This document shows, piece by piece, positions 1 to 64,000 of a DNA stretch of 64,000 nt. A model generated the notes under the pieces. The model was not told where the DNA came from, ran no database searches, and worked only from the letters and a program-made list of their open reading frames with translations. Position 1 is the stretch's first letter. Every line of letters begins with the position of its first letter. A program made the position numbers and the translations under genes. Origin of the DNA: Octopus sinensis (Eukaryota); the NCBI RefSeq assembly GCF_006345805.1, contig NC_042998.1, positions 158,100,001 to 158,164,000 on the forward strand, written 5' to 3'.

Positions 1-95
1 AGGAAATCAATATCTCCTGTTGGACTCTCGCCAATAGAAAATACATTTCCTGCTTGCTTGAAGTCTTTCAAAGAATACCAATTGGCATATTGTCA

Positions 96-105
96 ATAGT
101 TATTA

Positions 106-160
<55 letters not shown>

Positions 161-215
161 CATTATTATTATTATTATTATATCATCATCATCATCATCA
201 TCATTCATTCATTAT
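96..215. repeat. (ATT)n/(ATC)n microsatellite
   Basis: Read directly from sequence. Confidence 0.95.
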
Positions 216-400
216 TGCAACAGCAGTGAAGTGGTTGAATTGTTAAAACGTCGGGTAAAATGCTTTGCAGTATTTGTTCCGACATTTTACATTCAAAGTT
301 TAAGTACCATCAAGCTCAATTTTGCCCTTTGTTCTCCCGGGGCTGATAAAAGAAAGTACCAGTCCAGACAAGTACTTGAGTCGATTTAAGCGATTAATAG
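216..400 (+). mobile_element. Degenerate tRNA-derived SINE, family A
   Basis: Diverged match to the family A body (ttttgccctttgttctcccggggctgataaaagaaagtaccag..gagtcgattt). Confidence 0.55.
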
Positions 401-813
401 TTCCCCTAAAAAGGATTAGTATTGTGCCAAAATTTGAAACAGAGTTCGATTCTCTGTAGAGGTTTGCTGGCCACTTTTTCTCCACCTTCTAATGGGGATT
501 TACCCGACTTCATAAGCTGTATTCCCAGCCTTCCTGCGTTCGAGAATTCCTTTATTTTATGTAGTATACTGACTCATTCGGCGCTTATAAGTTTGTCTAC
601 AAAATGGTCTTCAAAAGCTATTATTTAGCATTATAAATAGATGATTTTGGCTCTCAGGGATCTTTTAGCTTAACGGTACAGAGTTCTCAGTACAGTAGGA
701 ATCTCTGCAGAGGATTGCTGGCCGTAAATCCACCTCTTGCCCGTCTTCTAAAATGTGTTTAGCCGATTTTCTGTCTTCACAGCCATTCTGCATTCGATTT
801 TTTCAGTAGAATA

Positions 814-953
814 TTCTTCTTCTTCTTCTTCTTCTTCTTCTTTCTTCTTCTTCTTCTTCTTCTTCTTCTTCTTCTTCTTCTTCTTCTTCTTCTTCTAATT
901 ATTATTATTATTATCATTATTATTATTATTATTATCACCATCATCATTATTAT
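814..953. repeat. (TTC)n plus (ATT)n compound microsatellite
   Basis: Read directly. The ATT block abuts the 3' end of the R4-like element. Confidence 0.95.
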
Positions 954-1830
954 ACATACTAAACAGATTAGACATTTGGAAAAGAAAAATCCTAAAATCG
1001 TGCTACAACAAGGAACCTTAGATGCCAAGTACCCTGCTAAGTATCCAAGCTGTCCCTAATAACACTGTTTTCTGGAGTTGTACGAGAGTGGGATTTATGT
1101 CTATTTCCTCTATCCATCTGTTCAGATCTTTAGGGATAGTTTCGTGTGCACCTATAACTACTGGGATGCATTTAACCCGCACTTCCCATAGTCTCTGTAA
1201 TTCAATAGCTAGGTCGTGGTACTTTGCTATTTTTTCTATGCTTCTCGTATTAATGTCTTTATAATTTGTCTCTATTATCTGGCACTTTTTATTCTCTTTA
1301 TCTACTACAACCAAATCATGCCTTCTAGCTTCTATTGCTCTAGCTTCTATTGCTCTGTCAGTCTGAATTTTGAAGTCCCACAACATCTTATATTTCTTAC
1401 TTTCTAGCAATTTACTTGGTTCGTGTTCATACCATTGTTCAGTATGTTTAAATCCTAACTTTCTACATAGCTCCCAGTGGATCACTCTCACTAGATTGTC
1501 ATGTCTTTTCTTGCATTCTTTCTGTGCCAGCTGCTGCATTCACTTACTATGTAACACTTTCCTCTTTTGATTTGCATAATCTACATTGGGAATCTACTTG
1601 GTTTTTGTCTATCTTAGCTTTTATCCAATTAGTCCTTAATGCTTGATCTTGTGCAGCTACTAACAAACTTCCCATCTTCAGTACTTCACTCTCCACTACT
1701 TATTTGGTTATAAAATCTCCACTGGTGTGTCTCAAATAATCTATTCTGTTGATTCTGATCTATTCTTTTCTGATATATGGAGAGCTTGCCTGCTACTGTT
1801 ATGATATATTGTTTCAACTTGAATAAGTGG
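954..1830 (-). mobile_element. 5'-truncated R4/Dong-clade non-LTR retrotransposon 3' end (CCHC knuckle plus restriction-like endonuclease), inactive
   Basis: Minus strand reads LLVAAQDQALRTNWIKAKIDK..CRLCKSKEESVT(fs)IVSEC..LAQKECKKRHDN..WYEH..LWDFKIQTD..RHDLVVVDK..EKIAKYHDL..PVVIG..LQKTVLLGTA..VLGI*. Frameshifts are present and the PD motif reads HD. The 3' end runs into (TAA)n. Confidence 0.85.
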
Positions 1831-2857
1831 TTTCACATGAATGGGAATAAATTAAAAATAAAATTAGCGTGCAGAAATGGAATAGTCCAGATGGATAATA
1901 AAAAATTAAATTAAAGAAAAGACTATTGTCTATAAAGTATACAATGTAGAGAAAAAAGATTTGAACACCTGGAGGAAAGCACCATCGAAAAGTGTCTTGG
2001 TGCGACTATGAAAGATATTTAGCCAGAGGCGGTAAATTCGCCACAATAGAACCAAGGTTCGAGTCAACTGAGCGTGCAAGGAAGTATTCGACTCGAACTT
2101 GCAAAGTAGAAATATTTTATTTTTACCTTTATATCTGGGACGTAGGACGTCCCGGATAAAAATTTAAAATGCCCCCTCCCAATAGCAGTAGAGGTAGACT
2201 GGATTGTAGCCACACTTCTATACAAGAGGGAGGACACGATACAATTGATCGAAATTGCAAGAGACGGGCTAACAATTCCAGTCTGTTATATATTTTGAGC
2301 ATTGTTATCACTAGCGATATCAAGATATAACTTTGTATTTTGTATTTTATGTGTAGATGTATATATAGAGATGTACATGTAATATGTACACACATATATA
2401 CACATATATACATGCACTAGCACTATTACCCGGCAACGGTGGGTCATACTGCTAGTATATATATACATGTTCTTCCGTATATGTGTATATGTGTGTGCTC
2501 ATACGTTTGATTGTTTGGATGTATATATGTGTATTGTGAAACTGTTCACTTTAGATTTCATTATACATAATTATATCAAAATTCGATATTTTTGATGTGT
2601 CATCTGCGTGAAAGAATATCTAATGCAAGGAATATGAAATAGCATTGAAATTTAAAATATTATTTGATAATTAATTACCTTAATTTCAAAATAATTTTAA
2701 AATAATTATCTCCTTATAACAACCCTATGTATACAGTTCTGAATATCTATTATAAAATCAATACTACACGTGTACTGACGACCTCCATCGACAGTCCAAA
2801 GTTGTTTCGTACACTTGACACGATATTTTTGTTAAGTAATATATTTTCGTTTCAAGG

Positions 2858-3065
2858 GTGGCTAGCTGTCTGAGTTGTTACCGCGCCGGAGAAAAATGTT
2901 TAGTCACATTTCTTCATGTTTTGCGTTCTGAGTTTATATGTTGCTGAGGTCGACCTCACCATTTATTCTGACAGGTTCAGTAAAATAAGGTCCAGTTGAA
3001 CACTAGGGTTGATGTAATCGACTTCCTACTTATCCCAAAATTTCATGCTTTGCACCTATAGTAGG
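2858..3065 (+). mobile_element. SINE family A copy (in the ABHD8 intron)
   Basis: gctagctgtctgagttgttacc..gttctgagttt..gaggtcgacc..ccagttgaacactagggttgatgtaatcgac..tgcacctatagtag. Confidence 0.75.
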
Positions 3066-3170
3066 TCTTCTCTTTTCATCGCATATTCGATCTTAGTTTC
3101 ACTTTTTCATGGTTCAAACATTAAACACGCTTTCAAATGATTTCCTTTTATCCTTATTTTACTTTTGTAG

Positions 3171-3378
3171 GTCAGCATTCAAGACCAAACAAAAAAACGA
3201 GATGTTGAAGAGGGCTTCCTTTAACATACCGTCTTTTGTTCTGCATTATGTCATCAATGGTCAAGACTGGCCCGAAGGCGATGAAGTCTATCACAGTTGG
3301 ATTAGCGTCCCCACACTACTTATAAACGGTCGAGATGATACTTTTGCCACATTAGAGGATGCTAAGCTAATGAAAGCG
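3171..3378 (+). CDS. ABHD8: ABHD8-like alpha/beta-hydrolase, penultimate exon (phase 2 to 0)
   Basis: Acceptor ttttacttttgtag|g at 3170/3171 and donor gcg|gtgggt at 3378/3379. Peptide SAFKTKQKNEMLKRASFNIPSFVLHYVINGQDWPEGDEVYHSWISVPTLLINGRDDTFATLEDAKLMKA matches the ABHD8 segment FNVSSFVL..GQYWPEGDEVYH..VPVLLVHG..D, recalled from the vertebrate protein. It includes the putative catalytic Asp (GRDD). Confidence 0.9.
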
Positions 3379-4046
3379 GTGGGTATTTTTCTATATAAAC
3401 TGACTATAGATTTTAATTGAGTAAGTACAGCGAAAATATTTCGAGTAATATTGTTGAATAAGGACTCTTGATCACAAATAGATAAAACATCTGCTGAAAT
3501 TTTATCTTTAAATGTAAGTCTTAAAATTGACAGTTACATGCTAGGGCAGGGATCAACACATGAGAAATATCTATGGAATACTTTATTACACTACTTTCCC
3601 AAATATGTTTTAAGATATATTACTTATTGTATATTATTATGATACTTGATGTATAATATCTTTTTATGTCAGTTAACTTGTAATATATCGTTAACTGTTA
3701 TAGTATCTTGTGATGTAGTTTACTTACTGTTTTACGTCTCTCTTGTTAAAAATGGAAGGCGTTTACCTACCTAATCTAGTTATGATTTCGTTTATGTGCA
3801 CTTCCAAAAATTATTAAATCATCCAGTGAAATATATAATAAAAAATACAAATATCAATTCGTCAACATGCTCTTTAGGAAATACTTCACCAAACGTTTCT
3901 CTTGAAAATTAATGGGAAGCGTTTTCTTGTCAACCATTCCAATGCTTCGAATTAATCGATATATTTGAATAAGTAATTGTTTTCTATGTCGTCAATCATT
4001 GTTAAAAATATTTATAATGCCATCGTTTCTTTTATCACTATTTTAG

Positions 4047-5555
4047 ACTATCCACGGATCGAAGCTGGAAATAGTAGATGAGGCTAGCCATATGGTTATG
4101 TTGGAAGCGCCGGACAAAGTGAATAAACTTATTTTGGAATTTATTTGCTCACGTGGATCACATAAACTGCCAGATGTAAAAGAATTGGCTGAAGAAGGAA
4201 TAGAAACACCACAAAGATCAGCGGTGAACGAGAAGCAGTTCGAACCTTCCCAGAAAGGTGAGGAACAAACACCATCTCCTGAGGCTTACACGCACAAATG
4301 GGCCTCGGTACATACAGAAGCCACACCGAGGTGTGCGGAAGAGGAACAGGAGGAAGGAAGGAAACACGAGGAAGAAGAAGAAGAAGAAGAAGAAGAAGAA
4401 GAAGAAGATAATGAGGGTGAAGTAATTATCACGATTCCATCTAAAGCAAGTCCCAGTCAAAAGGAAGGAAACGCTGCGAGATATAGATGCAGGTTAAAGA
4501 AAGGTGTTGTCACTGGTTACGACAATGCTAGTTATGAATATGAAGAATCGGAAGGAGGTTATTATATTTATAAAGACCAATATGGTCAGAGTCATTATGT
4601 GAGTGCAGAAGAGTTCCACGAACTGTTTGATAAATCTAACAAGCAAGTAAATAGCTCGAGCGAAACAAGGAGCGTAAACAATATTGAAGTAAAGAACATG
4701 AATATACCATCATTTGAGGATATTAATATCTTTGAAAATTGTAAAGAATCTTACATTAAAGAATCACAACTGAACAACCAAGAGACAAGTAGCACATGTA
4801 AAAACAAAACCAATGATATCAATATCTTACCGCACAAACTCTCGCAAAATACATTAAAGTCTTCAGACAATAAGTATCCAAAGAGTTTGTCTTCTTTTGA
4901 TGGGAAATGTAAAAACGGCGTGAATAGACAAGAAGTAGATATTAACAGTAAACACAGTCATGGTAACCGTCCAGCAAACACCCAGCCATCTGTCACGTTA
5001 GCCTTGGGACGTCAACGGAGTGACTCACTTGACTATCTTGGTGAAGAAGAATTAATTATTATCACCTCGGTAAAAGAGAAAGAAAAGAATTGTATGTTTT
5101 TGAAAGATTCTTCCCATGAAACAGCGTCAATGAAGAATGTTTCGCAAAATTCGATTCTGAATAAAAGATCTGACTACAGTTCACTAAATAATTCGAAGTC
5201 AAACGAACTTAGCAATTTGCCTGTTAATGTTCAGGCATTACATTCAGAGTTAGTTCAAAAACTCAACACAAAATTAAACCCACAGGAGAGAAAAGATGTT
5301 CGGGAACCAAGCGTTGGAATTAAAGAAACACACAGTATGGGCTCTAATGAAGAGTCAGTTGTAAATCGTAGTGCCTCTTTTTTGGAGTCTAGGAAGCTAA
5401 TGGAAGAACATTTTTCAAAATCAGCATTCAGAATGAGTATGGGTGCTCGTCCGATTATACCACTTCCTGGAGCCCCAATCTACCCTTACAAATCATCTCA
5501 AATCTCCCCAGAGAGACACGAAACTACTAAATCAACCAGCCCAGAATATACTAAG
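4047..5555 (+). CDS. ABHD8: ABHD8-like terminal exon, part 1: end of hydrolase fold plus ~470 aa low-complexity extension
   Basis: Acceptor ctattttag|act at 4046/4047, in phase 0 with the previous exon. Reads TIHGSKLEIVDEASHMVMLEAPDKVNKLILEFI, like ABHD8 ..[25 protein letters not shown] with the catalytic His. The frame stays open through a poly-Glu tract to ~5555 (stop in this frame at 5679-5681). Confidence 0.85.
4368..4407 (+). repeat. Coding (GAA)n tract encoding poly-Glu
   Basis: gag followed by a gaa run, giving HEEEEEEEEEEEEEDNE in frame. Confidence 0.95.
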
Positions 5556-8500
5556 ATTCAAGAGACAATAATAGTAGAAATTCTTCTTTATGCTATGCTG
5601 AGACAAGCATTGTCACAAGCAGTCCGTCTTTCCTACAATCAAAGAAAGCTATTAATGAGCATTTCAGTAAAATTGGATTAAGAAGCCCGCAGTTTTCATC
5701 AACTCCTTTATCTGAGTCCAAGAACTCACGAACTAGCTCCGGCAGCAACATACTTCCAAGAATTAATTCGAGAAAGGAATCAAAAGATATAAGATTATCG
5801 CCAAATAAAATTCAACCTAAGCAAGAAAAGACCTATACAGACACACCAAATAGTCCGTCCAAAACAAGTCTTAGTGTAAGTGAATGGGCAGAACGTCATT
5901 TGCAGACAATATCAGAAATTGTTTTACCAGGTGGCGTGAATTCCACGGAAGGCAGTCCACAAATCAGCCCTAAAGCGTCTTCCCTAACAAGCGATAAAGA
6001 AAGTAAAACTGAAAAACAAATGAGTTTGAAAGATTGGGCAGAAAAGCATTTAAAATTGATTTCGGAATTCATAACTCCGCCAGTTACTCCAGTGAAAAGT
6101 AATTCTCGCAATAACTGCGAAAGCTCTAATGATGATAACGACAGCGAGAAAATTGAAAATAGACTTCCATTAAGTCAATGGGCAGAAAAACATGTAAAAT
6201 TGATCTCAGAAGGAAAGTCTGATATTGCTTCTTCTAGAAATATACCTGTTGACACTGTTAACAATGTTCAATTTGAAAATAATACAAGTAAAACATTAAA
6301 TGTAAGTGAGTGGGCAGAGAGACATGCTCGAAGAGTTTCCAGCATGGCTTCTAATTCGCCAATTGCTTCTGAACCAGATGTCGAGCGAAAGACAATAGAA
6401 GGAAGAAAACAAGAACAGCAAAGTATACAAAATAAACTTAGTGTGAGTGAATGGGCAGAGAGACATGCTCGAAGAGTTTCCAGCATGGTTTCTAATTCGC
6501 CAATTGCTTCTGAACCAGATGTTGAACGAAAGAGAATGGAAAAAAGAAAACAAGAACATCAATGTATACAAAATAAACTTAGTGTGAGTGAATGGGCAGA
6601 GAGACATGCACGAAAAATTTCCAGCATGACTTCTAATGTGACAACTAATCCTATACTTGATTCCCCTCAAAATAATGATGAAAGCAAGAAAAAATATAAA
6701 CCTACTTCAACTGTAAAAATTGCAGAAAGTAATATTAGTATCAAAAATTGGGCCGAAAAACATGTGAATATTATTTCTGAAATGAATTCCAATTTGAACT
6801 CTGGATCAAGACGTAATTCTTTCCAGATAAATAGTTTGTCAGGTGAAAATACATTTAATTCTTCAAAAGTCAGTGAAGACCATCCGAAGATAGAACACAA
6901 AAATAGGTCGCTAGCATCAGATACGCAAACACCGTTTGCTGATAATAGAATATTAAACATGAATTTGCAAATTAGCTCACCCAATGATGCACACTCACCA
7001 AATCATCAAGGGAATGTTTCTAAGGAAGATAAACTTGAATTGCAAAAATATGAAGAAAACCAAATAGATACTCATAGTATTGGTGACCTTCCGGAAGAGA
7101 CTGAAGACTGTGAAAGTAATACTTCGAAATCAACAGAGACAAGAGCCATGGATAAAGTTGATATTAAATTCAAAGACGTAATCGATGAAACCGATAAAAA
7201 TGAATTAATTATACAAGATAAACAAACATACGTTATTGACAGTGACAACAAAGAAATGGAAAATGTAAATGATTCAGAACTAAATCCAGATGTACATAAC
7301 AAGAAGGAAGGAATTGAATTTATGGAAGCTAAAAGTCCAAGACAGAAACTACAAGACGCAAGTACTGATTGTTCTGAAATTTGTGAAGTAGATGAGATAC
7401 CACATCTCAGCAATACAGACCTCAACAGATGGGCAGAACGACATTTTGAAAAGATTCTAGGTGCCCATACACAATCTGATTCGCAAAAACAAATTTCATC
7501 CCAAGTGCAGCAAGATATTTTCGAAGGTGATAAAAGACGAAACAGAAAGGCACATTTAGACAAAAAATCCAATGAACACAGGCGATCTGAAATCATCTCT
7601 GAATCTAGTCAAGCTGAAACAATCCAAAATATTGACAATAAATCAATGACTAAAAAATCGGACTCAAAACCTCCTGAATCAGAATCTGATTCCAGTTCCG
7701 ATATATGCTTTGAATCTTGCTACGAGCATTTTCCCGAATCTCCAACAAATTCTCAGACAAACGATCTTTGTAGTCAGTCTTTTGTTATTGATACAGATGA
7801 TATGGTAAGTGCAGCAGATAATTCACTGACTTCGGATATATTAGGCCAGAGGTTTGTTTTCGACGATAATAGCAATGTAGTTGATTCAGATACTGACATG
7901 TATAGTGATCAGTTTAACCTCGAGGAAATTAGCGTAAAAAGTCACGAACCAGATTCATCAATGACACACGACTCAAATCTAATATCAAAATACGAATCTT
8001 TCACAAATCAGCAATCATCCAATTCTACTACTTCGGTTTTACACTCAACGTGTAATCAATTAAACCTCAGTGAAAATACATTAGCTAGCAGCAAACTACA
8101 AACATTAGATTCTGAAGACACTCAGTCACAACTAGAGATTGAAACTACAGAGATACTTCTAACAGAAGGAACCGTGTTCCACTTAAGCAAAAATAATTCC
8201 AGTCCTACTTCACCCTCTACTCATATCGCGAGTCATTCTCTTACAGATGTCGATAACTCAAACATTACACATCGAAAACATAAACCCTCCTTTGACAGTA
8301 GCCTCAACAACTCGGTTTCTCCAAAGTGCCAAGCCATATCATCATCCAATAATAATGAGGACACAACTGACATAATACAATGTCAAACACTCTCTTTGAG
8401 AGAAGAAAATGTTCTCGAAACAGACAATGACAATAATTTGATCAACAATCCTGAAAACAAGGTCAAATTCGATGATGTAAAAGTGACTGCAGCCATTACT

Positions 8501-8593
8501 GCGAGTACCTCTGCAGTAGAATGTTCAATAAAACCAATAACAACTAATGACGGTTTGCCAAGATTGAAATCTTTTCATATGAACGTACTCTGA
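5555..8593 (+). CDS. ABHD8-like terminal exon, part 2 (-1 frame): ~1,012 aa Ser/Asn/Glu-rich tail with WAE[RK]H repeats
   Basis: The frame of track ORF 5900-8593 is open upstream to 5555 (last stop TAA 5552-5554) and overlaps part 1. Composition is continuous with part 1. 4047-8593 is 4547 nt, exactly 1 nt short of a whole number of codons. Ends TGA 8591-8593. Confidence 0.75.
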   Translation, partial: DSRDNNSRNSSLCYAETSIVTSSPSFLQSKKAINEHFSKIGLRSPQFSSTPLSESKNSRTSSGSNILPRINSRKESKDIRLSPNKIQPKQEKTYTDTPNSPSKTSLSVSEWAERHLQTISEIVLPGGVNSTEGSPQISPKASSLTSDKESKTEKQMSLKDWAEKHLKLISEFITPPVTPVKSNSRNNCESSNDDNDSEKIENRLPLSQWAEKHVKLISEGKSDIASSRNIPVDTVNNVQFENNTSKTLNVSEWAERHARRVSSMASNSPIASEPDVERKTIEGRKQEQQSIQNKLSVSEWAERHARRVSSMVSNSPIASEPDVERKRMEKRKQEHQCIQNKLSVSEWAERHARKISSMTSNVTTNPILDSPQNNDESKKKYKPTSTVKIAESNISIKNWAEKHVNIISEMNSNLNSGSRRNSFQINSLSGENTFNSSKVSEDHPKIEHKNRSLASDTQTPFADNRILNMNLQISSPNDAHSPNHQGNVSKEDKLELQKYEENQIDTHSIGDLPEETEDCESNTSKSTETRAMDKVDIKFKDVIDETDKNELIIQDKQTYVIDSDNKEMENVNDSELNPDVHNKKEGIEFMEAKSPRQKLQDASTDCSEICEVDEIPHLSNTDLNRWAERHFEKILGAHTQSDSQKQISSQVQQDIFEGDKRRNRKAHLDKKSNEHRRSEIISESSQAETIQNIDNKSMTKKSDSKPPESESDSSSDICFESCYEHFPESPTNSQTNDLCSQSFVIDTDDMVSAADNSLTSDILGQRFVFDDNSNVVDSDTDMYSDQFNLEEISVKSHEPDSSMTHDSNLISKYESFTNQQSSNSTTSVLHSTCNQLNLSENTLASSKLQTLDSEDTQSQLEIETTEILLTEGTVFHLSKNNSSPTSPSTHIASHSLTDVDNSNITHRKHKPSFDSSLNNSVSPKCQAISSSNNNEDTTDIIQCQTLSLREENVLETDNDNNLINNPENKVKFDDVKVTAAITASTSAVECSIKPITTNDGLPRLKSFHMNVL
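6296..6630 (+). repeat. Coding tandem repeat, 141-bp (47-aa) unit, ~2.4 copies
   Basis: tgggcagagagacatgc recurs at 6311, 6452 and 6593 (period 141). The first two units are nearly identical at the DNA level. Confidence 0.95.
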
Positions 8594-8660
8594 GTGTCAA
8601 AAGAAACCTGCAATTGAAATCTTGGAACAAGTTGCTTGTCTTCGCAAGCGTTTTTACTTA

Positions 8661-8684
8661 ATATTATTATCAGCTTATCATCAC

Positions 8685-8715
<31 letters not shown>

Positions 8716-8850
8716 GTCGTCGTCGTCGTCGTCCTCTTCCACGTCCTCGTCGTCATCTCATCGCCCCCATCATCATCATCATCGTCGTCGACGTCGTCAT
8801 CATCATCATCATCATCACTGTCGTCGTCGTCATCGTCGTCGCTGTTGTTA
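8661..8850. repeat. (ATC)n/(GTC)n compound microsatellite just after the ABHD8 stop codon
   Basis: Read directly. Confidence 0.9.
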
Positions 8851-8877
8851 TTGCTTATTATATATTTATGTAATTAT

Positions 8878-9070
8878 TGTGTGGTGGGTTGGCAGACACG
8901 TTGAACCCTTGCGGTATTTAAGTGCTCAACTCTACGTTCTGAGTTTAAATCTCGCCGAGGTTAACTTTGCTTTTCATCCCTCTCAACTCGATAAAATATA
9001 ACAGGCAAATATCGAGGTCGATTTAACCGATTAAACACCCTGATCCCAAATTCCTGGCTTTATGCCGACA
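8878..9070 (+). mobile_element. SINE family A copy
   Basis: gttggcagacacgtt..ctacgttctgagtttaaatctcgccgaggttaactttgcttttcatcc..gtcgattt. Confidence 0.75.
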
Positions 9071-9174
9071 GTAGTAATATTATTTTATTGCAATCAACGC
9101 TACATTATTTGCAAAGATATTCTTATTGTTAGAATTATATCATAAATATATTAACATTCCATGTACATATACAC

Positions 9175-9222
<48 letters not shown>

Positions 9223-9299
9223 CAGTATTAGTCGTTATCATTTATTTATTTATCAAATGGGCGATGAATCGAGGAACAGTATAGGGACAAATTAAGTGA

Positions 9300-10500
9300 G
9301 AGAAAGTCTTTTAGAGAAGCATGTATGAGAAAACACCAATAAAAGGAAAAATCGTCGGTAGGATGAATCAGGGGAATCCCACAGGTGCCGGATTACACTT
9401 AATATCAAAGTCAAATGCTTTCTCTCGGCTATTGTTCTTCAACTTACAGACGAATGCTAAGAGTAAGCCTATTCACATAGGTCATAACCTCGACTTCCTT
9501 TTATCTTTCAGTAAATATACTAGAAAGGAAGTACAGCTCGTTACTCCCTGTTATCACTTTCCTCTTGAATTAAAGCATGAAGAAATTAGTAGAGGATTAG
9601 TCGAAGAGGAAAGGGAAGTATTTTTAGTTATGTTCAGCACAAAACCACTTTCGTCATTTCCACCAGAAATACGAAACAGTTTTCCTCTCAGCTACCAAAA
9701 TATCAGCAAACAAGCCCAGCTTGCTTACATAAAGTTCATCTGCCAGAACGTCAGAACGTCCTAAACTTCTCGATTTGACCTTTCAATAACCGTTTTGTAG
9801 ACACCATAACTTTGGGTGTTTTTGACGATAACTACCTAGCGACCTGGGGACGTTTAGCAAGCGACGCTGTTTCACAGCTTAGGATTAACGTGAATTTATA
9901 TAAGCTTGTTTTAGTGTAGCCACATTAGACGAAAAGGTGTAAAGGTGGTATCCTTTTTATTTGCGATAGCTGGGGTAATCCGGTTTCCAGAGATTTCCAA
10001 AGGTTCCTATCAGAATTTTGTGGATTACTTTCACTTTAAAATTCTTCACAACACCTGGAATCATATTCATCAAATTTTTGTGAACTGCTAGCATTTGTAT
10101 TATTCAAATATTTAGAGAATGTTGCTCTTGAGACAATCTCGCCGACACCATCATCTTGCATTGCAATATCTTTATCTTGGTCTACATACGCCATCACTTC
10201 AACAACCTTCATTTTTAGAGCTTTTGAATATTTATGTTGCTGTTTTTGTTTTTTATGGCTCGGAGTTTAGTACTAATTGTTTTGTGACTGTAATTGTGGT
10301 AGATTGGCGGGTTCTTTTATGCGTGATCCAATCTTCCAACTTTCAATGTTACACAACGTTTTGCCTTCATCATTCTGTTGAAATATGAACTTTCAAATGA
10401 CTCTAAAAATGACTCTTTTTCGCACTCGCATTCACTTCTGCAACAAAGTATGTAACAAAAGTTCAAAATCAAAACAAAGGGTTTTTTGCTTAGTCGTTGC
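9300..10500 (-). mobile_element. Possible heavily decayed hAT transposase relic
   Basis: Scattered minus-strand peptides: SYF(fs)QQNDEGKTLCNIESWK..KEPANL (BED-finger-like), LILSCET (like L..C.TRW) and LADELYVSKLGLFADI. No long ORF and no TIRs found. Confidence 0.3.
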
Positions 10501-10510
10501 CACACATGTA

Positions 10511-10585
<75 letters not shown>

Positions 10586-10590
10586 GTGAT
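10511..10590. repeat. (GAT)n microsatellite
   Basis: Read directly. Confidence 0.95.
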
Positions 10591-11099
10591 GATGTCTTTT
10601 GTTCTTTTTTATTATGATGATTTAATAATGATTATAATAATTTTGAAAGAAGAAACAATATGTCAAAAGAAGTTTTGGAAAATATATAAAATCTTCAAGC
10701 AAATGCATAATCAAAACGCCAGCATTAATAAACATGTTCAACATGCAGAAAATAACACAAGTTGACACATTGCAATGAAAAGATGCAATACCAAAATAAT
10801 ACATTGCATATAAGCAAGGTACACGAATGAGCAGTGCAAGTAAGCATTAAAAATAAGCAACAAGAAAATCAGTTGTTTGTTAATGATGATTATGATAATG
10901 ATGATGTTGGTGGCGGTGGTGATATGTAAGGCGATGGTGATGGCGATGTTGATAATGATGATGAACTTTGGATGAGATTGTAGAAGCAGTACCATTTACT
11001 TCTAAAAGACAGAAGCCAATGATTCAAGCATCATAGATTAATACAAATCTTTATTGTCAAAAATTTATCTATTTATTTAACTATTTATTCCTGCAGTTA

Positions 11100-11147
11100 C
11101 ACACGCACTCACACACACACACACCACACACACACACACACACATAC

Positions 11148-11226
<79 letters not shown>

Positions 11227-11557
11227 TACTCACAAGCAGACATGCGTACGTACATACATACATACATATATATATATATATATTCATACATACAAGCATA
11301 CATGCTCAAACACACACACACATGCATATATATATATGAATTACTCTAGCATCATATTTATTGCACCTTTGTCATTCCATATGAAAAGAAATGGCATTAC
11401 AATAATCAAAAAGTGCTCAAACAAATGTAAACAGACATTTCTTTGTAAATACTTAAAATTTTGCATTTATATAATCACTTGTATATTTGCTCGTGCAAAC
11501 ACACACACATTTGTGTATGTATATGTGTGTGTGTATGTATATATATGTATATATATA

Positions 11558-11611
<54 letters not shown>

Positions 11612-11618
11612 ATATATG

Positions 11619-11649
<31 letters not shown>

Positions 11650-11685
11650 GTATACATATATATATATGTATGTATGTATGTATAC

Positions 11686-11735
<50 letters not shown>

Positions 11736-11760
11736 ATACACACACATATATATAAATATG
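11100..11760. repeat. Two large compound (CA)n/(TA)n/(TATG)n microsatellites (11100-11335 and 11495-11760)
   Basis: Read directly. Source of many spurious YI/MYVC ORFs in the track. Confidence 0.95.
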
Positions 11761-13301
11761 ATATCCCCTGTTGTGAGTGTATGGTCAAAAATAAGGTCTA
11801 TTATTCTTAACTGTCAAATATCCGACTGTTTAAAAGCATATAACGATTGTTTTCATGAAGCTAGTTCATTTCTAAGACTACTATTATCTATAAACAATTC
11901 CATGGTAATTAAAGAGTAGTCGGGATCCCATGCGGAAGGAGACCATTATATACCGGCAATTCAACAGAGAGGAAAGAGATGGAGGGGGAATTGTGATTAT
12001 TGTCGTTGTTCATGTTATTGAAGATCAGAGGTGCATCTCTGAATACTTAGACCTATGCAGATCTTTCGCTGTAAGATCATATTCGACCCACGAATCTGTT
12101 ATTCCAGATATACTATAGTACCATCTAGTTAACCGTCATGCTGCGCAATTCAACATGCACCTATGATGGAGTCTGTTTCTGTACCCTTACTTCTTTTGCT
12201 GTTTAAGCTGAAGTCAAGCATATTCCAGCCATGACCAACAAGTCTTTATTCCAGGTGGAGTATCGAGGACTATGTTATATAATGTTTACCTTCTACTTTT
12301 AGAAACGGGAAGGGTATCATTTGAGGAAGATTTGGATATTATTCCGAGCCGGTTGACTGTTCTGTAGAGGTCTCTGTCGTCCGTTTGTATCTCTGATTGA
12401 GGGTGATTGAGAGTGATTTCTACAAGCGTAGAAATGGGCAAGGTGGACACAGTCAAATACATTTGTTTTTGTTCTTTATTGTTATTATACATCCTATTCC
12501 TGCACACAATGTTTTTTACATTGTAGCAGAAGCACAACTAGTATCATTTTTTTACCATTCGAGTACACAGAGCACTTGAAGAAATGCTTCTCTGCAACTA
12601 CTCGAAATTCCTGATTTGATCGTACGAAGATGAGGTAAAATAAAGGACACAGTCTTGCTGCTGTGTCGATTGAAATTACAACACAATAACTTACATTCAT
12701 TATAGACACTATATCCTGGATTTTCCAAAATAACAGAAAGCTTTAAAATTGAATTGTAAACTAAAATTCATAAAAGCATTAATGCCATTGATGTCATCAA
12801 GAGATTATAATGTTCTTGAGATGCTTCTAATATTCATTTCGAGCTGTTGTTAACTTTCACATTTTTTTTACGTTCCTTTTAAGGTGTTTTATATTTACGT
12901 TATTTTCTAATATTGTCCATTTACCATTAAAATAATGTAACTAAGAGGCCTGTTGAACAATATATAAAATAATAGATATATAGTAATATTATACGTAAAT
13001 ACTACGATGCAACTACGTGCATATTTATGTATTATAATATATTATATTACATTATACTATATTATATTATAGTATATATGACAGCCTCTTTCTTCCGGCT
13101 ATTTCATCATGCTGAAACGTTAATCCCTACACATTTTTGTCTTTCTGTTATTTTGTTTTTTTTTCGTTCTCTCTCCGCATTTTTTCTCTCTTAATCCTTT
13201 CTGTCGAAGAGCGTATGCTCGAAATGTCAAAGACTTTTCCATTCTTCCCGAGCGTTAATATAATACACCTGCTCGTTGCTCCTTCATTTTCGTCTTTGAA
13301 C

Positions 13302-13619
13302 AGTCGTTCTAATATGATGACAGTTGAAAATTCGAGTTTCTTGCTTACATGTGATTCTTTTTTTTTTTTTTCGAGATATTATGTTGTCTGAATGAAAACA
13401 TTATAGTAGAGATACATATCTTTGAGTTATAGAAATTGTAGTAAGCTCGTGCGAAGTTTCAATTTCATGTCTATAAAAAATAGCTATCATTATAACAATC
13501 ATCAAATGTGTATGAGAGGTGTTTAACAAGAAAAAGAAACTTTGTAATACATGTTGTTTTAAACACGTCTGATGACTTCTAAGAGCAAAAAGTTTTTTTG
13601 CTGCAGCCTTGAAGCCTAT
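13302..13619 (+). repeat. ~315-bp direct duplication, copy 1 (copy 2 at 15827-16140)
   Basis: agtcgttctaatatgatgacag...gcagccttgaagcctat occurs twice, with about 3 substitutions and a poly-T length difference. Confidence 0.95.
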
Positions 13620-13657
13620 ATTCATGAAAAAATAATGAAATAATGATTTAACTAAGC

Positions 13658-13762
<105 letters not shown>

Positions 13763-14379
13763 GAAAGGCAGTTAAATACAAGTAGGCTTAATGCATATGT
13801 TTACATGGACTACAAAATACGGAGTAAAGATGAAAGAAATATATTAGGCGAAACAAGTTATGTGATAGTCTTATCTTCGCACCTGCTTCAGGAGCACCAA
13901 GGCTCATACTGTAACCACGTTAATACGTCATAAGGACCCATGATGTCGAAGGTGTATATAACAACAAAAGTTTTCATGGAACCGTTACTCAAACCTGGTC
14001 ACCCTTATTGGAAAAAGATGGCACCTGATTTGCTGGTCTGCCTAACGTGTTATGTTATTATCGACACCTATGACAACATGTGTTTTCTTACATATGAACG
14101 TAGTTATGGTATAAGGGTAGTTCTCTCGAAACAACTCTCAAGATAACGCTATTACATAACACGTTTCATTTGTTTTATGTCTTCTTCTCCTACTCGGTAT
14201 TTTGTACTCCATGTAAATATATGCATTGAGCCGACTTGTATTTGTCTACCTTCCTTATTACAACTTCAAACGCCGGAGGCAGCAGAGCTGGTTGAAGAGG
14301 TTGGATTACATGCATATATCCTTTAAGCAATGCATCTAGAATAGCTTAAACATGCGAAAGAAGGTATTTTAAAAACCAT

Positions 14380-14475
14380 TATTTTTATTATTGTTGTTGT
14401 TGTTGCTTTATTATTATTATTATTAATATTATTATTATTATTATTATGATTATTATTATTATTATTATTATTATG

Positions 14476-14548
<73 letters not shown>

Positions 14549-14802
14549 ACTTGCTTTTATTATAAGATAATGTGCAAATGTATGCTTAAAGATATTTTGG
14601 GAAAGATTTTTTCGTGCTTATATATATATATATATGTATATGTATGTATACATATGTATGTACATATATGTATGTATGCGTATGAATGTATATGTATGTA
14701 TATATATATGTATATATATATATATATGTATGTAAATATATGTATATATATATGTATGTATATATATGTGTATATATATATATGTATATATATATGTATA
14801 TA

Positions 14803-14868
<66 letters not shown>
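14380..14868. repeat. (ATT)n (14380-14545) and (TA)/(TATG) compound (14615-14868) microsatellites
   Basis: Read directly. Confidence 0.95.
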
Positions 14869-14869
<1 letters not shown>

Positions 14870-15746
14870 AATAGCACGAAAATTAAAATTGACATCTGTT
14901 CACCTACTCACTACTCCTACGCTTTCTGAATTGTATGTTTTCTGATACTTGGTAATGATATTAGTGAATATGTGATTGCAACGATATTAGTGAAAATGTG
15001 ATTGCACTCGAGAATGAGAATGTAAATATTATTTATGTAGGCTGTGTAACGCATACAATTGAACAACATTCCAAAACAAAATAAATTACATGTATCTGCC
15101 ATCTCCAAAAATTGAGTAGGGGACGCATACTACTCTGATTTATGGCATTTTCTGGAAGAATAACTGTGAATATGACAAAGAATATATAAGTATAATAGCA
15201 AAGAAGATGGATATATCTCTTCTGGATTAAATGTGACGTGATGTAGTTTCTTAACACTCATGCTATTTAGCAGAGTTTGAAGGAACATGACGTTATTTTA
15301 AATATTCCATTTATTGAACATTAATAAATAAAATAAATAAAGCTTTTGAATGTTTTTGAATTGTGTTTTTTTTTCTTTTTTTGTTGCTAATATTTTATAT
15401 TGGACAGTAAGGTGAGTGATATGGTAAATTGTCAAAGTTATAAATTACAAATAACAGGAATAATCTCAGGCTTAGGACCTTGATTCAAAGTAATAATAAT
15501 CACCACAACACAGTTTTCTTTTTTAAGATTATTGAAAGGATTGAAACCTTTATGGATAGTAGATTACTATTACTGGTGCCATAATGCGGCGAACTAGCAG
15601 GCGATATTCTTTCTGTGCTTTTGCACACTGATTTCAAAACCTACCGTCATAAAACTATACCTTTTATCCTTTCCAGGATGATAAATAAAGTACAAGTCCA
15701 GTACCATCACAGCTTCTCCTCTCTCTCTTTGAACAGTGTATATATG

Positions 15747-15813
<67 letters not shown>

Positions 15814-15826
15814 TATATATATATAT

Positions 15827-16140
15827 AGTCGTTCTAATATGATGACAGTTGAAAATTCGAGATTCTTGCTTACATGTGGTTCTTTTTTTTTTCGAGATAT
15901 TATGTTGTCTGAATGAAAACATTATAGTAGAGAAACATATCTTTGAGTTATAGAAATTGTAGTAAGCTCGTGCGAAGTTTCAATTTCATGTCTATAAAAA
16001 ATAGCTATCATTATAACAATCATCAAATGTGTATGAGAGGTGTTTAACAAGAAAAAGAAACTTTGTAATACATGTTGTTTTAAACACGTCTGATGACTTC
16101 TAAGAGCAAAAAGTTTTTTTGCTGCAGCCTTGAAGCCTAT
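15827..16140 (+). repeat. ~315-bp direct duplication, copy 2
   Basis: See 13302-13619. Confidence 0.95.
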
Positions 16141-17234
16141 TTATCTCTCTATTTATCTCTCTCTTTCTCTTTCTCCGGATCAAATCGTCTTTGTTCACTT
16201 CTGGTGCAAGATAAGCTCCCCTGAAGAAACGCGACGTGTCATGACAGCACTTCTCCGAATCCCAGATATTTCGTTTTATTGATTTTCTCGGCTAAATCAG
16301 TACCGAGCAATATGATAAATTTTCTGGAAATAAAAGGTATGCCCTCTGAAAGCTGAATCCCATGGATGGTTTCTGTTCCTTATGAAAGCAATTTATTTTA
16401 TTAGCACTGTAAAAGTAATTCTTCGTGGTCGTTTCTTATACTGTAAATAACAGCCAAATTTCCCTCAAACGACACCCCATTCTCTTAGTCTTAGATACAC
16501 AATGATGTTATACAAAACAGGTTGTTTACGGCTGTAATGCCTTTGATTACAGATTCGCTTATTCATTGCTGAAGTAGGGTTACAAAACAAAACACTAACT
16601 GCAAATTCAGAGAAGACATCAAATCTCATTAACCTCTATGATAGGTGGTTGCTTGAGTTGCTTGAAATTATAGCCAAATATAAATGAAATCACGCTCTAC
16701 TGTTTCATCAAAGTTGACAATATAAAATGTCTTATACGCACTATATCTTAAAATGAGATGGGATAGTCGAGGCTTAAATGCCTTTGACCATGGTGATATA
16801 GGAATAGTCTATGCTTTGTATGTAAGTGAAAGATCAATATATCCAGACTCTTTTCCATTCTTGTTGTAAATATCACTCAGATATTTGATATAACTTGATT
16901 ATGTCAAATATCTCATAATCGATGGTAAATGGGGCTCCTTTCACACAACTTTATATTGGCGTCTATGGAAAAATTTGGTTCGCTGTCACTGAATACTTTC
17001 CCGATTTAGCCATAAGCTATAAAAGCGTTGATTTAAAATCTGAAGGATTAAATTCACAAATCTTTCAGTTCTTAACCCTGGAGCCTCTGCCTGGTTGCTT
17101 GATCTACTAGAAATAGCAACTTCATCTCATTCGAATTAGAACCTATAATAAATTCATAAGAATAAATTTTATAACGGGGACCTAAAGAAACCGACACCGG
17201 TTCTGAAGAGGTTCAGACAAACACAAGCACACAG

Positions 17235-17265
<31 letters not shown>

Positions 17266-17519
17266 CATACATACATACATACATACATACAACCATACAC
17301 ATGTACATATACATGTGCATATATACATACCCGCATACACGCACGCACACACACACACACGATGTACATATATACTTATCCGCACAAACGCACACACACA
17401 CGCGTGCACATACCCATACGCGCACAATTATATTCAAATACACGTTTAAAAACACACATGCTATACATATGCATATGCTCACTCACACTCGCGTGAAACA
17501 CATGCATGTACACCTACAT

Positions 17520-17875
17520 AAACGTAACAAATATTTAGCCATATATGGACATGATCTAAAAAGTTCAGTTCTTGAATTTAGACATGTAGCAAGGTCTAAG
17601 CTGCTTTTCCAGATGAGCCACCTTTCCATATCACAAGTACCTCACTTTCCACTGCCGTTGGTGTAAGGCTTACACTTGGCTAAGATCTTCCAATTGATGT
17701 TGTAACCGACACCTTTATTATTTAAGGACCATATATGATTGGATCATTTGGACGTTTTTCTTTTATCCCAGTACCTGAACTTCAAGGTGTGATTGTTGAA
17801 CCTGGCCTTAAAATTCCCCTCTGTGAGACCCACATATTTCTTTGACGAAACTGTCACGTTTTTTGATGTCCTGTA
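17520..17875 (-). mobile_element. Penelope-like element GIY-YIG endonuclease fragment
   Basis: Minus strand: TVSSKKYVGLTEGNFKARFNNHTLKFR..K*SNHIWSLNNKGVGYNINWKILAKCKPYTNGSGK*GTCDMERWLI..LNSRTELFRSCPY. Matches the PLE EN pattern YIG-TE--FK-R--NH..W.I..PY..C.LC..LN.R.E...C. Confidence 0.8.
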
Positions 17876-18112
17876 CCCATATATGCATGTATATATACAT
17901 ATATATGTAGGTATGTACATATATGTATGTATATATGCATATATTTATATATTATTTATATTTTCACGGGAACGTGAAACTCAGAGTAACAGGTTTTGTT
18001 GAATTTCTGCTGCTTTTAAATAAAGCATATTACTCTACCACTGGTATTTGAATACTCTTTTTTCCACCTTGTTTCACATTTATGTGTTTACTCCGGTATT
18101 ATATATATATAT

Positions 18113-18455
18113 ATAGGCGTAGGAGTGGATGTGTGGTAAGTAGCTTGCTTACGAACCACATTGCTCCGGGTTCACTCCCACTGCGTGGCACCTTGGGCAA
18201 GTGTCTTCTACTATAGCCCCGGGCCGACCAAAACCTTGTGAGTGGATTTGGTAGACGGAAACTGAAAGAAGTCCGTCGTATATATATATATATATACATA
18301 CATATATTTATGTGTGTGTGTGTGTGTGTGTGTGTTTGTGTATGTTTGTGTGTCTGTGTTTGTCCACCCAACATCGCTTAACAACCGATGCTAGTGTGTT
18401 TACGTCCCCGTAACTTAGTAGTTCGGCAAAAGAGTCCCATGGAATAAGTACTCCA
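18113..18455 (+). mobile_element. CORE-like tRNA-derived SINE, family B
   Basis: Head ggcgtaggagtggatgtgtggtaag..ccgggttcactcccactgcgtggcaccttgggcaagtgtc, internal (TA)n(TG)n, and tail tgtcc..acgtccccgtaacttag..gttcggcaaaag. Confidence 0.85.
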
Positions 18456-18468
18456 AAAAGGAGAATTA

Positions 18469-18678
18469 CAAGTGTCACTAAATGCGACTAGGTATTAGGA
18501 AATACCTACAGTGCTAGTAATAAGAGCTAAACCGGTCTAATGCTGTAGTTAACGCACATGAATGAAAACATATGCACTAACAGGGACCATTTTCGTACGA
18601 AAAGTAACAATCGGTTTAGCTCTCATTTCTAGCAATGTAGTTGTTTCCTAACACCCTAGTCGCATTTAGTGACACTTG
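18469..18678. mobile_element. 210-bp MITE with ~65-bp TIRs and TA TSD (Tc1/mariner-type)
   Basis: ta|caagtgtcactaaatgcgactagg...ctagtcgcatttagtgacacttg|ta. The arms extend through gagctaaaccg/cggtttagctc. A further partial right-TIR copy at ~18980-19026 is split by the following SINE. Confidence 0.8.
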
Positions 18679-19019
18679 TAACTTTTCTTTTTGATGAAAC
18701 ATTGCAAATTTCTGTTTGTATTAATTGCATTAGTAAATCGCTAAATCACTCAATTATTTGGATGACAAAAAGCATAGATACTAAAGGCGAAGTGAGCCCG
18801 GAAAGAGCCGAAGTCGAGCTGTCTAAACTAATGAGGCAACGGAAATTGCCGGAACTGACGCGTCCAATGTTAAGAATTCTCGATCAGCACTTTTCGAACC
18901 ATTTGATCCTTGTTACATATTATATGTTATGTGATAAGTGTTTTCCTTCTTGTAAGTTAACACATCATTAGAGCACTTTAGTCCTTATTTCTAACAATGT
19001 GGGCGTTTCCTAATACCTA

Positions 19020-19447
19020 AGTCGCATGGCTGTGAGGTAAGAAGCTTGCTTCCAACCACATGGTACCAGGTTCAGTCCCACTGCGCGGCACCTTCGGCAA
19101 ATGTCTTCTAATGTAGGCTTGGGCCGACGAAAGACTTGTGACAGAAACTGAAAGAAGTCCATCGTATATGAGCGTGTGTGTGTGTTTGCGCACGTGTGTG
19201 TGTGTGCGTATGAGAGTGTATGTGTGTACCTGTATGTATATATCAGTGTCTGTTAGACCCCCACCATTGATTGTCAACCAATGTTGGTGTGTTTACGTCC
19301 CCGTAACTTAACGGTTGGGCAAAAGAAACCGATAGAATAAGTACAAGGCTTACAAAGAATGTCAAGGGGCCGATTTCTTCGACTAAAAGACGGTGCTCCA
19401 GCATGACCACAGTCAAAATGACTGAAACAAGTAAAGGAATAAAAGAA
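19020..19447 (+). mobile_element. SINE family B copy
   Basis: Same head, internal microsatellite and tail (gcggtgctccagcatg..gactgaaacaagtaaagg). Confidence 0.85.
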
Positions 19448-19713
19448 TATATATATATATATATAGTGAATGTCTTGTTAGAACACCAAACACTGCACCA
19501 TTAGGTGCTTGGTTATAGGCGCTTGGTGCATAAATGTCCACACATAAATGTTAGCAGACGAGAGTCGTCTTTCGTGATTTCATTCTATAGGAAACCATCA
19601 GTGAGAGGTGTCCGGTCACCGTAATCCAGTCAAGCTGCTACTATATATAGAATATCGGCATCTTTTCAAACACTAATGTGTCCTTTTGGTATTGATACTG
19701 CTTCTGTCGCTAG

Positions 19714-19749
<36 letters not shown>

Positions 19750-19756
<7 letters not shown>

Positions 19757-20581
19757 AAAATTGAGGGAGATAAATTAATATTAATTTTAATATCAATTTA
19801 AAACCAGTAGTCCAGCATTCAAAAAATCTGAGGAGTCAGAGAAAATTCAAATATATGTGTATATTGGCAGGGCTGGCCTGCTAGGTAGCCGGCCAGAATG
19901 CTAGAAGAAGATCATCAACGATCAAACTACAAGGGAAATTCTCTAGAGGAAGAATTCAGCGAACACCAGAACCAACTTTGGCGGGCAGGACATATGAAAA
20001 ATTAAATAAATAACAGACTTAAATGCATACCTCGGTTTCGGTCTTAACAAAAGAATTACTTGATGATCTTCTTCTAGCATACTTGATGATCTTCTTCTAG
20101 CATCCCTGCCAATATACACATATATTTGAATTTTCTCTGACTCCTCAGATTTTTTGAATGCTGGACTACTGGTTTTAAATTGATATTAAAATTAATATTA
20201 ATTTATCTCCCTCAATTTTTAAATATTTAAATAAATACGTTCCCTAGTTGTAAGCACTACCCGCAGTGAATTATTCACTGCAGCCCTTCGCTTCAGGAGT
20301 CTCTCAGCACGCCAGAACCAAGACATTTGAAATTTTATTCCCGATGTAATCAGTAAGACTAAGCACGTGTCTGTCTTGACACAGAGAGCTGGGGTTAGTC
20401 TTTCAGTTTGCATCTCGAGGACCGAATGTACTGATGAAGTCACGGACACTTGAATTATGCAAGTAATTCTTTTGTTAAGACCGAGGTATGCATTTAAGTC
20501 TGTTATTTATTTAATTTTTCATATGTCCTGCCCGCCAAAGTTGGTTCTGGTGTTCGCTGAATTCTTCCTCTAGAGAATTTC

Positions 20582-20585
<4 letters not shown>
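19750..20585. repeat. Module of interleaved inverted repeats (A/A', B/B'B', C/C') between two (TA)n tracts
   Basis: A 19750-19872 = rc 20104-20226. B 19898-19918 = rc 20060-20080 and 20083-20103. C 19931-20062 = rc 20460-20585 apart from a 6-nt indel. Confidence 0.95.
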
Positions 20586-20612
<27 letters not shown>

Positions 20613-20624
20613 CAAACACACATA

Positions 20625-20825
20625 TTGGGGACAAACACAGACACGTACAAATGTATACATAAGAAGACAGCTTCTTTCAGTTTCCGTCTAAATTCACTGA
20701 CAGGGCCTTATTTGGCCTGAGGCTATTATAGAAGACACTTGCCCAAGGTGCCACCTAGCTGAACTGAACCCGGAACCATGTGATTGAAAGCAAGAAGATT
20801 CTTACCACACAGTCACTCCTACTCC
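20625..20825 (-). mobile_element. SINE family B, head half
   Basis: gaagacacttgcccaaggtgccac..gaacccggaaccatgtg..accacacagtcactcct. Confidence 0.8.
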
Positions 20826-20829
20826 TACA

Positions 20830-20897
<68 letters not shown>

Positions 20898-21704
20898 GGA
20901 TTCTCTTGCTGTGAACGACAAATGAGGGTTTCGTAAAATATAGCGGTAATCATGCTCTATTGATACGTATATGTCTCTTGGGGCCTCCTGATACTTTGCA
21001 AGCCTTTTGGCAATGGTTTTAAAATAATGGTAGGATTTCCATGAATATTTTTAGCTTTGCTTAAATGTACGAACTTAACCATCATAATGTAACTTACTAA
21101 TTATCGTAAACGCCTTGAGAAATATATCAGGAGAGTAGGTCACTGTTCAATAAGTTGTGTCTAACTTAAGATTGATTCGTAAACCATATTATTCTTTGAG
21201 GAAATTAATACTTATATGTCTCACGCATGTATTTGCGATGTATAGAAACAGCTTTTTTGTTTCGCTTCCAAATCGGATATATGTTCCAAATCGGATACAG
21301 TGAAGACCAACTCTTGAGAATTTAGGGGAAAGTGTCTCTAAAGAAACGCTGCGAAACCAGACAGTAGTTGACATGAATGAAACATGATGCTTGCTGCGGA
21401 GAGATGTTTTTCCCAATACGAGGGAATAGACAATATATAGTTAAGCCACATGCTGATGGATATAACCCGCTGCCGAAGAGAGGCTGTAGTTCAGCACATC
21501 GTAGATTAATCGAATCGGTCAGTTGCAACAATGAAAAACTTCACAAAATTCTAAATACTAATGTAAACATTTTTGTTCATATAGCTGCTAGATCTACTCC
21601 ATCTAATCTAACTATCAATCGAGGATCAGAAATTCTAAAACAAATCTGTGGTTTTAATCGAAAAAAAATCTTTAAACTTTTTTTTTTTTGCTATCTAATG
21701 AAAC

Positions 21705-21915
21705 TTTCTACTATAGGCACAAGGCCTGAGTTTCATGTGAGGCGGCTAGTCGAATGTAACGAGCACAATAATTAACAGGTACCTAATTCTACCAGCCCAG
21801 ATAAGGTGAAAAGCAAAGTCGACCTCGGTAGCATTTGAACACAGAATGTAAAGAGACGAGAGAAATGCGGCTAAGCACTTCGTTCTACGCGTAACGACTG
21901 TATCAGCTCGCCATC
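21705..21915 (-). mobile_element. SINE family A copy
   Basis: ctactataggcacaaggcctg..gcaaagtcgacctcgg..gaaatgcggctaagca..cagctcgcc. Confidence 0.75.
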
Positions 21916-23081
21916 TTTCGTTTATCTCATAATACATATTGATTTGTAGTTGAGAAAAACATAAGGTAAAGCTCAAACAAAGACTTAGTGGTTTACATTG
22001 GTAAAAACCATTCAATACAGATAGTATATTCGGATGAGTTGCTATGCTGTGAAAAGACAAAAATGTTATTTCGCGCACATCTGTGAGAAAAACTATTTGA
22101 AAATTAGACATACTTACAGAGCGGTTTGGTTGTCTTAAAGTTTACCCAAGGATGATAAACAATAAAAAAGACCGCTTTCATAGTGATTCCCACCATACAC
22201 TTCTAAATTCAAAAGTAGCCTGTTTTCTTTTTTTTTTCCTGTAATTTTTATTATTGTTCCCTACGCGCAAATTAGTCATCGGAACAAGTGTTGATAAAAA
22301 AATATATTCCGTCATTGTTGTAATCGTCGTCATCATTGTTAGCAGACACTTTTTCTAGTTATGATAAACACCATTAGTGTTCCGATTCAGTTCATCTGAA
22401 TCATTCCGGCAAGACTACATTATGCAGCTAAATGCCAGTTGCTGCTCAACTGAACGTAAATTCAGACACAAACTGGAAAAAAACTTCCTTCTTGACAAAT
22501 AACGATAAATGATTTAGTCTATAGAATACTGAATAAACAGAAGAAGATTAGTGATCTATCAGCATTTTACATTTGCTCAGGCAGTAAAAAAATTACGCTC
22601 TGGACTAGTTAATTTTCAAATATATTGCAGTTGGTATTTTTGGTCAACGCCAGATCTCTCTGATACATAAAGCTATAATTAGAAGCATTCCACTCATGAC
22701 CATCTTGCATTATTTTCAGAAAATGTATCTAAGTGTATATTACCCAATGTGTTTTTATTATAAACAGATTTTCATATCAGTACGTCTTTACTCATGTCTT
22801 TTACGACATAGTGTAATGTAAAATTAACTGCCATTGTGAATTACGTATATAAGGTAAGGGGAAAGTCGAAATTGTTTCTAATTGCTTGTTCTCTTTAACA
22901 AGAAAGTTACTTTACGACAGCTCAGAACTCACAGTGTATTTACTTCAATTATATAATGCCAATATTTGTACCTGTAACACACTCATGTAAATTTATTGCT
23001 CGATTTTCCTTTCAAATGAAAAATGCTCAAGATGTTCATAATTAAAAAAAAGTATATATAGCATTATATAAATGCATAAAA

Positions 23082-23293
23082 GCGGCCAGCTGGCAGAGTC
23101 ATCAGCACACCGGGCAAAATACTTAGCAACATTTCGTCCGTCCTTACGCCCTGAATTCAAATTCCACCGAGATCGACTTTGCCTTTTATTCTTTCGACTT
23201 GATAAAATAAGTACCAGTTGAGGACTGGGGTCAACGTAATTGACTTACTCCCTCTCCCGAACTTGCCGGTCTTGTGCCGAAATTTGAAACCAG

Positions 23294-23295
<2 letters not shown>
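23082..23295 (+). mobile_element. SINE family A copy
   Basis: gcggccagctggcagagtc..ctgaattcaaattccaccgagatcgactttgcctt..taagtaccagtt..ggtcttgtgccgaaatttgaaac. Confidence 0.85.
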
Positions 23296-23360
<65 letters not shown>

Positions 23361-23972
23361 TATTGTAGATAGGTAAATAATCAGCACAGTTTATAAGCGA
23401 TGGGTTTCGCTGATTCTGAGTGCTGAGGTTAAGCATTACAGAGTGTATCTTCTAGGGCAATCCTTTAGGTGAGTGGTTCTCAACGTTAAGCCTGGGAAAA
23501 TTTTGAGGGGGCCTTGCAATTTTTCTGGATTGGAAACAAACTGTTTTTAGTATTCAATTTGTAGTCTTGACCAACGTAACAAAGAAAATTCCAAAACGTA
23601 ACAAATAACGTAACAACACATTAAATTTGTCAAAGTTGTTACAAACGTAACAACTTTGACAACGCTGGTCTTGACTGAATATTTTTCTCAGATCACACCA
23701 CTACAGTAAGCATGTGATTTGCAGTTTGACCAAATCAATTGTGGAGTGGTGAGTCTTCCGTGAATGCAAGCATCTTTATGACAGTGTACCTGTTATATGT
23801 ATTTCCTAGCAGCACCCATGACAAGTTTGAGCCTATCTGCTACAATCACCTATGCAGCACGTTTTTAGTGATATAAATGTGTATCTATTGAAATCAAAAA
23901 CGGTCAATATTTTTAACTCTTATCTAATGGATCAGTCGAACAAATATTTGTTTGGTAAGTATTCTGCTTTAA

Positions 23973-25204
23973 TCTAGTATATATAAATCACAGTATGTGT
24001 ATGTATAATGACTAACGCATACATTTCCACAATTCTCAACCTATTTTCACCAAACTTTACACACGCATTCCTTATGTCCCAAGGATGGTCGTGCACTATA
24101 ACATTTTGCCCAGAGCTCACGCGTAAATGGACGTAAATGGACATAGTTGTTTTTCTTGGTTTGTAGGGTCTTTCATAATTTTTATAAAAGTGAAAGAATT
24201 TTGTCTATTTATTTATTTCAACTGCCTACCTGCAACGGTAACACAACACGTGTTATGTCTCCGGTAATTTTTTTTCATGAAAATAAATGTTTATGTAAAT
24301 TTAAGATTTATCCAAAAAACTTATTTAGCTGTTATTTTTAGCGCAACACGTGTTATGTTAATTTAAAAGATTTATCCAAAAAGTCTTACTTAGCTGTTAA
24401 TTTTACCACAACACGTGTTATGTCTCCAGTATTTATCTTTCATATAAATAAATGTTTATGTTAATTCAAAAGACTTATCTAAATTTCTTATTTAGCTGTT
24501 AGTTTTAGCACAAAACGTGTTATGTTTCCGGTAATGTTCTTTCATGTAAATGTTTATGTTAATTTTGAAGATTTATCCAAAAAATCTTTAGTTGTTATTT
24601 TTAGCACAACATTGTGTTATGTCTCCAGTAAATTTTTCCATGTAAATAAATGTTTATGTTAATTTAAAAGATTTATCCAAAAAAATCTTATTTAGCTATT
24701 ATTTTTAGCACAACACGTGAGCGAGGGTAAAGAATATGCACAGCCGAAAACGGATGGTGTGCGTATTCTTTACCTCCGCCTAACACTTGTTATGTCTCCG
24801 ATAATTTTCTTTCATGTAAATAAATGTTAATTTAAAAATGTGCCTGCAAAATCTTATAAAGTTACAATGTTCCAAAAGATGTGCATGTTTATATGTTATA
24901 TATGAAAATAAGAGTGAATAAAATATGCTTAAAAATCAACTATATTTTGTAGCCATTATCCATAATCTACTCCCAAAACACTTCAGTAGTTCTACTTTGC
25001 ATCGCTTGCAAACTTATATGATCTATGATCCTTTAAGTGCAACGACCTTCACAATAACCAGACTTCAATTTGATTTTTCGTTCCTAGGTTAATTGGAAAC
25101 ATAGATTGCTGTCCTACTCATAAACCTTCTCGGTCGTACAATTATTTGGTGAAAAATACCACCAAAGCAACTTAAACCGTCCAAAGGACGGGTGCGTTTT
25201 CTAG
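23973..25204 (+). mobile_element. Non-autonomous Helitron (1,232 bp) nested in the hAT
   Basis: 5' a|TCtagtatatataaa (23973). 3' hairpin ccgtcc-aaa-ggacgg (25177-25191), 9 nt, then CTAG|t (25201-25204). Inserted between A and T with no TSD. Removing it leaves a ~2.9 kb hAT. Confidence 0.8.
24244..24835 (+). repeat. ~100-bp AT-rich tandem array (6-7 degenerate units) inside the Helitron
   Basis: The unit-start motif caacacgtgttatg (or a variant) occurs at 24244, 24344, 24409, 24511, 24607, 24711 and 24781. Confidence 0.9.
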
Positions 25205-25242
25205 TTTGTTCATTTTTACGAAGCCGATACATTCCTTCTGAT

Positions 25243-25328
25243 TTATCGATTTATCCGTGGTTTCTAGAACCTTAATGATATACTATAGTATATTATTAAG
25301 GTTCTAGAAACCACGGATAAATCGATAA
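25243..25328. repeat. 86-bp loopless near-perfect palindrome
   Basis: ttatcgatttatccgtggtttctagaaccttaatgatatacta|tagtatattattaaggttctagaaaccacggataaatcgataa, with one G:T mismatch and centre at 25285/25286. Confidence 0.97.
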
Positions 25329-27781
25329 GAAAATTTGATAGTGCAATGGGCTATGTAAATCTCAACCAAAACATTAATAAAATGTGGCTCCAGCGACTTT
25401 CATCTTATGCATTCAGTTAGAATCACGTTATAAGAACAATCATAAGAGGTCTTTTTCTTTTTTTTTTTTAGTTTTCTTCAAATTTTGCAACATGATGTCA
25501 TCAGTTTCAAAAAGAGGAAATTTACCCGATCGAACAACCAAGACCACCCACCCCTTGGTTTTGCATCATCATACAGCGATGCAGATAAACCAAATTGCTT
25601 GGATTGTGGATTGGTGATGACGAATGATTCCATGAAGAAATCGAAATTAATGGCCCATCAGCAAATGACACACCCTGGTTCCGTTGGAAGAAGTCTCGAT
25701 TATCTTGAAAATACGTTGGAGATGCGGTGGAAAAATGCACATCTGCCATTAGAAGTATTCATACAGAAAAAACGATGTTGGTAAAAAAAAGGGACTGAGA
25801 GCAAGCTACGCAGTGAGTGAATTAGCTGCAAAGGCAAGTAAATCTCATACAATCGCTGAAATTCTAGTTAAACCAACAATTTTGGCGTGTGTAAAAGAAA
25901 TGCTTAGAGAAGAGGCCGCCCTGTTCTACACAAAGTCCCTTTGTTTAATGATACAGTTAAAAGAAGGCAGGAAGAGATGGCAGAAAAGCTGGAGGAACAA
26001 CTGGTGGTCAAGCTTAAAGTCTTTAAAGTTTTCTCTCCAAATCAGAAACAACTCTTCATTACTGCTGCTTGCTACTTGTCTACGTTCGCTTTATCGAAGA
26101 GCTGACTATACGTGAAGAAATTTCCTTTATGAAAGCTTAACTGATACAAAGAGTGAGACTATATTTGAAGCTGTCAAATCTTATTTCGAAGAAAAAGAAA
26201 TCCCATTATCGAATCTGCTGCAAATTGCTACAGACGGTGCAAATGCATTGACAGGTAGACACAATAGATTTATAGCAAAATTGTAAGAAATTGCATCCGA
26301 CATCTTGTCAATTCACAGCATCATCCATCGACAACACCTTGCTGCTAAATCACTCAATGGAAAGTGCTCTCCAATTGGCGATTTCATCTGACACTTTTGT
26401 CAAAGCCAATGCTCTCAACGAAAGGCTATTTTCAAAACTCTGCGAAAATGAGGAGCACAAAACGCTTCTATTACATACCTGAGTTCGATGGCTGTCAAAA
26501 GGCGATTGTCTCTCACGCCTTGTACAAATGTGGGATTCACTTCTGCTTTTCCTTGAGAACATGCGCCTTCAAGCAAGCCGGTGGAAGCAAAAGGAAAAGG
26601 CAAACTTCCTGCTTGAAGCTATGAATGATATCGACACAAAGGCAAAAATTTTCTAATTTGCCAACATTTTCTCGTAGGTAAATGCCTTAAATAAACTGAT
26701 TCAAAGATGCGGTGCGGCGATAGTGGACTGTACCGAGAAGATACGGTCATTCACAAACAAGCTTTGGTTTATGGGTAATTCAGTTTCAAAGGGGCGAATT
26801 TGCCTTTTTTTAGTCATCTTGTTAAAACGGAACAACCAGAAGCAGTAATCACCAGCTGTGTCAGCTATTTGAAGAGCTTGCAAATGGATATGAGAAGATG
26901 CTTCCAAGATATACTCGACTTGAAGCCACCGAAGTGGGTTTTTGACCTTCATCATTATGATGTTATTAGCGATGAAGATCTTAATTCCAAATTTGTAGCC
27001 GAGCTGCTTGGTCTTAAGGAGAATGCAATCTTAATGACGAAGTTGGATAGAGAACGTCTTCGTGGTTGGCTGCATATACATTTTTTCTTGAAGCAAACCC
27101 GTTTCTCCTCTGCTTTCCAATATCCTGGTTAGTTAAAGATGGATTTTCTGCAGTGAGTGACATTTTCACAAGAAAAAAAAAACGGCGTGTTCTTCAAATT
27201 GCGAAAAGAGGAGATTTGCGTCTCGAGTTGAACCAATCCTTTGAAGTTCAAATTGATACCCTAACTGAAAAATACCAACCGCAATGTAGCCATTAAATTG
27301 CTTCTTCATTTCTTGTAAATGTAAATGTAAATATAAATTTCTTCCATTTCTCGATGTTTCCCTTTTTTTTTTGCTTGCAGGTTCCATAAACAAAAGGATA
27401 TTATAACACTGATGTAGTTTTTATTTAACGATTGCGATTGTACCCGTGCATGAAGCTAGCATATAGAAACAATTACTACTTTATGGGGTTTATATTCCGG
27501 AAGAGGGTCGGGTAACTGATTTAGAAGTCAGTGAGCCTGGGATTCATTGATCATAAAAAAGTGAGCTCGTAGGTGAAAAAGTTTGAGAACCACTGCTTTA
27601 GATAGTCACTTTGTATGAATAAAGTTCCAGTAATTAATTTTTATTTCACACAATTGCCATAAAATTACATTTTTAAATTAATGGATTGATCAAATGACTA
27701 AATGTTGGCTATAAGAATTTGGATATAATTCTTTTGAGTTTTGCAATCAGTGCTAGCTGACTATGGTAATGGAGTGTTTAC

Positions 27782-27826
27782 CTGAGGTTTGAATCCATTC
27801 TTCAGTCGAAGCCGGCAATAGCCTAC
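27782..27826 (-). CDS. Candidate 45-nt (or 41-nt) coding exon of an unidentified minus-strand gene
   Basis: Acceptor tttgcatttctatttag| (alternative gtag| at 27822) and donor ctcag|gtaaac. Open frame RLLPASTEEWIQTS. Lies in non-repetitive sequence. Confidence 0.4.
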
Positions 27827-28322
27827 CTAAATAGAAATGCAAATATCCTTAATGAATCAATTGAGTACCCATTTCCTTTTTAGTAAATAAACATGTAAAC
27901 GTCTTTTAAATATTTATAAGTAATTATAATCATAACAAAACTCTCTGGTGTTCAAGCTTGCATTTACTAAATAACGAATCTATATAGCAAACTGACCTGC
28001 AGCTGAAACTAAGCAACCATCAATCGAATTGCTAATAACTTGATTGAACTGTCTGCATAATAGATGAAGTCGTTCGGTAACTCAATTATAGTAGAGAATA
28101 TAATGTATAAATTCTGGTTCTCACCACTCCCAAATTCTCTGAAAAGTTGAGCAATCTTTGTGTATGCAAACTGCCAGCATGTCTGACCAGGAAATACGTT
28201 TCCTTTCATTTTCGCTTCTAACTTGCATTTGTCATTAAGAAGATGGTTACGAAGTGCGTTTAAGACCACGTGACGTTCGAATTCGATCCTACTGCACCAC
28301 ACCTTGAATAAATGATTTTTAC

Positions 28323-28448
28323 CTGGTTTCGGGTTGACCCAAAACGGATGTAAAATTAGGTGGGGAGAAACTGGGGAGAATCCGTCGAATTGATTGTACC
28401 AGTTGCTGGGTGCTGGACATATGTACTTCAAAATATAAAATCCCGTGG
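28323..28448 (-). CDS. Candidate 126-nt coding exon of an unidentified minus-strand gene
   Basis: Acceptor gtttgaaatag| and donor accag|gtaaaa. Two frames are open (HGILYFEVHMSSTQQLVQSIRRILPSFSPPNFTSVLGQPET or TGFYILKYICPAPSNWYNQFDGFSPVSPHLILHPFWVNPKP). Either can splice in frame to 27782-27826/27822. Confidence 0.35.
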
Positions 28449-29039
28449 CTATTTCAAACAGATCTTACTGCTGTAACTAAGACTATAAATCATATAAAAT
28501 TCATCCAACTGATAAAGAGATATTTTCTGGAAATAACTTTGCAATATAGAATCCATTTGTTCTGCTTTGAATAAAATTGCTTTCATAAAATTCCATTTAA
28601 GAATCATAAATAAAGTCAAATGTATTTTAGCCCCGTCAGCATGAAATGACAGTTGCTTTGGTTATAGATATTGTTATTTATGCCGCAAGTAAAAATCACT
28701 GAAGCTGTTATTACTACTGCTAAAACGATTGCTGTTTCATACTGTTTCATACTGTTTTTGTTTTGCTCCTTTGTTTCTGTTTTTATCTCGATTTATTTTA
28801 TATTTATTTATTTATTGTCTTTTCATATAGAAAAGTTCTACAACTGGTTTTCGTGTGAAACAGCCATTGCAAAACCAAGCCGAAGTAGAGCTCTGGTCTT
28901 ATTATTTTATTTCCGATTGCAGCCATTTGACCTGACTTGTTTTGCTATTGTTTAATAAGACGAAGTGAGTAAATCACAATCTCAGTTTTCATCAATGTGG
29001 AAAAAATATGATTGATATTCAAACTGTTATCGTTTGAAT

Positions 29040-29050
29040 TATTATTATTA

Positions 29051-29121
<71 letters not shown>

Positions 29122-29205
29122 TCAGCAGCAGCAGTAACGGCAGCAGCAGTAACGGCAGCATCAGCAACTTCTGTTGGCGATGATGATGATGATGATGATG
29201 ATACT
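29040..29205. repeat. (ATT)(AGT)(AGC)(GAT) compound trinucleotide microsatellite
   Basis: Read directly. Confidence 0.9.
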
Positions 29206-29574
29206 AGCAGTTTTCCTAATGTTACACTTGGCCAATGTAGTTGGTGCTAATTCAACTGGTGCCATGCTCTTTGCCGTCGAAGCTACTGCCGACTTCTTAG
29301 TCTTTCTCATGTTGCTAAGTGATATCAACTGGCTTCTTTCTTCTTTCGACTGATGAGTCCATTTATATTGTTTTCTTTTTCTTTCGTTCACTGCTATGGC
29401 TATTGTCACAAACGTACAAACATTGTCACTCCGCCACACATACAAGCAAATATATTCACTCGCACGCACTCAGAATATGTTTCTAGGGATGTATACATAC
29501 ATACATACATATATACATACATACATGCATACATATAGAGATACATAGAGACACAGACAAATATGTGTATGTGC

Positions 29575-29950
29575 ACGTGGGCGTGGCTGTGTGATACAAA
29601 GTTTGCTTCCCAACTACATGGTTCTGGGTTCAGTCCCACTGCGTGTCACCTTCAACAAGTGTCATATGCTATAGCCTGTTAGTGAATTTGGTAGACAGAA
29701 TCTGAAGGAAACCTCTTGTATATTTGTGTGAGTGTGTATGTGTTTTCGTATTTGTGTTCTTTACCCGACACCGTTTGACAACTGGTGTTGGTCTGTTTAC
29801 GTCCCCGTAGCCTAATGGTTCGGCAAAAGAAACCAATAGAATAAGTACTGGGCTTTAAAATGTACTCGGATCGATTTGTTTGACTAAACCCCTCAAGGTG
29901 GTCCCCGACCATAGCCTTACTCCAGTGACTGAAACACCTCAAAAAAGAAA
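29575..29950 (+). mobile_element. SINE family B copy
   Basis: gtggctgtgtg..ggttcagtcccactgcgtgtcacc..tttacgtccccgtagcc..gactgaaacac. Confidence 0.8.
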
Positions 29951-30049
29951 AGCTATATATTTGTATATTCATACGTACGTATCCATACATACCTGTATAT
30001 ATGTGTGCATGTGTGTGAGTGTGTGTGTGCACGCACACGTATGTCTGTA

Positions 30050-33000
30050 ACTCTAAAGTAGCAAAACTGTGAAATCGTATGAAAGGGGGAATAATCTGCT
30101 GTTAGCTAAGTTATGTAAAACTTGAGACCTGTACATTGAAAAGTCTATATGGTCAGATTCAAAGTGCTGCTTGATTCTTAAGTAACATTTACATAAGGAA
30201 TGTCTATTTCGTAAAGAGCTCGTTTGAAATGTCAAAATACATGGAACATTTAGTGTGACATGTGGTTTAAGAAATCGAGTATGTCAGGTGGAGGTGAAAT
30301 TAAGTGAGTCTAACACAATTCTATGTAAAGTGGCTTTAAACAATTTGAATGTCAGAAGGAGTAGAGATATGCAAAATGGCTGCAGAAATTGTATATAACG
30401 TGAGTAATTGATAGTATGTGGATCTCTCTGAGCAAGGCTTAGAAAGGAAAGAATATTCCAAGACATGTCCGGATTCCGTAAAAGTTTGCAATAACAAGTG
30501 ATTGAAGAAAGTTTGCATGTCATTAAGAAGTGAATCTTATGTGTGTCTATCTAACTGATTTGAGGGCGTCAGAATTATTATGAATTCCAGATATGTATTA
30601 CGTGAGTGTCTATTTAGATTAATGAGTGCTCAGTGTATGTCACGATAAGTGTAATCTCTGAGATAAATATTATCATAGTGATATTCCAATGGGCTGTTAG
30701 AGGATGTAGGCATCTATAAAGAAAATATTTCCTGATATTTTGCAATTGCTAAATTTTCTTTAATCTTTCTTCTTATATGTGCTTACTCCACGAAGCTGAT
30801 ATTTCATTGTTCCGTTGGAGTACGATTGGTATTTTATCACGACTTTTTCCGCCTGTTTGTAAAATCCGTTTTGATTTCTCTCAGGTTTCAAACCTGTTTA
30901 GTGTTGTGAAAGTCTGTTTGTTGATGTTCCTCAAAATTTTGTTGCAGCTTTAAAATGTATGCGTGAACTTAACATCAACAATATATTCATGTAATATCTC
31001 TTCTCAACTATTTGTTGCTGAGGTGGCTTTGATTTCATGCATGATGATGAATATTTGATTTCAAGATTATGATTCAGCCTTCTCACACGAAAATTCTGGA
31101 ACACCATAGACATCTGTCTTGCTGGTGATGAGTGTGTTTAATTGAAAGAACAGCTTTAATTGAATTCAATGCTACCTATAGCTATGATTTGTCACAAAAT
31201 TTCCTCTAAAAGAGCTGTGAATTTCTTACTTCATTATGTATAATGTTTAAGGAATGGAGGCGAACCATCTAATTTTTCTTTGTCTATTTTTCTGACAATC
31301 ATAGCTTAATTGACTACTGGAGAATTATAAAATATTCATTTTGAAGCCGCCGAAGGCTGAAGCATAGTTGTAGAAAAATGTCGCCCTGTAAAGGATATTT
31401 TTAGAAGATAGATAAGAATTCATTGAATTAATATTACTAATCTGGTTTCTAAAACAATAGGATTTGGAAGCAGTGCCTATTCATATATTTTATTCTTTCT
31501 TTAGGTTTCTTCAAATACTTGTGATTATTATGCAATCAACTAAGACTCTCATTAAAATAAATCTATGTTTTATTGGAAGCTAGAATGTATTTAGGTCTCA
31601 GGTTATAAAATATTGCTATAACATTCATTCTAAAGATATCTATGATGTGACACTACTAGCTCGTTGTCACGATACAACACTGAATTAAAATTAGTGACTT
31701 CGTGGAGTTAGATTTCGAAGTAGCTGTATATATTATCCTTCTCAGATTTCGAAAAAATAGTCGCATCTCTACAACTATACATGACATCATCTGCACGGAA
31801 CAACAGTACCAGTCGATTCTGATGCGAATATTCCGTCAATATTTTATATGTTGACATATTTATATCTATGATATAACAGCAGTTTTATCTATGTTTATCC
31901 CACTGTCAGTATTTTGATGATTTTGGAGGTAGTTGTTGTTTATACTTGTTAATGTCGTCTACAGAAATGTTTCATACACACATTTCTGGTGGAGTTTAAG
32001 GGCTTCATTCTCTCTTTTGTTCTTTAGATATTTTGTAGCTATCTCCTGGCCTGAGATTACATAAACAAAACTTTCAAAAAGGGTTTTGATTGTAACAGTC
32101 TCGACTCTAAGAAAGGTTGTACGTCTCTTTGACTCCTGACCATTATATGTTAATGGTAACATTATCCTTAAATGTATGACAAACACATTCATTCGTAATC
32201 TCTGGCATATTTAAAGCGTTTCTCTTGCAGGTTTTTATGGAAGTACGCTAATTATGGAATCGTATCGGAAGTTATCACGAAGCATGTACTTCTTGAAGCA
32301 TATGTATGTATGTTTGTATGTATACATGTAAGAGTATGTGAGTATGTGTAGGAATGTGCATGATTGTGTATGTGAATGTGTTTCTATGTATGTGTGTTTG
32401 CTTTTTCTTTAGAATTATTTAATTTTTTTATATTTTGCAGAATCGAAAGCCAGTCAGTAACAAATTTACAATGCTTTTCTTATACATATGTCAAGACAGT
32501 TAGTGGGGTTTTGAATGTGTATGGATCTATGTATGGGGGAGTGTGAATAAAATCGCACTTTTGTAGAGGTCGTGCATGTCACTTTAGTTGCCAAGCGTAC
32601 GTATATCGTATGCAAATATAAATGTGTGCATATGACGTATATATCCATAAACCTAATCTGGAAAACTTCTGGAAAGTTTAACAACTTTTTACTTGCAGTC
32701 AGGTTTATATGAAAGGCTCCCAGAGGATCCTACTCTCGGCCTTTAAGGCTTGAGTCTGATGTTCAAAGTTTATCACAGCTCTACACTAAAATGTGTTCAG
32801 TAAAAATTTATAAAGAATATTCACAAATATCCGACGAAGTATCTTAAAGCAACATCTAATTGCAATAGTTATGCCATAAAAAAATTTAGGAAACTCAGCA
32901 GTCCCTATCGTGGACAAATGTGAACATTCTTAAACATCTACTCATATCGTCCACATTGGTATGACACAATTAATGAAGTTTATCAAAATGTGGAAATTTA

Positions 33001-33600
33001 GAAATAACCTTCTTTCTGATGCTCTAGGTAAGAGGTAGTGTATCTATATAGTTTCGGCTATACTTCCTGGTAAAGTTGTTTCTGTTTTCTAGTTTGCAGG
33101 ATATGTACACACGTATAATCTTCTCTTATGAAGATGGATATTTCTCTTCCAAGTCTTTGTTTAAATAGGTTACTCCAACTAACCTTGATTCTCATGGAAT
33201 AAGTGTACATCCAAAATGCCTATTCATAAGTTATTCACCAAATTTTACCATACAATTATTTTTCACTGTAGTACATAGATGTAGGGTATTCATTTCTCTC
33301 TTTACATAAATACAGTAGATGTTGTTTAAGGGATACAGTGCAATACTGGACTAATCTTATACGTCTACTTCCATTCCTCCACTTAACGTGGGTTTTGTCA
33401 ATGACACTATTGGTGTGGAAGTTACCAATAGTTATAATTATCTCCTAATCTCGACATCCAAGTTGAAGATCTTTTCAACAGCCCTGTGTATATTCTTAAA
33501 CGTTGGTATTAGTGCTGACATTGCGGAGAGAATTTGGAGAACAAGGTCTTAGCAAACAGCGCTGACTTCTATATATTTCCGAGTCTGCTGAAGTATCCTT
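30050..33600 (-). mobile_element. Long, heavily decayed L1/Tx1-like LINE (APE-like then RT-like remnants)
   Basis: Minus-strand motifs appear in the expected order: ITIGNFHT (GDFN-like, ~33420), HRSIHIQN (RPISL-like, ~32520), NGQES (~32140), LF(r)ADDV (~31790), TRLVILIQ*ILIYLL (~31440), KEKLDGSPPFLKHY (~31270). No intact ORF. Confidence 0.4.
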
Positions 33601-34024
33601 TAACACGTCAGCTTTGCTCACAGTACAATTGAATATATACACATACACACAAACTATGGGGGTTTAGTTCACAGGTGATCTAAACGATTAGGAACACTCC
33701 AGGTAAGTGCTGTAAGGGATTACCAGGGCTCCAAGGTTATAGCCGAGACGGTAGTTATGGAATCATTGAAGATTTCCGGTGCAGCGGATATATAATTGTT
33801 AAAGAGGACAACAAACATTAAGAGATGTTTGCCTTGTCTTATTGCTTGTTGTCCTTTCGACTTATTTTAGAACATGGTTGAGTCCATATAATAGGATTTG
33901 ACTACACCTCCATTAAGAGCACAGTTTAAGCTATCTTTTCGTGGAAGAAGATTTGTGTTCCTATAACCTATGTTAATTATGTAACCCTTTAAAATGGAAG
34001 AAAGTTCATTTTCGGCACTTGATG

Positions 34025-34371
34025 TTTTGGGAACCAGACAAAAATTGCTGCAGCTCGGCTGGGATGTGTTACACCACCCTCCATATTCACCAGATATTGC
34101 TCCTTCTGATTTCCACTTATTCAGATCTCTGCAGAATAGTCTTAATAGTAAACATTTCAATTCCTTGGATGACGTAAAAAGATACCTTGATGAATTCTTT
34201 GCGATGAAACCACCTCAATTCTGGAAAGAGGGTATTTTCAAGTTAAAGGAAAGATGGAGACGCATTGTGCAACAAAATGGTTCATGTTTGGTTGATTAAA
34301 AATGTAATGGCAAGTATTTATTGAGCTTTTTCTTTCCTTTAAAAATCGGCACGAACTTTCCGGACAACCCA

Positions 34372-34374
<3 letters not shown>
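34025..34374 (+). mobile_element. Mariner 3' fragment with right TIR
   Basis: TRQKLLQLGWDVLHHPPYSPDIAPSDFHLFRSLQNSL..WKEGIFKLKERWRRIVQQNGSCLVD*. TIR aaatcggcacgaactttccggacaacccaata followed by (TA)n. Confidence 0.92.
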
Positions 34375-34438
<64 letters not shown>

Positions 34439-34764
34439 ATATATATATATATATCCGTACATGTAGGTAGGTAGGTAGGTAGGAAGAAATCAATTGAATA
34501 AAAGGTGTGATAAACTGCAGAATCAGTGTTTGGAACAAGCATACATTATGTAGTTTGGTTCTGTCGAGTTACGTGCCATCATGTCCTTATTGACTTTATC
34601 TTCTTGACTGAAAACAAGACGAAATACAAAGCTCGACATAACTAAAATCCTTTTACTAGCAGTGCCCAGGTATGATCCCAGACTAGGGATCGATGAGTAA
34701 AAGAATAAAAGATTACAAGATGGCACCGCATTCTCTCATACGTGCATACGTACGTACAAAAAAC

Positions 34765-35987
34765 TATCAGGCTGAGTAAAAAGTAAACAACGTTTTGAAA
34801 TATGAAATTCATCACAAGATATTTCATCAAAGTAAGTGCCATTACAATCAACACATCGAGTTACAAGTTTGTTTATTCTGGTAACATAAAAATCTGGAGT
34901 TCTGGAGCGCACTTTCAGCATCGGTTTTATTTAACTCCTCTCGCAGGAAACTATCAAGGTCCTTGAAAAAGTGGTAGTCGGTGGAAGAATTGTCTGGAGA
35001 ATAAGCTGTGTGGGGAAGAACTTCGTAGCCAAGTTCACTCAACTTCTGGAGCGTTATAAGTGAAACCTGTGGTCAAGCATTGTCATGAAGAATGATTAGC
35101 CCTTTTCTGTTGACCAGTCTGGGACAGAGGAGTAGCAGTTTTTCGTTCATTTCAGCAATTTTATGGCAATATGTTTCTGCATGGCAATATGTTTTCCGGA
35201 TTTTCAGAAATTCTGGTGGATGAGTCCAGCAAGAACAGCATCAAACAGTCACCATAACCTTCCTTTTGAATAGATCGATTTTAGGGAAGGTTTTTGGTGC
35301 TTCATTTTAGTCCAACCACTACGAAGGACGTTTTTTCATTACTGTACAGAATCCCCTTTTCATCGCAAGTTACAATACGGTCGAGAAATGGATCGGTCTG
35401 GTTAGGGAGAAGAAGCGATGAGTAAATTTCATATCTGCATATTTTCTGATTTTCATTCAAATCGCGTGGTGCCAATTTGTTGAGCTTTTTGAATTTCTGA
35501 TCGCATGCGAATGGCTGCAGGCAGTTTTCTGGCTGCCAGTTATCGAGTGGTTTCGTAGATCTTTCTCAATGACGAACTATAACTGACCGTCATCGATGAC
35601 AGATTGGTGTCCACTACGCTTACAATCTTCAAGGTCCCGGTTCCCATTGCAAAATAGTTTAAACAATTTTCGAACTGACCACTCACTGGTCATTTCCTCA
35701 CCAAACGTTTCGTTAACATCGAAAGCAGTTTCAGCTGCTTTACCTCCTTATTTGAAGTTGAGGAGCAAACTTGCTTCAATATCGCACTTTGACAATACCA
35801 TTTCAGATGATTGTAACAACGGTGGAAAAAATATCAATGTTAATTTATTGAGGCATTTGGGCAAGTCTAAGTGTCTTTTATCAGAAAATTTCAAATAAAA
35901 AAGTTTTTAAGAATCCAAGACTCGGCAAAAATCCGGTACAAATTCTTCGTGGTTCAAAACATTGCTTACTTTATGCTCAAGCAGATA
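34765..35987 (-). mobile_element. Near full-length degenerate mariner (~1.22 kb, Hsmar1/cecropia-like)
   Basis: Minus strand: KAAETAFDVNETFGEE..RSG (HTH), KKLNKLAPRDLN (WVPHEL-like), PFLDRIVTCDEK, EVLPHTAYSPDNSSTDYHFFK, SRTPDFY..INKLV..CVDCNGTYFD. TIRs tatcaggctgagtaaaaagtaaacaac (34765) and a 20/27 match at 35961-35987. Confidence 0.88.
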
Positions 35988-36053
35988 GAATATGCAAATA
36001 TGCAAATATACACATACACGCACGCAAACTCATGATTACGTGTGTGTGTATGT

Positions 36054-36105
<52 letters not shown>

Positions 36106-36229
36106 TGTGTGCGTGTGTGTGTGTGTTTATACATTCTTTTATACTATTATTCTTTTACTCGTTTCAGCCACGCGGCTGTGGTCATGCTGGACCATCACCG
36201 TGGTCTTTCTAATCTCCTCAGTCTGGGGT

Positions 36230-36640
36230 GTTTCACATCACCACTCCTGTATGTGCTTTTGTCCCAGCTGTTTGCCTATTCTGTGTATAAGGGAGTTTGT
36301 TTCTGCTGCTCTTGTCTGCACTTCATGCCGGGCTGTTGATTCATCCGGTATTGTGGAAAGGAGGATTCCTTTTTGAAGACATCTACTTCCACTTTATGCA
36401 GGTCATTGTGACAGGTCATTGAAGAACTGTGGGCCTTTGGACCCTAGACTATTGCTGTACCTGGTCCTGAATTTAGATGGGTGGATGATACCGTTGGTAT
36501 AATAAATAACGGCCAGTTCTGGCATTTGAATAACATCCAATGCCGAAATTAGGTACAAGCCCTTCTACAATTTTCCATATGTAGATTATTGTATATACGT
36601 CGCGCCTTCGCCCCATCCCTGTAGCTCACCTGCCGCACTG
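36230..36640 (-). mobile_element. CR1/L2-like LINE 3' fragment
   Basis: Minus strand: TRYSNSLGSKGPQFFNDL..VEVDVFK..IPDESTARHEVQTRAAETNSL, like the NSL..GP.LFN.LP..FK..LD.FL..PDEP..SNSL terminus. Confidence 0.6.
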
Positions 36641-37064
36641 TTTCAATCTTTTTAATGTTGGACTGTTTCAAGCTACTCTGTTAGTTGGCACTATATGGTG
36701 ACCATATATATGTATATATATATATGTGTGTGTATGTGTACGTGTATGTGTGTGTGTATGGATGTGGGTGTGTGTGTGTATAAGGAAAATAAGTCAAAGT
36801 AGAAAAAGCTAAAATAATTTTATCATAAAAAACATGTTAGTATCGGTTTCAGTCATTGAGACTTTTTCAACTCTAAGTATGGAAAACAATTAAATTTTGG
36901 AAAAATTAAATAAAAAGTTTTTTTAAAAGAATGTTTGCATAGTATTCAAATACAAGGGGCATTTTCCTTGTTTCTTCCTGTCTCTGACTCTTTTTTTACT
37001 CTTGTGGGTTCGAGGTCGTTGGGAAATTCCTGGCAGCGAAGAAGAAGAAGGAGAAGGAGGAGAT

Positions 37065-37121
<57 letters not shown>

Positions 37122-37124
<3 letters not shown>

Positions 37125-37738
37125 AAGATTATTTTCCAACATAATGTGGCTGTCCAGGATGGGACGAATGTTGCTGTTATTTAGCCCCAGGAAACATCGT
37201 CTCTAGCTGGCTATACGACACACTATGTGTCCTTATATTTTCGAACATAGGAGTTTAACATCTCCACTCAGCATAAAGCAATATCTATGGACCGCGGTTT
37301 CTGCGCTATTTCTCTTCCTCAGTACAGAATAACTACTTGGCTAGAGATGACTCTGCTAAACTCCTGTTTTAAAATATATATATGATTTTTAAAGTAACAC
37401 ACAGACAGTGATCTAATAAATAGAAACATTGTAATTTTTAAATCTCTCAACAAGTGATATTCAGTAAGAGTACTCTAAAGTAAAGATTATTTGCCAACAT
37501 AATGTGGCAGTCCCGGTTGGGAAAATGTTACTGCTATTTAACCCCAGGAAACATCGTCTCCATCTGGCTTTACGACACACTATCTGTGTCCTTATATTTT
37601 CGAAAAGAAGAGTTTAGCATCCCCACTTAGCACAAAGCTATATCTGCGGACCGCGGTTTTTGGGTTATTTCCCTTCCTCGGCATAGAATAACTGCTTGGC
37701 TAGAGATAACGCTGCTAAACTCCTGTTCTAATATATAT

Positions 37739-37819
<81 letters not shown>

Positions 37820-38000
37820 TATATAATTTTCAAAGTAACACACAGGCACTGATCTAATAGATAGAAACATCACTATTTCTAAATCACTTACCGAGAGACA
37901 TTCAGTAACAGTAGTCTAAAGTAAAGATTATTTGCCAACATGTTACTGCTATTTAGCCCCAAGAAATATTGTCTCTAGCTGGCTATACGATACACTATCT
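37122..38000 (+). repeat. Diverged ~360-bp tandem repeat, 2.2 units, with another fragment at ~38575-38645
   Basis: gtaaagattatt..ccaacat starts at 37122, 37480 and 37921. Unit 2 is lengthened by a (TA)n expansion. Confidence 0.9.
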
Positions 38001-38375
38001 GTACCTGTGTTTGTCCCTCCAGCAGCGCTTGAGAATCGAAGTAGGTGTGTAGGTGCGTAAACTAACGGTTCGGTTAAAGTATCCGACAGATTAAATATTA
38101 GGCTTACAAAGAATAAAACTTGGAATCGATTCCTTCGACTGAAAAACACCTCAGCATAGCTGCAGTCAGATGACTGAACCAAATAAAAAGATATTTGTGT
38201 GTGTATACATACATACATAATACATACATACATACATACATACATACATACATACATACATACATACATACATACATACATACATACATAAACTAATACA
38301 TACATACATACATACATACATACATGCAAGGCGGTGCTCCAGCATGGCCACAATCAAATGACTGAAACGTATAGA
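38000..38375 (+). mobile_element. SINE family B tail segments separated by (TACA)n
   Basis: gtgtttgtccc..cggttcggtt..ggcttacaaagaata..gactgaacc, then ggcggtgctccagcatggcc..gactgaaac. Confidence 0.75.
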
Positions 38376-38799
38376 GGAGTATAAGAGAATATATATATGG
38401 TATGTAAGTATGATAATAAACAAAGGTGTGTCCACTTAAAGAACATCTGCCTATTTCAGTTCTCCAGAATAGTATATAAATGTTATATTTGTGTGAGATA
38501 TGCATAAGAGCTGAAAAATAGTAGAAAACATTTTGTGCGGAAATATTACTTATCAAAACTGGGGATTAGAACAGTTCGAACGGAGGAGTTTAGCATCTGT
38601 ACTCAGCACAAATCAATATCTGTGGAGATTGCTTTGTGCTAAACTAATACATACATACATACATAATACATACATACATTCATACATACATACATACATA
38701 CATACATACATACATACATACATACATACATACATAAACTAATACATAACCTTATGCATATACGTCAGTATGTCGATATATCTGTACAATAACTTAGGC

Positions 38800-39750
38800 G
38801 GCTTAAATCGAACCTTTAGATACATTCATAAGGTATAATGTGAACAATAAGGTCAGCTAACATTAGCAACACCTTAATCATATAGAGATTCTAATCTCCA
38901 CACTTTTGACGGAAAATTAATAACTCTTAAGTATAAACTCCAGACTTTCAGTGAGAAATTACGCTGCTGAAAAGATAATAACGAGCCATCAGTAACCACA
39001 AGTTTACCCCGCGAACCAATAACCTGTGATACCAGAGTTTGGAGGAAAATAACAATTCAGTAAGCACTCACTACATTTTCAATAAAATCTTCAATCATTT
39101 TGTTCCAATACCCGGAAGCGAGAGAAATATTTCAACTACACTGCATCATGTCTGAATAGAATACACCATCCACTTCAAAACACTTTAAAACTAGAGATGC
39201 ATAATGAAAAGAAACCAGGAATAGACTTAATAGATGGATACTGCTACAACATGTTAACGTTCGACAGGTCGTTAACAACTTGTGCATATTTAAGACAGCA
39301 GCAGAAGGTCGAATTGACATACCAAATTGGCTTACGATAATATAGATAAACGTGATAGCCAATACAAGACTTGGCGCAAAATTATAGGGCTATTGCTTAT
39401 CTAAGCATTTGTCATTTTCTCCAAAACTGTATTCCAGTCCAACAAGGTAGTGATTAATGAGAGGCCGATAGAAAGTTGTGTTAGATTTTATCTAGCAACA
39501 TTTCATTACAAAAACTATGCTGTTCTAAACATCAAAAACTCAAGAGAAAGCTGGCTATAACATTTCTGATTACAAAAAGTTGTTTGATTCTATTTTTCGC
39601 TTATAGATTTTGGAATCGCTGCATCTCGCAAAATAAATTGCTACCATAGTAAGGCTGACAAGAGCCTGGCCTGCCAAACTCACCTTTGAAACAGATATTG
39701 TAAATTTCGAAAACCAAATATCTAAAGAAAACAGTGCTTTTAATTCTTTT
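38800..39750 (+). mobile_element. Decayed R4-like non-LTR reverse transcriptase fragment
   Basis: QNYRAIAYL (NYRPITCL-like, ~39380) and DYKKLFDSIFRL*ILESL (DYKKAFDSVPH.W-like, ~39570). Confidence 0.5.
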
Positions 39751-40527
39751 TGTTACTAAATCCAGTATTCTCTCTTCTATATGTTAAAAAAAAAATCTTA
39801 CTTATATGTTAGGCTCTACAGCTAATAACAGCGATTTCAGCTGGGCTGATCTTTCGCCACTCCCTTATCTTTTCATCCCAGATATTATATGTAGCTATCT
39901 TATGTATATTCCAGAGAAGAAAACAAATCAGTTTTTTTACAATGTAAATTAGTTGGTGACAATAATTCACTACAATATCAATTCCCTGGAGAGATTACAT
40001 AGAAACATTTATATATATAAAAACTTGCTTTCCTCATTTCTTCAGAACTGATCAGCTTACTTCTAATATCTATGTGTACATATACTCTTTCTAACATACC
40101 TTAATTCATCTAAAGCAGTGACTCTCAGCCGAGGGAGTAGCGTATTCTTAAGTGGCATAAGTCAGGGGGCGCTTTTATAGTTAAGTGGTTGTCATTTTCT
40201 TTAGGAATTCTTTAAATCCGAATGCAATAATTTTCAAAAGAATTTTCGTCTGGATGAGATAAGGCGAAGGACATAGTATTATCAGTGATATAATGAAATC
40301 CGTCTTTGATAGGAAGTAATTTGGTGTTGTTAGCATTTCCTTATACTCGCTTAGCAAAGGATTCAGCATATTACTACAACTGTTAGCTAAACGACGGAGA
40401 AGAAGGGGAAAATTGAGGCTCTGTCAGATATTGAACTTAATATTTTAAAATTAGTAAAATTTATCATACCAACGTTGATTTTTCAAGTACAGTATACTAC
40501 TTTTTAGTTACAATACATTGTTCCTGA

Positions 40528-41088
40528 GTGGAGGCGCGTGGCTTAGTGGTTAGGGTGTCAGCATCATGATCGTAAGATTGTGATTTCGATTCCTAGACCG
40601 GGCGACGCGTTGTGTTCTTGAGCAAAACACTTCATTTCACGTTGCTCCAGTTCTCTCAGCTGGCAAATATGAGTAACGCTGCGATGGACTGGCGTCCCGT
40701 CCAGCAGCGGAACACATACGCCATAGAAAACGGGAAACCGGGCCCATGAGCCTGGCTAGGCTTTAAAAGGGTACAGTGGAGGCAAAATGGCCCGGTGGTT
40801 GGGGCAGCGAACTAGTGGTCTGAGGATCGCGGTTTCGATTCCCAAACCGGGCGTTGTGTGTGTTTATTGAGCGAAAACACCTAAAAGATGCAAGAGGCTC
40901 CGGCAGGGGGGGGGGCGACCCCTGTGTACTCTTTCGCCACAACTATCTCTCACTCTCTTCCTGTTTCTTGAATAACGCTGCGATGGACTGGCGTCCCGTG
41001 CAGCTGCTGGGCAACACATACGCCACAGAAACCGGGAAGTCGGGCCCGTGAAGCTGGCTAGGGTTGAAAAGGGCGAAAAGAAAACGAT
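40528..41088 (+). mobile_element. Tandem pair of tRNA-derived SINE family C (V/Meta-domain-like)
   Basis: Two heads (tggcttagtggttagg..ttcgattcc at 40528; gtggaggcaaaatggcccggtgg..ttcgattcc at ~40787). Each body has gctgcgatggactggcgtcccgt. The pair is flanked by TSD attgttcctga (40517-40527 / 41089-41099). Confidence 0.85.
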
Positions 41089-41100
41089 ATTGTTCCTGAA

Positions 41101-41605
41101 AGGTGGCGAGCTGGAAGAAACGTTAGCACGCCAGGCGAAATGCCCAGCGGTATTTCGTCTGCCGTTACGTTCTGAGTTCAAGTTCCGCCGAGATCGACTT
41201 TGCCTTTCATACATTCTGGGTCGATAAATTAAGTACCAGTTACGCATTGGGGTCGATATAATCGACTTAATCCGTTTGTCTGTCCTTGTTTGTTCTCTCT
41301 GTGTTTAGCCCCTTGTGGGTAGTAAAGAAATAGGTATTTCGCCTGCCGCTACGTTCTGAGTTCAAATTCCGCCGAGGTTGACTTTAAAAAGGCGGCGAGC
41401 TGGCAGAAACGTTAGCATGCTGGGCGAAATGCTTAGAGGTATTTCGTCTGCCGTTACGTTCTGAATTCAAATCCGCCGCGGTCGACTTTGCCTTTCATCC
41501 TTTCGGGGTTGATAAATTAAGTACCAGTTACATACTGGGGCAGATTTAATCGACTGGCCCCACTCCAAAAAAAATTCGGGCCTTGTACCTGGAGTAGAAA
41601 ATAAT
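41101..41605 (+). mobile_element. Tandem pair of SINE family A (truncated composite form plus monomer)
   Basis: Heads ggtggcgagctgg (41102) and ggcggcgagctgg (41391). Flanked by TSD atattgttcctgaa (41087-41100 / 41606-41619). Confidence 0.88.
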
Positions 41606-41689
41606 ATATTGTTCCTGAAGTATGGTTTCTTGAATATATTATATTTTATTTTTATATATTTATGTTGTTATTGATATACTCTTTACTCT

Positions 41690-41848
41690 TTACTCTTTTA
41701 CTTGTTTCAGTCATTTGACTGCGGCCATGCTGGAGCACCGCCTTTGGTCGAGCAAATCGACCCCGGGACTTATTCTTTGTAAGCCCAGTACTTATCCCGG
41801 AACCATGTGGTTGGTGAGCAAGCTACTAACCACACAGCCACTCCTGTA
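41690..41848 (-). mobile_element. Internally deleted SINE family B (tail joined to head)
   Basis: cttgtttcagtcatttgactgcggccatgctggagcaccgcc..cccagtacttat joined to cccggaaccatgtggttgg..cacacagccactcctg. Confidence 0.8.
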
Positions 41849-42152
41849 TATATGTATATGATTTGTTCAAAGTATCTTTATATAATTTCAATTATACTGT
41901 TGTTCATTGTACTAATTTTATTTTTTACGAGTCTTTGTAATATAAATTCAAATATAAATTTTGTATAATCTCACCTTCTCAAGTATTTCCACGCTAATGT
42001 CTAAAAGGAATATGTTGGATACAATTCTATAAAAATATCTGGATTATAAGCTGTGGCGTAAAATTATTATTTATGTATTTATTTATTTAATTATTTATAT
42101 TGCAAAACATACGCGGTTTATGCAACGCCATATATATATACATATATATATA

Positions 42153-42228
<76 letters not shown>

Positions 42229-42806
42229 GTGTATATATTTCAGAATTACAACTATTGGTGGTTTGGAGTTTAACTGCTCTTTCTAGTGAGTCAGATGTCC
42301 TATTATGGCCATCTCTTATATGTTTGAATGTATATTACATAGTCTATTGACTATTTTTTCTTTCTCACTTGACCGCTGGTAGCGGAGAATTTTTCTAGAT
42401 ATTTTTTGCTACCCTAAAATTTATTAATTAATGATAAAAAGATTTTTTGGATAATTTTGAAATTAAATCGGCAGTTATATTTACTGCTGAGAAACCGCGC
42501 GATGGTGGTGGATTTTGAAAAGTTATAGCATATAGACTCGAGGCACGGTCCTTATCGCCTCGTGCCTATATGCTAGCCTTGGCTTTCTGCTGAAGAGGCA
42601 ACGCCAATCGTAAATAATTTATTTTATTTACAAAGATTGCCGAAACTATGCATAGTCCAGAAAGCATAGGGTAAACGTTTTTATTTCTCTTTCCATTTCA
42701 TAATTACAACTAGTAGTGGTTTGGAATTTAACTGCTCTTTCTAGTGAGTCAGATGTCCTATTATGGCCATCTCTTATATGTTTGTATATATATATATATA
42801 TGTATA

Positions 42807-42955
42807 TTGGGCGTGCGACAAGTCGTAAATCCCGTTGGTGAATTATAATCAAAATGAATAATAGCAGACGATGGATAATTGTCAGCTCATTACAACTGTT
42901 TCTTTCACTTCTTGAAGATGAGAACACTACTTCATGACAAAAGGAAGCTTTAAAC
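42807..42955 (+). mobile_element. Left end of a mariner-type MITE
   Basis: ta|ttgggcgtgcgacaagtcgtaaatccc. About 140 bp is shared with 43924-44060. Confidence 0.55.
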
Positions 42956-43920
42956 TATTATTTATAAACTGAGAGTCTGGTGTGAGCGGAACATTTAATC
43001 ACTGAGAGCGTTTTATAAAATGCGTGTGCATAGGTTGGCGAGGCTGTGTGGTAAAAAGCTTGTTTCCCAACCACATGGTTCCGGGTTCTTTCCCACTTTT
43101 CTACCACAGCCTAGGACCGACAAGAGCGCAGTGAGTGGATTTGAAACATGAAAACTGAAAAAGGCCCGTCGTATATATATATATAAGACTATAAATAAGG
43201 GTATCTGAGAGATACCACCATGCCGAGATAGCAATCAAAACCCTGACCTAAAAACCACCTTAAATGTTCATATCGCGCCATGAGATATGACAGAGAGACA
43301 AAATAAACTAGCAAAAAACGATTTTACTGGATAATTCAAGATCTTTGATTTCTGGGTTTGCTTCAAATAAGCTCTGCCTTCGTCAGTTGAATATACCAGA
43401 TGGGCACATAAATACAAATACATATATACAGAACACACGTTATACTTACATATACGAACGTCCATACATACATATATATGCTCGTATGTACAAGACCAGT
43501 GTGAATTGCCCGTGAACCACCTCACAAGCGCGATATGGTCAAAAATAAACACCGCATTGAATTGACGAATTATATAAATTTATAAATAAGGATAATATCG
43601 ATATTTAAATATCGATCTGATCAAGTGGCCAGCATATATATTATGTATGTATGTATGTATGTATGTATGTATGTATGTATGTATGTATGTATGTATGTAT
43701 GTATGTATGTATGTATGTTACATATAGTAAAATAAGGATTCAGACAGAATCGGGTACTTGAAATAATATATACTTGAAATAATATACAACAGGTAGGATT
43801 GGATAAACCTGTGGTTCCGAAGAATGATTGAGCCATATCATATCGGATCCCTATGAGTATTTAGCGCCTAAGGGCTGGTCTAAAGCACACGTTACGTTGA
43901 TTGTGCGTTACTGGTATTCT

Positions 43921-44262
43921 CCAGGCCGTGCGACATGTCGTAAATCCCGTTAGTGAATTATAATCAAAATGAATAATAGCAGACGATGGATAATTGTCAG
44001 CTCATTACAACTGTTTCTTTCATCTTTTTTTATAGAAGATGAGAACATTACATCACGACAAAAAACCGACAGGGCCGTGACTGAAGTCTGTCGTCCCTGC
44101 TGTATTCTTGGGATATTTTTTTGTTTGTGAAATTACCTTTCATCGGATGATTACGGTTTTCTGAATGAAGCAATGTTTTCATTCTTCTATTTAAAAATGC
44201 TTAAGAAACGGCTGTAATGAGCTGACAATTATCCATCGTCTGTTATTATTCATTTGGTTATG
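43921..44262. mobile_element. Mariner-type MITE with ~55-bp inverted arms, right end buried in the (TATG)n tract
   Basis: aatgaataatagcagacgatggataattgtcagctcattaca (~43968) is the reverse complement of tgtaatgagctgacaattatccatcgtctgttattattcatt (~44213-44255). Confidence 0.65.
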
Positions 44263-44346
44263 TATACATACATACATGCATGCATACATACAAACATATA
44301 TGTGTGTGTGTATGTATGTATGTATGTATGTATGTATGTATGTATG

Positions 44347-44380
<34 letters not shown>

Positions 44381-44444
44381 TGCATGCATGCATGCATGCA
44401 TGTATGTATATATATGTATGTATGCATGCATGGATGCATGCATG

Positions 44445-44478
<34 letters not shown>

Positions 44479-44590
44479 TGTATGCATGTATGCATGTATG
44501 TATGTATGTATGTATGTATGTATGCATGTATGTATGTATGTATATATATGTATGTATGCATGCATGTATGTATGTATACATATATATGTG
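44258..44590. repeat. Large (TATG)/(TGCA) compound microsatellite followed by a SINE B tail (44590-44745)
   Basis: Read directly. Confidence 0.95.
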
Positions 44591-45489
44591 TAAGACTGTT
44601 TGTGTCGATCACCACCGTTTGACTTAGCGGTTCGGCAAAGACACCGATTTAATTAGTATAAGGCTTTAAAAAAATGTACTCGAGTGGATTTATCCGACTA
44701 AAAATTCTTCACTCCAGCAGCCTAATGCCTGAAACAAATAAAAGATGAGTGTCCATGGTATGATGTGATATGGTGAGAGGTGATGAGTGTGATGGTGTTA
44801 GATCAATTTGGAAGGAAAGTTACTTCACAATGATTAGGTCCTGAATTCGATCCAGCCACACGCAGTACCATCAGCAGTTATCTGATTCCATTTTGACCCA
44901 GATATTTATGAATGAAACTGACTAAAAACATGAATTGGTTAAAATATAGTCGGATACATTCGGTCCAAGTTGTCACGTACAAAATCACAAGAAATTTAAG
45001 GATAATCTACTCATCGAATTTTATGACTGATTATCCTGCGGAATGATCAACTACGTACTTCGATGAGTAGAGACTTTCATAGATTTGACAACCAGAATAT
45101 ATTTCGTAGAAACCGATACACACACGCACACATGAGCGCGCGAGCACACACAAACGCTCAAACACATTGACACACGCACACACACACACACATACACATA
45201 TTTGCACAACACAAACACACCTCCATATTTACAATACAAGGGAGATAAGCGAATTACATTTGACACGTGTTAGGTCCCTTAGATCAACGTTTATTAGTTG
45301 TTTTTTTCTTAAGGCTTTTCGCCATGTTTTGCGCATGTGCAAATCTTATCGCATACATACATACATACATACATACATACATACATACATACATACATAC
45401 ATACATACATACATACATACATGTGTGCGTGTGTGTGTGTATTATCATATGTATGTATATATGTATACACACACATACATACAGAGATA

Positions 45490-45683
45490 CCTTTTATTTG
45501 GTTCAGTCATCTGAATGCAGTCGAAGGAATCGATGCCAAGTCTTATTCTTTGTAAGCCTAATACTTATTCTGTCGGATACTTTAACCGAACCGTTAGTTT
45601 ATGCACCTACACACATACTTCGATTCTCAAGCGCTTGTGGAGGGACAAAGACATGCAGACATAAATGCACACACACAAACACG

Positions 45684-45717
<34 letters not shown>

Positions 45718-45760
45718 CAATGGGGTTCTTTCAGTTTCTGTCTACCAACTCTACTCAAAG
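45490..45760 (-). mobile_element. SINE family B, partial
   Basis: ttcagtcat..ttattctttgtaagccta..ccgaaccgttag..gggacaaa..ttctttcagtttctgtctacc. Confidence 0.75.
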
Positions 45761-45763
45761 ATA

Positions 45764-45849
<86 letters not shown>

Positions 45850-45892
45850 TATATGTGTGTATGTATGTATGTATGTATGTATGTATGTATTA

Positions 45893-46042
45893 TAAATGAG
45901 GAAAGCCGGTTTATGGGTTTTTCTTATTTTTAAGGGGTGATGGACCAGCAGGTTTTTGGGATCTGATGATACGCCATAAAGCAGAAAACTTTATGGACAG
46001 GAAGCCTAAGGCAATCCCATAAGCCGGCCTACCTCATTTTTA
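45893..46042. mobile_element. ~150-bp MITE-like element with ~25-bp imperfect TIRs
   Basis: aaatgaggaaagccggtttatggg ... cccataagccggcctacctcatttt. Confidence 0.5.
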
Positions 46043-46105
46043 ATATATACTGCTCTATATCTTAGAGTATGCTTCTTCTTTCGGATTTATGTTTTCTACA
46101 AACGG

Positions 46106-46148
<43 letters not shown>

Positions 46149-46263
46149 ATGTGTGTGCGTGTGTGTGTGTGTGTGCGTGCGTGTGCGGGTATGTATGTAT
46201 ATAACTGTGTGTGTGAATGTATGTGTATATATACCAGTGTGTGTATGTATATATATATATATA

Positions 46264-46325
<62 letters not shown>

Positions 46326-46629
46326 CGTGTGTCTTTGTATTTGTCTTTGTTCCCCCACCATTTCTTGACAACCGATATTGATGTGTTTATGTCCCCGAAA
46401 CTTGGCGGTTCGGCAAAAGACCGATAGAATAAGTATTAGGCTTAACAAAGTATAAGTCCTTGGGTCGATTTCTTCGACAAAAGGCGGTGCTCCAGCATGG
46501 CCACAATCAAATGACTGAAACGTATAAAAGTGTTAAAGAGAATATAAATATATATGGTATGTAAATAGGATCATAAACAAAGGAGTGTTCTCCAAAACAG
46601 TCTCTTCTATAGTTTTTGTTTTCCTTTCC

Positions 46630-46960
46630 AGGTACCAATGTACCTCAGTGAGGTCATCCATTTCTTTTTCTTTATATTTTGTTCTGATAAATAAATTTTA
46701 ACAACGCTCATTGGGAAGAGATCTGTGTCAGCTTTTCTTTCTTGCCTCGCCTCAAGTTCATTAGCTATCCTAATTAAGTTGTTAATTTCATGGTCACAAA
46801 TTTGTTCTCTTTTCTCTGCTGCAGATGTTTCAGTGTCGCAATATGTCCTTCATATGACATCAATACAGATTTGAGACCACAACCACCATCCTTGCGTGCG
46901 AAGTATAGCCTGTCTACATATTCTTCAATGTCGCATCTTGCGAGTTTTAACACCTAGTTC
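46630..46960 (-). mobile_element. R4-like non-LTR fragment (RT thumb region)
   Basis: Minus strand: KTRK..EYVDRLYFARKDGGCGLKSVLMSYE, like DRLYLPRKEGGRGL. Confidence 0.65.
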
Positions 46961-46966
46961 ATAAAG

Positions 46967-47024
<58 letters not shown>

Positions 47025-47039
47025 ACACACACACACACA

Positions 47040-48670
47040 TACGCACACACACACGCACACACAGACTCTCTCTCTCAGTCTGTCTAACTATCTATCTACA
47101 GGCAAACAAGCATATATTTATGTGTGTGTGTGTGTGTGTGTGCACGTGTGTGTGTGTGTATGTGTGTGTGTATAAATCTTGCTAAACATCACTAAGTATT
47201 AAATATATATGTATCAATCAGTAAATCAGTAAATATATGTTGCTGAATTGATTGATTGGTTAATTGATTGATTAATGTAATTAATGTAATTAATTAATTA
47301 ATTAATTAATCAATTAATTAATTCAGTTTATTAACTGGGTGACTAAGGGAATCAGTCATAGCATGAGAAAAATCGAAGAAACTTTTCATACGATGCAAGG
47401 CAAAATGTGTTAATCAAAAGAAGGGACATAATTACGGTATATACTTTATAAAAGTTATTTCCCTTAGACCAACAATTTGTTATATTTTATGTACGTATAC
47501 CAAGAAAGAAAATATGAACATTTGGCGAATTATAAGCGCTACATTCCTAGAAATGATACATAAGTTCGACTTAAATCTGGATCTCAATGAAGAAACAGAG
47601 AGTGAGAAAGAAAATGTGTTCAGATGGCCCAGTTAATTTATAGACAGAAAAAATCCGTTACACCTTTTAGCCAAGCAGTTTCCATTTCAGCTTATCCCGC
47701 AACTAATACATAGACAATGGAGTTAGTTCCTATTCGGTTTTACATTTATATGACGATAATGAATCGTTATGTATATGCAATACTATTCCAATGTACAGCG
47801 GCCTGTTTCTATAGAGAGTCCACAGCCTACACACACACACACACACACACACACATACGCACGCACACACGCACACACAGACTCTCTCTCTCTCAGTCTG
47901 TCTAACTATCTATCTACAGGCAAACAAGCATATATTTATGTGTGTGTGTGTGTGTGTGTGCACGTGTGTGTGTGTGTATGTGTGTGTGTATAAATCTTGC
48001 TAAACATCACTAAGTATTAAATATATATGTATCAATCAGTAAATCAGTAAATATATGTTGCTGAATTGATTGATTGGTTAATTGATTGATTAATGTAATT
48101 AATGTAATTAATTAATTAATTAATTAATCAATTAATTAATTCAGTTTATTAACTGGGTGACTAAGGGAATCAGTCATAGCATGAGAAAAATCGAAGAAAC
48201 TTTTCATACGATGCAAGGCAAAATGTGTTAATCAAAAGAAGGGACATAATTACGGTATATACTTTATAAAAGTTATTTCCCTTAGACCAACAATTTGTTA
48301 TATTTTATGTACGTATACCAAGAAAGAAAATATGAACATTTGGCGAATTATAAGCGCTACATTCCTAGAAATGATACATAAGTTCGACTTAAATCTGGAT
48401 CTCAATGAAGAAACAGAGAGTGAGAAAGAAAATGTGTTCAGATGGCCCAGTTAATTTATAGACAGAAAAAATCCGTTACACCTTTTAGCCAAGCAGTTTC
48501 CATTTCAGCTTATCCCGCAACTAATACATAGACAATGGAGTTAGTTCCTATTCGGTTTTACATTTATATGACGATAATGAATCGTTATGTATATGCAATA
48601 CTATTCCAATGTACAGCGGCCTGTTTCTATAGAGAGTCCACAGCCTACACACACACACACACACACACGG
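47040..48670 (+). repeat. 818-bp apparently identical tandem duplication bounded by (CA)n
   Basis: tataaatcttgc at 47171 and 47989. ORF-track start MELVPIRF at 47717 and 48535 (offset 818). Confidence 0.95.
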
Positions 48671-48708
<38 letters not shown>

Positions 48709-48759
48709 ACATATACATACACACACAACATTAAATATTACACACAAGCACTAGTTTGT

Positions 48760-49040
48760 CGCAGGAGTAGCTATGTAGTAAGGCGTTTGCTTGTGAAGCA
48801 CATAATTCCGGGTTCACTGCGTGGCACATTGCACAATTGTCTTCAGCTATAGCTTCGGGCTGACCGAAGCCTTGTGAATGGATTTGATAGTCGGAAACTG
48901 AAATAAGCTCGTCGCGCGCGCGAGAGAGCTGTGAATAAGTGTGTGTGCGTCCTCCACTACCGCTTGACAATTCCGGTATTGGTTTCTTTACGTCCCCGTA
49001 AACTAGAGGTTCGACAAAAGAGACCGTTAGAATAAGTCGA
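48760..49040 (+). mobile_element. SINE family B copy
   Basis: gcaggagtagctatgtagtaagg..actgcgtggcac..tttacgtccccgtaa..gttcgacaaaagagacc. Confidence 0.75.
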
Positions 49041-49059
49041 GGTTTATCACTTCACACAT

Positions 49060-49700
49060 CCCGCACAAAAATCCAGTGCCCTAATGATTCCAAATGGATT
49101 TTTTTGTAGTTGAATAAAAACAAGTTCTACAATACCTGGAGAATCTCTTCATCCTCCTCCAAGCTGGGTAACGTTTACCCAGCAGCACAACTCCTGTAAG
49201 AATTCTATGATGCCCTAGTGTATCACACAGATCTTGAGCTTTACTCCTTCCTAAACCGAAACCAATCCTTCTGAATCCTTGCCGAAACGTTCTCCACCAT
49301 ATTGGTAAAGTCCTCTTTTCTTCGTCTTCTAAACAATGATAGCTCCATAAGCAATACTCCCATAAAGAAAGCCTCAATTTTCGTTGCCTGTTTTGCATCC
49401 AACTCCACGTCACACACCCTCAACCGATTCCCTCCAAATATTCTTCTTTTCGCCCCTTTGCTTATACACATGCCAGGTATGGAAATAGCGCCATTTGTTT
49501 CAAACGAATGAATCCATCAGTTCTAACAATGTCCCTCACTACAATATGCCCTCAAACTTTCTCCTTTACACACTAAAACTTTTTAATCCCTCAGTATCTA
49601 CGAGGTTATACTCCGACATTTGGAAACATACTACAGTGTGTTCTGTTTGAAAGGAATGCAACCCCTCCTACCGAACGAACTATGGCCCCATTGCTCTCAC
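49060..49700 (-). mobile_element. RTE-like LINE 3' fragment
   Basis: Minus strand: ELDAKQATKIEAFFM..RRRRKEDFTN, LGHHRIL, GKRYPAWRRMKR, like AFEM..RR, WLGH..R and GKR.RGRPRKRW. Confidence 0.5.
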
Positions 49701-50435
49701 TTCTCATGACTCCAAGAAACAAATATTAACAACCTATAAACTGCAAGCAATGTAATGTCAATCAACAGCAAAAAAAAAAAAAAAGAGGAGCGTTGCGACA
49801 ATACAATCACTATAAATGCAACGAATCAACTTAACCCAAAACATAGAATGATAATTTAAAGACAACCGATACGAAAACACCCCCACCTCCGCACACGCAC
49901 GTACACTCTTAGAAATACTCATACACTCACACGCGCGTGCGCGTGTATGTATGCATGATATTTACACACATGTATTTATATATATGATATACTGACGTTA
50001 TTTTTTTTATTGAATCGTAATATGAGCGGAGAAGGTCTCGTATTTATGATTCTGTCAATGCTTATCAGTCCAGGTTCGATGATATTTCAATTGTATTCTT
50101 ATTTTTAATTTTGTCAATATTTTCATCTCAGTCACACTTCAACAGTGTGAGAGGTCGATATAACCGATTCTTCCGTTTCCCAGAATTTATACCAATTCCG
50201 AAGTTAATGGTTAATGTGTATCAATGTAAGTTTTGAATTGTCTCTGACACTACAACCGAACTTGTTATTTGTTTCACGTCTGTATTGATCTTGTTTGAGA
50301 AGGTCTGCTTTCATGTGTACTAATTGCAATGACTCTTAAATGAATTTGCATGTATCATTATCTGGGATATTAAAATTTTTTTTTTTCCTTTTGAGTGAAG
50401 CAGCCACGTGTCATATTATTAACAATTAACATATT

Positions 50436-50830
50436 CTTTTCTACTCAAGACACAAGGCCTGGAATTTTGGGTGAGGGAGCCAGTCAATTAGATCGATCAG
50501 TACGCAACTGGTACTTAATTTACCGGCCCCGAAAGGATGAAATGAAAAGTTGACCTCGGCGGAATTTGAACTCAGAACGTAGCGGCAAATGAAATACCTA
50601 TTGCTTTATTGCCCACAAGGGGCTAAACACAGAGAGAACAAACAAGGACAGACAAACGGATTAAGTCGATAACATTGACCCCAGTACGTAACTAGTACTT
50701 AATTTATCGACCCCGAAAGGATGAAAGGCAAAGCCGACCTCGGCGGAATTTGAACTCAGAACGTAGCGGCAGACGAAATACTGCTAAGCATTTCGCCTGG
50801 CGTGCTAACAGTTCTACCAGCTCGCCGCCT
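50436..50830 (-). mobile_element. Full composite SINE family A with 17-bp TSD
   Basis: TSD ttaacaattaacatatt at 50419-50435 and 50831-50847. The body carries the core twice around a linker (aacaaggacagacaaacggatt on + strand). Confidence 0.92.
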
Positions 50831-51464
50831 TTAACAATTAACATATTAACATATTAACTATTGACAGATATTGCACATGTTGGGATCGTTATCATGCCTG
50901 ACAAAAAGCTTAACAGCACAGATTCCGGCTTTTGTTGTGAGTTCAAATGCTACCTTTGAGGTCAAGTTTGCGTTTCATCGCTCTAAATCGATCAAGTGCT
51001 AGTTGTGTGGAGACGATGTAATCGACTAAGATACAACCGCAAAATTTCAGGCCTTATAATTAGAGAATATCACACATGTTACTTCTAGTCCATCATAGGA
51101 CTATTTAAAGAAATTCGAACAAATCTAGTTTAATTACATACTTGTCCCTTCAGATCACGATCAGCCTATACTTTTCTACAATCAAAAGAGAAGTGCATCC
51201 ACGATATTACTATGCTTAGTATTTGACTGTCTGAACATTGTTTTGAATGATAGCGGAAGAATATCTTCGTCGACCATTGAAAAAGTACTTTCATCTGTTT
51301 CAGGAATGACATTTGCTGTCTCGGCTGGAGCGTCGGTGAGTTAATAAAACCTCAAGTCTATGGACGATCACACCACGACATGGTCTTTAAATTGTTAAGG
51401 GTATTTTTGTTCAAATTAGTCTTTTTAAAAGATAAGTAATATTACACTACACTCTGAAGGCATA

Positions 51465-51790
51465 TAGCGAAATGGTTAGGGTGTTGCGTGCATGATCGCT
51501 AGATCGTGGATTCAACTCCCAAAGCGGGCGATGTCGTTTTTGAGCCAATCACTTCATTTTACATTGCTTCTAGTGCTGTGTGGGGACCAGCATAACAAAT
51601 ATCGTTTCCTTGAAGGCGGCAGAGTGGTTAGCACGCCAGGCGAAATGCTTTCGTCCGTCTGCTGAAGTTGACTTTACATTTCATCTTTACGGGATCGACA
51701 GAATAAGTACCAGTCAAGCACTGGGGTCGATGTAATCGACTAATCCCTCTCCCGAACTTGCTGGTCTTGAGCTAAAATTTGAAATCAATA
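51465..51790 (+). mobile_element. SINE family C head fragment followed by a family A copy
   Basis: tagcgaaatggttagggtg..ggattcaactccc..gagccaatcacttcatttt, then ggcggcagagtggttagcacgccaggcgaaatgc..taagtaccag. Confidence 0.65.
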
Positions 51791-52529
51791 TTACGCTACA
51801 CAGTACAGTATCAGTCATTTAATTGACATTATCATAATCAATTGTTTTATTGCAAAGACGGTGCATACATTATAATGTTCTCACAGCCTCAAGTAATAAT
51901 ACCATGTGTGCGTGTGAGTTTATGTATCTTAGCTAAAACAATAGCTCGAATTTGATTTGGACATATTGCTTATAATGTATAGGTGGTGTTGGCGTAATTG
52001 AACATAAGGAAAGTATTATTATACAACAGTAATTAGTATATTTCGGGTAAAATGGGTTAGAAATATTTTTGCCAGTTTCCTCTTGAAAAACCGTTCTACG
52101 AGAAGAAAATAGACGCGACGATTTTGTTTATTTCTTTAGTAATAACAGTATGCTAAGTTATGCTAAAAAACTGTAAAGGGCATTTTCAACGACCTCTACA
52201 TTTTTATACTGATACGGTACACTCTCAGCTTGTCAGAGTATGTAATAACGTCTTAAATATTTGAAAAATGCAAATGGAAAATATAAAAGTAGTCCAATTA
52301 AAAATAGAATTTTTCTAGAAAATATTTTACTATTCTACAGGAACAATGGTCTGAGATTGTCGTCTTTAAATATCGTACTGTAGTCTCTGAAAATTGATTT
52401 ATTTTTCATATACCAATTCTGTACAGTAATTCCCTCCTTCTTTAGAACTCTCACCAGAAACAGTTTTACAATACATTTCTCTATGGCGGAACATTAAAAA
52501 GAAATGAAGGTATTAACAATGCAAGAAAT

Positions 52530-52742
52530 ATAGGTTTCAAATTTTGGCAAAATGCCAGCAATTTCGGAGGAGTAGAAAGTCGATTGCATAAACTACAGTG
52601 CTCAGCTGGTTCTTAATTTATCGACCCCAAATGGATGAAAGGCAAAGTCGTCCTTGACGGAATCTGAACTCAGAACGAAAAGACGGACGAAATGCCGCTA
52701 AGCATTTTGTCCGGCGTGCTTACGTTTCTGTCAGCTCACCGC
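52530..52742 (-). mobile_element. SINE family A copy
   Basis: gatgaaaggcaaagtcg..gaactcagaacg..gacgaaatgccgctaagcatttt..cagctcacc. Confidence 0.8.
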
Positions 52743-53019
52743 ATTACTCAGTGCGAAAAATATAAGAAGCACATAAGAAATAAAAACATAACAGCAAGAT
52801 AAATTAGCCATGTAAACTGACAGCATAAGGGAGACTGGGTCTAGTTGTTACATTTTTTTCATTGTTTTTTTTGCCTTGGCACCCACATAAATGAACACAG
52901 CTGAAATTTCTTTTCAGATTTAATTAGTAAAACATCTCTATTTATTGTTATCACCAGCAAAAAAGAGAAATTACATAACATTAATTAGACACGTTCTAAT
53001 TAATGAGGTGGTGTCAGCT

Positions 53020-53910
53020 GTAACAATTTTCCCCGAGTGCGGGTTACGTTGTGACACTTTCGATAACTCGGAATTATGTGAATAAAGTTTTAAATGAATA
53101 CGTTTCCTGCTTCTTGCATCTAGGAAGCATTATTTTAATTAACTGTGCTTTGAACCACCTCATATCTTAACTGTTACATTGCCATTCTTACATGTGCCAT
53201 CTAGTCGGAATCGCTAGCTGCGAGGCTGCTTCCCTTTGCCGTTACCTGTTTTAGTTGACTTTCCCTTCCCCTTTGTTGCCTTTTCTGTACCAGTTGCCTT
53301 CTTTAGTTTGGATTTCCGTTCGTTTATTTCATCCACTATGCGTTGTTTTACGGCAACATCCTGTAATGATTTCTTTTCATCAGCAACCTAACAGCTCTTT
53401 CCATGACATCAGGAGGAGTACCCCACCCTTGTAGTCCTCCTTTTTTTTTTATTTTTAGGCATGGAATGTTAAACTGAAATAGAAGGGGTAAGTTGTTACA
53501 TGCCCGGGGTAAGTTGATACACTGTAACAATTAGCCCCGACCATGGATTTCAGGGGATTACCTCGTACACAGCACTAACAATGCATGGCATCCAGGACAC
53601 ACCTTTATGTATCAAAGGCAACTGCCAACACTTTCTAATGAGCCACAAACTACTTTAGTAACACCATGTGTGCTTTAGTTGTTAAGGAAATAACTTTGTG
53701 ACAAAATTTAACTTTTGAAGTAAAAAATCGTTTTTTGAACCATAACTTTTCTGGTGACAACGCACCAGTACAATACACATGTGCAGTCATGATGCTGTGG
53801 AGTTGACCTTCATGGGGTAGAGACCCGAGTGCCACCTATTTCTTGAAGTTGGAAACAATGGGCTTGTAGCAACTTACCCGTGTAACAACTTGACTCGGTC
53901 TTCCCTATAA
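53020..53910 (-). mobile_element. Probable pogo/Tigger-like non-autonomous DNA transposon relic
   Basis: Terminal and subterminal ggggtaagttgttaca-type repeats (53485-53520, and rc at 53865-53910 ending ccctata). Minus peptide GWGTPPDVMERAVRLLM resembles a psq-type HTH start. Confidence 0.4.
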
Positions 53911-54154
53911 GAGAAAAATAATGTTACACACCAAATATTTATGAAAATGAATTAGCTCTATATAATAAAAATATATGTAACCTTACTGTTAAACAATATT
54001 TGTCTTACAGATTGTTGGCTACATAAACTGTCATACTGAGAGAATATGTGCATTTCTAACAATATCAACGGTTAAATTTAGCGGCAGAGAAACCGTCACT
54101 CAATGATTATCCCCCTCAGTGAAAGTGATTTCTAATGCATTAAAGTTTATTGCA

Positions 54155-54332
54155 AAGGGTATACGTATCAGTAACAAAAAAGTAATGAATAAGGACGCAT
54201 TTTGTGGTACTGGACGAGTTGTTTCTTTTCTCTTCACCTTTTTTTTATAACGCTTTTAAAGCTTGTTATGTTGTTGTTGCTACAAAATGCGTCCTTATTC
54301 ATTACTCTTTTGTTACTGATACGTATACCCTT
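54155..54332. repeat. Inverted repeat, 51-bp arms (50/51 identical), 76-nt spacer, at the 5' edge of a PLE
   Basis: 54155-54205 = rc 54282-54332, followed by CTGAAGA (54334-54340). Confidence 0.95.
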
Positions 54333-55800
54333 GCTGAAGAGGACATCACAATACTAGAATTGCCCAAATTGTACTAGGAGAAATGGTCATGGATATGAAT
54401 GGATCTCTTGCTCCAAACAGATCAGGAGTTACCTTTGACCTGATTCACTGGCCAGAAAAACTCTTTTTTGTGACAGTAGAAAGCCGAAAGAGAAGATGTC
54501 ACATCTGTGATGCTACAACCATTTAAAAGCTTTGATATGCTCTTTGAAGAACAAATAAAAGAAGGCCCTCACTAATGCCAATGCCACAGGTTCGGAAACA
54601 ACAACATATGACTACAACAATTACATTGAAATTAAATAACAGAAGCTTTGAAAGCAAAACCAGCGGCAGCAACAACCGCATCACCAACGGAAACAGCGGC
54701 AGAACCCCCAAGATAAGAGCAGTAGCAGAACGCACTACCAAGACTTCTCAAAAAGTTACCTAGTTTGGGGCCAATTTCACAGCAACACATAAACACAAGC
54801 TGAGACACAAAAGAAAATACCTCTTGCTTCCCCCGCCTCGGAACTTTCCGAGTCGGAGACTTTATATTACATCAACTGATCACAAGAGTAACTTCTTAGC
54901 AGAACCTAAATGCTATTAAAAGTGAGTTGCGTAAGACCTGGAGAAATGTAGTAGGTCAAATCAGCACCCATGCCATACAAGTCAGTACCCGTCGACTCAG
55001 CAAAATACAATCATTCTTTCATTAAACAATACAAGTATAGCTACAGGAGTTAGCATCAACTAAGGTATCACTTTCAACTAATGCTAGCCAAGTTAATTTT
55101 TTAGATATAACCCTAATCTAAAGCTTGGGTAAAATTAGTCAATACAGAAATCTTAAAGAAAATTTGCAACCATCCACTCATTATTTTAAAATGCATATCT
55201 AAGAACACTAGTACATGGAGAAAGGACATTTATTCCGAAGAGCAATCCTTTAAAAACCGTGCAAAATATTACAACTTATTACATACAAAGAAATTTCCAG
55301 AAAAATACCGAGACAGGATAATACAACCAGTAAAAAAGCAAGTGAAGATAATTTGATATGATCTACTACTTAGCTGAAACCTCTGTTTAAATATCATTCT
55401 ATCTTTTGTGCCATAATGCAACTGCTATGTTCCCCTGTATATAATTGTATTACAGAAAGCATAGAGCGTTGAGCAAAGAACTTTATATTAAATAGCAACA
55501 ACGTAAAATAAATACATAGATCAAAAGCAATAGTTAACTTCTCAGAGCAAAAACACCTCGACACTCTCCAAGTATATTCTTGACTTGAAGAATTAAGTCG
55601 TCGATAATCTCTACGTCAAGGCTCTCGTAAATCGATTGGTTCAAACGCTTTCGTTGCTTATCCGAAGAATATATTGCACTGTTGGAGTTGCTTGGTTTGT
55701 TTAAATCTAAGCTCGATGTTTTCTCTTCGTACCCTCATCAAAGGAAGTAGATTCTACCAGCATTTTCTCCCTCAAATGAGTAAACTTTGTTATCTTAATT
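54215..55800 (+). mobile_element. Decayed Penelope-like element (RT C-terminus, linker, GIY-YIG remnants)
   Basis: VNFLDITLI*SLGKISQYR, NHPLIILKCISK, IYSEEQSFKNRAKYYN, VKII*YD and TSTLSKYI in the order typical of PLE ORFs (VNFLDVTL..YRK; SNHP..I.K; KIIWFNPP; T.LSKYIW). Confidence 0.7.
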
Positions 55801-56651
55801 GTTGTCATCCCCGATCACACTGTGAAGCACCATGAGATAGCTTTTTCATTTACTATTTCCATGCATGTTTGAAACTCCCCTACATCTCGGTGTCGCTATC
55901 GATTTTACTGATACCCACTTCATATTCATATTAGCATCTCTGTACTGGAAACCACTTCATTTATAGTTTTTCATCTTCGTACACCATACCTTGACGTTAG
56001 CTCGTCTGTTTGCAACCATCTCTACAGGTATTTATGAATATCTCTACTACCTCTATCAACCCCAATACACATGTGCATATCACTAAGCTAATTATACAAA
56101 GTGGAGCAGATATGGCTGTTTGGTTAAGATGACCGGTATGAAACCATGTGGATTCAGGTTCTCTCCCACACTGTGGTACTTCAGTAGACAGAGTCGAGCA
56201 CTTTTGAGATATCAACAAGAATAAAAGTACTTGTACCGTTTTAGCTCTGACTCATTTAGCTCTGATTCTTCTGGCTGCTAAGTTCCGTCAAACAGTGGAA
56301 TGTTTTCCAAGAACTCGTCACCATAGTACTTTCTCCAGGTATGCGGTCCAGCAAAATTTCTTGTTGATTTTTGTTACTATCACTCTAAGGGTAACCCCAC
56401 TGTAACTCATCTTCGTAGGGGATTGGGGAAATACAACCTTTAGGCTACTTTTCAATCGATCTTTGATTATATATGCGTTCTACTAGTTTGTCAGTACCTT
56501 ACCAATAGAAATCACTGGATCTTGACTCGAAGACTTTTCAGCTCCATATCGAACCCCAAAACAAATTCTGATATATATACATATATGCATGTGTGTGTGT
56601 GGATAAATTAAGAAATGGAGTCAAACCCAGGTGTTATTCAAACCATTTATA

Positions 56652-56740
56652 CTTCCAACATATGTTTCGAAAAATGCATTGAGATTATTCCGGAGGGAAT
56701 AAAAATGGTGTAAAACAATGCATTCATCTCATCAGGGAAG
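56652..56740 (-). ncRNA. Minimal type I hammerhead ribozyme motif (PLE-associated)
   Basis: Minus strand: stem I CUUCC / core CUGAUGA (56735-56729) / stem II GAUGAAUGCAUUG..CAAUGCAUUUUUC / GAAA (56668-56665) / palindromic stem III CAUAUG / U-U / stem I GGAAG (56656-56652). Predicted cleavage after GUU, between 56657 and 56656. Confidence 0.75.
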
Positions 56741-56957
56741 AAAAGAAACAAAACACCTCAATAAGCCATTTTAACCGAACATGATTACCACGTACGTAAA
56801 TGTTTAATGTAAGAAGGACGCTAACAAATAATATTTTTTAAAAGCCGTTAACAGATTTAACGTCAAAGGTAAATTAGAGGAAGAGAAGGAGAAGGAAAGA
56901 AATTAACAGAAATATATATATGTATATATATATATATATATTATTTTATTATTTTAT

Positions 56958-57175
56958 CCGCTGTAAGGTTTGGCGTGGGTAATAATGGACCATTCGAGAG
57001 TGTAAGGGGTTGAGTTAATCGTTAGTTTACTGATAAGTTGAGATAACGATGTGCTGTTAGAATTTGTTGGGGATTTGAAGCTAGAGTAGTGATTGCTCAC
57101 TTTAGCTTTGAACGTTGTGCTACATGAGCCGATGTAAAATGTAGTTGCAGTAGTTAATTGATACTGTGGCCTTAT
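56958..57175 (-). mobile_element. PLE GIY-YIG fragment, inverted copy of 58413-58629
   Basis: TTFYIGSCSTTFKAKVSNHYSSFKSPTNSNSTSLSQLISKL..WSIITHAKPYSG. Five differences over ~218 bp versus the + copy. Confidence 0.9.
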
Positions 57176-57176
57176 T

Positions 57177-57598
57177 ATTTTACTTGTTTCAGCCATGTGA
57201 CTGTGGCCATGCTGGAGCACCACCCTTAGTCGAACAAATCGACACCAGGAATTATTCTTTGTAAGCCTATTATTCTACCAGTCTCTTTTGCCGAACTGAT
57301 AAGTTACAGAGACGTAAGCACACCAATATCAGCTGTCAAGCGATGGGGGGGGGGCAAAACACAGACACACCCAAACACACACATTCATGCGTGCGCTCTT
57401 ACACGCACATAACTCATGCATACACAGATATATATAAATACGACGGGCTTCTTTCAGTTTCCGTCTACCAAATCCACTGGCTTTGGTCGGCCCGAGGCTA
57501 CACTCGAAGACACTTGCCCAAGGTGCCACATAGTCGGACTGAACCTGGAACCATATGGTTGAGAAGCAAGCCTCTTACTGCACAGCCACTCTGCGCCT
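57177..57598 (-). mobile_element. Full SINE family B copy between the two inverted PLE pieces
   Basis: Tail ttacttgtttcagccatgtgactgtggccatgctggagcacc to head cacagccactctgcgccta. Confidence 0.88.
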
Positions 57599-57609
57599 AA
57601 TATATATAT

Positions 57610-58860
57610 ACATAACGACTTAACAACCACCCCCTTCGCCACCAGATAACCCCCTAATCCAATATACACCACAACCCATTAAAACAGACACCAAGATACG
57701 CACTCCAAACCCTATTTCCATCCAGATAACCCCGCCCCTAATCGGATTAAACGAAATAGAATCTGAGACGTCATATTGTTCCACCCCCACTTCGCCCTTA
57801 ACCAGACTCTAGTATCCAAACTCTTCTTCACCGTACTCGAAAAACACCTCCCTAAATCTAACCCCTTTAGAAAAATATTTAGCCCCGACCTCATCTAATC
57901 TATAAAATTGTCCTGCTCCACCATCACCACCGATATTGCTAGAGTTATCCGACATCTTAACAACAAGAAACACCGAAATTCATCAACAGCTAACTCCAAC
58001 CCTAGTAAATTAATTCAGCATAACCGCCAACTTCATACATATAGACCCAATAAACCAACTGACCCCCATAACAAAACAAACCCTCACAACTACAACTATA
58101 GTGCCATTGCTTACACCCGACCCTTAAATTTATCACAATCCCCAAATATACCTCCTGTCATGATAGAGAATACCACAGAGGATACCACTGGACACAATAA
58201 TTATCATACCATACAACCGAAAAACACCGCCCTCAACTCCTTAACATATCATAACCCTAGCACCAACTATAATAACCAACCAAACACCGATCCCTCTCTA
58301 AATAACAATCCCCTCACAAGCTCATCTGGAAAACCTCTTACAAACCTATGCAACTGTAGATGCGCAACCTCCTGTTCTTTGAATAACCGCTGTCGCACTA
58401 AAAGCATAGTTTATAAGGCCACAGTATCAATTAACTACTACAACTACATTTTACATCGGCTCATGTAGCACAACGTTCAAAGCTAAAGTGAGCAATCACT
58501 ACTCTAGCTTCAAATCCCCAACAAATTCTAACAGCACATCGTTATCTCAACTTATCAGTAAACTAACGATTAATTCAACCCTTACACTCTCGAATGGTCT
58601 ATTATTACCCACGGCAAACCTTACAGCGGGTATAATAATAAGTGTGATCTCTGCATAGCCGAGGTCATGGCTACTTTGCAATCTATGGTCTGTCTTAATG
58701 AACGCAGCAGTATAACATTCACCTGCAAATATCGAGCACTAAATCTATTCTCAAAATGCAAATAATTACAACCCCACCTCGTTCTTATCTCTCCATAACT
58801 CATATATTCTTTTTCCCAATCTAATCTTCCAACCCTACTACAACCGTATATTAATACAAC
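57610..58860 (+). mobile_element. 5'-truncated Penelope-like element (linker plus GIY-YIG endonuclease), inactive
   Basis: VILFHPHF..LEKHLPKSNPFRKIF..IKLSCS; CNCRCATSCSLNNRCRTKSIVYKATV(fs)TTFYIGSCSTTFK..NH..WSII..PY..KCDLCIAE..LNERS..C; stop at ~58790. Confidence 0.9.
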
Positions 58861-60198
58861 ACTAGTATATATATATATATATAATATATATATATATATA
58901 CACACACACATACACACACATATACATATATATGTGGTGTGTCTGTGCGCATACAGCATACACACATCACACACACACGCACATACATATATTGTAGTGT
59001 ATATATGTGCACAGGACTGTTGATAGGTAGCTTCAGTTTAAATGCTTGTGATAATTAGTTATGCTCAGATTCTGAATTCAAACTGAACCGGGATGGACAT
59101 AGCTTTTTAACTTTGGGAAGTCGATAAAAGAAATAGCAAACGACAATTACTTTTCCTGCAAGAATTCAACGTCACTAACAACCCGTTCGTGGATAAAATC
59201 CATCACTGAAATAACAAGCAACTGAATTTCCTTGTCTACTTTAGGTGTGGATAAAAAATAAAGAATTGTATGCAATTATGTATTATTTAGCTATGTGTGT
59301 ATTTTAATATAGATATTGGTCTGTACTGTTATGTATAGTTTTCTTGATTATTATAACTACAACACAGTAAATTTCAATTATTGAGGCATGTCAGCGATAG
59401 ATATATACATATACATGTTGTTTTGTTAGAATATAAGTAAGAAGTGCGAGAAAGTCGTATGAACTAACAAAACTTATTTAAAACTATTGGAAATTAGACG
59501 AAATTTTGTCCCTTGATGTGATTTATTCTGAGATTGCATGTTTTCGAGACAGAAAATTGTCAAGGTTATAAGATTTGATCCAATCACTGTCATTGTTTTT
59601 CTCCTCCAGTAATTGTAGCAATGTAAGAATGTATTTACATTGACATTTTCGTGTGTCTTACTCTCTGGCATTTGATGCTATCACGCATCGAATCTAACTT
59701 ATCACATGTCCAAACTGTTAAAGGCCGCATCATATAATCGACAAAACCATTTACACGGCTGACATTGAATGCCACAATGAAAGTGAGTGTATTATAAAGA
59801 GTAGAGTAAAAATTCAGTAACAAAACACAACCGGACAAGTAGCAAAGATGGTGATAGCGTGTAATGCTGAACTGAAATCAACAGAAAATTGAGGAAGAAA
59901 TACTTTGAATTTTGTGTTTTATTATATATTTTTTATTAGGCTTCATTTTGCGTGCAACTGCCAACTTTGACACGTCATTTCTTTGATAGATTTATATATC
60001 TCTTTATGAGATTAATTAGAATTTTTCAAGATTTTCGCACTAAATTTCGAAAGGAAAACATCTAACTTTGTTCCGTTATTAAATTAATTTCATGTGATTT
60101 TTCGAACAACGATTATTTATTACAAAAACAATAGTATAATGGTCCCTTGATTTAGAAAACAGCTATATTTTGTTTAAAAACTCAATAAAAAGGTTCAC

Positions 60199-60605
60199 TT
60201 GGCGCAGGAAGTGGCTGTGTGGTAAGTAGCTTGCTTACCAACCACATTCATTTCCACTGCGTGGAACCTTGGGCAAGTGTCTTCTACTATAGCCTCGGGC
60301 CGACCAAACATTTGTGAGTGGATTTGGTAGACAGAAACGGAAAGAAGCCCGTCGTATATACATGTATATATATATATACATGTATATATGTATATGTGTG
60401 TGTGTTTGTGTTTGTCCCCCAACATCGCTTGACAACCGATGCTGGTGTGTTTACGTCCCCGTAACTTAGCGGTTCGGCAAAAAATACCGATAGAATAAGT
60501 ACTTGGCTTGCAAAGAATAAGTCCTGGGGTCGATTTACTCGACTAAAGTGCGGTTGTCCAGCATGGCTACAGCAAAATGACTGACACATGTAAAAGAGTA
60601 AAGGG
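60199..60605 (+). mobile_element. Full SINE family B copy
   Basis: ggcgcaggaagtggctgtgtggtaagtagc..ccttgggcaagtgtcttctactatagcctcggg..(TA)n(TG)n..aaatgactgac..aaaagagtaaaggg. Confidence 0.9.
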
Positions 60606-61571
60606 AGTAAAGAAAGTATATATCACTATAAAGCAAATAAGTTATACTTCGGGTGAAAAGATGTTAGTTACAGTTATTTCATTTAATTGGGTATGTCAAA
60701 AATTCGGAAATTCGTTTCTGTAGGTGTAATACTTCCCCGTCATAAGGTTTAAAGCCAGCTCACCATCCTTATAACACAGCAGGAGATATTATGATATAAG
60801 AGTGAGTCTGTAGGCATCCACTATTATTCGTTGCTTATCCTGATGAACAGCGTCCTGACTCCCAAGGCTCTCAGAAGGAGAAATTTCGGTAAGGAAGGAT
60901 AAAATTCTATGATACCAAACAGGAGTATAATACACTTGCTTTGTACTCAAAACCGCAGATCTACTTGCTAACGGCGTCGTTGTACTTTCATTGGATAAAT
61001 ATAGCGACTCATTTAAAACCAGAATTAATAGCATCAAAGATATGCTAGATTTCTGTGCGTTTTTCCATTTTAAAAAAGGTAATCAACCTACATTTATGAT
61101 TGAAAAAAGAATAAATATGTGCCGACGTAAATGGAAGCACATAGCAAAATTATCCGCACTATCTTCTGCTTTTAACAGATTGGCTAGGAGCCATCTGTCA
61201 AAATAGAAGACCCATCGTTATCATGTGGAATATCCTCGAGCAACTTAAAGGATTCTTTGCGTATGGAGTCATACACTTTCTTAAGTTCTCTGGATATGTT
61301 GTGCTCTTCATACTCCTCTCTATTTAATGTGTGAAATCAACTCTTTAACATTACCATCTCTTTACTAAACTGCCTGGTTTATGCATTCTTACTAAAATTT
61401 TCCTGTACGGTATCGGACATACACTAAGACGTCAGAACCAATAACATTTCGAATCATCCAACCATTTCTGTGGGAGATATCTTCAGTATGTTGAATAGCA
61501 GGTTTTACTAAATTGAGTGGATAATTTTTCAGAACATTAATTAAATTATTTTTTGATATTCCTTTTCACTA

Positions 61572-61970
61572 AGGCGGCGAGCTGAGAGAATCGCTAGCAC
61601 GCCGGGCGAAATGCGTAGCCGGATTTCGTCTGCCGTAACGTTCTGAGTTCAAATTCCGCCGAGGTCGACTTTGCCTTTCATCCTTTCGGGGTCGATTAAA
61701 TAAGTACCAGTTACGCACTGGGATCGATATAATCGACTTAATCCGTTTGTCTGTCCTTGTTTGTCCTCTTTGTGTTTAGCCCCTTGTGGGTAATAAAGAA
61801 ATAGGTATTTCGTCTGCCGCTACGTTCTGAATTCAAATTCCGCCGAGGTCGACTTTGCCTTTCATCCTTTCGGGCTCGAATAAATTAAGTACCAGTTGCG
61901 TCCTGGGGACGATCTAATCGACTGGCTCCCTCCCCCAAAATTTTGAGCCTTGTGCCTAAAGTAGAAAAGA
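61572..61970 (+). mobile_element. Full composite SINE family A with 16-bp TSD
   Basis: TSD atattccttttcacta (61556-61571) / atatttcttttcacta (61971-61986). Same duplicated core and linker as 50436-50830. Confidence 0.92.
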
Positions 61971-62649
61971 ATATTTCTTTTCACTAGTTTTATGTACAGT
62001 CCAGAAACTTTCTATGTGGTTGTTTTATCTGATACAGAAATAGCAATAAAATTTCTATAAAATCTCTCTCTCAAAGTTGATAAGGAATAGAATTTTAAAA
62101 ATATGCTTCAGATGCAAAATACGTAAAAAAGACTGACGTGGTGACGGCTTTGATTGCTTTTGACTTGCATGGTTTTAAACAAGAACGTAAGCAAGGGACC
62201 TTTTGAACTTCTGTGGCGTTAAAGTGGATGCGAAACAAATTTTCCGGATATGAAACTAGGCTACCAAATGTGACTTTCCCCGGGGATGCTGATTACTTTA
62301 ATAAACCAAATGCAGCTTACAGTAGTAAAATTCACTCCAACTTCTGATACTTACTAACAATGAGACAACGAAGATATATTGACAAGCGCTCGCTTAACCA
62401 GTAAGAGATTGCTTTCAAGTATCTCGAATAGCACATAGCCTACCGTTTTATAATTAGAAGAAAACATTGGATTATGCTATCCTAAATACAATACACATGA
62501 AAGAAAACGGGCACGACGCACTGGTACGTGTATGTTCATAAGTTTATTGTATCAGTGCAGACTCAGAGATAAGCAACAATAATAACAACAGCATCATTTT
62601 ACTAAAAGTAGTACAATAAGCTACTGAGTGTTTTGACCAAGTGTCTTGA

Positions 62650-62980
62650 CTGATTATAGGAGTAGCAACAGGAAACGAACCAGCAACATTGCTATTCCTT
62701 ACATCTCCGCTGTTCCTCCAAAAATTATTGACTCAGATATCTGCATCTCCCTTTTAACTCTATCCTCCCAGCGTTTGTTCTTTTATCTACGATATCCATA
62801 TTGTTTCATCAGTGAATGCCATTTTGTCACATTGCGGCCATCTTATCTTCAAATGCCGTCTCGTGTCTATCATTCCCATCATACTTAGTTTTCTTGTCTA
62901 AAGGTGCCATATTGATATAGCTGCCATCCACTAGTTTCTTCCAATCTTCCTCGCTGCATCTTAAAATCTGAATGATAAAC
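62650..62980 (-). mobile_element. RTE-like LINE 3' relic
   Basis: Minus strand: LKIRWPQC (RWAGH-like) and TKW..RR*KNKRWEDRVKREM (RP..RW.D..K.D-like). Confidence 0.45.
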
Positions 62981-62999
62981 AAATGAATATGATACTGAA

Positions 63000-63480
63000 T
63001 ATTAGTAAATAAAAATATTGACAGATTCGGATAATGTGACACAAAACAAATGTTATGGAAAAAAAGCAAATAAATAAAAGAAGAGAGATAGCAGAAAAAG
63101 AGGCAAGATATAGAAACAAGACTTAAGAAGAGAAAAAAATAAAATGTTTAGTTTGGAATAAAAGGTGGAAAAGAGAGGGTAACGAAGAGAAGTTGGAAGA
63201 GAAAAAAGAACGGAGAAAAAAAACAAATACAAAGAAAGAAGAGACGAAATAAAACAAAGAAATGCACAAAAGAAAGAAAAAAGACAGGAAAAAAGGTAAA
63301 TGAAAAAAGTAGAAAGAAAAGCAGAAATAAGGTAAATTGGGGGAAAAAAGAAAGGAAAATAAGAAAGATAATATAAAGGACGAAGGAAATGAAAAAGAAA
63401 GATGTGTTATATATTAATAGCAATAAAATTCTGACAGAGAGAAAGAGAGAGAGGGAGGGTGAGGGAGAGAGAGAGAGTTA
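63000..63480. repeat. Purine-rich (AAAG/GAA/GA) low-complexity tract, followed by a degenerate (TTTGG/TTTAG)n at ~63560-63780
   Basis: Read directly. Confidence 0.85.
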
Positions 63481-64000
63481 CTTTTAATAAGAGACACAAT
63501 AGCATACGATATCGGAATCTATTGGAATAATATTGTTGGGTTATTTCCTTGTATTTGGCTTCGTAGTTTTGCGTTTTTATATTTCTGATTAGAATGACTT
63601 GATTTAGTTTAGTTAAGGTTTGATTTGGTTTAGTTTGGCTTCCATTCGATTTCTTTGGTTTAGTTTAATCTTTGCCTAGTTTGTGTAGTACGGATTGGGT
63701 TGGTTTTATTTCTTTTCATTTCGTTTTAAATTTTGTACGATTTAGGTTCTTTGTCTGGTTTCCATTTCTTTGGTCTGATGTGATTTAAAGCTACTCCTTT
63801 ATCAAAATCAAATTTTCTGCTTTCTTAGGTTATTTCATAGTCATTATTTGTTGTTTTTGTTGTTTATATTCGTCTTGTTATTGTTGTAGATGTGTCGCTA
63901 TTAATTGTTTAATTCTTGTCATCACTAGTGTAAGTGTTACCTCACTAATTGTGTGACAATGAAATAATAAGACAAGAACTTGATAAGATCCGTTATGTTA

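What the first reader, a model, noticed from the sequence alone, without database searches (positions are those of the whole stretch)
4047..8593. ABHD8-like hydrolase fused to a ~1,480-aa disordered tail carrying an unrecognised WAE[RK]H repeat
Seen: the last ABHD8 exon does not stop after the fold (..ILEFI). It continues as a ~4.5 kb exon of S/N/E/K-rich sequence. Eight near-identical helix-like motifs [LIM]-x-[VLI]-x-[EDQN]-W-A-E-[RK]-H-(hydrophobic)xx[IV]S have their Trp codons at 5885, 6035, 6179, 6311, 6452, 6593, 6749 and 7430. The first seven are spaced 44-52 aa apart. A ninth degenerate copy (KWASVH) is at 4299. Every Trp in the tail is in a W-A-x-x-H context, while the linkers between most copies share no sequence. 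Known: vertebrate ABHD8 ends shortly after this His-containing segment. Inference: this is a lineage-specific multivalent docking array of short linear motifs that fold on binding, tethering a lipid hydrolase to a scaffold or repeated partner. I cannot name a matching domain family.
Basis: partly seen in the sequence, partly recalled or inferred. Interest (0 to 1): 0.85.

Follow-up and report, generated by a model that had tools for sequence, protein, structure and literature searches.

The report
Cephalopod ABHD8 tail with WAE[RK]H helices
The last exon of the octopus ABHD8 hydrolase gene encodes a roughly 1,480-residue, mostly disordered tail carrying eight copies of a short, previously undescribed helical motif (…S-E-W-A-E-R/K-H…) that is also found in cuttlefish, but in this assembly a single missing base splits the exon into two reading frames and two mis-annotated genes.

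Summary
The motif array is real. Eight WAE[RK]H motifs sit at exactly the reported coordinates, where composition predicts about 0.0001. They occur nowhere else in the six frames of the window.

The fusion to an ABHD8-type hydrolase is supported. Sepia esculenta RNA-seq transcripts encode one 1,647-aa protein made of an α/β-hydrolase plus a tail with four WAE[RK]H copies. A second Octopus genome reads the whole last exon as one ORF.

One correction is needed. In this window (Octopus sinensis chromosome CM016860.1) the exon is not one ORF. One A is missing at 5553-5555, so the frame shifts. The hydrolase frame stops at 5681 and the array lies in another frame (5555-8593). The public annotation therefore splits the locus into an 895-aa gene and an 842-aa "STAT B-like" gene. 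The downstream frame stays open for 1,012 codons and has dN/dS of about 0.5, so I read the shift as an assembly error or a very recent change.

Pfam, PDB sequences and a motif-profile search of 1.84 billion representative proteins matched no known family. AlphaFold2 places a low-confidence ~16-residue helix on every motif in an otherwise disordered chain.

The best reading is a lineage-specific multivalent helical docking array. Its partner and function are unknown.

The parts
3171..3378 (+). Penultimate coding exon of the ABHD8-type hydrolase (..KQKNEMLKRASFNIPSFVLHYVINGQDWPEGDEVYHSWISVPTLLINGRDDTFATLEDAKLMKA). It contains the candidate catalytic Asp segment (GRDDTF).
   Evidence: 93% identical to Sepia protein residues 284-355. 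The Sepia mRNA aligns to 3171-3378. AG acceptor at 3169-3170 and GT donor at 3379.
3379..4046 (+). Intron (GTGGGT ... TTTTAG).
   Evidence: The Sepia mRNA L001 jumps from 3378 to 4046/4047. Canonical splice sites.
4047..8593 (+). Last coding exon. It encodes the end of the hydrolase fold plus the ~1,480-aa tail. In this assembly a 1-nt gap interrupts it.
   Evidence: Continuous ORF in the orthologous genomic contig L002 and in the Sepia transcript L001. In the window there are two frames, 4047-5681 and 5555-8593.
4047..4145 (+). C-terminal end of the α/β-hydrolase fold (TIHGSKLEIVDEASHMVMLEAPDKVNKLILEFI), including the candidate catalytic His (ASHMV).
   Evidence: Nearly identical in Sepia. 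Lies within the Pfam Abhydrolase_1 match 153-377 of the Sepia protein. AF2 pLDDT 70-74.
4296..4313 (+).
   Evidence: Identical in the second Octopus but has no counterpart in Sepia. Probably not a true copy.
4497..4628 (+). Conserved island KKGVVTGYDNASYEYEESEGGYYIYKDQYGQSHYVSAEEFHELF. Predicted as a small 4-strand β module plus a helix.
   Evidence: Conserved between Octopus and Sepia. AF2 pLDDT 58-70, the only structured part of the proximal tail. No significant Foldseek match.
4989..5066 (+). Most conserved tail island, SVTLALGRQRSDSLDYLGEEELIIIT.
   Evidence: 24 of 26 residues identical between Octopus and Sepia.
5367..5420 (+). First copy of a second repeated motif, RSASFLESRKLMEEHFSK.
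   Evidence: Present in both Octopus species and in Sepia. AF2 helix 443-456.
5553..5555 (+). Frameshift site. The window has ACT AA-GAT where the other Octopus has ATT AAA GAT, so one A is missing.
   Evidence: Pairwise alignment, with a single gap in 241 nt. The frames switch between 5555 and 5679.
5618..5671 (+). Second copy of the SFL..EHFSK motif (SSPSFLQSKKAINEHFSK). It is encoded in the downstream frame, before the stop of the hydrolase frame.
   Evidence: Conserved in the second Octopus and in Sepia. This shows that the frame starting at 5555 is the biological one.
5679..5681 (+). TAA that ends the hydrolase frame in this assembly. It is the end of the 895-aa public gene model.
5870..5917 (+). 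Motif copy 1, LSVSEWAERHLQTISE.
   Evidence: AF2 helix. The Sepia position is decayed (SLSVSESAEKRRKRESE).
6020..6067 (+). Motif copy 2, MSLKDWAEKHLKLISE. Its Met is the start of the public 842-aa model.
   Evidence: Aligns to Sepia copy 1. AF2 helix.
6164..6211 (+). Motif copy 3, LPLSQWAEKHVKLISE.
   Evidence: Aligns to Sepia copy 2. AF2 helix.
6301..6637 (+). 141-bp (47-aa) tandem repeat, 2.4 units at 91% identity. It carries motif copies 4-6 (W at 6311, 6452, 6593; LNVSEWAERHARRVSS, LSVSEWAERHARRVSS, LSVSEWAERHARKISS).
   Evidence: TRF. The other Octopus has one unit fewer. Copy 6 aligns to Sepia copy 3.
6734..6781 (+). Motif copy 7, ISIKNWAEKHVNIISE.
   Evidence: Aligns to Sepia copy 4. 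AF2 helix.
7415..7462 (+). Motif copy 8, TDLNRWAERHFEKILG. This is an isolated distal copy.
   Evidence: Conserved in the second Octopus, with no Sepia counterpart.
7859..7897 (+). Conserved distal island FDDNSNVVDSDTD.
   Evidence: FDDNSNVV is shared with Sepia.
8591..8593 (+). Stop codon TGA at the end of the tail.
   Evidence: It is the same end (..SFHMNVL*) as in the second Octopus.

Best explanation
Region 4047-8593 is the 3'-terminal coding exon of the Octopus sinensis orthologue of ABHD8. In coleoid cephalopods (shown here for Octopus and Sepia) this α/β-hydrolase carries a C-terminal extension of about 1,260-1,480 residues. The extension is mostly disordered and rich in S, N, E and K.

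The extension contains short islands conserved over the octopus-cuttlefish split. The most striking is an array of 4-8 copies of a ~16-residue motif, [LMI]-S-[LVI]-[SN]-[ED]-W-A-E-[RK]-H-φ-x-x-[IV]-S-[ES].

Inferred mechanism: each copy is a short amphipathic helix.
- An N-cap Ser or Asn sits at -2.
- Possible i/i+4 pairs are E(-1)/R-K(+3), E(+2)/K-R(+6) and W(0)/H(+4).
- The apolar stripe runs through -3, 0/+1, +4/+5, +8 and +11.

Each helix is proposed to act as a docking peptide. The array would then make the protein a multivalent tether or scaffold for a partner that has many binding sites or is oligomeric. Copy number changes by tandem duplication of a 47-aa unit.

In this assembly a 1-nt deletion at 5553-5555 breaks the exon. 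It is most likely an assembly error, and it caused the public annotation to split the gene in two.

Shown: the gene structure, the fusion, the motif conservation, the absence of a match in any family library searched, and the helix-in-disorder prediction. Inferred: protein docking, multivalency as the function, and the nature of the partner.
For: Identity and gene model:
- The window is identical to O. sinensis CM016860.1.
- Public models are an 895-aa gene ending at window 5681 and an 842-aa 'STAT B-like' gene at 6020-8593.

Fusion:
- The Sepia esculenta larval RNA-seq contig L001 encodes a 1,647-aa ORF with Pfam Abhydrolase_1/6 at 153-382 and a tail with four WAE[RK]H copies.
- The 90%-identity cluster holds seven 1,647-aa Logan-derived members, counting this protein.
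- A cluster member is annotated 'ABHD8 [Sepia pharaonis]'.

Frameshift:
- There is a single 1-nt gap against genomic contig L002, whose ORF is continuous.
- The motif SSPSFLQSKKAINEHFSK, conserved in Sepia, is encoded in the downstream frame before the stop of the upstream frame.
- 1,012 codons carry no stop (P about 1e-33 from composition).
- About 14 new stops would be expected if the frame had been neutral for 0.1 substitutions per site.
- dN/dS is 0.50 with dS 0.21.

Motif:
- Eight exact matches against about 1e-4 expected.
- W and H are invariant, E is 18/19, A is 17/19 and [IV] at +8 is 19/19 across 19 copies from three species.
- Synonymous codon differences between copies (GCA/GCC, GAA/GAG, CGT/AGA/CGA/AAA/AAG) show conservation at the protein level.
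- Four copies are positionally conserved between Octopus and Sepia although the linkers diverge. Identity to Sepia is 53/136 (39%) across the eight Octopus motif windows, against 281/1345 (21%) in the rest of the tail.

Structure:
- AF2 gives mean pLDDT 41.7, with helices starting 3 residues before each Trp, at 13-28, 63-78, 111-127, 155-170, 183-218, 249-265 and 294-320.
- The hydrophobic moment is 0.43-0.69.

No known family:
- Pfam gives nothing.
- PDB sequences give nothing.
- The profile search of 1.84e9 representatives returns only the two Octopus proteins. The other three hits lack the motif.

Context: mammalian ABHD8 is described as a scaffold that recruits zDHHC12 to NLRP3 (PMC13625376).
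Against: - No partner is known and no binding was tested.
- Between the two Octopus species the motif is not clearly more constrained than the linkers (dN/dS 0.45 versus 0.50).
- AF2 confidence on the helices is only 44-74, from a 3-sequence alignment.
- Three of the eight copies are a recent duplication, so the number of copies maintained by selection may be nearer 4-5.
- One copy has decayed in Sepia and two copies carry substitutions in the other Octopus (WEERH, WTKRH), so individual copies are dispensable.
- The frameshift could be real in O. sinensis. Reads were not available.
- The representative-library search did not return the Sepia proteins, which are known positives. Its negative result for other taxa is therefore weak.
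Confidence: 0.6

Rival explanations
1. The motifs are membrane- or lipid-droplet-binding amphipathic helices with an interfacial Trp anchor. They would hold the hydrolase on a lipid surface rather than dock to a protein.
For: Hydrophobic moment of 0.43-0.69 with a clear apolar stripe. Helices are predicted only at the motifs. The catalytic domain belongs to a superfamily with many lipases.
Against: Mean hydrophobicity is low, from -0.41 to +0.20. The helices are only ~16 residues long. Five consecutive residues (W-A-E-[RK]-H) are conserved around the whole helix circumference, including an invariant His in the middle of the apolar face and an almost invariant Glu. Generic lipid-binding helices do not show this pattern. 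ABHD8 has no demonstrated lipid substrate.
Confidence: 0.13
2. The helices are 'stickers' that bind each other or fold back on the hydrolase domain. They would drive self-assembly or condensation, or auto-regulate the catalytic domain, with no external partner.
For: Sticker-and-spacer architecture, with conserved helices separated by 30-35 residues of non-conserved polar linker. Copy number varies between species: 8, 7 and 4.
Against: AF2 shows no packing between helices (pTM 0.17). Docking to the hydrolase domain could not be tested here.
Confidence: 0.1
3. The motif is a variant PP2A-B56 docking site of the LxxIxE type. L(-3)-x-x-W-A-E fits the ELM pattern L..[IVLWC].E, and in some copies a second match lies at +5..+10 (LKLISE, LQTISE).
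For: L..W.E is present in 11 of 19 copies, including all four Sepia copies. A second LxxIxE match is present in 5 of 19. The ELM pattern is recalled from memory and is consistent with the ELM-server matches listed in PMC7926987 Table 4.
Against: Position -3 is V or I in 8 of 19 copies. The invariant His and the [RK] are not part of the B56 motif. B56 peptides bind in an extended form, whereas these are predicted helical. LxxIxE patterns are frequent false positives.
Confidence: 0.06
4. The frameshift is genuine in O. sinensis. The hydrolase protein then ends at 5681, and the array is either an untranslated relic or a separate gene starting at the Met of 6020, as annotated.
For: The assembly sequence itself shows it. 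The public annotation has two models. No O. sinensis transcript-derived protein spanning the site was returned.
Against: There are 1,012 stop-free codons (P about 1e-33), and about 1.4 stops would be expected after only 1% neutral divergence. dN/dS is 0.5. The other Octopus and Sepia read through. A conserved motif straddles the overlap in the downstream frame. The 'STAT B-like' name has no domain support.
Confidence: 0.07
5. The array is a neutral product of tandem duplication in a low-complexity exon and has no motif-specific function.
For: Copies 4-6 are a recent 141-bp tandem repeat. dN/dS of motif and linker are similar within Octopus.
Against: The other five copies share no DNA similarity outside the motif and use different codons. 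Four copies are retained in Sepia at orthologous positions while the linkers have diverged beyond recognition.
Confidence: 0.04

Closest known systems
Vertebrate ABHD8 (α/β-hydrolase domain-containing protein 8)
   Same: The same catalytic-domain family. The Sepia orthologue matches Pfam Abhydrolase_1/6 and Hydrolase_4 and has GHSYG. A cluster member is annotated ABHD8. The window encodes the last ~105 residues of the fold, including the ..ASHMVMLE.P..VN.L segment. Mammalian ABHD8 is described as a scaffold rather than a proven enzyme.
   Different: From general knowledge, not tested here: vertebrate ABHD8 (human, about 440 aa) ends shortly after the fold. The cephalopod protein adds about 1,260-1,480 disordered residues with the WAE[RK]H array and other conserved islands.
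Arrays of short linear or helical docking motifs in disordered regions (for example Sfi1 centrin-binding repeats, GW182 Trp 'Ago hooks', kinesin-light-chain W-acidic motifs)
   Same: Repeated Trp-centred peptides separated by non-conserved linkers in a disordered chain. Copy number is variable.
   Different: The sequence pattern fits none of them. W-acidic, LIR, PAM2 and centrin W..L...L patterns each match 0 of 19 copies. The invariant W-x-x-x-H pair and the A-E-[RK] core are not described for any family in Pfam or among PDB chains.
PP2A-B56 LxxIxE docking motif (ELM DOC_PP2A_B56_1)
   Same: L-x-x-W-x-E at -3..+2 fits the ELM pattern in 11 of 19 copies. Some copies have a second LxxIxE match.
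   Different: The pattern is not met in 8 of 19 copies. The invariant His and [RK] are unexplained. The predicted conformation is helical rather than extended.
PAM2 motif (PABP MLLE-binding, L-N-x-x-A-x-x-F-x-P)
   Same: The same spacing, L-[NS]-x-x-A-x-x-aromatic-like, is present in 8 of 19 copies.
   Different: The defining Phe is replaced by an invariant His, and the position-5 and Pro requirements are not met. There are 0 of 19 regex matches.

Membership tests
ABHD8 / α/β-hydrolase fold | α/β-hydrolase domain detectable by profile | tested here: met
   Sepia orthologue P0003: Abhydrolase_1 E=5.7e-22 at 153-377, Abhydrolase_6, Hydrolase_4. Generic α/β-hydrolase PDB matches. The window itself holds only the last two exons, which are 93% identical to Sepia residues 284-355, and it gives no Pfam hit on its own.
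ABHD8 / α/β-hydrolase fold | Catalytic nucleophile GxSxG plus the Asp and His segments | tested here: inconclusive
   GHSYG, GREDTF and ASHMV are present in the Sepia protein. GRDDTF and ASHMV are present in the window. The Ser exon lies upstream of the window. The triad assignment is by eye and was not checked by structural alignment.
ABHD8 / α/β-hydrolase fold | Orthology to vertebrate ABHD8 rather than another ABHD | not tested
   Rests only on the source annotation 'ABHD8 [Sepia pharaonis]' of cluster member P0008. No phylogeny or reciprocal search was possible. The third homologue search returned only 3 proteins.
Any curated repeat or domain family (Pfam-A) | Profile match above the gathering threshold in the tail | tested here: not met
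   Only sub-threshold noise for window 4047-5678 and 5555-8590. Nothing in the P0002 tail, and nothing in the P0003 tail beyond the hydrolase domain.
STAT (the name given to the public 842-aa model) | STAT domains (STAT_int, STAT_alpha, STAT_bind, SH2) | tested here: not met
   No STAT or SH2 Pfam match in 5555-8590. The name is best explained by low-complexity similarity.
PP2A-B56 LxxIxE SLiM | ([LMFYWIC]..I.E)|(L..[IVLWC].E) in a disordered region | tested here: inconclusive
   11 of 19 copies fit at -3..+2 and 5 of 19 at +5..+10. The pattern is taken from memory and is consistent with the ELM matches in PMC7926987. Binding is not testable here.
Kinesin light chain W-acidic motif | [LMTIV]-[DE]-W-[DE] | tested here: not met
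   0 of 19 copies. Position +1 is Ala in 17 of 19.
LIR / Atg8-interacting motif | [WFY]-x-x-[LIV] | tested here: not met
   0 of 19 copies. Position +3 is always R or K.
PAM2 | [LFP][NS][PIVTAFL].A..[FYW] | tested here: not met
   0 of 19 copies. His replaces the defining aromatic residue.
Transposable element or separate gene | TE protein domains, or an independent transcript | tested here: not met
   No TE domains. The tail is contiguous with the hydrolase in the Sepia mRNA and in the L002 genomic ORF.

The most novel reading that the evidence does not exclude
WAE[RK]H helices are a previously undescribed class of docking motif, recognised by a dedicated partner domain. Coleoid cephalopods would have used it to turn the small, poorly understood ABHD8 into a giant multivalent scaffold. 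Valency would be tuned by tandem duplication, and perhaps by pH or phosphorylation, given the invariant His, the RRVSS/RKISS sites in copies 4-6 and the conserved Ser at +9.
Probability: 0.35. Interest if true: 0.6.

Novelty: new variant of a known kind. Interest (0 to 1): 0.45.

Why it matters
ABHD8 is one of the least understood ABHD proteins. Its only described activity in mammals is scaffolding. A lineage in which the same catalytic domain is welded to a long tail with a clean, repeated and conserved peptide motif offers a direct experimental handle. Peptide pull-downs could reveal what ABHD8 is brought to, and that may also inform the vertebrate protein.

The motif is not in Pfam or the PDB. 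If a partner exists, it would define a new motif-domain pair.

On the practical side, the result corrects a public annotation. Two O. sinensis gene models, an 895-aa ABHD8-like gene and an 842-aa 'STAT B-like' gene, are one gene split by a probable 1-nt assembly error.

Tried and rejected
A doubled-motif alignment (A2) found 99 candidates and no hit. It did not even return the known positives, so that search is uninformative.
2. The third homologue search, with full-length Sepia P0003, returned only itself, P0002 and an ostracod chimeric model, P0004. The distribution in squid, Nautilus and other molluscs therefore could not be established.
3. The exhaustive motif-profile search gave three marginal hits, P0005-P0007 (E about 1e-4). 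Reading them shows unrelated repeats without W-A-E-[RK]-H, so they were rejected. This search also failed to return the Sepia proteins, so absence elsewhere is weak evidence.
4. The full-text search for WAERH, WAEKH and related strings hit only author names such as 'Waerhaug'.
5. The PDB sequence search with the motif profile gave only chance matches to a cupin (ERHVRFISE, E about 4).
6. Foldseek on the low-confidence proximal-tail model gave no significant match. The best E was 0.23, to small Tudor/SH3-like barrels.
7. Programmed -1 ribosomal frameshifting at 5553 was considered and rejected. There is no slippery heptamer (TAT ACT AAG ATT), and the orthologue is simply in frame.
8. A small intron that would restore the frame between 5555 and 5679 was considered and rejected. 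The orthologous genomic sequence is collinear with a single 1-nt gap, and a conserved motif is encoded inside that interval.
9. The species of contig L002 (SRR11869394) could not be identified from the paper library.

Full report
**1. What is in the sequence**

The window is identical to Octopus sinensis chromosome CM016860.1 (GCA_006345805.1). Window position 1 corresponds to about 158,090,001.

Translation of the reported interval confirms the observation at the motif level. There are eight W-A-E-[RK]-H motifs, with Trp codons at 5885, 6035, 6179, 6311, 6452, 6593, 6749 and 7430, plus KWASVH at 4299. These nine are the only Trp residues in the tail. The first seven are 44-52 residues apart.

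From the tail's own composition about 1.3e-4 matches are expected. Only 4 of 20,000 shuffles gave even one match. No other match exists in any of the six frames of the 64-kb window.

The tail after ..ILEFI is 1,481 residues long. It is rich in S, N, E and K.

**2. The exon is not one ORF here**

- The hydrolase frame is open from 4047 and stops at TAA 5679-5681.
- The array is in another frame, open from 5555 to TGA 8591-8593.
- A genomic contig from a second Octopus species (L002, from SRR11869394, 87-88% nucleotide identity including the intron) is collinear from 2637 to 8694. It reads the whole exon as one ORF.
- In a 241-nt alignment across the switch there is exactly one gap. The window has ACTAA-GATTC where L002 has ATTAAAGATTC, so one A is missing at 5553-5555.

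The public annotation follows the broken frame. It has an 895-aa gene ending at window 5681 and a separate 842-aa 'signal transducer and activator of transcription B-like' protein starting at the Met of motif copy 2, at 6020. That name has no domain support.

I judge the missing base to be an assembly error, or at most a very recent or polymorphic change, for four reasons:
- The downstream frame has 1,012 codons without a stop (P about 1e-33 from composition). The other two frames carry 62 and 140 stops.
- About 14 stops would have arisen after 0.1 neutral substitutions per site, and about 1.4 after 0.01.
- dN/dS against L002 is 0.50, with dS 0.21.
- The conserved peptide SSPSFLQSKKAINEHFSK (5618-5671), shared with Sepia, is encoded in the downstream frame before the stop of the upstream frame.

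Programmed frameshifting and a small intron were considered and rejected.

**3. The fusion to the hydrolase is real**

The window holds only the last two coding exons, 3171-3378 and 4047 onward. The junction has canonical GT/AG sites.

A 5,459-nt contig assembled from Sepia esculenta larval RNA-seq (SRR20545812; data availability statement of PMC10466719) encodes one 1,647-aa protein. It has an N-terminal region, an α/β-hydrolase domain (Pfam Abhydrolase_1 E=5.7e-22, residues 153-377; GHSYG) and a tail of roughly 1,260 residues. This mRNA aligns to window 3171-3378 and then directly to 4046-4212, which confirms the splice.

The 90%-identity cluster holds seven 1,647-aa Logan-derived members, counting this one. 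It also contains a GenBank protein named 'ABHD8 [Sepia pharaonis]' (CAE1309496.1) with the same tail.

The assignment to ABHD8 rather than another ABHD rests on that annotation, and on my recollection of the vertebrate C-terminal sequence. I could not test orthology, because the third homologue search returned almost nothing.

**4. Anatomy of the tail**

A four-way alignment (O. sinensis, second Octopus, S. esculenta, S. pharaonis) shows short conserved islands in a sea of unalignable sequence:
- A block at 4497-4628 (YDNASYE..YY.YKDQYG..HYVSA).
- IP.FEDI.
- SVTLALGRQRSDSLDYLGEEELIIIT (4989-5066), with 24 of 26 residues identical between Octopus and Sepia.
- Two copies of S.SFL[EQ]S[KR]K...EHFSK (5367-5420 and 5618-5671).
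- The WAE[RK]H copies.
- FDDNSNVV (7859-7897).

AlphaFold2 on the proximal tail gives mean pLDDT 38. Only the end of the hydrolase fold and a ~45-residue β module at 4497-4628 (pLDDT 58-70) are above noise. Foldseek finds nothing significant for it.

**5. The motif**

Nineteen copies from three species give the profile [LMI](-5) S(-4) [LVI](-3) [SN](-2) [ED](-1) W A E [RK] H φ(+5) x x [IV](+8) S(+9) [ES](+10). Conservation is as follows:
- W and H are invariant.
- E is present in 18 of 19 copies.
- A is present in 17 of 19.
- [IV] at +8 is present in 19 of 19.

Copies use different synonymous codons. Except for copies 4-6, they share no DNA similarity outside the motif. Copies 4-6 are a 141-bp tandem repeat at 91% identity, and the other Octopus has one unit fewer.

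Sepia copies 1-4 align positionally to Octopus copies 2, 3, 6 and 7. The Sepia position corresponding to Octopus copy 1 has decayed to SLSVSESAEKRRKRESE. Copies are therefore gained by tandem duplication and occasionally lost, while a core of about four has been kept since the octopus-cuttlefish split.

AlphaFold2 on the array gives mean pLDDT 41.7 and pTM 0.17, from a 3-sequence alignment. It predicts a helix starting three residues before every Trp and running about 16 residues, with everything else unstructured.

The helical hydrophobic moment is 0.43-0.69 with low mean hydrophobicity. On a helix, -3, 0/+1, +4/+5, +8 and +11 form one stripe. W(0) and H(+4) are neighbours on it. E(-1)/[RK](+3) and E(+2)/[KR](+6) can form i/i+4 salt bridges, and S or N at -2 is a typical N-cap. 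That last reading is inference from general helix rules.

**6. Comparison with known families**

- Pfam gives no match for the tail in any of the three proteins.
- A motif profile against all PDB chain sequences gives only chance hits.
- An exhaustive HMMER search with a 34-column motif profile against 1.84 billion cluster representatives returned only the two Octopus proteins (E about 1e-89) and three marginal hits. The marginal hits, on reading, lack the motif.

One caveat applies to that search. The Sepia proteins, which are known positives, were not returned. The library therefore does not contain every relative, and absence in other taxa is weak evidence.

Pattern tests on the 19 copies gave the following:

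| Pattern | Copies matching |
|---|---|
| Kinesin-light-chain W-acidic | 0 |
| LIR | 0 |
| PAM2 | 0 |
| Centrin W..L...L | 0 |
| PP2A-B56-type L..W.E | 11 |
| Second LxxIxE at +5..+10 | 5 |

The B56 pattern is recalled from ELM and is consistent with the matches listed in PMC7926987. It does not explain the invariant His and [RK], and it fails in 8 copies. I keep it only as a minor rival.

**7. How it most likely works**

Shown:
- The tail is a conserved, translated, mostly disordered extension of a hydrolase-fold protein.
- It carries an array of short, conserved, helix-prone peptides unknown to the family libraries searched.

Inferred:
- Each helix is a docking element.
- The array gives multivalent attachment to a partner with many sites or an oligomeric partner.
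- This extends a scaffolding role that is the only function so far described for mammalian ABHD8, namely recruiting zDHHC12 to NLRP3 (review PMC13625376).

The same review stresses that ABHD8 has no established lipid or protein substrate.

The rivals are membrane-binding amphipathic helices, self-association or auto-regulation, B56 docking, a genuinely frameshifted and untranslated array in O. sinensis, and neutral repeat expansion. Each is scored in the report sections.

Evidence within Octopus does not single out the motif (dN/dS 0.45 versus 0.50). The argument for motif-specific selection comes from the deep Octopus-Sepia comparison.

**8. Verdict**

It is unproven for function.

I rate this a new variant of a known kind, namely a lineage-specific disordered extension carrying an array of short helical motifs. 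Interest is moderate. It offers a clean handle on an obscure protein, but lineage-specific disordered tails with orphan motifs are common, and nothing here yet points to a partner.

Noticed in passing
window 5553-5555, 5679-5681, 6020: A 1-nt gap relative to a second Octopus genome splits one gene into two public gene models: an 895-aa gene ending at 5681 and an 842-aa 'STAT B-like' protein starting at 6020. The STAT name has no Pfam support.
   Followed up: yes
It is present twice in both Octopus species and twice in Sepia. AF2 predicts the first copy as a helix. It matches no Pfam family.
   Followed up: partly
window 4989-5066: SVTLALGRQRSDSLDYLGEEELIIIT is the most conserved tail island, with 24 of 26 residues identical between Octopus and Sepia. 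By eye it contains a basophilic-kinase-type RxRxxS site and an acid-flanked LIII run that resembles a SUMO-interaction motif. Both are resemblances from memory and were not tested.
   Followed up: no
window 4497-4628: AF2 predicts a conserved ~45-residue segment (..GYDNASYEYEESEGGYYIYKDQYGQSHYVSAEEFHELF) as a four-strand β module plus a helix (pLDDT 58-70). It is the only structured element in the proximal tail. Foldseek against the PDB gave only non-significant hits to small Tudor/SH3-like barrels (best E 0.23).
   Followed up: partly
window 8132-8176: The public 842-aa model omits 15 residues (LEIETTEILLTEGTV) as if they were a 45-nt intron. The segment is in frame and conserved in the second Octopus, so the omission looks like an annotation artefact.
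   Followed up: partly
L002-encoded protein P0002, residues ~263 and 607/798: The second Octopus has an inserted RWEETH (again a W-x-x-x-H spacing) in the proximal tail. It also has substituted copies WEERH and WTKRH, which shows that A(+1) and E(+2) are not absolutely required.
   Followed up: no
L001 / P0003 residues ~1066-1082: In Sepia, the position orthologous to Octopus motif copy 1 reads SLSVSESAEKRRKRESE. The flank is conserved, but W has become S and H has become R. This looks like a decayed copy.
   Followed up: partly
window 4371-4408; 8677-8841; 9176-9232: Microsatellites: (GAA)12.7 encoding the poly-Glu run inside the tail, (ATC)n/(GTC)n about 85 nt after the stop codon, and (AGT)19 further downstream.
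   Followed up: no
window 1018-1539 (-): A 173-aa ORF on the minus strand, upstream of exon 3171-3378, that looks like a fragment of a repeated invertebrate element (..RHDLVVVDKENKKCQIIE..). It has no Pfam match above noise.
   Followed up: partly
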